The position numbers were made by a program, and so were the translations under genes. A stretch of DNA of 63,686 bases, filler included, from Collodictyon triciliatum (lineage: Eukaryota): NCBI GenBank assembly GCA_043381765.1. It is 8 parts of 8 records of this genome, joined end to end, with 100 filler letters (N's around TTAATTAATTAA, not from the genome) between each part and the next. Parts side by side here need not be neighbours in the genome. Positions count along the whole stretch, not along the records: positions 26,522 to 35,232 come from JBHJMP010003316.1; 7 more parts are not named here. The stretch is one strand, 5' to 3'. Positions 1 through 63,686 of this stretch are shown piece by piece; the stretch's first letter is position 1, and each line of letters starts with the position of its first letter. The notes below the pieces were generated by a model. It ran no database searches. It saw only the letters and a program-made list of their open reading frames with translations, and was not told the DNA's origin.

Positions 1-95
1 TTTTTTTTTTTTTTGTTTTTTTTTTTTTTTTTGCTTCTCCAGTTTGACAAAAGAAACTGATTCACAACAAAAGTTATAAAGATATGCAGACATAC

Positions 96-3000
96 TTTGT
101 ACAAAGTACTTCTTGGTGCAACGAGTCTTGGCACCGTTGGCACTGAGTCCACAATGCGTTGTACATCTCTTCCAGTTTGTTGGTGCTGGTTAATGTTGAT
201 TGATATATTTCACATTCCCTGGGTTTGCAGTGGGCACATAAGGTTTTTTCTAAGTAGATGAAATGACGAAGAAAAATGTTAATCGATTGAGAATAAAAAT
301 GGAGCGGGGCGGGAATTAAAGGAATCAAGGCAATTTACCTATGTTCTTTTTATTTGCAAATGGAAAATCTAATTAATATGAACCATCTCCTGACAATGGA
401 ACTTTACAACCCATGCAAGTCAGAACTTTTTTTGTAAATCTAAATCAAGGAAATGTTATAAGAATCAAATAAACCAAAAAATGAATTAGATAGTGTGCTT
501 TGATTATTATTAAAGGAATAAACCACTCACTTCATCAGGCCGCCGATAGATGGATTTGTGATCGATATTGACCGGGTGTGGTCGCCAACTATCATTTTCC
601 ACCACCATTTTTCATTAGTACATATTTGAATAAGCGCTGTTCCTTTTATGAGGAAAAATGCATCATGTCCATATTCCACTTTTTTAATTAAATTTTGGAT
701 GATATTGATTTTTCTTTTTTAATGACGGACTGTTAAGGTGTTTACCCAATAGCTCATTTGCTTGCTGGTCTCCCATAATAGGCTCGAATATGCGAGTGAG
801 AGGGTTGGACAATTGTTGTTTCAAGTAATACTATGTTTTTAAATTAGATATGTGACGACGCTGTTAATTCGAAAAACAACTTAAATATAGTGTCTAGCCG
901 GGGTTTATCTTTTGACTCTTCAAATTCTCTTACCTCTGTATCTAGAGGAATGCTGTTTTCCAAAACCCAAATAGGGTCCTCTGATTTTTCGTAGGCTTTA
1001 GCGTCTATTTTCATGCACAATTAATAGATAAATAGTTGGCTTCTGTCAGTGTTATCATTATATTTTTAAAAAAGAAATTTGAGATGCACACAAGAGAATA
1101 TCGTTGTATGAGATTTGATGAACACAAAGGTCATAGACAGAGTAAGTATACCCTTTGAAGATTTTATAATAACATATGGGACACGGTCACCAATGGCTGG
1201 GGCAGATCCTTTTTTTTTTTTTTTTAAATATTTAATATTTGTGGCCATATACCGAGCATAAATGCCATCCATTTCTGCAGAAAAGATAAAAAAAAATGCA
1301 TTTATATTATTTTTTTTAAAAAAAAAAAATAAGCAGACCAGGATCCCTTTTTCTCATTCTCTCAGCAAGCTCCACGTGGGCTTGCTTAGCTGAGTAATCA
1401 TCGCCAGATTTAGATAAAGCCTTGGTGATAACCAGCTCTGATAGGTCAAGTTTGTTGCGTAAGAGGTCTGATATAATGTTTTTGACATATCTAATGAAAC
1501 ATGTGGTCAAAGAAAAGCGTGGCTCAAATATTTTCATGCCGCTTCTGGCCGATTCTTTAGATAGAAAAGCACACGAAGCATATGTAAATGAAATACATGA
1601 ATTAAATAGAATACTTTAAGCAGCTAAAATAAAATAGTGAGATAACGACGAATAGGAATGGTCTTTTTTTTTAAAAAAAAAAAAACAATTGGATACGAAA
1701 CAGCCCCCGGAACGTCTCTGTCTATTAGAATCTTTTGCAGAGAGGTTGAAACGACCTTTCTAACCAAAGGACAATTATCACGGCGCACAGTCTAAGTAGG
1801 TATTTGGTTAATATTCTCACAAGCTTTGATACATTTGACGAGATAGATATTCAAATTGACAGCAAAATTTTCAGCAGGGTTTGTATTTTTTTTTTTTTTT
1901 TATTCTTCCTTTCAATTTTGTGCAGGATTGTGGGGATGAGCAGGGTTTAGATTATATGACGAGTTTGTAAATGCGCTACTCACTTCGATTCCTTTGGCAT
2001 CTAATTTGTCGTGTTTGTCAGGATTTGTCCATAAAAGCCCAGCGTATCTATTCCAGAATATAACAGAGGTCATAATAATTTTGATTTGTATATTCTAATT
2101 TTGAGACGATAGGTAAAAGGGGAAATACTGATATCAGAGAAGCATTATGTGATGATTTATTTGATTACCTTTTCTTGTTAATCAGAAGATAAGGAAAGTA
2201 TACTTTTTCGAATTCTAATTTGATGGGTCGTATGAAATGCTCGCTAACGCGAGCTGCTGCTTCTTTCCCTGTTCAGGAATAGTAATATAGTAATCATGTA
2301 TCAGAGTAATAGTTGCCTTTATAAAGTTAAAGGATTTACCTAGAGCCATGCAATCAGCGGTCGACTCGGGCCCAAATCGAACCATCACCGAGTCGGTATC
2401 TCCATAGATAACTTCAGCATCATATTTGTAGCCGTTTGAGATGGTGTAGTGTTCCCTAACAATCTTCAATTCATAATATGTAAGTATATTTGGAGCTAAA
2501 GATCAGAGTTGTTATTGCATTTTTTTCTTCCAAATGATATATAAGAGAAACAACAAGAAACAACAAGAAACTACGTAATAAATAACAATAAAACAATAAA
2601 ACAATAAAACACATAGTGTGAGACATTTCTTGATTTAAACCTTGGCAGTCTGCTCGATCATTGTGCGACCAAAGGCAGTGACACTAGCAGATATTTCAAG
2701 ACAGGGGAGCTGGCCAACTGTTGCTCCAGTAAATCCATAGACAGAATTTGCACTAATCTATTCCATAAGATATTCAGACGCTTTACTGACGACTAAACCA
2801 GAGGCAAACTCCAAGGCAACGCCATCAACAACAAAGTAAAGAAGCCTCCAAAGAGCATATTCAACTCATTTACAGTCAGGATATTCTGTCATTCTTTTTT
2901 GTCTTTTAAAAATTTGAGCTGAATAGCTACCTTGAGAGCGAGTTGTCGCCCGTCGAGAACTGCTTTTTTGAATGGGTCTGTCGCCTTCTTGAGATCTGAC

Positions 3001-6000
3001 TTGGCTTTTTGGCGAGCAGAGATGAGTTCTTCCAGAATTCTCGGTAGAATACCCTTGCGGACATCCGATTTCACAAAATAGTCTAATGGGAGATGGAAAA
3101 GTTACAGACTTTCTGATTTCATGGGATAAACAGAATCCTAGTTATGGTTCTAAGGAAATTCAAAAAAAAATTGTTATCTAGATTCTTACTATGGCTATGA
3201 ATTTCAATGCATAAAAAAATAATGGGAATGCCATAATAAGAAGCATATTATAGTTTGGATTCGCAGCAGGATATTACAGAACCTCCACAAGGTGTTTTCA
3301 CATATTTATCACTATTCATTTTTTCGCGGTCCGCACTAGATAGTAATGTCGTGTAGCATAGGTTATGCGCCATCATAATTGATGGGTAAAGAGATGCAAA
3401 GTCTAGTGTCGCTATTGGGGTCTCAAAATAGCCTCTTTTAGGCTCAATCACGGTAGCTCCCTCAAATTTCTCATCAGAGGCTATAAATCAAGACATCATA
3501 CTTTATTTTAATAATATTCAATATAATTATCTTTATCAATAATAAAAAATTTTTTTAAAAAAAACGAGAAAATTCTCGATTTTTTTCATTTGCTAGTTTC
3601 AAAAAAATTAATTTGTTATGTACAATATATACGTTAAACGAGAAAAAAATTGGACATCAAGATTTATATTAGCCGTAGCAAATTGCACCTTTTGATCTCA
3701 CAGTGGGTATGATGATATTTTCGTGCAAACATTGCCTGTAGAGCTGACTGACCACCTTGATTTGCTGACCTCTGGTGAGTAAATAAGACATTGGAACACC
3801 AGTAACTCGAGCCATTTCAATGCTGTTGATGAGCGCCATAAGTTTGTCCATCAGCCTTTGGGGGAGGTATGCATCCTGATAGTATATATTACAAGAGTAC
3901 TGTATAAATATGGTGATTACAATTTATGATACATATGTTATTGTTGGCGAAAAACTCGATATTTCATACCTTAAGACAGTAAGTGGCCAACCGTTTTCTG
4001 GTATGAGCATCGCCATTAAACAAGTCTGCAATGATAGAATGATGGACATCTTCCTTTTGCTCACCCAAAAAGTGAGATGAAACGGCATTCAGTGAATACG
4101 AGCTCAATTTGTGCTCTCTTTGTATCACTGTATGGTGAGTAACTGGTGTAAATAACCAACTCATGTCAAGAATAAATATGATAACCCAGGAAGCAAACGG
4201 GGGAAGTTGGGGGTTAGTGGAGAAAGCTTAAGGAAGGGGGACTTTTCCGTTTCATACAATAGTATTTTATGCCATAAGATGTCCGTCATAATGTGAAAAA
4301 AAAAACCTTGAATCATATCAAACTGAACTCTACCATCAATATGTTCACTCAGTAAAGGAAAAGGTAGCTCTTTTTTTCCCTCCCTTTTTTTTTTTTTTTT
4401 TTTCCTTTTTCAAGGTTGGGTATGGTATGACGGGAAATATTCATATATAAAATTCATAAACCATTTCACTGAATGCAGCGAGCATTTCATATACATAAAT
4501 GATTCATTAGGATATTGATTGCTTTGCTCTCTCGGGTGCCATATGCTTTAGAGGAAAATGTAGTATTCTTCATTCTGGACCTAGTGGTACGAACTCGTCC
4601 AAGATATGGAAATTTCTTGACTTTTAGAGTGCTTGATCGATCCATCAAATAAGGAAGATCGAAATTGATGATGTTGTATCCGGTAATAATGTCCGGATCA
4701 GCCTTCGGATATAAAAATAAAATAGATGAATACGAAATATGCCCAATCGTCAATTCTTGAGCACTTTCTTAGTTTTGCATTCATTTTTTTCTGACTAAAT
4801 AAACTGCCAAGTTTTTTTTTCAGAAGAAAAAACCTTGACCAAGAAATGCCTCCATGCTTCTAGTAAATTTTCTTCCTTCTCAAAGGATAACACTTGCGCT
4901 CCAGGAATATTAGCGCATGATTTCAGCGTAAATATATTCTTGACAATTGGTGTATCTTGGCCTGTTTGGGTTGAATGGAGACATGTCAATAGAAGTTGTA
5001 TCATATTTGTAAGTTGACAGAGTTGCATAATTTCTGTACCAGTGTTATCGTGATATTTAATCCTCGAAAAAAATGTGTAACCTTGAATGGTGACCATGTT
5101 GGCGATTTGTATAACAGGGTCTTGACTTGGGTCGGGAAAATGCCCTTTCTTGGCGCAACACTCAATATCTAAATAAAGAAAAAGGAAATAAAGAGGAAAG
5201 AATCAAAGGCAATAGAGAAGGAAAAGTCAATTACAACAAGGTTGATATCTCGGAAATGAACACGTGACAGTTTTATATCATTCAAATTTACAGAAAGCCG
5301 GGATAATACAAAGCCTCGTGAAATAAATAAGTGGGAGAGCAGTATCCCAGAGTGAAATCGAATTGAAATGAACGTACCAAAGCTCAAAATGCGGAGAGGG
5401 GCAACATCGGACCATTCATTTTCCGGTTTATGGCTTATTATCTTATCAAAACTATGGGGGAATTAGAGGGAGTTTGCAATAGGAGATGGCTAATCATGGT
5501 AATTATCATTTCACTTTATGAAAAGTGGACAGCTAATAACATTAATGACGGAATACTCGAAATGATTTGGTAATAAAATAGAGAAAGACAAGGCCGTACG
5601 AAATATCAACTTCGATTTGGGCGTGGCTTAGTTTGTCAGATGCAGCTCGCAGTGTGTACAATTTGGGGGGACATTCCACCCAGTTACCGCCAACAATATT
5701 TGTATCAATCATGAATCTCAGAACGTAAGCAATATTGGACTCGTACGTTGTGAATGAGCGGAAACCAACATCAGGATACGTCATACCAGACTCCAGCATA
5801 CGTAAAAGATATTAAGGGAGATACATGCGTATGTAAAATGACATAAAATACGCGGAACAAAATAATTTGGTCAACAGACAATCAATGCAAGAAGAGTTCA
5901 TGGATGTCAAAGAATCGATATTGATAATCAGATCAGAAGGATATCTCTGATAGTAGGGACCAGCATAGGAAGAGCAGAGCTTATACGAAAGAAGGCCGAT

Positions 6001-7573
6001 TTGTGGTTTCCTCGGTAACCCATGATCGATTGTTTGTATTCGATGCATATATCAATAACGTATTCTTTCAGCTTGTTTTGCTTCGAGGATTTGCCCTCCA
6101 GGATAACCTAGCAGTGAAAGAATGACAGTTGAGCAAATGGCCCACCGTTGAAGCACTTGGGGTGATCACAAAAATCATTAATAGAATAGTTACAGTCCTA
6201 AACAGTTTATGAAAAATGATTCAACATTGGAATATCTCTATATAATTACATTCATAGCTTTTCGGAGTTTTTCGCAGTTTGAATCATCAAATCCCTCTGG
6301 AACAGGAGAAAAAAAGTAGGGAGTGAATCCGTGAACATGTGCCATCACACTATTTCCTTCACGATTCACACCGAAAAGGCGAACAATCGGCACCTACACA
6401 GGCATTTTGTCACAAAATAATAGAACCTCAAAAGCTCAAAAGCTCAAAAGCTCAAATGCATGAAAGCATGAAAGCATGAAAGCATGAAAGCATGAAAGCA
6501 TGAAAGCATGAAAGCATGAAAGCACGAAAGACACAAAAGACACAAAAGACACAAAAGACACAAAAGACACAAAAGACACAAAAGACACAAAAGACACAAA
6601 AGACACAAAAGACACAAAAGACACAAAAGACACAAAAGACACAAAAAACCAGAGATTAATGATACAATGACACCGATTCTAACGTTTATCTAGATCCTTG
6701 TAGAGCAAATGATGTATAGAATAACGTACTGGAAATAAAAAAAAACGATATCACAATATATGAGCAAATCAACGACGATATCAGAAATGCCCTTATAGAT
6801 TTCAGTTGGCACAGTTGTATTAGTTTGATAAATACCTGGCCACCGTGATATCCCGGCATTCCCACGACAGGCTCTCCGATGTAATAATCAGCGTCGATTT
6901 GTTGAAATACTGTTAAAGCGATATATTGTATAATTTCAGCATGATTGGTCGAATTTACTTTAATGAAAAAAGTAAGAATTAATAGATGCACTTATCATGA
7001 TGACAACATAGTGAGGCGAGATTATGGGTTATTAGGGTAAATTTCTATGTAAGAAATGTAGACAAGATACATGTTGGTAAGAAATAAGTAAATAAAATAT
7101 TGAATAAATTATTCAATATACGTCAATTACAAGCAAAAAAAAAATTATTTTTTTACATATGTGTAAAGATGGGCTGAAATGAAATATGAAATCAGAAGAA
7201 AGAAAGAAAAAGCAGAAATCCCATACGCAAGATGAAAGTTCGCTCAACAACTAAGAGAGGCGCGTTACATACCAATGGGGTCACGGTCAGGGTTTGGAGT
7301 CTGAAAGGCGGGTCGATTCCAACTCGGGTGAGAAAACTTCTTCTCGTCCACTTCGCCCTCGAAGTGAAGATCAGCGTCAGGGTCGGCCTCCAGGTCAAGG
7401 CCAAGGTCAGGATCCTCATCCGCCAGATCAAAGTCGTCCTCATCCTCGTCTTCTTCTTGAGTTGGACGGATGACTTCGTCTTCAGCCTCGGCTTCACGCC
7501 CTCGCGCTTTCTTCCAGCCAAAGCTGGCTGAAGATCCCTCACTTTCTGCTCCAGGCTTGCGTTTGCCGTTCAT
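96..7573 (-). CDS. POLD1: DNA polymerase delta catalytic subunit; 26 exons visible, 3' end runs off the window
   Basis: Spliced exons give family-B motifs ([32 protein letters not shown], exonuclease [14 protein letters not shown]) and C-terminal Cys clusters (CMGC, CAHC, CQRC). ATG at 7573 opens an acidic N-terminal exon. Confidence 0.97.
1491..1696 (-). other. Probable U12-type GT-AG intron in POLD1, phase 2
   Basis: 5' GTATCCAA; branch-like TTTTCTTTGAC about 17 nt before the AG. Confidence 0.55.
4343..4515 (-). other. U12-type AT-AC intron in POLD1, phase 1
   Basis: 5' ATATCCTAA, 3' CTTTTCCTTTACTGAGTGAAC. Removal restores conserved [17 protein letters not shown], followed by a 36-nt exon (4307-4342). 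Confidence 0.92.
5802..5944 (-). other. U12-type (minor spliceosome) AT-AC intron in POLD1, phase 1
   Basis: 5' ATATCCTTCT, 3' TCTCCCTTAATATCTTTTAC. Removal joins VPTIR-G-MLESG in frame. Confidence 0.93.
6429..6645. repeat. Compound intronic minisatellite: (CTCAAAAG)n, (CATGAAAG)n, (GACACAAAA)n
   Basis: Directly visible tandem arrays in POLD1 intron 2. Confidence 0.95.
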
Positions 7574-8561
7574 TACGTTATGGACGAGGCCGAGTCTTTG
7601 TTCCTCTGGAAGATATAGGCTTTGTCGCCCGGGTTGAAAAACAAAGATCTGAAGAACAAAAGAAAAAAAATAAAATAAAAAAAGAAATAAAAAGGTAGAA
7701 TGGCACATAAGCGAGTTTTTTCTTCCCTCGGAAAGTCCCGTTCGGCCTGTGCAAAGAGACCGAGCAGATCGCTTCGGGTCTGTTAGGTTATTCAACCACA
7801 CAATCACCGAAGACTCGCCGATAGCGTCTGTTGCAAAGGCTTTCTCGGCCGATTCACCGCAACAAACGCGCTTCGCCTGCGTGGGCGCGACACCCTTTGC
7901 TTTTGAAAATTCAAATGTTTGAAACGTGTGGATGCTACTTCCAGAAATGATATCCTTTCTTCGATGCAGATGTCGACAGAGGCAAACCAGCTCCCATAAT
8001 CATAGGTGATTTTTGTTTTCATCGACACGCGGTTGCATCGGAACGTGGCAGTGTAGTCCGATAATCATTCAATTACTCGGGTGTTGCAGTTCATCATTCT
8101 CGCCGTGGGGACCAAGCAACAACGTCCCTCATTGCTGTTTCATCCCCTAATATGAACCAGAGGGGCCATGTATTGGAATGGCTCCAGCAAACCTCATTTG
8201 AGTTCATGATAGTGTCGGGAGACAAGCATCCCATTGAACAAATCGTGACTGACAGAGCGAAACCAGGCAGTTCGATTGAGAAGAACTATTTAAAGACGAA
8301 GACCACTTCACCTACCTTATCGATAATATTATATATAGTCAGTCTTCTTCAAAAACCTAGAATTTATAGACAATTAGAGTCATGACCAACACCCTAAACT
8401 TCCACGAAAAGGATTTGACACTAATGAAGCAACTTTGCCACTTTCCCGGCTACCAACACCTTCAAAATGACAAATTCCCACCAAAATTGCCTTTTTACTA
8501 TGAAGATATTGTGGAAAGGGAAACCCAAGCCAACTCGGTAACAGAATCGTAAAACAGCATA

Positions 8562-8722
8562 ATGGCACCCAGCAAACCACACCCGCCTACCTCCTTAGAG
8601 GGCATGGCTCCTGGAACCACCCAAGAGACTCTTTCTTCAGCAAGTACTGCGCAATCCATAAGAAGCGACGTCCCAGACTCGGGATTGGAAGAACAACAGT
8701 CCATCCAACCTGTCGTCATCAT
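8562..8722 (+). CDS. Possible 5' fragment of a gene divergent from POLD1, cut by contig end
   Basis: ATG-initiated S/T/P-rich frame open to the gap; no recognisable domain. Confidence 0.3.
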
Positions 8723-8823
8723 ANNNNNNNNNNNNNNNNNNNNNNNNNNNNNNNNNNNNNNNNNNNNTTAATTAATTAANNNNNNNNNNNNNNNNNNNNN
8801 NNNNNNNNNNNNNNNNNNNNNNN
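8723..8823. other. Artificial contig linker (N-TTAATTAATTAA-N); also at 17542-17641, 26422-26521, 35233-35332, 44040-44139, 52846-52944, 61651-61750
   Basis: Identical six-frame-stop 12-mer centred in about 100-nt N blocks; genes are truncated at the linkers; contigs are near-equal in length. Confidence 0.97.
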
Positions 8824-8854
8824 CTATTATTACTACTATTATTACTACTACTAC

Positions 8855-8953
<99 letters not shown>

Positions 8954-9028
8954 CTGGTCACCGGTATTGTTTAATTGCACTATTTATACTCTCAAGAAAA
9001 TCGCTAATATTTATCTAAATTAAAATAG

Positions 9029-10528
9029 CCTACAATCACAGACTCTCAACTGAAGATGAGTATATCAAAGTAATTGTTTATCCTTTTAAAAACATACATC
9101 TATGAAATAAAATGAAGCAATATTTTATTTTTACATTTATAGCAATATAATGTATTTTCAACCAACTTATGCATACTTGTAGGTTGAAGAACCTCACACA
9201 TTTGAAAATGGCTTCGTGTGAAAACATAACAGACAAAGGAATTCTCCACCTTGCGGATTCTCTTTCATCGTTGCTGATGATAGATATATCTAAGTAATAA
9301 AATATACCTTCTTGACGCAGTGTTATTATTTTTTTATCCTAAAGTGTAGGTCTTGCTAACTACATGAAATCTTGATGATAGTTGCCCAAAAATCAAAGGT
9401 GAAAGTCTCTCTACACTTTTTTCTTCATGTCCGTTGGAAGTCTTGGACATTCATGGGAATAAGCAGGCATTTTTTTTTAATTTGAATTTGGGTAGATAAC
9501 GATAAAAATCTAGTAAGATAAATTGTTTATGTAAATACACATACAGTATGAAAATTACGAACCAATGTAAATTTATAATCGCTTATGGATTTGCACTAAA
9601 TTATGTATTATCCACAATATACGGTCAAAGTTCTCTGAAGAGTCGATGGCGAGGGCTATTGTGCATTTGAAAAAACTCCGATCTTTGACCGTTTCAGATA
9701 TTTATAATTTCTCAGCAACCTGCTTGACTTTGTTGGCCGAAGCCTCGAGCAACCTAGAAGATGTTGTTATCAAGAAGTGTCACAAGGTATACACTATTAG
9801 AAAAAAAGTACGATGATAATAATGACTGTGACGATGATAATTACAAATTACTTGAAAGTGGCACTGATTATGTGCGCACATTTACGATTACAGATTGAAG
9901 AATTATATTTTGTTAATCATAGATTTGAGACAGCATTCTATATGTAAAATGAATAAATCGAGTAAATATATGTGTATTTGTAGGAATTTTATGTGAATGC
10001 TTTTCTATATTTTTTGTCAGATTTCTTATGATATGGTGTAAAAAAAATCATGATTTATTATTCGAATCATAGGTCGATGATGCTTCCATTTCGTCATTAT
10101 TCTCGCGACAGGAAAAATTAAAGTGGGGCTGCTTTCGGTCATGTCTCAATATGAGCGACGAATCCATCAATATTCTTGCGCAGGTACGAATCCTTTATTT
10201 CTTGCTTGAATATGCATTCCATGAGGATAAAACAGGTTAAAAAACCTAAAAAAAAAAAAAAATGTATTTGTGGCTCTGGATGACTGACAATAAAAGAGCA
10301 ATTTAAGTGGGTATGATTTTCGCGCTGATTTTCATGTTCTAGTCTTCCTGTCGAGATTCAATTGAATGGATGGATTTGACAAAGACCAAAGTCACATTGC
10401 CCGGGGTTGAATTGGTTTGCAAAAACTGTCCATTTCTCAAGAGACTCACCATCTTGTTTCTGAATGAGCCATCTGAGCTCTTTGATTCCATTCGACAGAG
10501 GTATCCTTACATCAGCTTCCATTTTTGA
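9029..10528 (+). CDS. Cysteine-containing LRR protein (FBXL/AMN1-like), 3' part, 6 exons
   Basis: Spliced LxxLxxxxCxxITD repeats: LKNLTHLKMASCENITDKGI, LEDVVIKKCHKVDDASI, LKWGCFRSCLNMSDESI. Confidence 0.8.
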
Positions 10529-10924
10529 TGTGATATGAAGGTAGCAGGTGCATAGAGCGAATAAATGAGACAAAGAAGACATATATTTTTTGTTCGCTCT
10601 ATGTCAAACGTTTTGGTAAATAGGACATCGGTTCTATGTGCCTGTAATATATACTCCAAATATTACGTTGCATACTCTATACGACTCCATTTACTTTATG
10701 AAACAATTAGGTTTATTGGGTAGAAAGTTTAAACATAGAAAACAATGTGTAAATCCTATTTAAAAAAATAATATGAAAAAAAAACTATCTATTTCCAAGA
10801 GGCAGGATGGATGAAGTAATATTGGCTAGTTGTTAAGTTCATCAGATTTTCGCTCTTTTTCTCCCTTACTTTTACTTTGAAGAAAAACAGAGGAAGTGAA
10901 AGCGTCCACCAAACCCAAATGAAT

Positions 10925-11878
10925 TCAAGACGGTGAATTCCACGCCATAAACGAGGACGCCAACGAAGGTGAAGTCGACCCGGAGGTGGAGGCTCTTTGA
11001 CGGACCGGAGTCTGCAAAGACTGGTTAAAATCCTGTGAGCGCACAGGCATGCTTTTCCACAGCGGGGTAGGCGAAGTAACCGAGGGTGGCGTCCGAACCA
11101 AAGATGTGTCCATGCATCCAGGTTGATGCAGATCGGGATTTCCTGTATGCTGCGGAGTGGGATTGCTTGTGCGTGGGCTGTGCGACCGAGCAAGTCTGTG
11201 CGGGCTTTGCACGTTCCCACGAGACTCTAGCGCGTCCAAGCGGGCGAATATCTCGCGCATCTGCATATCCTGTGACCGGAGCATCCTGTCCAGAGTGGCC
11301 TTTATCTGCATCTGCCACTTGCGCATCTCCTTCTCGCGCGCTTCGGCCATGCTAGCCTCGTTGTAGAGAATATCCAAGGCCATCTTCAACACACTCTGCG
11401 TCTGCTGGACTTCCTGCTGCACCTGCTGGAGCTGTGCCAAAAGCGACTCGAACGTGGGCCTTTGTTGCGCTCCGCTTGGATGATGACGAGATGCCTTCGA
11501 GGCTGCTATTGTGTCTGCAGAGTCTCCTGCAAAGAAGCTCTCCGGGTCGCTCTCGTCCACACTTTCGCGCTCTTGCAGATGGGTGATTTGCCGCAGGATT
11601 TGCAGCCGCTCTTCGCTTTGGTCTTCGGTCCGCTGCCAACGACGGCGCTGCGAAGTCTGCACAGGTTGTTTTGTCGGGGTTGAGTTTGTCTCGTCTGGCG
11701 GCTGCGTTGACTTGTGTGGTGTGTTTGCGTGGGCCAAAAAGCGAGAGAGTGAGAAAGATAGATGCGTGGGCGACGAGGCAGAGCCGGGCGTGAATGACGG
11801 GCGGGTCTTTGAGGCGGTCTTTGGCTTCGTTTGCTGCGTGTTTGCTCCGATTCGATGCGACTGTGTTGCGGGCTTCAT
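10925..11878 (-). CDS. Intronless hypothetical protein, S/T/P/Q-rich with central coiled coil (317 aa)
   Basis: Long GC-rich ORF with ATG and heptad segment LLAQLQQVQQEVQQ...LDALE. Confidence 0.7.
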   Translation of the reverse strand: MKPATQSHRIGANTQQTKPKTASKTRPSFTPGSASSPTHLSFSLSRFLAHANTPHKSTQPPDETNSTPTKQPVQTSQRRRWQRTEDQSEERLQILRQITHLQERESVDESDPESFFAGDSADTIAASKASRHHPSGAQQRPTFESLLAQLQQVQQEVQQTQSVLKMALDILYNEASMAEAREKEMRKWQMQIKATLDRMLRSQDMQMREIFARLDALESRGNVQSPHRLARSHSPRTSNPTPQHTGNPDLHQPGCMDTSLVRTPPSVTSPTPLWKSMPVRSQDFNQSLQTPVRQRASTSGSTSPSLASSFMAWNSPS

Positions 11879-12190
11879 TCCTCCTTCCTCTGCTTTCTTT
11901 CCTTCTGGTGGTGTCTTGTTGAACTCTTGTGCGTGTTTGCGTTGTGTGAAGCGGCAGTGCTATCAATCTACTACTTGGCCCGCTTTTTCTTTCAATTTTC
12001 CTTTGATTCTTCATTTAACCTTCCACGCAACCATATTTTTTTAACTTTTCCTTTCTTTTCCTTTTCCTTTTCCTTTTCCTTTTCCTTTTCCTTTTCCTTT
12101 TCCTTTTCCTTTTCCTTTCCTTTCCTTTTCTTTTCTTTTCTTTCCTTTTCTCCATTTAATCTTCTTTCTTGCAATATTGTCTGTAGCTCT

Positions 12191-15100
12191 CTATGCGTTT
12201 GCCGAGGCCATAGAAATGAGGCGCTTGAGCTGCTCATTTTCCTCGCGCACAGCTTTGAGGTCCTCCGTGATGCGTCCCATGTTGAGTGCTGTTGTGATTG
12301 GGGTGAATATTCTGGGGAGTAGTGAATCCAGCTTGGTATAGATGTATAATAATAGAAAAAGAAAAAACAAAAAAACAAAAAACAAAAAAAACAAAAAAAA
12401 CAGAAAAAAACAGAAAAAAAGAAGAAGAAAGGCGGGATGGTTGCCTGTGTTGCGAGATGTAAGCTGCTCGATCTGTGCCTCAAGGTCGCGTGATTGGTTG
12501 GAAACGCTGCCGATCTCACGAATAGTGTCGGTAACACGGCCGAATTCCTGTACGCATTTGAATGAGTTATAGACGAGAGTTGTGTATGGATGGTTTCGTA
12601 TGTGTATGTGTGCGTCACTTACTTCGTGAATGCTGGTCACGAGTCGATACACCGGCTTGACAGATGGGTCCTTCTTCGCCTCCTATAGAAAAGACCCACA
12701 TTTTTAGTTGAAAGGCAGAACCACCTAAATAATGGAAGGTGTATCTATCGCATAGCGACTTCAAGATAAGAATTCATTTATTAATTTATTCTTCAGGCGA
12801 CACAGATATAAGGAGTAGGTATAATTGATTTTGAAACAAACAGAAATGAGGCAATAATAATAATAATAATCGAAATGGAATGAATAAGACAAGTGAAATC
12901 AATAAAAGCTTCGTGGCAGGTATTTCGTAATCATATGGAATGGAACCTTAAAAACAAGCTCGTCAGTGGCTATGAATGTGCGGCCGAGTGTTTCAGTGAC
13001 GTTGTTGATTTCTTTCTGGAGGGCACGGGTGTCCAGAAGAATCTGTTTCATATTATGAGTCATATCTTATAACTTGGAATTGGATAGCTCATCGTCGTTA
13101 TTCATGAGTCATATCTTGCTTTGATAGTCACCGTCAAGGGTTTATACAAGCAAATGTCCCCATATACACAAGTTCTCTTTTATGATATATTTTCATGCTG
13201 AATTGGTTTGGATATTCGCGTTTTCTGTTATTTTACAAATTGGGAGGTTATATAAAGTTAATATTGAAACCTTGTCAATATCAACTTTTTGCTTGCGAAC
13301 ATTTTTGATGGAATCAAGAATACGGCGTGTGTAGACAGAGCGATTGATCTAGTGTGTTTGTTTCGTTATTTTACAATTTCAAAGAATGTATCACGTCTTG
13401 GATAGTTTTACAATTAAACCGCAAATACCTAGATACGAAAATGAGAAAAAGAGATAGAATATAGGAACTAATCAAACATGCTATGAATTTGTAAATGTAT
13501 GTGAAAAGTCCTCGTTTGAACTATATTTTACATCTTTGGGGAGCTTGCTAAACTCTTCCATGAGTTGTTTGTATCTAGCGTCTTTATCTCGGATTTCAGC
13601 CGCCATCTTTTGAATCTCACCACGTATCTCTTTGATTCGCTCCATTTTGACTTTAATGCCGCTCTAATGAGTACAATATCATCAGCGTCTTCCGTAACTG
13701 AAGCCTCTTTCTTCTCTTATTATTTTTTTTTATCAACATGAATAATAAATCAGAGAATGTGTCAACTAACCTTTTTTCCGCTCTTGTCCTCCTTCAATAC
13801 ACGAATACGTTCAACAAGAGGTGCTTGTTGGTTTAATAATGACGATTAATTTTGATTGAACGATTTGAAGCTACTTGTATGCTAGTCTGCATTCTTATTT
13901 TAAGAGAGATTCTACAAATTTAAAATACAAGACAACTATCCCTAATTACTTTTGTAAACTACAATAACTACTTTGATAAATGAATAAAATAGTTGAAATC
14001 TTAGAATACCGCGGTGCTCTTCCCATTGTTGCGCTAGATCGAAGAGACGTTGAGCGGAGGCATTACTGATTTTACGCAGCTGCAAATACGCAATTATTTT
14101 GTTAACATATCATAGTACCAAAAAAATTTGATGACCTTATGTTTGTGTATCTGTTTTGTTTTTGTTTTTGTTTTTGTTTTTGTTTTTGTTTTTGTTTTTG
14201 TTTTTGTTTTTGTTTTTGTTTTTGTTTTTGTTTTTGTTTTTGTTTTTGTTTTGTACACTTACCTCTGCAAGGTTTTTCTGGGCCTCAGGAAGCAAATCAA
14301 GAATCTTTCTCTTGAGGCGGCATTCCTCAGTAAGCTTTTCGGTCTTGGCTTCTTCCTCTTTAATTTTGAGCTCCAACTACATGAATTACCAAAGGCTTAT
14401 CAAAAATTATAATTCACAAATGTAATTAATTTGATGCACGTTTAATTTTCCTATAAATCAAATATTCCTATAACATGAAAAATACGAATATTGTGGTTTG
14501 AATAAATGAAACAATATATAAATATATCTATCAAATAAATCATGCCTGGCCAATATTTCCGATGATGGATTGGCTTCCAGACTCAAGCTTTTGGATCTCA
14601 CCCAATACTCCGCCGATTCGAGACCGAAGTGCTTCCACCTCCTCTTCGCGGCGTCTCTACGAAATGTATTTTTGGGTTGCTCATCAGAAGTATTAAGAGC
14701 TGTAATTTTGTGATATCATTTATCAAAATACTAAAAATGAATATATATAATTATTCATCATCATGAATGGATACGGCTCAATACTATTGGGATGTTTATG
14801 TTTAATGATGCTAAAAAGTTAATCACACAATCAAAACTGAAGAAAAGCATTCAAATTCCTTCTGAAAGAGCTATTACCTTCTCCATTTCGGCAATCTGTT
14901 CGGGAGTGAGCTGTGGTCCCTTCTCTTCGGCTGGGGTGTCCTCTTGCTTGACAGGAACGTTTGCCGGGAGCGCTTTTTCATTTCCAAAGTCAGTTTGATG
15001 TGTAAATCGGGTTCCTTTAACCTTGGGGCCATCTGCAATATGATATTTATATATTACCAACAATATTGATTCAACGGTGGCGGTCGATATGTGTAAAGAT

Positions 15101-17370
15101 TTACAATTCTTATCACTTACAAAGGGAAACTATTTTAAAATGATGATAACAAACCATATGTGGAGAAGCTACCCATGATACTCTCAAACGAATAGTCTGT
15201 CACTAACTGTGACCCAGATATCTCGACCCCATCCTGATATGTTAGAAAGGAGGATATAACATATAAAGTTTTTACTTCTACTTTAAAACCAATTTCGAGA
15301 TTAAATTATGATGGAAGTGTAGATAAACCGAGGAAACTGCTTTGGCGCTTAAAAAATTCCCACATTTGAACTCAAAATAGCAGTCTTGAGAATCTCAGCC
15401 GTGGTCTTTTGAGCATTTTGGCGCTTTCGTTTGTAGTATTCCTTGATATATATCATTATTACTATTTTTAAGAATAAGAACAATTCAACTATATTTCTTT
15501 CATTTGATTCAACGGGCGACTTAAAATCCAATCGAGCTTATTTCAGGTGAATTTTTTTATTTTTTTTAAAAAAAAAAACCGCGCTGCTCAGTCCACTATC
15601 AGATCCAATTGTTTGCCATTCATTCTCCAGCTCCCAAAAAGCAGCATATCTCGAGGAATTGTCCTGAATGATACTCGCCACTGTTTTTGAAATACCATAA
15701 GGAATGTTAGGAACCCCAAATAAATTGCCATTTTAATTCAACCTAAATATCGATAGAATGGTATTATATTTCATTGTGGTTTTTGCTTCTAATTGTTGAG
15801 ATAAAAAAAGAACAAACAATGGTCGTTCTTCTTGGATGGCTGGGCGGTAGTCAAAGAAAGGTGACTTTTGCAGTAGTTTAACTCCTCTGTTTGAGAGGTA
15901 AAATAAAAATTAATAAATATGCCTTATTTAAAAGGAAACTATTGTTGAGAGAGAGGGGAAATAATTGGATAAGTATAGCAATGAAAGTTATTACACCGTT
16001 CTTTATTTGTACGATAAATAGCTTTCTTTTTTTAAAAGAAAATGAAAAAGAGAGGCCATAAAGTATTTTATTTATAGCTGTGCTGATGGTGAGTAAAGTT
16101 TCATGGAAGGACTGAACATAGAAAGAATAAGCACCCTTTGTCTTATCACGTGTTGTAGGATAACGAATCGAAGAGGAGTGAAAGCCATTGAGACCACGTC
16201 CTCCGATTGGCTGAGCTCCAGCTGTCAGATTCACGAATCCTGACGGATAAAAGGCACGGTGGACATAGGTGCGAGTACTCCATTCCTTCAGTTCTGACTG
16301 AATCGCGCGTTGGCGAATAGCCTCGGGACCTGTACGACTCCAACCATTAAAAAAGGAAATAATATGGGAAAGGACTAAGATGGTGCGATAAATAAAGGTA
16401 TGTATCACAAGGTATCAATATTCGCTGTCGTTCTTTTCTTTGGGATGGGGATTAATACAGGAAGATAGAGAAAGAGATGTATGGTAAAGGATGTACCAAA
16501 TTGCTCTACATCAGCGATAACGTCATTTGTTGGCAAAGCCTCGACCAAAAACATCATCAGGTTGCGGACGTCCTTTTCGTTGGGGTAAAGGAAGCTTTGA
16601 TAGCCAATCTCTCCATTGTACCCCATTTCCTGGGATGATAATACATGGAGCAAGAAAGAAGGAGAAGAAAAAAGTTTGAAATGCACTTTCAGAAGTGTAT
16701 ATTGTACAAAAGGTAAAGACGTATAATGCACGTATAGTATACCATTATGCAGCAAGAAAAAGGTTTAATTAAATTATGTGATGGAGATTTGGTAACCTGC
16801 AAGCAGGCAGCTATATTTCCGCAAACACGAAACTTTCCCGACATTTCTTTGGGGAGTTTATCAGGGAAAACCTTGGATATAAATGATAGAATGATTTTCA
16901 CCGCACATAAAGAGATATTATCGCGGTTGAAGAGAAATTAACCCCTGCTTTAACAAGGGTTTGAAATTGCATGTTATATGTAAGGCATGGGTATATATAG
17001 GTCTGTGTATTTGGACAAGAAATAACGTGATGAAAAGATGAAAAAGATCTAAAGGAAAAAAATAGCGTTCAGAAGATGGAAATAAAAGGGTACCTTCTGG
17101 GCGTCGATGGCACGGATGCAACGAGAACATATGTGAACCAGGGTATCTGTGTCAAAGTCGGAGACTGACTTGATCTTTTGATCGAGTTCACTGCAGGTAA
17201 GGTAGTACGGGTATCAAAGTCAGAGGGGAAATAAAAGGGAGTTTGTGAACTGCTTGGTAGATGTAGTATACTATATGTGTTTGATCTCAAAGAGCGAATA
17301 TTGCTTCGAGAATAACTAACCAGCCAGCCTGGCGAACAGCAAGAAGGATGATCTGGTCGATCTCTTCCAT
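12191..17370 (-). CDS. CCDC22: Coiled-coil domain-containing protein 22 (CCC/Commander complex), about 20 exons, complete
   Basis: N-terminus MEEIDQIILLAVRQAGC, MGYNGEIGYQSFLYPNE, C-terminal NRSVYTRRILDSIKNVRKQKVDIDKILLDTRALQKEIN and RITEDLKAVREEN. Confidence 0.93.
14154..14252. repeat. (TTTTTG)n intronic microsatellite
   Basis: Visible tandem array; explains the FV and KN repeat ORFs. Confidence 0.95.
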
Positions 17371-17754
17371 GATTTTCCTGACTTGTTGACGGAAGGTCTT
17401 ATGTTGGTTTTTTTTAATTTTTTGGTTTTTTTTGGTTTTTTTTGGTTTTTTTTGTTTTTTGTTTTTTGTTTTTTGTTTTTTGTTTATTGTTTATTGTTTT
17501 TTGTTTATTGTTTTTTGTTTTTTGTTTATTGTTTTTTGTTTNNNNNNNNNNNNNNNNNNNNNNNNNNNNNNNNNNNNNNNNNNNNTTAATTAATTAANNN
17601 NNNNNNNNNNNNNNNNNNNNNNNNNNNNNNNNNNNNNNNNNGATTTTGATTTTGATTTTGATTTTGATTTTGATTTTGATTTTGATTTTGATTTTGATTT
17701 TGATTTTGATTTTGATTTTGATTTTGATTTTGATTTTCACTCATGATTACATAG

Positions 17755-18565
17755 GCACGAAAGGGCACTGGAGTACTATCATAAAGACCTCGAAATTATG
17801 CTGAAAATTTTTGGGGAAATGCACCCTGATGTAGCAATGTCGTATAACAATATTGGCGGTGTTTACGATGAACTCGGAAAGTATGTTCCACATAGTTCTC
17901 CAAACTCACTCCCCAATATATATAAATATTAGTTCTTTTTGTAGCTATGAAAAAGCTCTCGAGTACTACCAAAAGTCTGTCGACATTAGAGTAGATATTT
18001 TTGGAGAAATGCATCCCGATATTGCGACATCTTACGTGGGATTAGGGCTAGTGTACAAAAACCTTGGAAAGTAACTTTTACCTTACATGTGTTCTTTTAT
18101 TGCAGCCTATTAACTATATCACAGCCATGAAAAAGCACTAGGTTACTACCAAAAGTCAGTGGAGCTAAAAATAAAAGTTTTTGGAGAAATGCATCCCGAT
18201 ATTGCGACGGCTTACAATAATATTGGAGGCGTTTTCGATGAACTCGGGGAGTATGTTTCATCTGATTTTACTTTCATAGCTCTATTGTAATCTGCTTACT
18301 GTTTTATAGCCATGCAAAAGCACTGGAGTACTACCATAAATCGCTTGCAATCCGAGTAGAGGTATTCGGAGAAATGCACCCTGATGTCGGGAACTCATAC
18401 AATAATATTGGTGTTCTTTACGAGACTCAAAAAAAGTATCAAGATGCTATGGATATGTTCCTGAAGGCAAACAAAATATTCGAAACTTATTACCCACCAG
18501 GCCATCCCCACATCGTTCTTTCCGAAAAGAAAATAAGCAGGATGAAAAAGAAGCTAAATCAATAA
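17755..18565 (+). CDS. TPR-repeat protein (42-aa kinesin-light-chain/NPHP3-type TPRs), 3' part
   Basis: Exons 17755-17880, 17945-18070, 18125-18250 and 18310-18565 each encode ALxYYxKxxxxxxxxFGEMHPDxxxxY. Confidence 0.92.
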
Positions 18566-19308
18566 ATCAATAAATCATTATTTTATTAAACATTTTGAGT
18601 TCAACACGGTAACACTTGATGGATGCTATTCAATTTAATTTCAGTTTTATATATTTCCGTCACCAGTAACTCTAAAAAAAGGTTATTAAATACGATATGT
18701 CTCCCACTGGCGAAATAGTGTTCAAAGCTGCTTTGTATGATTTTTTTTGAAGAGAAACCAATGATTTTATATCACACTATCGCAATATAATAATTTTCAT
18801 GATAAAATCGAGGCTTCAAGAAAGTAAATGTGTAAAAAATTAGCTGTTTGCAAATCCTTTTTTTTTTTTTTTTTTGTGCGCTTCGCGTAGCAATCCCCTT
18901 AACAATAGCGGTGCTCTTCTGCATGTATTTTGATGTTATTGCTGCTATCAATCATTTATTGAAGGAAATTGATGCATAATATCCCAAAGTCTCACCGTAG
19001 GGTGTTCCGATGAAAAGCTTGAGATTAGTCGAAAATGCGAGAAGAAAAAGCGAACAAAAGCCTATTATTTTATACAGTAGTAGAGCATCAGAAGTATACG
19101 AAATTAGGATTTTAATCTTAAAAAAGGGGAAAAAGTACCTGAATGACTAATCCTCTCCAGTATCCCCCTCGGACATCTCCTTGAGTTTGCGGAGGCGAGT
19201 AAAATGAATCTTTGATTACGCAAGAAAATAGGCACTTATCACGTTTGCATAACTTTTGGGTCGAGTTTTTCCCCTTCATTCACTCCAACATATTATACAT
19301 GATGAACA

Positions 19309-19495
19309 TATAAAACACACATAAAACACACATAAAACACACATAAAACACACATAAAACACACATAAAACACACATAAAACACACATAAAACACACATA
19401 AAACACACATAAAACACACATAAAACACACATAAAACACACATAAAACACACATAAAACACACATAAAACACACATAAAACACACATAAAACACA
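19309..19495. repeat. 11-bp minisatellite (CATAAAACACA)n just upstream of the KATNIP ATG
   Basis: About 17 perfect copies visible. Confidence 0.95.
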
Positions 19496-19548
19496 CTACA
19501 AAAACAAACTGAGGACGTTGATTGCACAGGCTTCATAAAGCGCTGCAG

Positions 19549-19937
19549 ATGAGTCGCCAAGCGCAACACAAAGAGGGCCTCGCTCTGAAGAACGCTGAGG
19601 ACTACCTCCAACTAATTGAAGAACGGAATAGGTTTTTTGCCCTGTTTGCCGCGTATCACTTTCCTTTCACTGTTTTTTTTCGTACCAGAATATGTTTCCT
19701 TGCTTCTGTGCGAAATCATAAGAGGCTTTATAAGGTGCTATGCTGATCAGCTTTTCCGGTAAACAGGTTGCTCTCAAAAATAAAAAAGAGAGAAGACGAA
19801 CGGAAACAAAAACTCGGTGAGAGGGAAAAATCCGGGGCCGCCTCTGCTCGGTCGAACTCAACCGATCCTTCATCTGCTCGCAGATCCTCTATGACTCGAG
19901 AAAATCCACTCACACGTATAAAAATAAATAACTATTG

Positions 19938-19998
<61 letters not shown>

Positions 19999-22900
19999 AA
20001 CCATAACTATTACTATCATTATATTTTTTGTCGACAGTTTCTGCTTGTTTTTCTTATTGAATTTTGTGTTTTGGTTTCATTCTGAATATGGCCTCTTCCT
20101 TTTCCTCTCTTATCTTAGTTCCTTTTTTCTTTTTTTTTCTATAAAAAACATATATATATATATTTACTTTTCCATCGAAAACAACATTGTTTTACAGTCG
20201 GTATCATAACCTCATTCGACCACTCGTTTTTATTTTATTCACTCTAATCAGTCATGTACATTGGCCGTTTACATATTCACATATTTATGGTATTAATCCT
20301 AACCTTTTTCTGTACCACCCTCCAGTTTATCCTTGTTCTCCCTCGCTTTTTTGTTGTTTGTTGTCCTTTTTTTTCTTCGTCATTACATCGTATCTAAATC
20401 CTCCCAATATGCAAATATCGAAGCATTTGAAGTATAACCTCTTTCATATTTTATTATCAAAGTCGAACAGCTATATGTTAACAATATCATTCCTAGTGAA
20501 CGCCGCATCCAAACTAAAGCGCGATGCCTCTCCTATGCCTGCAACATCCACAAAATCAGCTGCACCCGTTATTCGTACGGGAAAGACGAGTCTGAGCAGC
20601 GATACTACAAAAGCAAAAAAGAAGGTAGTGAGAATTGACATTTTTATTCGATCAACATTTTCAGGGTCTTGGAATGCAATATGTAACATATATAATCCAT
20701 CACGCAGTATATAGTTGTATGATTTAAGTTTGTAAAATAAGACTTTGAATCGGTTCTCAATATATGTGGCAATAATGATAATAGTAATAAAAAAAAGAAA
20801 GCTTATTATGGAAACAAACATCACGGTTGTTTGTTCGTATTTTTTTTAAGACAAAGCTAAATATGTTCGTTTCTCAATACGAAACAAGTCAATAAATTAA
20901 CCAAAAAAAAAAAAAAAAAAGGAGCCTGTATCCCACACTTCCATCACAGAGCCCAACCAACCGAAAGCAACGTCGGCTCAACTGAACATCGCGTCTTCCA
21001 AAGCCGCTTCCTCGACCGCCTCAACCAGAGCGCCCGCCTCTGGAATTCCGCGCCCTCCATCTCCAAGCCATGCATCCGCAAGCCGCTCTCAAATCCCAAA
21101 GGCTGGAGAAAATCCAAAACAAGCGAAAGATACTCCCCAGCCAGCGCCCCATCAGGGACATGCACTCTCTAAAGACACTTTACAGCACTCAAAGTTATAC
21201 GATAACGATACATTTGACCCTGAAGACGAAATCACAATTGAGGATGCAAAAAATATTCTTCGTCGATCTGTGGCCTTCGCAACGACAGAAATCGAAGAGT
21301 CTATGGCTGGCCTGGCGTTGAGTAATTCAGAATCGTCATCTGATGCAGAAGTTCCCGAAGAATCCATAGCCATGGCTGATTCACTATCAAAGATAGCCAA
21401 GAAGCCATCGACTAACCCCATCACGAAAGATCCAAAACAAAGGCCGTCCAGCCCATCACGAAGGATAGGCCAAGAGACTTCTGGGTTGCCTGCATATTCA
21501 AATATGGACAATGTCTCACTTGCTTCAAATACAGCATCGAAACTGTGTAAGTCTGCTACTTCTTGGGTTGTGCAATCTACTTTGGTTACTAGTTGCCTCT
21601 CATATGAGTCAAAACACTTGAAAAAGGGGCTACAATTTGGTTATATATATATCCACAAAATCATGTAGAATAGAAAAGCAGTTATTATTCATAAAAAAAA
21701 AAAAAAAACAAGAACAAAGTCAATCAAAATTGGGTAGTTGCATACCTCACCAACACGTTTACTTTATGTAAAAATGAATATTAATATATGTTTTGTAGCA
21801 GTTGGTCGTTCTCCTGCAAGGAATGATAAAGAACCGGATAGTCCTGGAAAGATAAAATCTGTATTAGAGGCCATGTCGATGGAAAATGCTAAAGCCAAGG
21901 GAAGTATCACCCGCTCAAACTCTGTCACATCAGACGCATCGACATCAGGATTGTCAAGGCAAAATTCAAAGGCTTTTCGTTTCCCTTCTAACAGTCCAGT
22001 TTCAGATCAGAAGCAAGCGGATTTACCAAGCTCAACAAAAGCTAGTGTGCGACGTACATCACCTTCATCCTCGCCTTCACTAACACTTAATTCTAATAGC
22101 CAGAATGAATCGATTCAGACTATGACAGCCAAGAAGGTATCCCTGAGTTTATCGCCAGTCCATCCATTTTTACCATTGCAGCTAATATAGCATTTCTCCC
22201 GTTTTTTTTTATTCAGTTTTCAATCATAATGCATATTTGGTTAAAAAAAGGTATCCCCTAAAACTCTTAGAAATCGATGAAAGAGTCAATACTTAAACAA
22301 ATGAGTGGACATCTATCGGGACTTGACCCGAAAAAACAGCAATATCTTATGGAGGTATATACTAATTCTCTGCCTTGAACATGATTGCTCACTTATCCAT
22401 ACTACTAATTCTAAAATAAATTTTTACTTGATTTCGTGCTATATTCTTTAATTAAAATGAGAAGCTTGATGTTATTTGATTTTGTGTTTTTTTTATATAA
22501 ATTACAAAAAGTCTAGATAACAACATTTGTTATTCAAATATACATAGATGTTAGATAAACTTGAATATGATGAAACGACCGATTTGGAGTCTACCAAAAA
22601 TCTGGACAGCACATTCATGTCGATGTTTCTAAAGCTTGTTTACCAGGTGAAGTTTTCTAATCCTGGCCCGTCATTCTAATAATTATGAACCACGATTGTA
22701 TAAACTGTATTCCTTTGGATGAGAATGGACCTGCTTATCTGAGCGCTTATTAATTTAGCAATTTGTAATATTTTTAGGAAGAAAGTTCTGCACATCCCTC
22801 GTCAGGCGCTCGAATGTCGCCTCAAATGCCCAAAGCTTCGCCACTTTCTAACCGCGCCAGACCACGTACCATCTCATGTCACATCTTCATTTTCCAAATG

Positions 22901-25900
22901 TGCTCCACATGGGGTCATCGCGGAATGATTGGGTTGACTGAGGTGCCTATTCTTTTCGTGAATCTATATTATGCGCTGCTTTTGTATGCACGTACTTATA
23001 CCCTTTTACACATTGAACAACCTTGCTGAAAAAACCATTACATATTTCACATTGCATAGATTGATTTTTATGATGACGATGGAGTTATTCCGCTTGAGGA
23101 GAACGATTTGAAAGTAATTGGCCCAAATGTCTCAAAAAGCCCTCTTGCTCGAGTTATTGATGGAAAGGCGCAGGTAAATTTATAATTCTTCATGATTACA
23201 GACACTTGTTATTCTTCCATTTTCATAGCAGAATTGAAATATAATTTTGCTGAAGATATTACTGTTCAACAATTATTTGTTTCAAGTTGGGAAGTACGAA
23301 AAACGAACTTTTCTTGACCTATTGTCAAACTAAACTAGACTGTCAACGAGCGGCACATGTGGACATACATGGTTGGCGGAGAAGGAAAACGGCTAGATTT
23401 GGAAGTTAAAGTTGAATCTGTGTCTGTGAACTTTATTAAAATATGGAATTACAATAAGAGTGTTGGGGTGGGTTCATTTATCAGATATAAAAAAATATCA
23501 AGTTAACTGAAGGAAGAATAAAATCAAAAATTATTATGTACTCAGCATTAATGTGTGTTTGTTGTGACAGTAACTATAATCAAATAATTTATCTTAAATA
23601 GAAGGATAAAATTAACCGAGAACAACAAATACAAAATTAAATGAATCGTAATTTTATTTTATTTTTAATAAAAAAAAATTCCACTACTTTAGGATGCCAT
23701 CAAAGGAGTGCGCGAAATGAAGGTATTTTACAACAACAAGAAAATTTGGGAGGGAGAAGTCCAGAAAGGACCGGGCGTTGATTCAGTAGACTTTTCGACC
23801 ACCATCAACCAACCGGAAAATGGATGGAACGACGGAGGCGAAGAATACGAGCCTGTCCCTGAAGAATTGTCCACTACACCCAGGTCGATGAGTAATCAAA
23901 ATGGAGAGGAGCTATCAAAGACTCCGCCCACGGCACAAAGTCAGCCGCAGTCCACCCGAAATTCTACAGCTCGGTATATATCTACGCCAGGCTCTGCTAG
24001 AAAGCTCCACGCATCGCGCACCCTCGACTTTATTGATGATGCAAACGCCAGACAAGATGATGGCGACCTCAATTCAGAGGCAATTGAACCCAAGCGTAGT
24101 GCAAATACCCGGAAAGGTAAAAGCTCTGTGCCAGAATGGTTAGACTCTACACCAGATTCCAGCCAACCAAAAGCCCGTTCGAAAGATGTGAAGGACTCGT
24201 CATCAGCGAGGAAGTATACTAAACGACGACCTTGTGTTCTAATATAATCATCACTATGATATCCTTTTTTTCATTTTTTTTTTAAAAAAATAATTATAAT
24301 CAGTTTATGAATTACCTATACAAATAATTAAAGATGTGACACGATGGTAATTTTATAACTGAAACAGAATAGATCTTGATGGAGGCGCTACCCCATCATG
24401 GCTTTCTGGTTTGTTGAAATCGCTTCGATAATTCTAACAAAAGTCGTATTTGTAATATAAAAAAATCAAACTCATTAAATGAACAGCATTTGTTGTGGAA
24501 GAAAGAAAACCAGTTAAAAGCAAATAAATGAATAAAAGAAAGAAAACGAGAAAAAAAACAGTAAAGAAGGAAAGTAATAAGAAAATAAATAAATGAATGA
24601 ATGTATAATTCGAGCCTCGAAGCTAAATGAGTGCGCCAACGAATAAAAATCAATATTCCAGACCAAAGCCCAGCAATCGGAGGAGCAAGCAAACGTCTCA
24701 GCCGCAGCTCATCCACCGGTCGTGAAAGAGGCTTAGGAAACGACAACTCCTCAAACAGTTCGCCACTCACATCTTCGGATCCATCACCTGTTGAAGCACC
24801 GAATCAACCCACCATCGCCTCTAAAGGCAGGAGAGCCATGGCTTCGGCAAAAGTTTTGATTCCAGAGTCTAGATCTCCTGTACCAGAGTTTGGGGAGGAG
24901 CCACAAGTTTTAAAGAAGCAAGAGATAATAATAGAGAAAGTGCCGCTACAAACGGAAGAGGTGTTGGATTCTCTTGCTGCATTTTCGATGAAACAATCAG
25001 GGAGACTCGGCAACGCCAAAGAAAAACCAGAGGGTAAGTTCCAATCGATAAATGGTTATATTTTTTTCATAATTTTACCTTGGATAATTTATCTGTCATT
25101 TTATTTGTTTTATTTTCGTGTTTTCATTCGCTGAATCTCGCCTGCACCTTGAATACTTAGATGCCAAACTGGACGATTTCTTACAATCATTCGGACCATC
25201 TGGGTTTACCAACATAACAGCCATGTTTTCTAACGTCGGTCAGGCACAACCATCTGCAGATTTAAATCTAGAGAGTTCGTTGGTTATGATGCGGAATTCT
25301 TTTAATCTTACCGGACTATTAGGAAACAAGCTACACTTTGGGTACTGAGTCCTTTATTATTGCAGACAAAAAGTAAATAATGATAATGATAATAACAATT
25401 ATATAAATGATAATAACAATAATAATATCAACAATTTAAAGTGAAAGTGATGTAGAATTCGCTATATTTTTTCCCTTTATTCGATTAAGAATTCGATCTA
25501 TTAATCCTTTCGGATGCGGGAGAAATTAGACTGATGAAGATATTATTTAAATTTATTTTAATTTTCTCGAAAATCCAAAAAAATTTTGTTAGCAAGCTTT
25601 CTTTTTTATTTTTTCTTTTTAATCATTATACATAAACCAACACGTTTTATAGACATAAGCCGTTCGAGATTCCTTTTCTACCGTCTGGACGAAAAATGTC
25701 AATCGAGATTACATCCACTTGGGGTGATAAGTATTATGTTGGCCTGAGTGGGATTGACATGTTTGATGCATCTGGGAAACCCATCCGTGTATCTTCTAGT
25801 ATAAAAAAGGTTCAATAATTCGTTAAAGAGCTTGCATACCCTCTCTAGTCTTATATAATATCAACGCAAACAGTTAACTACTCCATCATACTTGAAGTGT

Positions 25901-26211
25901 CTCTTTATTTTCGAATCTTGCTATATACTTATTTTTTTTCTTTATATCTCCGCATGGCTAGTGTGTGATAACTAAGCTCTCTTTTCCTTTCTTTTCCCGC
26001 ACTTTTCCATTAGATACGAGCTGACCCACCAGACATAAATATCCTCCCCGAGTTTATCAACGATCCTAGAACAGTTGACAAGCTTTTCGATGGAGTAAAT
26101 TGTACCTGCGATGATATGCATATGTGGCTTGCACCATTCACAGAAGGTCGATCAAATATCATATACATCGACTTTCAGGATACATTGACTCTTTCGATGC
26201 TCCGATTTTGG
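19549..26211 (+). CDS. KATNIP: Katanin-interacting protein (KIAA0556, DUF4457 repeats), 3' truncated by contig end
   Basis: N-terminal DYLQLIEERNRLL; repeated domain motifs STWGHRGMIGLTEI, IKIWNYNKS, STWGDKYYVGLSGIDMFD, ADPPDINILPEFINDPRTVDKLFDGVNCTCDDMHMWLAPF. Confidence 0.9.
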
Positions 26212-26740
26212 GTTTGCAAACATTTTGAATAAACATCTTCTTTTCGCTTCTTTCCACCTTCTTTTCCCCTTCTTACCCCTTCTTTGTACCTTCTTCCCTA
26301 TAGCTTTCTCTTTCTCTTTCTCTTTCTCTTTCTCTTTCTCTTTCTCTTTCTCTTTCTCTTTCTCTTTCTCTTTCTCTTTCTCTTTCTCTTTCTCTTTCTC
26401 TTTCTCTTTCTCTTTCTCTTTNNNNNNNNNNNNNNNNNNNNNNNNNNNNNNNNNNNNNNNNNNNNTTAATTAATTAANNNNNNNNNNNNNNNNNNNNNNN
26501 NNNNNNNNNNNNNNNNNNNNNTTTTTTGGTTTTTTTTGGTGTTTTTTTGGTGTTTTTTTGGTGTTTTGGTTTTTTGGTTTTTTGGTTTTTTGGTTTTTTG
26601 GTTTTTTGGTTTTTTGGTTTTTTGGTTTTTTGGTTTTTTGGTTTTTTGGTTTTTTGGTTTTTTGGTTTTTTTTGTTTGGATCTATCATGTGCGGCTTTCG
26701 AAGGATCCAGTTATAACAAAACATATGATAAAAAACACAA

Positions 26741-27836
26741 TCAAAAATATTTGGCAATTCCGAGGTTGTAACCAAAGTACTTATGATGGTGGATTGAATA
26801 TCATAAAACGAGAAAAGGGTTGTATACCAAGGCAATTTTTGAGACTGACTGTGATGCTGATGTTGGGCGGCGGTGATTTAAGGTCGGGCTTTGATTGTGC
26901 AGTGGCTCTATGATTTTTGCCGAGGAAGGCCGCCCTTTGAACTTTGAATCCTCCTTAGTACTTTGCGTTGTATTGTTGGGTGCTACGTTGGTCAGAAGAG
27001 GTATTGCAGGGATTTGCAATATATTCTCTCGAGTTTCTATATGCCCTGAGAGAACGTCAGTGTCTGGTCCTATTTTCTTGTCGACTTTGTTGGTAGATTG
27101 AGCTAGGGCTTCCTAAAAAAAAATAATTGAAGATGATGGCTATTCAAACGACTTGTTTCATTTTATCTCATTTTTTATTTTTCTTTCTGGTTGTATTTGA
27201 TAAGGATGATTCTAATGCTTTTTGGGCTAAAATCGTTAATTGTAAGTATGATTTTTTTTTCCTTTATTCGATCCAAAGTGCAGCGAGGTTATGCCTTCAT
27301 TATAAGTATGATAACAGCCTAGCGCATCAATCAGACAGGGCTCCACATACCTGCAATCTTTTCGTCTCCTGGGACGGCTGGCTGTATGAAATATCTGGGT
27401 GAGCTAATCCACTTCTACGAAACTCTGTTTGCGTCCCACAATCGACGGTGGGTGTCTTTGATCGTGGGAGAGTTAGCTGGAGGACAAGGCCTTGCAACTC
27501 GTCCAGGCGTTGCTGCGTGTGAAGGAGTTGGCTCTGAAGAAGCTGGACTTCGTGGCCGGATGCCTTCATTTCGCAAGTCCGGCGAAGATTGGTGATCATG
27601 GCGAGCACACGCTCTAAGTTGTTGGTTCTCGCAGTTTCATGCGCAAGGGAACGTCCGAAGTGAAGCAGCCCCTTTTCCTTGTCCTCCTCCTTCTCGTCCT
27701 CGTCCTCGTCCTCGTTTTCGATCTCGACGGGCTGGTGCAGGCGCGTTTCGATTCTGGACAGGCGCTGCTCCACTCCGTCTGCATTTCGCAAGAGTCGGCG
27801 GAGGAGTGATCGGATCTCTTCGCTTTCGAGGTCCAT
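26741..27836 (-). CDS. Hypothetical coiled-coil protein, 2-3 exons (3' end uncertain)
   Basis: First exon MDLESEEIRSLL...KRLQ with GTATGT donor, spliced in frame to an exon starting at 27112. Confidence 0.6.
27253..27298 (-). mobile_element. 46-nt retroelement 3'-end insertion with A-tail and 14-bp TSD
   Basis: Matches 27975-28009 with two substitutions; flanked by ATT(G/A)TAAGTATGAT at 27239-27252 and 27299-27312. Confidence 0.85.
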
Positions 27837-27974
27837 CTAGTGAGTGCTGGCAGCGTGTAAGCCCGATGTTCGTTTTTGTGCGAGAACCCGTCTTTTTTGG
27901 AGGCTAAGTCACAGCCTCTTTGTGACGGGACTCTTGGACAGCGCACATAATCGTGCTTCACAAAATAAAATCGT

Positions 27975-28915
27975 CCTTTATTCGATTCAAAGTGTAGCGA
28001 GGTTATGCCATACAAAGGGGCGAGAAAAGTGTGCATGATAGAGAGCAAACGCGAGTAAGAGAAGACACTGCCGTGGAGAGACTACCACAGGAAAGAAGTC
28101 AGTGATAGCGAGTTGGCCAGGTGGGCGTCCCAACTGGTTGATTGGTTGCGTGGGTAGCAGGGGTTGGATATGTTGTGGGAGATATCGCAAGACACATTCC
28201 CACATCTCTCATCGCTTGCGGTCAGAGTAGCGAAGAACGCGAGCGTGTTCAGCAGGCTGTTCAGGAAGCTGTATTGTACGAGGCTTTCCAGTCTCGATAC
28301 ATTGATTTCTCGTTCGGACGAATCATTAGAGCGAGAGAATGCGCACACACTCCATAAGGCCCACAGAATATGTCCCGTTGTGACTGTCCAGAGTATTCTA
28401 GAGTCGTGGGTCATTTAGTTTTGTGGGCCAAACAGGATGACAGACGCGCTGAGTCGGTTGGGGACATAATCAAGCTCAGAGAGCATCTTGTGGGTAGACT
28501 CTGTCACTTTTTGAGCAAGAGAGCACTTCACAAATGTGTGTTCGATGGAGTCATCTCCACTATGGCATATGGTGCATTCTGGAGAGGTCGTTGCTCCATG
28601 GACTACATGCACACCTATCCACAGCTCTCTGTTGGAGATATTGAGAAGTAGGGCGCGGTATTTCGGGAGTAGCTGACTTATTTGAACTTGCTTTCAGCTT
28701 TTGACTATCGGCGGGTCTAAAATGCCCATATTTTCGGCCCAACGACTCATCTTCTCCGGTTTGTAGGGATTCGGGCTGATGATTTTATATCGAAACAGCT
28801 TGGAGTATGCCATGGCCATTGAGAATTGTGGAGTTGGGTGTATGCTACGGACAGTAGTATTTTGTGACATTAACTGGAAAAGAGCACGAGTTATTGGAAC
28901 GCGATTACAAATCAT
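27975..28915 (-). mobile_element. 5'-truncated, decayed non-LTR retrotransposon (L1/Tx1-like ORF2 C-terminus, zf-RVT) with 3' UTR
   Basis: One frame with two internal stops (28694, 28415) encodes FSMAMAYSKL...CTICHSGDDSIEHTFVKC...LWALW; ends CTTTGAATCGAATAAAGG. Confidence 0.8.
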
Positions 28916-29116
28916 GGCAAAATTGATTCGTCATTTACTTATACTGCAATTTACTGGAAGTTTAAAAATTGATTAAATGCTGACATATCGCCATGGGAGG
29001 TGATTATTAATAAATTCCAGATCTAAACATCGTTGAACCAAGATGGCATGCAAACTCTTGATTACACCAGCGGACGCCATCTCGATCAATCACATAAAAC
29101 TTTTTTTAACAACGCT

Positions 29117-29136
29117 GTTTTTTTTCCTTTATTCGA
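29117..29136 (-). mobile_element. About 20-nt retroelement 3'-end insertion with 13-bp TSD
   Basis: T8-CCTTTATTCGA between two TTTTAACAACGCT copies (29104-29116, 29137-29149). Confidence 0.75.
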
Positions 29137-29256
29137 TTTTAACAACGCTACTTAAATCCAAGCAATCCAGAAAATCGCAACAAAGGAAGAAAGGAAGATC
29201 AAGAAAACCATCCAAACAGAGCACCGAGCCAAGCGCACTGCCAAACCAGGTTGCAA

Positions 29257-29817
29257 ATGAGTAAGAAAACGTACAGCCGGGAAGAACTTCTGGCACTCAG
29301 CCCCGAGGACTACCTGGAGGCTACAGTCTTTCCCGTCCTGCTTCCTGCACTCGAGAAGCTTCTTCACATCCACCAGCAACGCCAGTCACGAAGCCCAACA
29401 CCAGCAGGGATGCAAGCTGCAGTCACCTCAGCCCAGTCAAAATCACGCCCGCAAACACAGAATTACGCACAAGCACACGTCGGCTCGCGAGGCTCCTCCA
29501 ATTCACGGGGCTCTGCTGCCTTTGTGGACGAACTCCACTGGCTGGCAACATATCTCTACCAGAATGATCCGCAGGCCACAGAGCTCCGAGAGCTGCGCAG
29601 ACAGGTCAGACAGGACCCTGAACAGGCTGCTCGCAGTATTCAGAGCGCTTTCCGGGGTCATATGGGACGCAAGCAAGCTCGCTCCGAGAAGGACAGGAAG
29701 AAGAGATACGTCGAGGAAAAGTCCGCCGTGAAGATTCAGAGTATATACAGAGGCCATCTCGTTCGAAAGGGTGTGGATCAGGAGCGTAAGTTGCTGGAGA
29801 GTGGATTGACATCATAA
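29257..29817 (+). CDS. IQCK: IQCK-like protein (split RIIa/Dpy-30-like dimerisation motif plus two IQ motifs), intronless
   Basis: SPEDYLEATVFPVLLPALEKLL...LHWLATYLYQNDP, then IQSAFRGHMGR and IQSIYRGHLVR. Confidence 0.7.
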   Translation: MSKKTYSREELLALSPEDYLEATVFPVLLPALEKLLHIHQQRQSRSPTPAGMQAAVTSAQSKSRPQTQNYAQAHVGSRGSSNSRGSAAFVDELHWLATYLYQNDPQATELRELRRQVRQDPEQAARSIQSAFRGHMGRKQARSEKDRKKRYVEEKSAVKIQSIYRGHLVRKGVDQERKLLESGLTS

Positions 29818-30485
29818 CTCTCAAACTTCTACCGTCCTTTTTTTTTCTTTTCCTTAGTTATGCCCTTCGTCCATTCTTGCGTTCATCACCCACTGTTGCA
29901 TGGAATAGCCCTTCATATCTAGCCTTTCCCTTCCGCGAACCACCACATAAAGGTCGTGAACGAAAGATGACGTGCGTCGGTAGGTCAGGAAACATAAAAA
30001 AATTAAATTCCAGATGTGCTTGTACGGAAAAGTATGGATTTAGTGTTGCAAGAATGCCATTCCATTCGAATCAGCAGACATGCAGCCCTTTTAGCATAGT
30101 TTTCGGTCGACTTGTCTAAATCTGGATGCTTCATTTCTCTCTTCCTCGAAAGTGATCTAATCAGAAGGGGCTGAGGCTTCCTGGATGAATCACGATCACG
30201 CAGAGAAAGGCCACGCGATCGATCACGAATCAGAGATTCCTCAGACTCACCAGCGACACGGAGGAAGAAAGTAGCATGAGAGGGAAATGCTAGCTCAAGC
30301 TTTTTCTATGTAGATGCCAACTAGTGATGCGACATCGAGACTGAAAAAAAAAGAAGGAAATGTCCTTTTATTTTATTTTTTTTTAATATTTTCTACTTTC
30401 ATCATAACCTCGCACTGACTATACTTGATATCTTTGTCCAGCTTTGAAACAAACCAAGTGGTAAAAGCCTTGGCAGTTATACTTG

Positions 30486-32000
30486 ATGGCCGTGCCGACA
30501 GCAAAGACTTATCAGTTCAAACTTGTGCTTCTTGGAGAGACCGCGGTGGGAAAGTCGTCTCTAGTCTTGCGTTTTGTCAAGGGACAGTTCTTCGAGTTCC
30601 AGGAGTCGACTATTGGCGGTAAGTCTATTCACTCAGGTGTCCCTTTTTTCTATTATTTTGTCTTTTTTTTTTTTAATCAGTCTTTATCTCTTTCCTATTG
30701 TCACCTCTGGTTTCACACCCGCATTCGCAGGGCAGTTTTGGTTGCTACATTACACTTGTGATAGTTATATTATGGTGGCACAAATTATATTGTAATCATT
30801 CTTCTTTCTTTTCTTTCTTTTTTTTTTTTTGCCGTAGCCGCCTTTTTGACACAAACTGTTGCCTTAAATGACGCTACTGTCAAGTTTGAAATATGGGACA
30901 CAGCAGGACAAGAAAATACCAGTCTTTTGGAGCGATTTTTTTAAAACACATTTAATTTTTTTTTTCAAAAAAAACGTTCTCTTTTAATTCCCATCATATT
31001 TCTTGAATGATATTTGGTTTTCTTTTATCATGTTATCATAGATTAAATGACGGGTTTCTCTTTTCACTTGTAATACCTTTCTTTCAATCTCCTCCCCATT
31101 CCTTTTGGACTGGTCATCAACAAACCATCATCGAATATTATTTCATGTACTTTCGAAATATACGGTACCACAGTCTCGCTCCCATGTATTATCGCGGTGC
31201 AGCAGCGGCTGTCATTGTATTCGACATCACAAGCAAGGTTTTCTCAAAAACTTAAAGCTTTATATTGAAACCAAGAACATTTACTCTTCGTTCGCATGCC
31301 GTTTGTACCCTCTTTTTTTTAAAAAATAATAATATGTATGATGATAGGATTCTTTTGCTCGTGCCAAATCATGGGTCAAAGAACTTCAAAGGCAAGGAAG
31401 TTCAAATATCGTAATTATGCTCGCAGGAAATAAGTCGGATTTGGCAGATAAGCGGAAAGTTGATGCTGAGGTAGATTATGTGAAACTTATAATACTTTTG
31501 CCGTAATTTTTTTTTTTTTTTTGCGATACAAACATGTCGTGCCTTGAATGTTGTTCCGAGTTCTTAGTGCGAATGGTCGTTTGTTATCAAAAGTAGTCAT
31601 TATGCTACTTGCATTACTATTCCCTTAATACCTATTATCGTCTGTACATTGATAGGAAGCACAGCTATACGCCGAAGAAAATGGCATATCTTACATGGAA
31701 ACATCTGCCAAAACCGCATCAAATGTGAACGAGATGTTTGTCACGATAGGTCTCGATTTAGATTGCAACAATTATTGATCGAGTAAATCAACGTAAAGTC
31801 GGTAGAATGACTTTTTTTTTTCTGCCTCCTCCCTTTCATATGTTTCGAAGGGATGCTTAATAAACTCGACAATACTTGTAGCCCGAAAGCTACCCAAAAC
31901 CGCTGCTGGGAAGCCTGCTGGCACAACAGGAAGCCAAAGCACCATCGATCTCAAAAACACCAAAGATCCAGCCGCGCCAACTAATTCCTGCAGCTGCTAA
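30486..32000 (+). CDS. RAB5: Rab5 GTPase, 6 exons, complete
   Basis: [66 protein letters not shown]-terminal CSC. Confidence 0.97.
30916..31163 (+). other. Atypical AT-AC intron in Rab5, phase 1
   Basis: GAA A|ATACCAGTC...GAAATATAC|GG TAC rebuilds GQERYH; no GT-AG pair does. Confidence 0.8.
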
Positions 32001-32376
32001 CTATATCCAATTCTATGCATTTTTTTTTTTGTGTGTGTGTGTGTGTGTGTACTGGAGACAGTGTCAACCACATTCCTATTTGGCTGTTTCTTTCTCTCCC
32101 TCTCTTGTTGAACAAGACTTCAAACTCAGGACCCCTGGAGAAAACTTTAAGGAAGACACCTTTAGAATTCTGATCTCCGTGTCAATCCTTGGCTGCCGCC
32201 TGTAAACATCCCACGAATTACATCCATACCTTATCTCCCTGATTTGAAACGAAAGAAAGAGAGTCAACAATAAAATGACTGGTTGCATCTGCATCCCCTT
32301 TTGTTACCTCCATCACCCGACCGCATACCCCCATCATCTGCACTTCATTTCCACACCACTCTGGGCTACTATTGAA

Positions 32377-32377
<1 letters not shown>

Positions 32378-32436
<59 letters not shown>
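32378..32436. repeat. (CA)n microsatellite between convergent Rab5 and RsfS 3' ends
   Basis: Visible. Confidence 0.95.
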
Positions 32437-32438
<2 letters not shown>

Positions 32439-32577
32439 GCGATATGATTCCCCTCCGTATTGCGCCCATCTCGAGCACCCCACAAGACGTAATAAACAGG
32501 CATTTGCCTAAATTGATGTGTATTTACTTGATTGTTCCGTCTCTACTTTATGTCCTGAAGCGAAGAGACGCGGCCGG

Positions 32578-34457
32578 CTAATCATCCGCTTCGTCCCAAA
32601 CCTCCATCGCTCCAGCCCGGGTGGCGACAGACTTAACTTCACAGTCTTGCCATATCTCTTCTATCTTGTAATGTTCTCGGATTTCCTGTTACATTTTTTT
32701 TTTATTAGTCTCATTTTTTTGTTTTGTTTTCTTGTTTTCTTTTTGAAGGGCAGATAGTTGGTTGTGAAAAATAAAATAAATTAAAAAAAAAACGGAGATA
32801 ATTACTTCGGACATCACATGAACAACCACGTTTCCACAATCCACCGCCATCCAGTCGTCTGTGTCTCTGCCTGTTGTATTGAAGCAGAGTTTGTGAGACG
32901 ACCTGCATTGTTGTATAGTGCACGAAGAAGAAAGACCTTCCACCCTGATATCGGAGGGATCGCTGATAACTGCGCCTCGGTATATCAAAGGCTCATTCCG
33001 AGAGCGAAGCTTTGTGAAGGGCAGTTAGAAACACTCTGACAAGATATCATATTAATGGGGATGTGACCAATACGTTTCTTTGGTCCATTTACACACGTGA
33101 GAATGAAATGGGGTATTAATAATCTACAAACCATAGAAACAACTGAGTCCGACATGGCGCGGAGATGAGAGGTTGATAGCCCCGTAGCAAAAATCAGATA
33201 ATCACAGTAATCACACTTGTCAGCAACATGGAATATCTGGCATTGGATATGAAAAAAATCATTATCAAACGCGATACTTAACCGATACCCCATGTAAGCA
33301 CATTCGGGTCTAGACTTCTTTGGGGGAAGGAAAGGAAGGATGAAAGAAAAGCATACGCGAACACTGTTTCCATTCTCTTGCGATATACACTCCAACACCC
33401 GTGAAAGCATTGGCGGTCCAGCAAGTTCCACATACCTGAATCATTTACAAGTTTAATAGACACAATCCATCACAAGGGTGTGTTAACTTGTGCACCTTTC
33501 GCCCCTTTGTATGGCATACCCTCCCTGCACTTTGATTCGAATAAAGGAAGAAGAAAAAATCTTGTGCACTTTTTTCTTTTTATGCGCACCGCAGCCAATA
33601 ATAAATGCATCGTTGTTTGTTGTTTGTTGTTTGTTGTTGTTTTATCTCCTTAAAATGACATACCACGGCTTCTCCTTCACGATCTGTCCGATGTTGCGAA
33701 GAGTATTGTCTGGCAAAGTCCGCGTGCTTTTTTTCGACCGCAGCTTCTTTTTCAGCTCCTCCAGATCATCCGGCTCCTCCTGCTTCGAACAGACAGTCCC
33801 GAGTGGGTCAGAAGAAAGGGTCATTCAGACACCACACGCGCATAACTGACACAAACACAAACACAAACACAAACACAAACACAAACACAAACAGTTACAT
33901 ATAAACTTGCCTCGTCTGCAGACCCGGCGGCAGCCTCTGCGCCTTCGTCAGAGCCGCCCAACTCGCCATCGCGCTTCGCCCCGGCCGCCCTCCTGCGCCT
34001 CGGACTCACCGCCTCTGTTTCTGTCTCTGCCTGCGTCTCAGTCTCAGCCTCAAAGGCATCCTCAAAGTCGCCGTCCTCCGAGCGAGACGCAGCCACGGGG
34101 CTCTTGCCTTTGGCCCGGGAGGCCTTTGCCTTCGGCTCCGGATCGGCCTGGTCTGCGGCGCCTGCAGAGGCGAATGTGCGTGCCGGCCAGAGCGCCCCTG
34201 CTGGCTCGAGAGAGGGCCGATCAGGGAAGAACAAGAACAACAAGAACAACACGAACGACAAGAAAACGAAGAACATCAAGAACAACAAGATAACGAAGGA
34301 GGGAGATTCAGGAAGGGTTGCCTGCAGCGTGGAGCCCCGTCGGACGGGTGAGTCTGCGTGTGAGCGCTGCCGGGAGTGCCGCCTGCCACGGCTGCCGTGC
34401 GGGGGTGTGCGCGCTCTGTCGGACGAGGGCGGCAAGTGGGCGGACGAAGCGCAACAT
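32578..34457 (-). CDS. MALSU1: Ribosomal silencing factor RsfS/Iojap/MALSU1-like, probably mitochondrial, 8 exons
   Basis: CDYLIFATGLSTSHLRAM, DDWMAVDCGNVVVHVMSEEIREHYKIEEIW; Arg/Ala/Leu-rich acid-free N-terminus MLRFVRPLAALVRQ. Confidence 0.88.
33496..33560 (+). mobile_element. About 65-nt retroelement 3'-end insertion in an RsfS intron with 9-bp TSD
   Basis: TCGCCCCTTTGTATGGCATACCCTCCCTGCACTTTGATTCGAATAAAGG plus an A-rich tail matches the reverse complement of 27975-28023; CTTGTGCAC at 33487-33495 and 33561-33569. Confidence 0.88.
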
Positions 34458-35332
34458 TCTTTCTCCCAGCGGGTCTGTGTGTCTGGGGCTTTGAGTGAGT
34501 AGCTCGCGGGACTGTGGCCGAGTGTCTGTCCCTGGGTAAGCGCGCCTGTCGCTTGGGCTTATACGGCTGCTGGCAAAGAGTGTGGGGTTGTGTGGTCTCC
34601 ACGATACGAGATGCGCAGGCCGAATTCACTTGGCTTTAAGTCACGTGTTTGCGTGTGGGGGAGGGACACGCGGCTTTTGGGAGGTGGCGAGGCTAGTGAA
34701 GTGAGTGGATTCTTTATTCTGGACGTGCTGCGCGCGAGGAAGGAGCCTGCTGGGTCGCTGCGGCGCGTTCATACGTCTGGCAGAGAGTGACAGGGGGCGC
34801 CTAGAGGGTAGGTCGATTAGGGGACTGGAACATGCGGCATGAAAGGGAGAGTATTCAGGGTGTGGAAAAGTTGCTTCAGACATCCAAGGAAGTTGTTTGC
34901 ACCCATGGACTAGTCGTTTGTGCACTGCGAATGCTATGGTACCGTGGATTTATCATCATATCAACCGAGAGAGAGTGAAGGGGAAGGCAAATCGAGGGAG
35001 GGCTTACTCGAGGCGCGCTATCAGTCGCGAGGCTCGCTTTTAAGGCAAGGCAGAGCGGCTACTACAGTGCAAGAGGTTTAAGCAGAAGCACATAAATTGC
35101 GTGGGATGTTGTGGAGTTGCAGTCAGCCTGGTGAGGATTCAGACTTTGAACATCCATAAGTATCCTCAAGCGGAAGCAACCACTGATTCGGAAGGAAGGC
35201 AACGGTATTCATCACACACGCTCAGGACCGCGNNNNNNNNNNNNNNNNNNNNNNNNNNNNNNNNNNNNNNNNNNNNTTAATTAATTAANNNNNNNNNNNN
35301 NNNNNNNNNNNNNNNNNNNNNNNNNNNNNNNN

Positions 35333-35423
<91 letters not shown>

Positions 35424-35428
35424 GTGTG
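35333..35428. repeat. (TGTATG)n microsatellite at contig start
   Basis: Visible. Confidence 0.95.
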
Positions 35429-36784
35429 TGTCTGCGGTAATGAACCTCGCTGCAATCCAACACAGATCACGCATTGTGTCTCCTTTTACCTTTGTCTGCT
35501 CGGATTCCTCTATGCAAACGAGTCTGGGGATCGAAAGTCAAGAAGCCTCGCGCTCTTTACATTCAGTGGGTTGCAGCATTCACATTTCCACCCACGCATC
35601 GATATTCTACACTCACACTTCCTATCATGCATCCTTGCTCCCGAGCCGTGTTATATGTTCATTACATTACATGAATCATTGGTGCGAAGTAGCCTAACCC
35701 AACCTTACTTCACCCAGTGTTTAATATCTTTGTCTTTGTCCTGCGTGTTGTGTACTATTACGTCTATGGTGAATATCGCCCAACGACATACTCGACGATA
35801 TGAGAAGATCGCTTCCACGTCAGTACTTGCAAGAGAACATGTCTGCAGTTGAACGGGATATGCTTCTCGGGCAAGTATGCAACCTTGCTGGCCCTTATCT
35901 AGCTGCAATTGAGAATGTCCCCTCTTTTTTTCTTCTGTGCTATTGCCCGTGGATAACTAAATCCTGATAAAGCTCAAGCAATCTTAACCGCAATGTCTTT
36001 TTAATGGGTGCATCCACATCCTCTATTATCTCTCTCCGCATCTTGTCCTTTTTCTGTATCGACACAGTCCTCTACTTTGCCACAACCCCGACACTCGAGC
36101 GAGCTGCAACTGTTTTTTCTTCTTCTCCCTGTCGCTCTACATAAGAATATCAACGAACAAAAAAATAACAACGTCAAAAAAAAAAAACCAGAAAAAAACT
36201 ACTTCCTTGTCGCTTAATCACTTTTTTTTTACATATATTAATCGTTCGAATAAACAATAAAAGGGGCAAAAGAAAAAAGCCCGCAGAAGACAGCGAGAGC
36301 GAATGACAGATTCCACAACGCCAAAACTGGCCCGCGCGCAACTTACTCGAGAAGACGCGATCAAACACCGTGAGTTTCGCCATGTTCTTCGTCTCAAGAC
36401 TTTGCTGCAACCAACTTACATATCACCCAAACTCAACTTCTGTTCAATCGAGTTATGGTGGTTAGTTTGTGGAATATCTGTTAATGATGGGCGAGTGCGA
36501 AAGGGAAAACAACCGCACTTTCAGCAGACAGTCCACAAGTTCGCTACTTTAAACAAAGTGAGAAGAAAGGTTATTAAATAAGCGTTCCAAAGGTTCTGCA
36601 ACAGAGCGCACCCATCAAACCGTCTATTTTCAAGATGAGAGGAATTTGTAAGTGTTTTTCTCACTTGTAAAGATTAGAATAGCTCGCTTGTACTTTAAGT
36701 CGTATGGTTTGTATCACACTGTACCAATCGCATATGAAGAAAAAAGCAAATAGACACCTGTGATGATAGTCTTTTCATACAACG

Positions 36785-39700
36785 ATGAATATGAGGATTG
36801 ATGAATCTTCTCAAAAACTGTATTGTTCCCCACATTTTCCTTACAAAACATATGTAACCGCTTCATCACAAATACAAACCAGGAGAAAAAACGACGCCTC
36901 ACCTCAGCCAACAAACGCCACTACCCACCCAGCATTCTCCTTGGAGACGAAGTTCCCAACCAACACAACTGGCTCAGTGCGGATTTTGCTTCCACTCCCT
37001 CGTTTTGATCCTCTCGATGATGATCATGATGTAATTGCTGAGGCAACCATCAAAAGGGCGGAATCAGTGCAATCCAATCTTAGTAACGACAGTCGACTAT
37101 ACACAACCCCGACAGCTCTGTTAAAAAGCACACCTCATCAGAAATCGCTCTCTTCTCATCAACCCTACCCAACAGCACAGCCAAGTAACCGCACAAACAC
37201 AAGCCTGCACGCAGATATGAACCATGTAAACCAAATTCAATTCCAAAACCATCAGGATGAATTTCGAAATATTCGCACTGGTTTTTATCAGCCCAAGGAT
37301 AAAGACGTGGAGGGTGGATTACGGATTCCAACTACTTCTAAACAAGTCGAAAGTGCTCACGGCTCTGTTCTGGGCAATGCCACTCCTTTGCCTACACTGC
37401 TAGATTCAGATAAAGCAAATTCCTCAGTTACGGCAAAAGATAATATATCTCCATATACAACAGGAATTGAATCTGGTAGGCTTTTTGATGCAGCATCTCA
37501 TAAACATATTCAACAAATCGCACCAAGCAGATTGTCCAAGTCTTCTCTCGAGCCAGAAGTGCAAGAGAAGGAGGTAAATGCCACTCAAATTCCTCTTATA
37601 CCTGAGTTGCCACCATACGAAAGTCCTCGCTGGGCAGAGACTGCTCCTCAGAGGCAATATGAAAACACACACGAGGTTAGGGCTGAAGCTAAAGCACGCG
37701 AAGGCCATTCACTGGACGGCTTTCCAAAGCAAGCACAATATCCAGTGGTATCAAATACCAGATATCACCCAGAAGATACAGTGCAAAGTAAACCTTTCGC
37801 CAACGCGCGCTCGACCACTCCACCGAATATAATACTTGGCGGGCGTCTTGGACTAGGAGACTTCAACAAATCACATGTAGATTTTAACAGCCCGTTCGAA
37901 CGCAATCAAGAGGAACAGAAAAGAACTATACTCAGCAAGATTCCCGAGTTAAGTCCCATGCATAATAAAGACCAAACTAGTGGATATTTTCACCCAGCGC
38001 AAGAAAATCTAGAGTTGGATAGTGATAGAAGTATGCAATCAAAACCATCTATTAAAGGGGAAGAGACTGGAAGGAGACATAGTCTGACATCACAGCCAAT
38101 TTACAGCCAGGTACAAGAATCTCAAGTAAAAGCAACCCTCATCCATCCGTCGCTATACGAAAATGAGAAACAATATCAAGAAGAGAAGCAAAGCATTTTG
38201 CGCGGATCAACACCACAGATGACAGATATGCAGCCTACGGTGACACAAAGACCATCAAAGTATGTTCCTGGGTCTGAGGAGAATTCTTTGTACGAAATAC
38301 AACGGAATGTTTCCAGAAGGGAGATTACCTCGTCTGATTCTGTTGGAAAGCCTTCTTTCAAGGGGGTTGACAAAATCAGTCACACAAATATCCAAAATGG
38401 ATCTGAGTCAAAAGATCTCGAAGAGACGAAGCATGTTCGATTTCATTCGGACGAAACGATGCAAGAGCCACGCAAGATTCATGATTTGGAGGCAAGGAAG
38501 ATGAATTTACGAACAGATTATATGATACCGACAGTTACCCAACATCATGAACGAGATTACTCAGATAGGAGAAAGATTCAGCTCGCTACATTCTCTGAGA
38601 ATGTCAAGAGGTCAACAGATTCTGGTAAAAGTGAAGGTCTTGGCTTCGATTCAAGCAATGTGCAGTTGTCTTTTGATGCACATAATGAGCATCGAGGCTA
38701 TTATGGAGCGAGATGGCCAGATGAAACGAGTCAGAAACATTCGGACGATAAAGAGCATCCCTTTAGCAGCATTCCGTCGAATCACTCTGTAAGTACATAA
38801 TTTTTAATATAGATTGCGTTCTCTAAATTAAGAAACATCTCTCTTCCTTTTTTTTTTTTTNNNNNNNNNNNNNNNNNNNNNNNNNNNNNNNNNNNNNNNN
38901 NNNNNNNNNNNNNNNNNNNNNNNNNNNNNNNNNNNNNNNNNNNNNNNNNNNNNNNNNNNNNNNNNNNNNNNNNNNNNNNNNNNNNNNNNNNNNNNNNNNN
39001 NNNNNNNNNNNNNNNNNNNNNNNNNNNNNNNNNNNNNNNNNNNNNNNNNNNNNNNNNNNNNNNNNNNNNNNNNNNNNNNNNNNNNNNNNNNNNNNNNNNN
39101 NNNNNNNNNNNNNNNNNNNNNNNNNNNNNNNNNNNNNNNNNNNNNNNNNNNNNNNNNNNNNNNNNNNNNNNNNNNNNNNNNNNNNNNNNNTTTCTTAGCT
39201 TTACTTACACTGACACAAATACTTCCCCTATCTATCAGTCTATGAAAACGATTGAAGCCCAAGAATACGCCTCAGAGAGGAGAGTGACTCACACAATGGA
39301 CCACAATTCAGAACTTAGTTCATACAAAGGTATTTGGAAACATCGCCCAATGTTGTATCATTTTTCAAAATGAATATATCTCACTACCGCACATCTCATT
39401 AACAATCATGGACGATATACTTACATTTGTGTACATAACATATCATGCAAAAGAGAGGAATATACACGGGATTCAAGCAGTATCAACAAATCAGCTTCAC
39501 AGCGGTAAGAAAATGGAGATGTTTTCGATCTTTTGGGTTCTATACTTTCATACCGTCATAATTTTGTATGTTTATCTGGTAGGCCATGGTCATATCCCGA
39601 TTCCTAAAAGTCAGAATTCCAGTCCTGTAAAAACGCCTTCATATGTAAGATGTTTTTTTTTTAAAATCTATAATGTGTTATTGAAGCACCATATTCACCA

Positions 39701-40522
39701 ACAGAATATTAGCTCTCAAATGAATACCCAGTAGCGTGGTTTACGCTCAAATGGTTTTTTTTGAAAGGATTCGCTATTGGAAGAAATCACCAGATTGCGC
39801 ATAGAAAATGAGCGTCTGCGATTACAATTACGTGACACTAACGACATCACACGAGAGGTAGTGCCTTAATTTAGGGAGAAGTTGTTTCTTGAAAAAAATC
39901 ATAACGTGTAGAATCTGCCCATATTAATATGTCCTAACCTTCTGTCTTTCATCTCATATTTCAAATTATTTTATAGCACTTTACCCTAAAGAAAGAGTTT
40001 AACACCTTAAAAGAAAAGTACCAGCACTCCGAAGTATGTATTGAATTCAGAATGTTTTTTTTGGTATTGTCTTCATTTAAGCTCCTGGCATATTTAGCCT
40101 GTCAATACCATTTTTTAGGAACTCAGAAAGCAACAAAATCATTACATAGAGCGCCTGAGAAAGGACATGGCAACTGCCATGAACGTATTTATGTTTTATT
40201 TTTCTTCACTCCAGTTTTTTTTCGTAAAATTATCCTGTCACATGCGTTTTTCATATCACTCATTTCCATTTCACTTTTATTGTTGACAGCGCGACCCAAA
40301 CTTTGCATCTGCTATTGGACAAAGAGGTAGGCACGCAACAAGCCCGTATGCAGTTATAAGGGAGGGAAAGACTTCAAGTATGATTTTAATATCCAAACTC
40401 AATTTGCAGTACAATTTCTGTTTCCTATTCTGACTGCAGTAAAAAAAAAATTTATTCAGAATAATAGAGATTTCTTAGCATCAGCATTTAAGGCTGACAT
40501 ATTCAAATAATTAGGATACTAA
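36785..40522 (+). CDS. Hypothetical protein: about 2-kb low-complexity exon, then small exons encoding a C-terminal coiled coil; spans the N gap 38861-39190; start uncertain
   Basis: 671-aa ORF ending at a GTAAGT donor; downstream exons DSLLEEITRLRIENERLRLQL, HFTLKKEFNTLKEKYQ, ELRKQQNHYIERLRKDM. Confidence 0.65.
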
Positions 40523-41282
40523 AAAAAAGTCGAAACATTTTGATTTTGGTATCCATCTCGGATGAAAATGTTACTCAGACCGAGTATGTGCTCAACACGC
40601 ATTTGCCATATCGTATATATTTGAATCACACATTATGAGGGCTACTTTGCCGATTCTGTTTGCATATGGAATCTTGCTCGGTAGGCGCATCAAAAGCAAG
40701 ACTTGGTGTCGTTAATCACGCAGCCAAAGACTACAATAAATATATGCTACAACTTTTGCGCATATGGTTATCAATCACAAGTAAACAGGTGCTGAAACAG
40801 TTCTCTGGCTCTTACAACTTCGTAGAATTTACATGCACAAAGGATACAATATTTTTTTTCTTAAAACAAGAACAAAGTAACCATGGCGTTCATCGGATTG
40901 TATTTTTTAAACTTGGGATTTTGCTTTTGGGCGGATATCAAGATAGCTTAATGTGAGTCTTTAATATTTTCTTGCAGTGAAATGTTCACCAGCGCCTAGA
41001 AATGTGAGTTTTTGTTCTACACCACTTTCGTTTTGGTTTTTTTTTTTTTTATTATTGTTGTTATAAAAATTAAAATAATCAAATTAGTGTTTACCGCATG
41101 GGTCGGAAAACAGACGAATTAATTCCGGTAAGAGACCGGCATCGAGGCTTCTCGCTCATTTCATTCGGCAAATGAAAATAGACACCTTCGCTTATCTTGA
41201 TGGTGTGTTTATTTTCCTTATTCGAGTTCTACTTTAAATGTTAATCCGGGGCACTCTACAGAGAATCAGACCCACGGGCGAG

Positions 41283-43928
41283 CTAATCATCTTCGGACAA
41301 ATCACCTACATTGAGTTCAAAGTTGTCCGAGGAATCACCATCGATTTGCGCAGATGGCAGAGCCAGACCGATTGCGTGCGAGTCACCGGTAGTCATTTCT
41401 GCGGAGGCTGCAGCATAGAGCATATGAGAGACCAGGTCTCTTGCTGTGTCCTCGTTTGTTCTCGCATCCGACAACGGCAGATTCGGTGCCGATTGCATGG
41501 TTGCATGCGTTGGTGGAAACATGCTTCCCGGTCGGATACTCGGTTGGTTGTGATTCAATTGTGGAGGTGAACGCTGACGAATCGTCGTTGCGGGGGAAGC
41601 GTCGGTTCTGGCAGACAACTTAGTGATGGTATGTGGCATCGCATGTGCAACATGATGGGACTCGTAATCCGATATTGTTATATCCTGGAGGTTAATCTTA
41701 AGAGATGATGTTCCCTTATGCGAGGATATGTGAGCGGATGCTGTTGTGGTGCCGATTTCATGGATGACAGTCGAATGAGTGTGTGCATCTGAGTCTTGAG
41801 CCAGGCCCATGGGGTTGCATGCCAAAGAGGGCAACGCGTCGAGATGTGACTTTCCGCCAGCCGTGGCAGTTGGCAGCGAGGTGGAATAGGGCGGAGGCGC
41901 TGCCACGTTTTGAGTGTTGGCAGCTTGCTGGGGGTTGAAGTATGGAGAAAATGTCGTACCGATGGTTTGTCCCATGGCTGGAATGGGGATGTAGCCCTGT
42001 GAGGGATTCGATTCATCATATGAAAGAGACTGAGAAATGGCATCCATCGGCTGACTGCTAGGAAGTGATATAGGTGTCCCCTTTGCATATGTGTGCTGTT
42101 CACGGGATAGTTGTTCGTCTGGTGTGTACGTTTTGGGCAGCGGTGATTCATTCGGCGAGAAAGGAGTTTGTGTTGTTGGTTGCGGGGTACGATCTTTTTC
42201 TCGCCTCGTCTTGGCGCGCTTTGGGCCTGTGTCAGATTTATTTGATGGGTCAAACAAAACAAAACAAAACAAAACAAAACAAAACAAAACAAAACAAAAC
42301 AAAACAAAACAAAACAAAACAAAACAAAACAAAACAAAACAAAACAAAAAACAAAAACAAATAGATAAAATTTCACCAAACTTCGACCCTCCTTCAAAGA
42401 TGGAGTCCAGGTAATCTGGAAGCAATGAATATTTCGCAATCGACTATGTTTATGATGATGCCATGTTATAAAATCGAAAAAAAAAAACGAGAAAATAGAC
42501 AAAACGAGAAGAAAAAAGATAAAGGGGATTTGCAAAAAAAAAATTATATTTTCTTCCACACTAGATTAATGACAATTTAACCTAATATATTACCTTTGAG
42601 TTGGCAGTAGTCATCACATTAACTTTTTCAAAGTATGGCGATGTATTCAAGACATGTCGGACCGACGTTTTCCATTTCGGATTAGACGAGCTAGCGTTCG
42701 ATCGAGTGAGTTGAATACAAAAATAAAGTAATAGAAGAAAAAACAGAAAAGACAAAAAGAAACAAAATGATAGATACTAAAGGTAAGCAGAAGAACGAAC
42801 CTGTAGTAAGGAAACATTCCACTAATTTCATCTGATGTAAAAAAAAAATATATTAATCCCACAGTCTTAAAGCTTGATACAATATTGCAGACAATGTTTA
42901 TTTATCTTTTGTAAAGTCAAATCGACGAAGGACAGGATATGCAAATTGATGTCCATCGAATGCCAACCTGCAATCTCAGCTAGTGTGGATTTCTCATTTC
43001 CTCTCATATGCAATGCATGAGCGATTAAAACTGGGAATGTGTAAGGAGGTTTTGCATGCGCGGATTCTGTGTTTTCTGGAATAGTTTCTCTACATCCAAC
43101 TTTGTATTTGTATTATTAATTTGAAATCAGAAATCATAAAAAAGAATCAAAGTGTATCGATTGTATCGTCTTTTAAATTATTATTATTATTAAAAAACCA
43201 AAGTCGCACTATCTTTAATAGTAAGAATACCTGTAGCACTTTTATGTAGAACAACCTCAACCTCTTCCTCATATTCGTTTTCCATGGCCATTGAACTGTC
43301 GTTGAAGTTGTATCTGTTGGTAATTTCCTCGATTTGAGACCGTATATGTGCAATCTCGTCTCTTTTCTGCTGATTTTTGGCTCGTTGGAGCTCAAGCCAG
43401 TAGCTCAGTCGCAAAGTATTGGGGAGATTTCGGTTTCTTGGAAGTAGGAAATGAAACATGACTTTCCCAATCAAAAAAACAGTCCGGCTTGTAATCGGAA
43501 TAAAGCCATCTTTCGGAAACAATTTTCTCCCAGCCACTATTGATGAGAAATAATATTGAATGATGACACTATTCGTCTTACATCTTTGTGTATTTATGAT
43601 TTCTGATTAAATCTTACCCAATATCCCATTGTCACTGTGACATTTAATTTCAAAAATGCCGCATTTGTCTTCGAAGCGGATTGTTGCGTGCTTTTTAGAA
43701 ATCGTCTTGTGCTATTTTCAAGGCTTTATGTGAATCATGACTTTTCCCACCTTTATTCGATTCAAAGGAATATTTTCCTCTGTAACCATAAATCATGATG
43801 CTATTTGAAAGATACGATATATATTGGATTAAAAATTACATAGTCAGGGAGTGCAATATCAGCATACGATTTTCCACCAGATATTCTTCCAATTGTCATC
43901 TCGCTCTTTTTCATGGCATAGGAGGCTC
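41283..43928 (-). CDS. FHA plus forkhead transcription factor (FOXK/Fkh1-2-like), 5' truncated
   Basis: FHA: MTIGRISG...TISKKHATIRF...CHSDNGILVAG...IGKVMFHFLLP. Forkhead: KPPYTFPVLIAHAL...TLAEIADEISGMFPYYS..NPKWKTSVRHVLNTSPYFEKV. Confidence 0.88.
42252..42348. repeat. (AAAAC)n intronic microsatellite
   Basis: Visible in the last intron of the forkhead gene. Confidence 0.95.
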
Positions 43929-44141
43929 CTGATGTTCTGCGAAAAAAAAGAAAAAGAAAAAGAAAAAGAAAAAGAAAAAGAAAAAGAAAAAGAAAAAGAA
44001 AAAGAAAAAGAAAAAGAAAAAGAAAAAGAAAAAGAAAAANNNNNNNNNNNNNNNNNNNNNNNNNNNNNNNNNNNNNNNNNNNNTTAATTAATTAANNNNN
44101 NNNNNNNNNNNNNNNNNNNNNNNNNNNNNNNNNNNNNNNAG

Positions 44142-47100
44142 CATCAGGTCGAATACCAGAAATCATTAGTCAATCAATATCAAGACAGGAATCGGTCTCT
44201 CGAACAGAGAATTGCAAACATGGAAGAGTCCCATCAAAAAGCACAACAAGAATCCGCAAAAGACATGGAAAAAGTGAAAATTATGCATGAAAAAATAGTT
44301 AGAGATTTAGAAGCTAGACAAGACGATTTAGAGGCTAGATTGGAAGACGTTACTCGGGACCGAGCCCGTCTGAAGGCCGAGGTGGACGGCAATCGCCTTG
44401 AACTTACTTCTAAAATCAGAGAAAAAGAAGACCTGTTGAAGAAATCAAAATTTGAGTCATCTGAAGAGGTGATTTCTCTTACAGCGAAGTGCAGCGTTCT
44501 CGAGGAGACAAATAGAACTTTTTCGGCTGAAAAGAACGAACTACTTGGGCAAATATCTCAATTGAAATATGAAGTCTCGAAACTTTTAGACAAAAATCAT
44601 TCCCAAGCAAAATTACTAGAAGAATCAACCTCTACTATATCTTCGCTTCAGATGACGATTGATCATATGAATAAGGAATCAATTGAGAGAAGAAGGCAGA
44701 ACCACACTGAATCCGCACTTTTGAATCAAGTTTCAAGTTTACGTGAGTCATTAGATAATAGCAAGGGCCTAGCAGATAAATACGAGTCCGAAGTGTCACA
44801 CATGAGAAGAGTGCAATCTGAATTGAAAAGGGAAAATGAATATTTAATGGAAAAGGTTGCTGAATCTGTAAGGAATCTATCAGATATGGGACTACAACTA
44901 CAAAGAGCTCAAAGACAACATGAACAAGAAATCTCGAATGTCAATGGACTTAAAGTGCAGTTGGAGTCTATTCAGGGAAGATGTGAAGCGCTTAAAGGCA
45001 TAAATGCTGATCTGCACCAGATTTTGGAGCCTAAATCGGTTAAATCTGTTTTGACCCAAACTTCGCCTGAGGATAATGACCCAAAAAAAATTGACTCGAA
45101 TAATGACGGACATCTCCAGAAGTTGGAAACTTTAGAACTCGAAAATCAATACTTGGCGGAGCATGTGAGATCTTTGGATGAGAAAATACACAGTCACCAT
45201 GAGAGACAAAAGAGCGTGGAAAGAGATATCCAGAATGGAGCTAAATCAGATATATCAGCTCTCCGACAACAACTTCGCGAAATTCAATACAGTCGAGAAT
45301 TGCTTGTCCAACAGATAGAAGATGTAAATTCGAAACACTCTCGATTGCTGGAATCTCATTCTAAATTACAAAACCGTATGTCTGTTTTAAAGAGGTCAAA
45401 AATTGAACTTGAACAGGAATTAATTCGAATGAAGGGTGAAGTGGATCATTTGAAGAGTAAGTTAACTGAAGAATCCATCCAACTAAATGTTGAGAAAAGT
45501 AAGGTTTGTCACTTGGAGGCTTCCCTGGAGGCCAAAGATGAGATAATGAGATCTCAGGCTGTCAAATACGAAGAAGACATTTTAGTTTGCCAAAATAAAT
45601 CACAAGACTTAGAAAGACATATAGATGAATTGATGCTGAGTAATAAGAATCTGAATACCTTAGTGGCACAATATCATAAGGAAGCACTTCGACTAGAAGA
45701 TTTTGTCAGCCAAGTGGAAGAAATCAAGACTCCAGTGAATGCTATGCCACCTGCAAGCACCGCACCCAAAAACAAACCCATGGACGCCATTACAACATAT
45801 GATATAGAAATATTGAAACCTAGAAACATAATTCTTAATCAAGAGGAAAAATCAAGGGAGGGCGATAAAGGAATATTAACAACCAACACATCTGAACTAC
45901 CGCAAGAAACTCACGCTACTCATTCTCCAACTCAGGGACAAATCATTGAAGCTCCTCTTGGTTATCACGATGAGACAACCAAACTAAATGCAGAACAAGC
46001 CACAGAAAGACTTTTTTTTATTTTACGGGAATTAGATGCTTTTATTAAAATTGTATCTAGAGATATGAAAATTCCAAATTGCCAAGCAATGCCAAACACG
46101 GACGACCTTGACGCAGATGGAGAGGTTATGCTTCAAGTTGAGCAAAAAATTGATATTATTCTTAAACTGCTCAGATTCGAATTAGAGAATTACAGTTACG
46201 GGGGTGATGAGCCATCAACAACAGGGTTCAGAACATTTGGCAGCATAAAATCGAGGGGATCTATGGATATGAAAATATATGCAGGACAAGTCCAACATAT
46301 TGATAGAATAAGTTGCAAAGTCCCATTTAAAACGTCATCGTGGAAATTCACCATGGAAGCTCACGAATTACGAGAAATGTTGCCTGCCTTGAAAGCTCTA
46401 CATTTGATACCTTTGGTTGAAGTTGTCCGCTATCTCGGTAAATTATCTGACGGTGCAAACATATCCGATATTTCTGACTACACAAAGGTGCTCGACATTT
46501 TCAGGTGTCGCATTGATTCTCTCTTGACAGATAAGACATGTGCACTCGAAGAAAATGAAAAACTCATCCATGAAAATAACCGTTTGAAAACTGATATGAC
46601 TCACATCAATGAATCATATCGAAAGCAAACAGAATTAAACAAGCAAATTGTGCAAGAAAATTTCGACCTATCGAGAGAAATTCGCCTGCGTCAAGAATCC
46701 CACACCAATCTGGACTTACAAATACAAGAGAAATCAGCGCAGCTAGAAGCATTACATGACAATGCCAAGTCCAAAACCGCTAGAATTAATTATCTGGAGC
46801 TGGAGAACCAATCTCTCAGGTCAAAAATTATCGAATTAGAATCAGCTGTCCAAACATACTTCAAGAACGTTCAAGAAGTTTCAGGGACATGCGACCGTAA
46901 AATATCTGAAACAAGCCAGTCAATACGAATTTATGAGGAAGAAGTGGAGAAGAAATGTCGCAGGATAGAGTATCTTGAAAATGAACTTGTTCGAATCAAT
47001 GAGCAATTCGTCTCTGTTCGTATGGATCTAGAAAGAAAAGAGGCTGATATTGCTGAGATTCAAGGTATGCAATTAGAAAAAATACAGCTGATTGAGGAGC

Positions 47101-50100
47101 TTAAATCTCATATTAATGAACAAAAATTCGAGCATGAGAAAATGATTGAATCTCTTCATACATTTGAAACTAGAGAAAAGGAACATGTGCAGATTTGGGT
47201 AAAGAAGGAATCCCAGTATAAGCAAGAACTAGCCAAATTAGCCAGCACGTATTACGAAAAATGCGGGGAGTACAAAGATTTGTGTGAATCATTGAAGAGA
47301 TGTCAGGATCTGCATAAGGCAGAGCTCGAAGAGCTTCGAACAAATCATAATCAGGCTTTGTCTAATCATAAAAGACAATCAGATTTGTCTTTAAATGAAT
47401 TAGTGGAAAGGATTGACTCGCTTCAGTTGAAATGTAATGATTTTGAAGATACGGTGCTTCAATTAAAAAATGATAAGCGGATGCTGGAATTTGAAAAGCA
47501 ACAGCAGACAATCGCTTTATCTGACAAAGAGCAAACTAAACAGGATTCAATTAATTTGAAGCAACTTTTGGACCAAAAAAATTCTAGATTAAACGAATTG
47601 GACGAAAAAAATTGTGAAATTGTCACAGAAAGTAAAAAGAAGGATATATTCATAGCGTCACTTTCACAGGAAGTCGATAGACTTGTGAAAGTTAATATTG
47701 ATCTTTGCAAAAATCTGGCCGAAAATGAGAGAAAGTTGGCGTTGCTGTCCGGCGACTCATTAGACATTCTTTCATCTGGAAATTCATCTCATTCCCTTGC
47801 GCTATATGAGCGATTATGTCGACAATTAGCTCGAGATATGGATTGCCAGGCTATTTTAGCATCTTTCAAGGAAGAGTATCTTCTTGGTACGCTGGTCAGA
47901 TTGAAAAGTATATTTGCCGTTTTAAATACAAAAATTTTCTATGATGAATCTCCACTCATTATTGATGGCACATGGCAGATTATGAGGTTTGCCTTTGAGC
48001 GATTAATTTTTCTAATGGACCTAATTTATGAGCACCCTGAACTGACTCATGCGATTTATACAGTTTCATCTTCGATTTCTAATATCGATGTGAATCGGCT
48101 ACCCGTAGAAAATATTAGTGACAGCACTGAAGCTCAAGAACCAAACTTGAATCAGGTCAAATTGTTTATTTTTAACAGGGATTCCATTTTTGATAGAGAT
48201 TTTGACATTATTGCGCAACCAAGGAGTCTGCCCAGGCAACTTCATATCTCGGGTGGTATCAAGGAGCATCAAGATGCAGATAAATCTGGCGTTGCTTCAC
48301 AATATACAGAACTTGCCATTGAGATCGACCAGCTCAAAATATCCCTTCAAGAAAGAGAAGATCAAATATCTGCCATGCAATCTGAAACTGATGAACTCAA
48401 ATTCAAACTTGAAGAGGAACACAAAAGAAATCAGAACGCCATGGACGAATACCGCCACGTTGTCGCAGTGCATCTGAAAAAAATTGAGGAATTGGAAACA
48501 GAATCTAAACGTTTGGGGATAGAATATAGATTGATGCTTGATATGAAAACTGAAATAGAAAAGAGTCAAGCTAAAATTCATGACCTCGCCAAAGAGAATG
48601 AAATCTTGAAAAAGAAATCTCAATCAGACTTGGAGAGCATGGAACGCAAGATAACAATAGCATCTGATGAAGTGCAGCGTTACAAATTGCTGTACGAAAA
48701 AGAGTTTGAGTCAAAGGGAATATCAGAAAAAGTTTCTCAGGACTTAAAAACCTCTTTTATGGACCTTTCTGTAACTTGTGTCAATTTAAGGAATGATATT
48801 ATTGATAGAGACACCCAAATTGAAAATATGAAACAAGATAAGAAAAGGCTGGACTTCAATGCCCAAGCCATCGCGAGACAAACAATTAAGCTATCAGAAG
48901 GTATCAAAAAATTGACTTGCAGTTCGGACGAGCTGCCAGACTTATCCTTACATCAAGTATGTCCGACTCGAGATGGAGACTTACAAACCTCGTCTGAAGA
49001 ACCAAAAGCGCATTCTCAGAATCTTCCGATTCAGAAAGAGTTGCCTTCTCCCATGAGTTGGAAAGAATTAAAACTAAATGATGATTCGTTCATCAGTGTA
49101 CAAAAGCTATCAAGGGACATTGTCGAACTAATCACCCAAGCACTTGGGTCGAATTACTTGAACATTGAATCAGGACCTGGAGATATTCACGATGATAATT
49201 TTGGTATCATCGCGAGCGATGCTTCCTATAGGGATATTTTCTTTGCGTGGTTGACCAACGTGATAGACTTGGTAGGATTTATATCAAGCATTGCAAAGCA
49301 TATGGTGGCCTTACAAACTGATTTGCACAGCACCAAGAAGAGTTGCGAGGAAGCTTTGCATTCTCTAAAGGAAAAGGATGAAATACTAAAGAGAAACACG
49401 CAGCTTCTGAATGAAAAAGATGAGGAAACGGCTGTTTTGAATCGCGAACTGGAAGAAAGTTCTAGCCAACTACTTAAATTGGACAGATTGCTGCACAACT
49501 CTAAAGGTATGATCGAGGAATATAAAAAATCTCATCAAATTCTGACCAAGCAACTAGATGAAAGCCGGAGTCAATTCAAGGCTTCGAATCAACAACTCGA
49601 AGAGACAAAAGGGCTTTTACATGCGTCAAATCAAGAAATGGAGCAAGGAAAAAGTAAATTAAGGCAAACAAGCCTTGATTTTGAAAGGGCTCGTCAACAA
49701 TTAAGCGAAATTCTTCTGAAATATGATGAATCGAACCTGCTGCTGGAAGGTGCGAACCAACAAACCCAACATTTGAATCGACAACTGGACGAGTCAAATC
49801 AACACCATGAGAAGACAAAGGGACAGCTGCAGAGATGTAGTCAACAACTTGAAGAAGCCAAAAATCGGTATCGAATGTGTAATCAAGAGCTTACAGATAC
49901 AAAAAATACAGTAAATGTAAAGAATCAGCAGCTAGATGAACTAAACTATCAACTTATGCATTCAAATAAATTACTGGAGGACACAAAGCATCTGCTCCAG
50001 ATTTCTAAAACCGAACTCGACAAAACAACAGACCAACTATTGGCGTCAGAAAAACAAGTGGAGGCACAGAGAAATGAGCTCGCAAATTTCAAGAAAGAAT

Positions 50101-52442
50101 CTGTTTTAATGGAAAAGCAGTTGAGTGAGACTAAATTCAAAGTTGAAGAGCTTTTAGCTATACGCAAAGAGTTGGAAGATGAACTATCAGCCAGAGATTT
50201 AGGCGCCAAAAGATTGAATGATTCAATCAAATTGAAGGACAGAGATATATCCCGTCAGGGTGACGAAATTTTGGCATTGCAGTCCGAGGCCAGAGAGCAA
50301 ATTGTTGCTCTGACTAACTTAAGGGATCAACTCACCGAGGAACAAAGAAAAAATGCAAAATTAGAGATTGACATCATTCAACTTCGTGATTCTGTTGAAA
50401 CACAACATAACCAGGTAGAGCTCGGTAAAAAACATATTGAGAGGCTAAATGAGACGATTGAGAGGCAAAAGCAGGTACTGAGCGACAACAAAGTGGTTTT
50501 GCACCAAAACGAACAAAGAATTGCAAATTTAGAACGTGTAAATGTAGAATCGCAGTTACAAACACAACAATTAACTCAGACATTACAAAGTACAAAGAAA
50601 GAAAAATCTGAAACAGAGCGAGCTTTTATTGAACTGAAAGAAAATGCATCAAACTTATCGCAGAATTATCTCCAAGAGAGTCGCACACTGCATGCGAAGA
50701 TAGAGTCGCTCAATGACGATTTATATGATAGAGAAAGACAAATCAAACAGCTGCTCGCTGAATCTGAAAGTTTAAAAGCCCAGAACCAGTCTCTTTCTGA
50801 TGCAAAGAGAGATTTGGAAACAAAGCTACGAGCTCTAAGCGGTGAATTGTCCAGCACCAAGCACGAGCTGGAATCGAACGTATATCAACTGTCTACATCA
50901 AATAGTCAAATCAGTGCACTTAAGGCATCGCTAGATGAAGCACTGGGAAGGTCTGACGAATTGGATAAACAAGTTGCATCCTTGCAGCAAGCCATCATAA
51001 ACCATCAAATTAAAATGGAGTCTGAATTACTAGAAAAGAAAGCAATAAGTGAAAAGATGCGCTCCTTGCAAAAAGAGTTGGCCAGTCAAAGGCAGTTGTT
51101 GGATACGGAGACGGAATTGAATTCTGGTTTGAGTATTGATTTAATTACCTATAAAAAGCTTGCTGAAGAAGGGAAAGAACAATCCCATCAGCTCCAAAGT
51201 GAAGTCATTTCCCTGAAAAAGAGTCTGTCAGAGGCCAATCAGTTAACATACCAGATGGAGCATAGACAAAGAGAGGAAAAGCAAAAACTAATCGCCGAGA
51301 ATGACTCGATTTCTAGACAATTAAAAGCTTTGAACATGCAGGTAGAGAAAATGACCCAGGAGATTGAAAAGCGAGGGAATTTAATCACCCAGTTGCGAAA
51401 AGAAATAGAAACTGAACAAACATACTCGAAGGAAAATGTCCAACAACTAATTAACTACATGCGACTAGTGGATGAAGCAAAGAGAGATAAGGAAGCACTC
51501 CTACAAGAACAAGCATTATCTTCAAAACTTGCAGAAGAAGAAATCAATGCCTTACGAGCAGCACAGCGGGATGCTTTATCGAATGAAAAAAGTGGATTTG
51601 ATAAAAGGGAACTGCATTATCAACAAACAATACAATCGCTGCGAAACTCTTTGTCAATTCACAAGGAGTGCCTTGTTAAAAGTATTTTTGAATTTTCTCA
51701 AGTGATGGGCATTCTTTCCGAGTATCGACCTGAGTTTGTTTTCGATAACGGAAGCAGTCTTGAAGCTCGTTTGGCGACAGTAAGACTGTTTCTGGACCCG
51801 TCATCGAATGAGCTAAAAGAAGAGGTTGCTATCTGGAAGGCCATCCAAAGAATCTCTGTTTTGGTGGAAGATTTATTCAGTTCGTTTAAAGGTGCCAAAA
51901 AGACCATCGAGCTCGATATGGTCCCTAAACAAACGCATATTTCGCTGCAGACATCCAAGAGCATCTTAGAGAGAGATTGGCACGAAAAAGAACGCCGCTA
52001 CATCACAAAAATTGCTCAGTTGCAGACGATGATTGACAATGTCGCTGTGTATGTGAATGAGCTGGTAGAGAAAGAAGAGAAGGACTTGCACGATGCAGGG
52101 GAAATCGCAAAGTCTTTAAAGAGCAGCAAAGACATTGTATGCGCAGCACTTTACCACAATCCTCATCTCGCATTCCGGTCAAAGGATTTAGGTGGCTTCA
52201 ACTCCTGGTCGCATCGCTCGCAGAATGCCAGTGCGCATTTTCCTCTTGGGATAGAGGGCAACCGAAACAGCATTGCGACAAATACAGGACAGGGATATGG
52301 CGCCGGAACAACATCGGGCTCTGCAGCGAACGTGGACGAGCGTGCGGACCTCCACACGACCTCTGACATTGAGAGGTTTCTTGTCAATGGATTCCAGACT
52401 ATCCAGCGTCAGTTGGAGGCACAGGAGAGCGCCAACACAAAG
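44142..52442 (+). CDS. Giant coiled-coil protein, one exon over 8.3 kb, partial at both ends
   Basis: Frame open from contig start to an AAG|GTAATT donor; E/K/L/Q-rich heptads throughout. Confidence 0.9.
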
Positions 52443-52945
52443 GTAATTTGTGTGGAATGGCTTGCATATTTATTGGTGTTATATTATTCTATATGATAAT
52501 GATAACAACTATAATTATATTAATAGAATGTGCCTATATACAACCTTAGTGTAGATGCATGTGATTAGTGAGGATTGTGTAGAGTGTCTTAATAGTTGAG
52601 TTATTACACATCCTAACATACGCTTTTTTCTTGAATTATTTGCTGTGTATATATTTTCCTTTTTCTCTCTCTTTTGTGTGTGTGATTTGTGTGTGATTTG
52701 TGTGTGTTTTGTGTGTGTGTTTGTGTGTGTTTGTGTGATGTGTGTGTTTGTGTGATGTGTGTGTTTGTGTGATGTGTGTGTGTTTTGTGTGATGTGTGTG
52801 TGTTTTGTGTGTGTTTTGTGTGTGTGTGTTTTGTGTGTGTTTTGTNNNNNNNNNNNNNNNNNNNNNNNNNNNNNNNNNNNNNNNNNNNNTTAATTAATTA
52901 ANNNNNNNNNNNNNNNNNNNNNNNNNNNNNNNNNNNNNNNNNNNN

Positions 52946-53027
<82 letters not shown>

Positions 53028-53252
53028 ATTATTATTATTATTATAATTATAATTATTTTGATTGCTCATGATACTGTTGTATTTGGTATATATATATGTT
53101 CCATAGAAGATGTGAATTTTTTTAAAGTTTCTTTCTAAATTTTTTTTTTGGTTTCTTTTCAACAGTTTATTGAGAGAAAAAAGTTTCTAAATATTTGACC
53201 TATTCATTTTCCTGTGAATCAATTTAATGTGCTTAAAGTATAAAATTACTAG

Positions 53253-56200
53253 TTAGCAGACGGGGTACTAGGCGAACATTCACAACCAGCATATGTTACT
53301 TGCTTTTCGATGTGCAAAAGCATGCTGTCAGAATTCAGTAAATTGTCCACAACTCATCCAGAAAAGGTCTGGCTTTATATTTTACTCAACTTTACCTGGT
53401 TGAATTCACATGTAATTGTGTTGTAAAATGCGTTACCCAGCCAATAATCATTCTATGTACATTGCCCTCAAAGTTTAAGATTTTGGTCACTATGACAACC
53501 GGGCCAGTGGAAGCAGGAATTGTTAACTGCCAGAAACGAAGTTTTGATGTCTATGGAAAGGGTATTTCTTCGCTTTGAAACCAACATAAAAAAAGCATTC
53601 TTATCACCCACGAGCGAATTATAGGTGTATCTAGGGTTTCATCTTTGGCAAGAAAGATTATCAAAAGACAGCACCTATCGAATGTGCAATTATATGTGAC
53701 TGAAGAAATATATAAAAGATTTGAGGTGATTCGCTTTTATTTTCTCGGTCAAAATGGTTAATATTTACATTTAATGGCGCCAAGGTTGATGTTTATATCA
53801 TTATGCAATGAAATTAAAGAGTTTTATTTTTGCACATACAGTATACATCTACTTTTTTAGAGGTAGTAGTACCACGTCATCCTATCATCTATCATTATCT
53901 ATCGCCCAAACAAAACCACGAGGAGACAGATGTAACAACGATAATTTACCGTCCTGAATCGACCGAACCTCACGCTATGCACGTAAATGTATCCATGTCC
54001 TCCTTGGCGACTGATTTGGATTCTACTCGTCAATCGGTACATCCTAACCTCATGCTAAGGATATTTTTTTTCTATCTGAAAACCACACATGAATTTGTAT
54101 CGAAAATTAAAAATTCAAAGCAATCTCTCGAATTATCTATGAATATAGAGCCTATCCCTTCATACGAGGCACTTAAAATTGATGGCTGAAATAAAAGAAG
54201 CTAATCAGTTGATATATATGGAGGATCAGTCGAAGTTTGCTTACTTTGTGAAAAGGAAAGAAAGGCAAAAAATGACTATGTACGCAATTTCGTACACCTT
54301 TCACTTCATTTCTACTCATTTTAACATTTGTTTGGTCCTTTCTGTATAATCTTCATAGTATCAAGCTAATAAATTCCCGATATGTATCCTCTTTCTTTCT
54401 TTTTTCAAAAAAAGTGCAAGGTAAAGCAAACTACTTAATTCTATCTGAAAACAATAGAATTCACCTTTGGATGGTGATGATTTGTTACATCTCTTGGGGG
54501 CTATTTGAACACAAAAGTTTTGCAATCTACAACATCGAAGATTTTTCATTAGCTGGAAGAATCACTTTTGCTCGCTTCTTCATATTGCTTCCGTTGATAT
54601 ATTTGATGCTATTGGTTTCTCACATGCAATTGAAATACATGACCCAGAAATTGCTTGAGAAGTACCCAGTCAGTAATTTTGGACATTTGATTTTTTTCCT
54701 TCCTTATGGTGCTTTTCTGCCCTGGAAATGCTTTTTACTTCTTGAGATATCCCAAATTCATCCAATCGCGGTGCACGAGCTCAAGTTCTACATCAACGAG
54801 GGCCTCTTGTGGCTTTTGTTATTTTCTTCGTGTCCAATGACTTCCTTCCGCTCAACAGTTGTCGCGGGTATAGCTTGGTTAATAGAAAACTCCATTGCAA
54901 TCGTCATTTACAAAAATGAATTGGGGTAATAAATTTGAATTACGCACTTATATTAGAGATATTGCCCCTTTTTTTAAAAAAAAAAATAATAAAATTACGT
55001 GATAAATATGCACGCATAACTAACCCAGAAAAACATATAAAACTCAAAATTATTTTTCCTAACAGGAACAACTCAATCGTATCATTGATATTTGAGATAG
55101 CCTTATATGGGGTTTGTATTATGCTCCTTGCTGTATACCAAGGGAAAATAAAAACAGATTCTGTCAAACAAGAATTGGCTGTGCAAATACGTCTTCATAA
55201 GGTCTGTTATCACAATACAAAATTCTTTCAGTGATATTTGAATTACTTTTGTTTCTTGTGTGTGTGTGAGTGTTGTAAAAAATAGAGAAACCACATGACT
55301 TTCGTACATTTAAGAACTTTTTTTTTGACCTTTGAGTTCATTTCAAAAATATCATAGGAAATTGAAGGTGCAAAAGCAGAGCAACAACTGACAGAGGAAA
55401 TCATACTGTCTGTTCTACCCGAAAAGCTTTACAAATCAGTTAACAAGAGAAATATTCAACAAATGCAAGCCTATCAAAATGTTACGATAGTCCTTGTTAA
55501 TATACACAAATTCTGTTCTGTCACATCTATGATGACACCATCCAATCGTCTAATTTACATGTCCGGTACTGCAGTCGACCTTAGACATTTTTTTCGTTAC
55601 TGATTGTATCTTCGACTTTTTTGTTTTGTTTGTTTATTGCGTCTCTCTAACATTAAACTATGTTTTTAATATTTCCTCTTAAACATGTGGACCTTATTCA
55701 AGTAATTTGTGAACGCGAACACAGAGACACATTCGCATACTGATGTATACCTCTTTTACATCAGACTTTCATATGTCACTGGAAGAGTTGGGGAAAGTGC
55801 ATAAAGTTAATCCGGTGAAAACATTTGGAGATACTTATATGGTAATAAATTCACTCATAGATGTAATACTCCAGGGCGGGTTATAGGTTAATCATTCTTC
55901 ACTGAAACAACGTCCATCGAATGAATATACAATTTCTATTCATGCGATATTGAAATTATTTCTCTCTTTCAGTTTTTCTCAAGCGTATATGATGGTGAAG
56001 ATTCTATCATACGGGCCATTCGTTTTGCCAGTGATGTATGTAGATTTGCTTTATATAAACCTAAATTTTTGTGTGGGTCTTGGATTAAACCCAAAAAACA
56101 TAATGAAACTAGGTGAAAGCGACTATAAATTGTCAGATGGTTTTCCCAACGAATCAGAGGGTATATACAAGAATAGGAATAAGCAATGGTGGTGTGATTG

Positions 56201-56826
56201 GAGGTGTATTAGGTAATACTCCCGTACTTTCTTGAATCTTATGTCAAAAATTTCTTTCGTCTCCACTAATTCCTACACTTTGTGGTGTTTTCAGGAACTA
56301 GTAGATTTTCATTTGACTACTGGGGGCAGTCAGGTTTGTTCATGGCATGCGATATTAAGTCTGTTTTGTTTTATTTTATTTTGTTTGTCTTTTTGTTTGT
56401 TTTTTTGTTTTTGTTTTTTGTGTTTTGTGTTTTTTTGTTTTCGTATAGGCAATTAAGTTTTGAGCGGGTTCAATTAATGAGTACATCATTAATCAAAAGT
56501 GGACGAGGCAAAGGATATCTGTTTTTCATGCCCAGAGGGCAAGATACAGGTCTTTGAATTCGAAGCCTCGCAATTCCGATTGGCTCCATTTCCACTTTAT
56601 CTGGTATATTTTCTATACTCTGCTAATACGTTTCCGAAACTAGATTTCAGAGGCCATATACATGACACTGGCCAACCAAAAGGTGTTCAACACACAAATA
56701 TCAAACACTCATCAGTACGGGATTTCCAAGAGAGGATTCTTTGTTGATATAACTACGAACATATGGGAACTTTTTGTCGCGAATATTGATTGGATTGAAT
56801 CCCCCATCCACAACGAGAAAGTGTAG
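53253..56826 (+). CDS. Membrane class III adenylyl/guanylyl cyclase-like protein (end of first cyclase domain, TM block, second cyclase domain), 5' truncated
   Basis: TGPVEAGIVNCQKRSFDVYG; hydrophobic exon 54359-54925; ILSVLPE, YQNVTIVLVNI, KTFGDTYM, RIGISNGGVIGGVLGTSRFSFDYWG, PEGKIQISE. Confidence 0.85.
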
Positions 56827-57182
56827 CCGGTACACTTTGTGAATGGCAAAATTTACATAAAAACATGTGAATGTCAATTATTTCGGCCTTGTGCCTTTAT
56901 CTATGCATGCTTAATTTACGGCTGGCGGGAGCTATTGCTATTAGGTGGAAAGGAGTTATAGATATCGATTAACACCATTAGGAAACAAAAAGCACGAAAT
57001 TCTTTTCGTTTAGAGAATATGTTTGCTTTTTTGTTTTGTAGTGCATTTATTATCGTAATATTCTTGTGTTAAAGAGCAACGTATGCTATCTTAAAAGCAA
57101 CATGCAGATTTACACACACAGAAAAAAAAAAGCCACAGCCAGCCACTCTCTTACTTTATGACTGGCTCTTCGATTAGTTTTA

Positions 57183-60100
57183 TCACATTTTTCCGAGGTC
57201 AATGCTGGTGTTAGAACGTAGTTTGGTTGCAGATATGTTAAGGTTGTTAATAGGTTCATTCTGTCCGCTTTCATGGTCTTCTTTAGCAGCATTTGTTTCT
57301 GAATAAGAGGGTTCGAAGCGTGCTTGTGTCCGGCTGCGGCGATGACCAAGATTATTTCGACCCTTCGCAGAACGGGATAGATAGCCTTGAATCATGCCGT
57401 TTGTCGTTACGCTGATGGATTGAGCAAGTTCTCTGTCTTTAAAGTATCCGTCGAAACGGTAGCTACATGCAGGAGTTGAGCATTAGATTTCCTTTGCAAC
57501 TGGGCATGCCTTCATCAAAAATAGGCATGGTCGCTGTCCATCGAACAAGGTCGCACACATAAAGTGTATGTTAACCTGAGCCAGAGGTACAGGTCAATCA
57601 CTTGGTGAACCATTTCTAATTCCCGCAGTTTTTCGTCGTTGACAGGTATTCGATTTGGGATATTAACATCAAACGGGATGGCTTCGCGTCGCGAATATTT
57701 TTGTGCGTACTGCAAATTTTGGTCAGGTTTGTAGCGAATGTAATTAATTCTTATTTATCTTTTTCTAATAATAAGAATAATAATAATAATCACAAATGCC
57801 AACCCTTCTAACAGCAACAAAAGCTGCAGTGTTTTGCGGATTTACAGGAGCAACAGAAAAGTGGTACATGTCCTCAAGAGTCAGATTAGGTATATCCATT
57901 AGTGAGTCCGATATCATCTGGTCAAGTATCGTATGATTTTTTAACACCTCTATAGTCACTCTCATTTGTTTTCGCGTTTTTTTTTTTTTTCCTTTCTTCG
58001 TTTATCACAAAATATAGTGGTGGTTAATTTATTTTTTTAATAAAAAAAAAATGACCATGATATACCTTCATATTACTATAGTCGCAGTGAAAATAGCTCC
58101 CATCCAAGCGAGCCATTGCGACAAACTCGTCCTAGCCAAATGAGATAGAGAAATATGCAAAAAGTTATTATGCAAATCTTACAGGCTTTTCTCTCTTCAG
58201 TTCCATAGCATATAATGAAAACATTCTGTCCTCAGCAGTACCATGACATCGGACAGCGATTGGCTACCAGTTGGATGAAGTTTTGAAAAAAAACGCACTT
58301 GCTCAAGAGATGGCAACAGCCCTGCTTTCTGATGGCACAAGACAAAAATGAATAAACATCACAACAATTGGATTATCACATATTTGAAATTACCTTGATT
58401 GGTGTAAGTTTTTGTTGCAGTCCCCACTTCAGAGTGTTCATATCCTGTTCCATGAAGCTTCAAAAAGCAAATGCATTCCAGATTATGAAGGGTGTTTTTT
58501 TTTTTCATTTTTAAGGGTAAAAGAAAAAAATATCAGATGAAACCCATTTTACACGCTACCAAGTGACATATCCTTCATTTTTTCCTCTGCCAGCACGACC
58601 AGCTATTTGTCTTATTTGAGAGGGTGTCAGCAGTACTGTATCTTCACCATCAAACTTTTCCATAGTGTAAAAGACAATTCTACGAATATTCCTATTTTTG
58701 TTTTAAAAATAGCAATACATTAGATGAGCCAAACAGGACAAATTTTTAAAATTGAACGGAATATTACAGGTTTAGTCCCATGCCAATAGCATCTGAAGCC
58801 ACAAGTACGTCAAATCCATTATCAATCTCATTAAATAACCGAGCTTGCTCAGCTCGCACTTCGGGAGGCAACTGTCCATACACCAGACAGCACTTGAGGC
58901 GAGTTGTTTTCTCAATCATATCCTTCACAAATGAAAGGTAAGAGAATCTGACAGCAGATATTGTAAAAACAGAAATAATCGATCAAGTCCAAAAGAAATC
59001 AATCCATTTTATTTTTTTTAGATTCCCATTAAAGTCTCGCATAGCGTTCTTGAATTATATGTAAGACCAGATGATGAAGCAAAATTTAAAAATATGAACA
59101 GTACGTGCTAATAATACCTTGACCATGTGAATTTCCTTTCTGGAAAATACAACAATTGCATCCCCTTTTCGAATATTGGACCATCTGCTTTGAAGAGAGT
59201 GGGGTATTACTGTCAACACGCCTTGGCGTTGGTATTCACGCAGCTGCGAGTAAAATTGAGATTGTTAGATTTGTTGGAATTTTTCCTCTTATATAAGGGG
59301 TTTGGATGAAAGTATTGAATATTCAGAGCAAATTTGTGCATGTATTTTTATTATGATCTTTATTCTTTTTTTTTTTTTTTGGGTTTGCTTGAATGACAAT
59401 AAAGCCCGAGTAAATATATCTGTAAAATAAAGAAAAATGGGCATAAACACAGAAGTGATTATTTCATGCTAGGGTATGGCTTGATGAATCTTGAAGAGAC
59501 CTCAAAGGTGTCTGATGTGAGATTGCACATGCTCTTAATCAAGTCAATGGCTGAGCCATCCCCGCACACATGCAACTCGGGAGTACATAGTCCGAGAAAA
59601 GCCCGAGTCCAAGCCCATCCTCTATTTGGGTCTGAAATCATCTAATTTGTATTGGTAACATAATAATCGGTGGATCATTTCTTTTATTTCATAACAATAA
59701 TGTTACAAGAGATTCAATAATGCAAGTGATTGAATGATATTTGGCGCATTAAAGAGCTGACCATATTAGAGGGGTGTAGAAATCGTAAGAAAAAAATTAC
59801 TTGGATTTCGTCGATTACAGCGCACCCAAAGCTTTTCTGCAAGTCAGTCATTTCGACAGTACATGAGATGTGCGTATGGTTTGGAGTTTCCTTCCGCTCC
59901 TGTCCTGTAATTAGATTTGTAGGCACGGATGATTCCATAAGGTTATCATATACTTCGAGAGCTAGAAGTCGTAGAGGGGCGCAATAGAGTCCATTAAGGC
60001 TTTTTTTTAGGTTAAGTAACGCCTGATACGTTTTTCCACTGTTTGTTGGACCGGCGTGATAGATAACCCTTCTCTAAATGTGCAGAATCATAATTTTTTC

Positions 60101-61170
60101 TGATTTAGAGATAAACTATAAAATGAAGGATATGCATTTTGGGATATTTAATAGGTATTCTTAGTTAAAAAAATAATGGAAAAGTAATAGATATTTAAAT
60201 GACTTTTTTGGTAGCAGTCTCGAAAGAAAAAAAGAAGTAATTATTACTTTAATATTTCTTGCATTAGGGTAAAGTAGATGGGGAAGTCGTAAATCGGTCA
60301 GAGAGCGGAGAGAATTGAATGAAGAAAATGCTTTGGGATATATCTTAGCTCCGAACTGAGTTACTTTTTGTATGTAATCTTCTTCAAGATTATCTAAATA
60401 ATTATTTGGTTTTTAAGCCATACAGTGATACAAACTCTAATAGTATATGGTTTAAATAAATCTACAGGTAAAGTCGTAATACAATATGAAAGATAATCGA
60501 TTGATAAATGTAAAACCAACTTGAGTGAGCCAGCTTAATGAAATCCCTGGCCTCGCTTGGTTTTTCTCTCAGAGAAGAGAACATTGATTTTTCTATGCGA
60601 CGAATCATGCGGGAGCCAAAAATGGATAATCCTGAACGCTCAATCGATTCCTCTTTTAATCGTATGTGTTGCAGAGACCGCAGTATATCTGTAAAAGAAA
60701 ATAAACCACTATTGAGATCTAACTGAAGCCCAGATGCGATAATTTTGAAAAGAATAAAAAGGAATATTGAAGAATAGGAGCTTCTATATAAACAGAATAG
60801 AAGTGGAAAAAAAACCGATACAGAGACTCTTAAGTGAATAAAAGCTCTCGTGAATGAGTTTGCAAGTGAGATAATATAATTCTTGGTTGTGTACCATAGA
60901 TAACAAAGAAAAGAAAAGAAAAGAAAAGAAAGGAGGTGAGGGCTGAGACTTGCCTTTTTCCTCAAAGGTCAAGGGAGCATCCTTGTTTGTGGTGGAGGCA
61001 GGATCCAGCAGCTTGTCTACTTCCGCAGCAGCCTTGGACGAATATGCACATGCAAACTTGCATAGCTTCGCTGAGGGCCGTAGTGGGGTGGTAAAACAGT
61101 TCGCTGACAAGCCCAGGGCCGGCCCGTTTTTCAGCCTGTGGGGTATGCCAAGGATCCGCCACGGAATCAT
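57183..61170 (-). CDS. SUPV3L1: Mitochondrial ATP-dependent RNA helicase SUV3, about 14 exons, complete
   Basis: [90 protein letters not shown]. Confidence 0.97.
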
Positions 61171-61952
61171 CGGTCGGGCTCCTGCTTTGTTTGAAGCGAA
61201 AGAAAGAGTTCAGAAACCCCCTGAAGAAGAGTGGACAGGTTTATGGTATTTTGCTGATGGGTCTTCTTGTCTCAGCAGGCAGACTGTCTTTCTTTGCTCC
61301 ATCATAACATAACTCCCTCATCTTTCTTCACCTTTGAGGAGCGTCATTATGTTGGAAGCGCAAAAATATTTAAAAAAAAAAGTATGGTGTCGTTATATAT
61401 ATATATATATGTTTGCTTCTTTTTTTCCTTTTTTCCTTTTTCCTTTTTTTCTTTTTCTTTTTCTTTTTCTTTTTCTTTTTCTTTTTTTTCTTTTTTTCTT
61501 TTTTCTTTTTTTCTTTTTTTCTTTTTTTCTTTTTTTCTTTTTTTCTTTTTTTCTTTTTTTCCTTTTTTCCTTTTTTTCCTTTTTTCCTTTTTTTTCCTTT
61601 TTTCCTTTTTTTCCTTTTTTTCCTTTTTTTCCTTTTTTTCCTTTTTTTTTNNNNNNNNNNNNNNNNNNNNNNNNNNNNNNNNNNNNNNNNNNNNTTAATT
61701 AATTAANNNNNNNNNNNNNNNNNNNNNNNNNNNNNNNNNNNNNNNNNNNNCTTTTCTCTCTCTTTTCTCTCTCTTTTCTCTCTCTTTTCTCTCTCTTTTC
61801 TCTCTCTTTTCTCTCTCTCTCTCTCTCCCTCTCTCTCCCTCTCTCTTTTTTTCTCTTTTTTTCTCTTTTTTTCTCTTTTTTTCTCTTTTTTTTTCTTCTC
61901 TCTCTTCTTTTAATATGCCTTCGCTCCCCTACACGTTCTTTATTACCGCAAG

Positions 61953-62210
61953 CACGCACTGACCAGCCTATTTGCGCATACGACGAGCAGATGGACCACG
62001 GACCTGCACACTGGCGTCGATGTGAATCTCTACTCGTTCGGCCCGTCCTCCGAGGAGCTGCGCGGAAACCATGAAAACATAGAGATTGGGAAGCTGATGG
62101 AGAGGTATCTGGGCATCGACCTGGCCGCCTTGACAGATGACCTGAGAAGAGAGCGCAAGTCCTTTGATGCGCAGCCAAACCTGAACGGCGTCTTGCATCC
62201 CCACTTCTAA
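61953..62210 (+). CDS. Alkaline phosphatase, last exon only
   Basis: WTTDLHTGVDVNLYSFGPSSEELRGNHENIEIG matches the family's C-terminal HTGxDV..xGP..xG..xN pattern. Confidence 0.75.
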   Translation, partial: HALTSLFAHTTSRWTTDLHTGVDVNLYSFGPSSEELRGNHENIEIGKLMERYLGIDLAALTDDLRRERKSFDAQPNLNGVLHPHF

Positions 62211-62491
62211 GCCGTGCCTCTGCAGAGCATCGCCCAGGAATTGGTCAAATCGCACTGAAATGAAAATCATGAACACAAAAGAGAAAGCGAAAAAGTAAAA
62301 GAAAAACAAATGAAAGACGACAAGTTTGACTGGTATTTCTTTTTCCATGTGTTTCCGGGCTCAAAACGAGGGGATTTACTTCCTTTTTTTTTTTATGTTG
62401 ATTCGATTCTCTCATCATTCTACTTCATTATCAGTATTGTTATTATTACTGTTTTTTTTTCTTTCCTCCTTTACTTGAGGCGGGTTTATTC

Positions 62492-63452
62492 CTATTTCGC
62501 ACGGGCAAGTTTCCAGTCCCTGTCCTGGTATGATTTCAAGGACCGCACACGCCGGACGATTGGGACGATTAAAACCAAGCCTTTTGTGCGAGATAAGCAT
62601 GGGGTTTTGGTCAGGGATTTGATTTTGCCTGGGCGAAGCTATGAGCCATGTGCATCACATCTGCCGAGGGAAAAGAGATATGCATTTCCACATGAGAAGA
62701 GATGGGAAAAGGAAGACAGAGAGACAAACCAATGACGACTCCGCTGGCAAAAACGCTGATGAATCCATCGTCTCCCTGCAAGCAAAGGGGAGGACGGAAG
62801 CCGTGGTGGAAGCAATCGAGATTCTCGTGGCAGGGATACTCTGAACTGCCTGTGCGAGACAATCCGTCATGATTCATTTGGGGGCGAGTTGCGCCATCGA
62901 AGATTTGTGAATGTGGATGGGTTATCATAGAAGAAGGATTGGCGACGGTCGTTCAGGGATTAACAAGACAACTCAATCGCAAACAAACTCTTTCGTTCTG
63001 CTTTGTTTAATAAATGCACACGTTGTTTCATGGTGTGGGGCAATTACCATCGCAGCTGCCAGACGACAAATGAAAGATGGCTAAAATTTTATTTTGTATT
63101 TAAAATGAAAAAAAAAAAGGAATAATACTGACTGAACTGGCTGGAATGAATTGACTGGTACGCAGTTTTTTTTTTTTTTTGGAATTAGTGACAATTCGAT
63201 TGGTTTGTCATATATGGATGTGTTCCCATTCACATGACATTATATCGGGAGCAAGGCATATAGTTGGGTAGTTTTCAATAAATCATATGCAAGTCCACCA
63301 TGATTCGGAGTATAAGACAAAAAAAAAAAAAAAAGGTTACCTTTGGTGGCGAGATATCGCGGAATATTTATTCCGATGGCATGAACAGTTTGTAGGATGG
63401 CCAGGTAACTCCCCGCATAATTCAAGTCAGTCACACGAGCAAAGAAGGTTGC
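62492..63452 (-). CDS. SLC33A1: Acetyl-CoA transporter (SLC33A1/AT-1-like), 3' exons
   Basis: FFARVTDLNYAGSYLAILQTVHAIGINIP, Cys-rich loop ending DDGF, final TM segment and basic tail with W. Confidence 0.7.
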
Positions 63453-63642
63453 CTGCATGGTGATAATGAATGTTTTTATTTATGAGCTGATTACATTTAT
63501 ATTTCTGCCATGATGAACCTGAATAAGCAAATATTTTTAAGACAAACAAATCACTTTTAAATAGAAAAATGATGAGTATCCCATGCAGGACGCTGTTTTT
63601 TTTTTTTTTTTTTTGGAAATTTTTTAATATATTTTCCTTTTT

Positions 63643-63686
<44 letters not shown>

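Follow-up and report, generated by a model that had tools for sequence, protein, structure and literature searches.

AT-AC introns with an invariant ATACCAG donor in Rab5 paralogs and other genes of Collodictyon triciliatum

The window, i.e. the whole stretch of 63,686 nt of Collodictyon triciliatum DNA analysed here, consists of chained contig pieces, one of which (G000:C3316) carries an intact gene for a Rab5 protein of 206 amino acids at positions 30486..32000 on the plus strand. The gene was delimited by spliced alignment to the transcript-derived protein P0241 of Diphylleia rotans (206 amino acids, 177 of 207 alignment columns identical) and by a Pfam Ras match on exon 4. Six coding exons (30486-30618, 30838-30915, 31164-31237, 31348-31470, 31656-31749 and 31882-32000) make up an intact reading frame; four of the introns between them have GT-AG ends and the remaining one, at 30916-31163, is of the AT-AC type. 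Just upstream of the Rab5 gene (29143-29817, plus strand) lies an open frame of 224 codons with two IQ motifs and a weak match to Dpy-30.

The AT-AC intron comprises 248 nt (first bases ATACCAGTCTTT, last bases TTCGAAATATAC), interrupts the frame in phase 1 and occupies a position common to the Rab5 genes of other eukaryotes. Exon 2 (30838..30915, plus strand) ends with CAA GAA A, encoding WDTAGQE and the first base of R, and exon 3 (31164..31237, plus strand) begins with GG TAC CAC. Few signals in eukaryotic genes are as rigid as the donor consensus of minor introns, RTATCCTT; the Rab5 donor ATACCAGT departs from it at +4, +6 and +7. The variant motif ATACCAGTCT occupies 30916..30925 (plus strand), and its bases +1 to +7, ATACCAG, are invariant at all 11 sites found. 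The original prediction of an AT-AC intron lacking both U12 and U2 consensus in an otherwise intact gene, with no canonical branch box before the AC, agrees with the DNA: the 206-amino-acid frame is intact and the best match of the intron to TTCCTTAAC is 6 of 9 positions, the background level of GT-AG introns. The intactness of the gene, its conservation and the protein of the relative suggest that the intron is spliced. A second Rab5 isoform of D. rotans, P0121, has an ORF that begins at the first Met beyond the AT-AC site, which would fit intron retention upstream.

The junction selected by the spliced alignment to P0241 is exactly 30915/31164. It rebuilds WDTAGQERY, as had been claimed, but it is not the only one to do so, since registers -1 (30915/31162) and -2 (30914/31161) also give ERY in the window copy. 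The AT-AC register is preferred because the slid registers would replace a basic residue (K) by Q in three of the nine paralogs described below. Most copies also contain a GT at +7/+8; its use as a donor with the same acceptor would add six bases and thus two residues, absent in all 78 homologs covering the site, every one of which reads QERY there (the other 42 of 120 homologs do not cover it). The best model restricted to GT/GC-AG introns (GC at 30932, AG at 31173) breaks switch II and scores 768 versus 812 for the AT-AC model. The donor is identical on nine separate contigs, at odds with the suspicion that a T had been lost from it by an assembly error, and the gene is intact. Although the AT-AC register is derived from DNA and protein comparison, we regard a different junction (a slid register, the GT donor at +7 or a GC-AG pair), or an unspliced or mis-assembled copy, as very improbable.

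Among the 21 matches to the exon-2 peptide in the same genome nine have CAAGAAA|ATACCAG, and all nine have an AC end. The last seven bases of exon 2 (CAAGAAA) are identical in these nine intron-bearing paralogs, the proteins of which share 35-99% identity. Among the intron bodies, only those of the recent pair L052/L053 can be aligned clearly; five further pairs exceed 30 shuffles by 1-3 score points. AT...AC ends, in the register deduced from DNA, are present in all ten complete ATACCAG introns found.

A search of metagenomes for WDTAGQE with a subsequent AT start yielded 65 loci. In 24 of them, many redundant and judged by eye to represent about 11 distinct genes, a Rab5-type gene is interrupted where the intron at 30916 stands; nearly all of the remaining 41 are uninterrupted frames. 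The donors of the 24 loci are ATATCCTT in 15 cases, which stand for only a few different genes, ATATCCGCT in two (both with a CCTTGAC branch site), ATAAGT or ATACGT in five and ATACTATTT in two, and an AC acceptor was located in 21. ATACCAG was found in none of the 65 loci. Since the same position is interrupted in 24 metagenome loci, mostly with ATATCCTT, the Rab5 site is probably an old minor-intron position, at which some other lineages appear to have acquired U2-type donors. The further donor types ATATCCGCT, ATACTATTT, ATACGT and ATAAGT (L091, L109, L120, L121, L074, L115, L130 and L133) occur in Rab5 introns of other eukaryotes that keep AT-AC ends wherever the acceptor was seen, and the donor variants at this site provide a natural series for the study of minor-to-major conversion. 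Two Rab5-related paralogs of C. triciliatum, L060 and L169 (G000:C6584 and C1182), carry, one base further downstream than the AT-AC site, a phase-2 intron with GT-AG ends, possibly by a slide plus conversion to the major type. The metagenome scan also brought up about 38 low-GC, intron-free small-GTPase frames (L072-L136) with WDTAGQEN(R/K)GG...DAYLKGADG, perhaps genes of giant viruses.

ATACCAG is also used outside the Rab5 family. A spliced aligner, run on Rab loci regardless of motif, detected in a gene that we take to be Rab23-like (L167) an unrelated phase-2 AT-AC intron of 330 nt (YKKT|IGVDF) starting with ATACCAGCTC. A motif search found ATACCAGTCT exactly at an exon end of VPS26C (GK|LP in the protein of the relative), which counts as a probable third site only, because its acceptor falls in an N gap. 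Introns of the ATACCAGTCT type thus appear to form a class rather than a lone intron, comprising nine Rab5 paralogs, Rab23 and probably VPS26C. The evidence for a minor-type position conserved in other eukaryotes comes from the Rab5 site. DSCR3/VPS26C, RAB23 and RAB32 are absent from the human minor-intron list in the supplement of PMC10810330, in which the controls XRCC5 and RABL2A are present. No Rab5 row was found in the supplement of PMC2426677, and searches of the supplements of PMC6717393, PMC7507305 and PMC6865273 were blank and, lacking a positive control, uninformative.

Genome-wide, ATACCAGTCT occurs 106 times versus 112 for the control, and this lack of excess indicates a small class that has undergone no mass expansion. 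The 99 of 106 sites that were inspected include five Rab5-type donors and the one of VPS26C. BORCS8, an ABC transporter, an LRR gene and L227 were considered as further members and rejected, their motifs being coding or ordinary. Eight further ATACCAGTCT candidates had no Pfam support, and short exons without Pfam matches could hide more members. NHE genes were examined for AT-AC introns, and all introns among those listed were GT-AG.

The original prediction had allowed for birth of the intron by a local duplication or insertion copying neighbouring exon sequence. In the window copy the donor ATACCAGTCT does resemble the start of the next exon, TACCACAGTCT, as stated there, but the likeness is lacking in the paralogs L056, L065 and L068 as well as in Rab23 and VPS26C, all of which have the same donor. 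Tests for duplication or mobile-element birth (new position, related bodies, terminal repeats) revealed instead an old position, common to other eukaryotes, and bodies that are unrelated and unalignable. The shared position and the paralog comparison had thus already largely refuted such an origin, to which we give hardly any credence.

Donors and 3' ends of the ATACCAG introns were compared with those of 90 GT-AG introns from Rab loci of the same genome. Alignments scoring below 180 (including L163, L164 and L168) were excluded from the donor, branch-site, YYG and energy counts, and the AT-AC introns called in L164 and L168 seem to be artefacts of the alignment. The GT-AG donors have C at +4 in 7%, C at +5 in 13%, A at +6 in 14% and G at +7 in 18% of cases, and none of the 90 has CCAG at +4 to +7; with each base rare and the combination missing, ATACCAG does not amount to a major-type donor whose first base is A. 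Matches to the canonical branch box (TTCCTTAAC / TTCCTTRAC) reach at best 5-6 of 9 positions in all ten variant introns, i.e. the GT-AG background. All ten complete variant introns carry YYG with its G at -9 to -11. Only 8 of the 90 GT-AG introns do so, and slid windows give a mean of 1.4 of 10. In the Rab5 intron of the window it is TCG at 31153..31155 (plus strand, G at -9), a candidate short branch site; an A stands two bases past the G in seven of ten copies. The pattern having been noticed only after the fact, sets of eight GT-AG tails were drawn at random as a control, with the three close Rab5 copies counted once; none of 1000 such sets shared a pattern as rare as that of the eight variant introns. 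YYG is not exclusive to the ATACCAG class, since two of seven introns with canonical donors (L171 and L239) have it in the same window.

In the non-conventional introns of Euglenids the intron ends pair with each other. Such pairing was considered and rejected for the variant introns, as a donor complement exceeding shuffles was seen in one of ten copies; in six of ten a YCG stands opposite the fixed A+6. The sequence GACTGGT at 31108..31114 (plus strand), the complement of donor positions +3 to +9, is likewise present in one of ten copies only and is therefore probably due to chance.

U2-type AT-AC introns form a class with ATAAGT-like donors. The variant introns resemble them in the AT-AC ends and the missing U12 branch box, and differ in having no G at +5 and no match to the major donor profile. 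One might suppose that the major (U2) spliceosome, or a hybrid one, has taken over the Rab5 intron with its AT-AC ends in a genome whose major donors are lax: the GT-AG donors of this genome are weak beyond GT, the branch box is missing, and U2-type donors with AT-AC ends do stand at the Rab5 site elsewhere (L074, L115, L130 and L133). The introns converted in this way, however, use ATAAGT or ATACGT with G at +5, whereas the bases of ATACCAG are rare at +4, +5, +6 and +7 of the GT-AG donors in this genome; U1 is canonical, and a 7-mer held constant at unrelated sites is not what lax reading would lead one to expect. The U2-spliced AT-AC intron entertained in the original prediction is accordingly an unlikely one.

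Canonical minor introns occur in the same assembly. Six AT-AC introns with the donor ATATCCT were found, two in Rab1-like genes (L170 and L171), two in Rab32-like genes (L238 and L239) and two in a gene that we take to be POLD1. The latter, both on the minus strand, lie at 5802..5944 on another contig piece of the window (donor ATATCCTT, branch site CCCTTAAT) and at 4343..4515 (donor ATATCCTA, branch site TTCCTTTAC). The introns of L171 and L238 have a weak branch box despite a canonical donor. A further candidate, with ATATCCTTT and with CTCTTGAT near the AC, was noticed at 8149-8326 of L289 on the contig that carries U6atac (G000:C2465). In another Rab32-like gene (L163, 590-805) an apparent AT-AA intron (ATATCCA; donor ATATCCACC, branch site TTCTTTAAC) sits where two paralogs have canonical AT-AC introns. 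The fixation of ATACCAG at 11 of 11 sites, together with the coexisting canonical donors, points to two fixed donor classes and not to relaxation, so the 'relaxed' minor spliceosome proposed earlier is not supported. The variant and canonical classes sort by gene family, and no contig with both donor classes was confirmed. A mixed assembly, with the two classes coming from different organisms, was considered and left no compositional sign: the tetranucleotide correlation between variant and canonical contigs is 0.70, compared with 0.73 and 0.68 within the groups and 0.18-0.50 for short outgroups.

Searches with Rfam models found one U11 (55.3 bits), one U12 (72.1 bits) and one U6atac (75.7 bits) over the cut-off, and a U4atac candidate of 47.4 bits (cut-off 53, E 1.7e-5) that is probably genuine. 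The duplex of the latter with U6atac has a computed energy of -27.0 kcal/mol, the mean of shuffled sequences (n=300) being -17.1; one shuffle reached -27.1, so the duplex gives mild support only for function. The 5' end of U11 matches the consensus and the branch arm of U12, GUAAGGAA, is the Rfam consensus. U6atac has the box GCCGA instead of AAGGA; the positions at which it differs from the Rfam consensus lie opposite +6, +7 and +8 in what we take to be the usual pairing register. Because the variant donor carries purines at +6 and +7, G+7 can pair with C13 and Y+8 with G12; the ATATCCGCT donors of L091 and L109 would gain the same pairs.

Of the two snRNAs in which it had been suggested to seek compensatory changes, U11 thus proved canonical and U6atac a variant known from the literature (PMC2396436, available part). 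According to that part, U6atac of the CC type occurs widely and operates with canonical donors in other organisms, and for this reason it is not a private compensation. The computed pairing energy with U11 is -0.6 kcal/mol for the variant and -4.1 for the canonical donor, ATACCAG being among the weakest of the 16 CC-NN-UC variants. With U6atac it is 0.4 for the variant, 1.1 for the canonical and -1.9 kcal/mol for the Rab23 donor; G at +6 would give much stronger pairing (-5.8), but the base fixed there is A. The variant 3' ends pair with the U12 arm at -2.5 to -6.4 kcal/mol, no better than the GT-AG median of -4.1. Tandem A-G pairs that would let canonical U11 bind ATACCAGT were considered and are not supported by nearest-neighbour energies. 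We do not file the Rab5 intron as a canonical U12 member, because its donor, its branch region and its pairing with U11 and U12 all fall short of that type; we infer that it works like a U12-type intron.

Rfam and pattern searches of the assembly (14,576 contigs, with N gaps), in which Rfam scored 40-50 of several thousand candidates, found no second U11, U12 or U6atac. One of six exact matches to the U6atac core is a U6atac, and one of 14 matches to a U11 loop-plus-Sm pattern is the known U11, the other 13 being without snRNA match. A weak U6atac match in L008 (1329-1458; 25.2 bits, E 0.01), with an AG-type box GAAAGGAGAGAAG and no intact AGC triad, is either due to chance or a decayed copy. 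There are three U1 copies, two with normal 5' ends and one slightly decayed; this third copy (L236, 1501-1662, minus strand) has disrupted stems, differs at one position of the end that binds the donor and is probably a pseudogene.

AT-AC ends and C at +5 are minor-type features and count for the minor spliceosome. We consider it likely that the Rab5 intron and its class carry a second signal set spliced by a minor spliceosome in some form, a version with variant snRNAs included; two sorts of minor intron may thus be recognised in one cell. In this lineage the signals of the ancient U12-type AT-AC intron of the Rab5 family would have shifted to another fixed set, consisting of the donor ATACCAG and of YYG 9-11 nt before the AC, a set used also in Rab23 and probably in VPS26C beside the ATATCCTT introns. 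Whether the single minor spliceosome found (U11, U12, U4atac and CC-type U6atac) removes the class in the manner outlined next is, in our estimate, an even bet. YYG would mark a short, close-in branch site; on activation C+5 would pair with G15 of U6atac, G+7 with C13 and Y+8 with G12, while C+4, A+6 and C+9 would face A16, C14 and A11 as A-C oppositions. First recognition would lean on proteins of the U11-48K type and on the U12 side, because U11 pairs weakly with the variant donor. The limited pairing potential of U11 and the placement of SNRNP48 and ZMAT5 beside the donor, described in the available portion of a study of the U11 snRNP structure (10.1101/2023.12.22.573053), leave room for such protein reading. 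Against this explanation stand the common ancestor of nine of the eleven ATACCAG sites and the U2-type donors (ATAAGT or ATACGT) at the same Rab5 site in five metagenome loci.

The class could instead have readers of its own, namely a variant U11 and/or U12 (perhaps also U6atac) with a CUGG-type donor arm and a branch arm fitted to YYG, which would constitute a parallel minor spliceosome missing from the assembly or missed in it. Both ends of the class differ from the canonical introns that exist beside it, and the snRNAs detected do not account for the donor bases that are fixed; the fragmentary assembly and the share of candidates scored by Rfam give such genes room to hide, and U12 of Physarum has co-evolved with a close-in TTTGA motif (bioRxiv 10.1101/2020.10.12.336362, available part). 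The single U11, U12 and over-cut-off U6atac, the U6atac-core and U11-pattern matches that yielded no additional snRNA, the normal or near-normal 5' ends of the three U1 copies and the small size of the class all weigh against it, and we hold this arrangement to be doubtful. The same doubt attaches to its corollary, two minor splicing codes side by side, the ATACCAG/YYG class having variant U11/U12 (or U6atac) RNAs as readers of its own, so that a single nucleus would effectively harbour a third spliceosome specificity.

The ATACCAG introns can be set against known systems. With canonical U12 AT-AC introns (RTATCCTT, TTCCTTRAC) the variant introns share the AT-AC ends, A+3, C+5, the conserved position, a 3' signal at a fixed short distance and a genome with U11, U12, U6atac and a probable U4atac. 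They differ in C+4, A+6 and G+7, in having no branch box above background and in forming a fixed second motif beside canonical introns in one genome. The transformed minor introns of Physarum polycephalum, as far as the accessible part of the report goes (Larue, Elias and Roy, bioRxiv 10.1101/2020.10.12.336362), were first seen in GTPase genes, number about 20,000, keep a near-canonical donor and have the classic branch box replaced by TTTGA about 10 nt from the acceptor, with a changed U12 arm; this branch site is presented there as the first case of a joint change of signal and snRNA. Compared with that account, the C. triciliatum class likewise occurs in GTPase genes and has a short G-containing motif near the acceptor (YYG in 10 of 10, not exact TTTGA), whereas the donor is altered, U12 has kept its canonical form, members are few and canonical introns have survived.

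The CC-variant U6atac with the GCCGA box is reported from Acanthamoeba, Physarum, oomycetes, cnidarians and moss (Davila Lopez et al., PMC2396436); in the available text only donors that pair poorly with this box were found, which is called hard to explain. The same box is present here, and ATACCAG puts G+7 opposite C13 and a purine at +6, so ATACCAG introns offer natural substrates for asking what the CC-type box described in that text pairs with. The consulted parts of PMC10639083, PMC11347168 and PMC2846911 deal with non-canonical ends and minor-like introns and contain no second fixed donor. No description of a second fixed AT-AC donor class was found in the literature searched, mostly outside subscription papers and bioRxiv supplements; this analysis adds the fixation in nine paralogs, the use of the donor at unrelated sites and the 3' signal that the introns have in common. 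If essential trafficking genes do carry a second fixed donor, either U11 pairing does not exhaust the rules by which the minor spliceosome recognises donors, or there are variant snRNPs; intron classifiers based on consensus matrices would probably miss such introns.

Two other loci drew attention. In a Rab-like gene of L164 (1610-1720) the first intron, with GT-AG ends, does not restore the frame as assembled, which may reflect an error, a pseudogene or an odd junction. L014 (G000:C834) contains tRNA-like genes in tandem, which suggests a candidate organellar contig inside the assembly.
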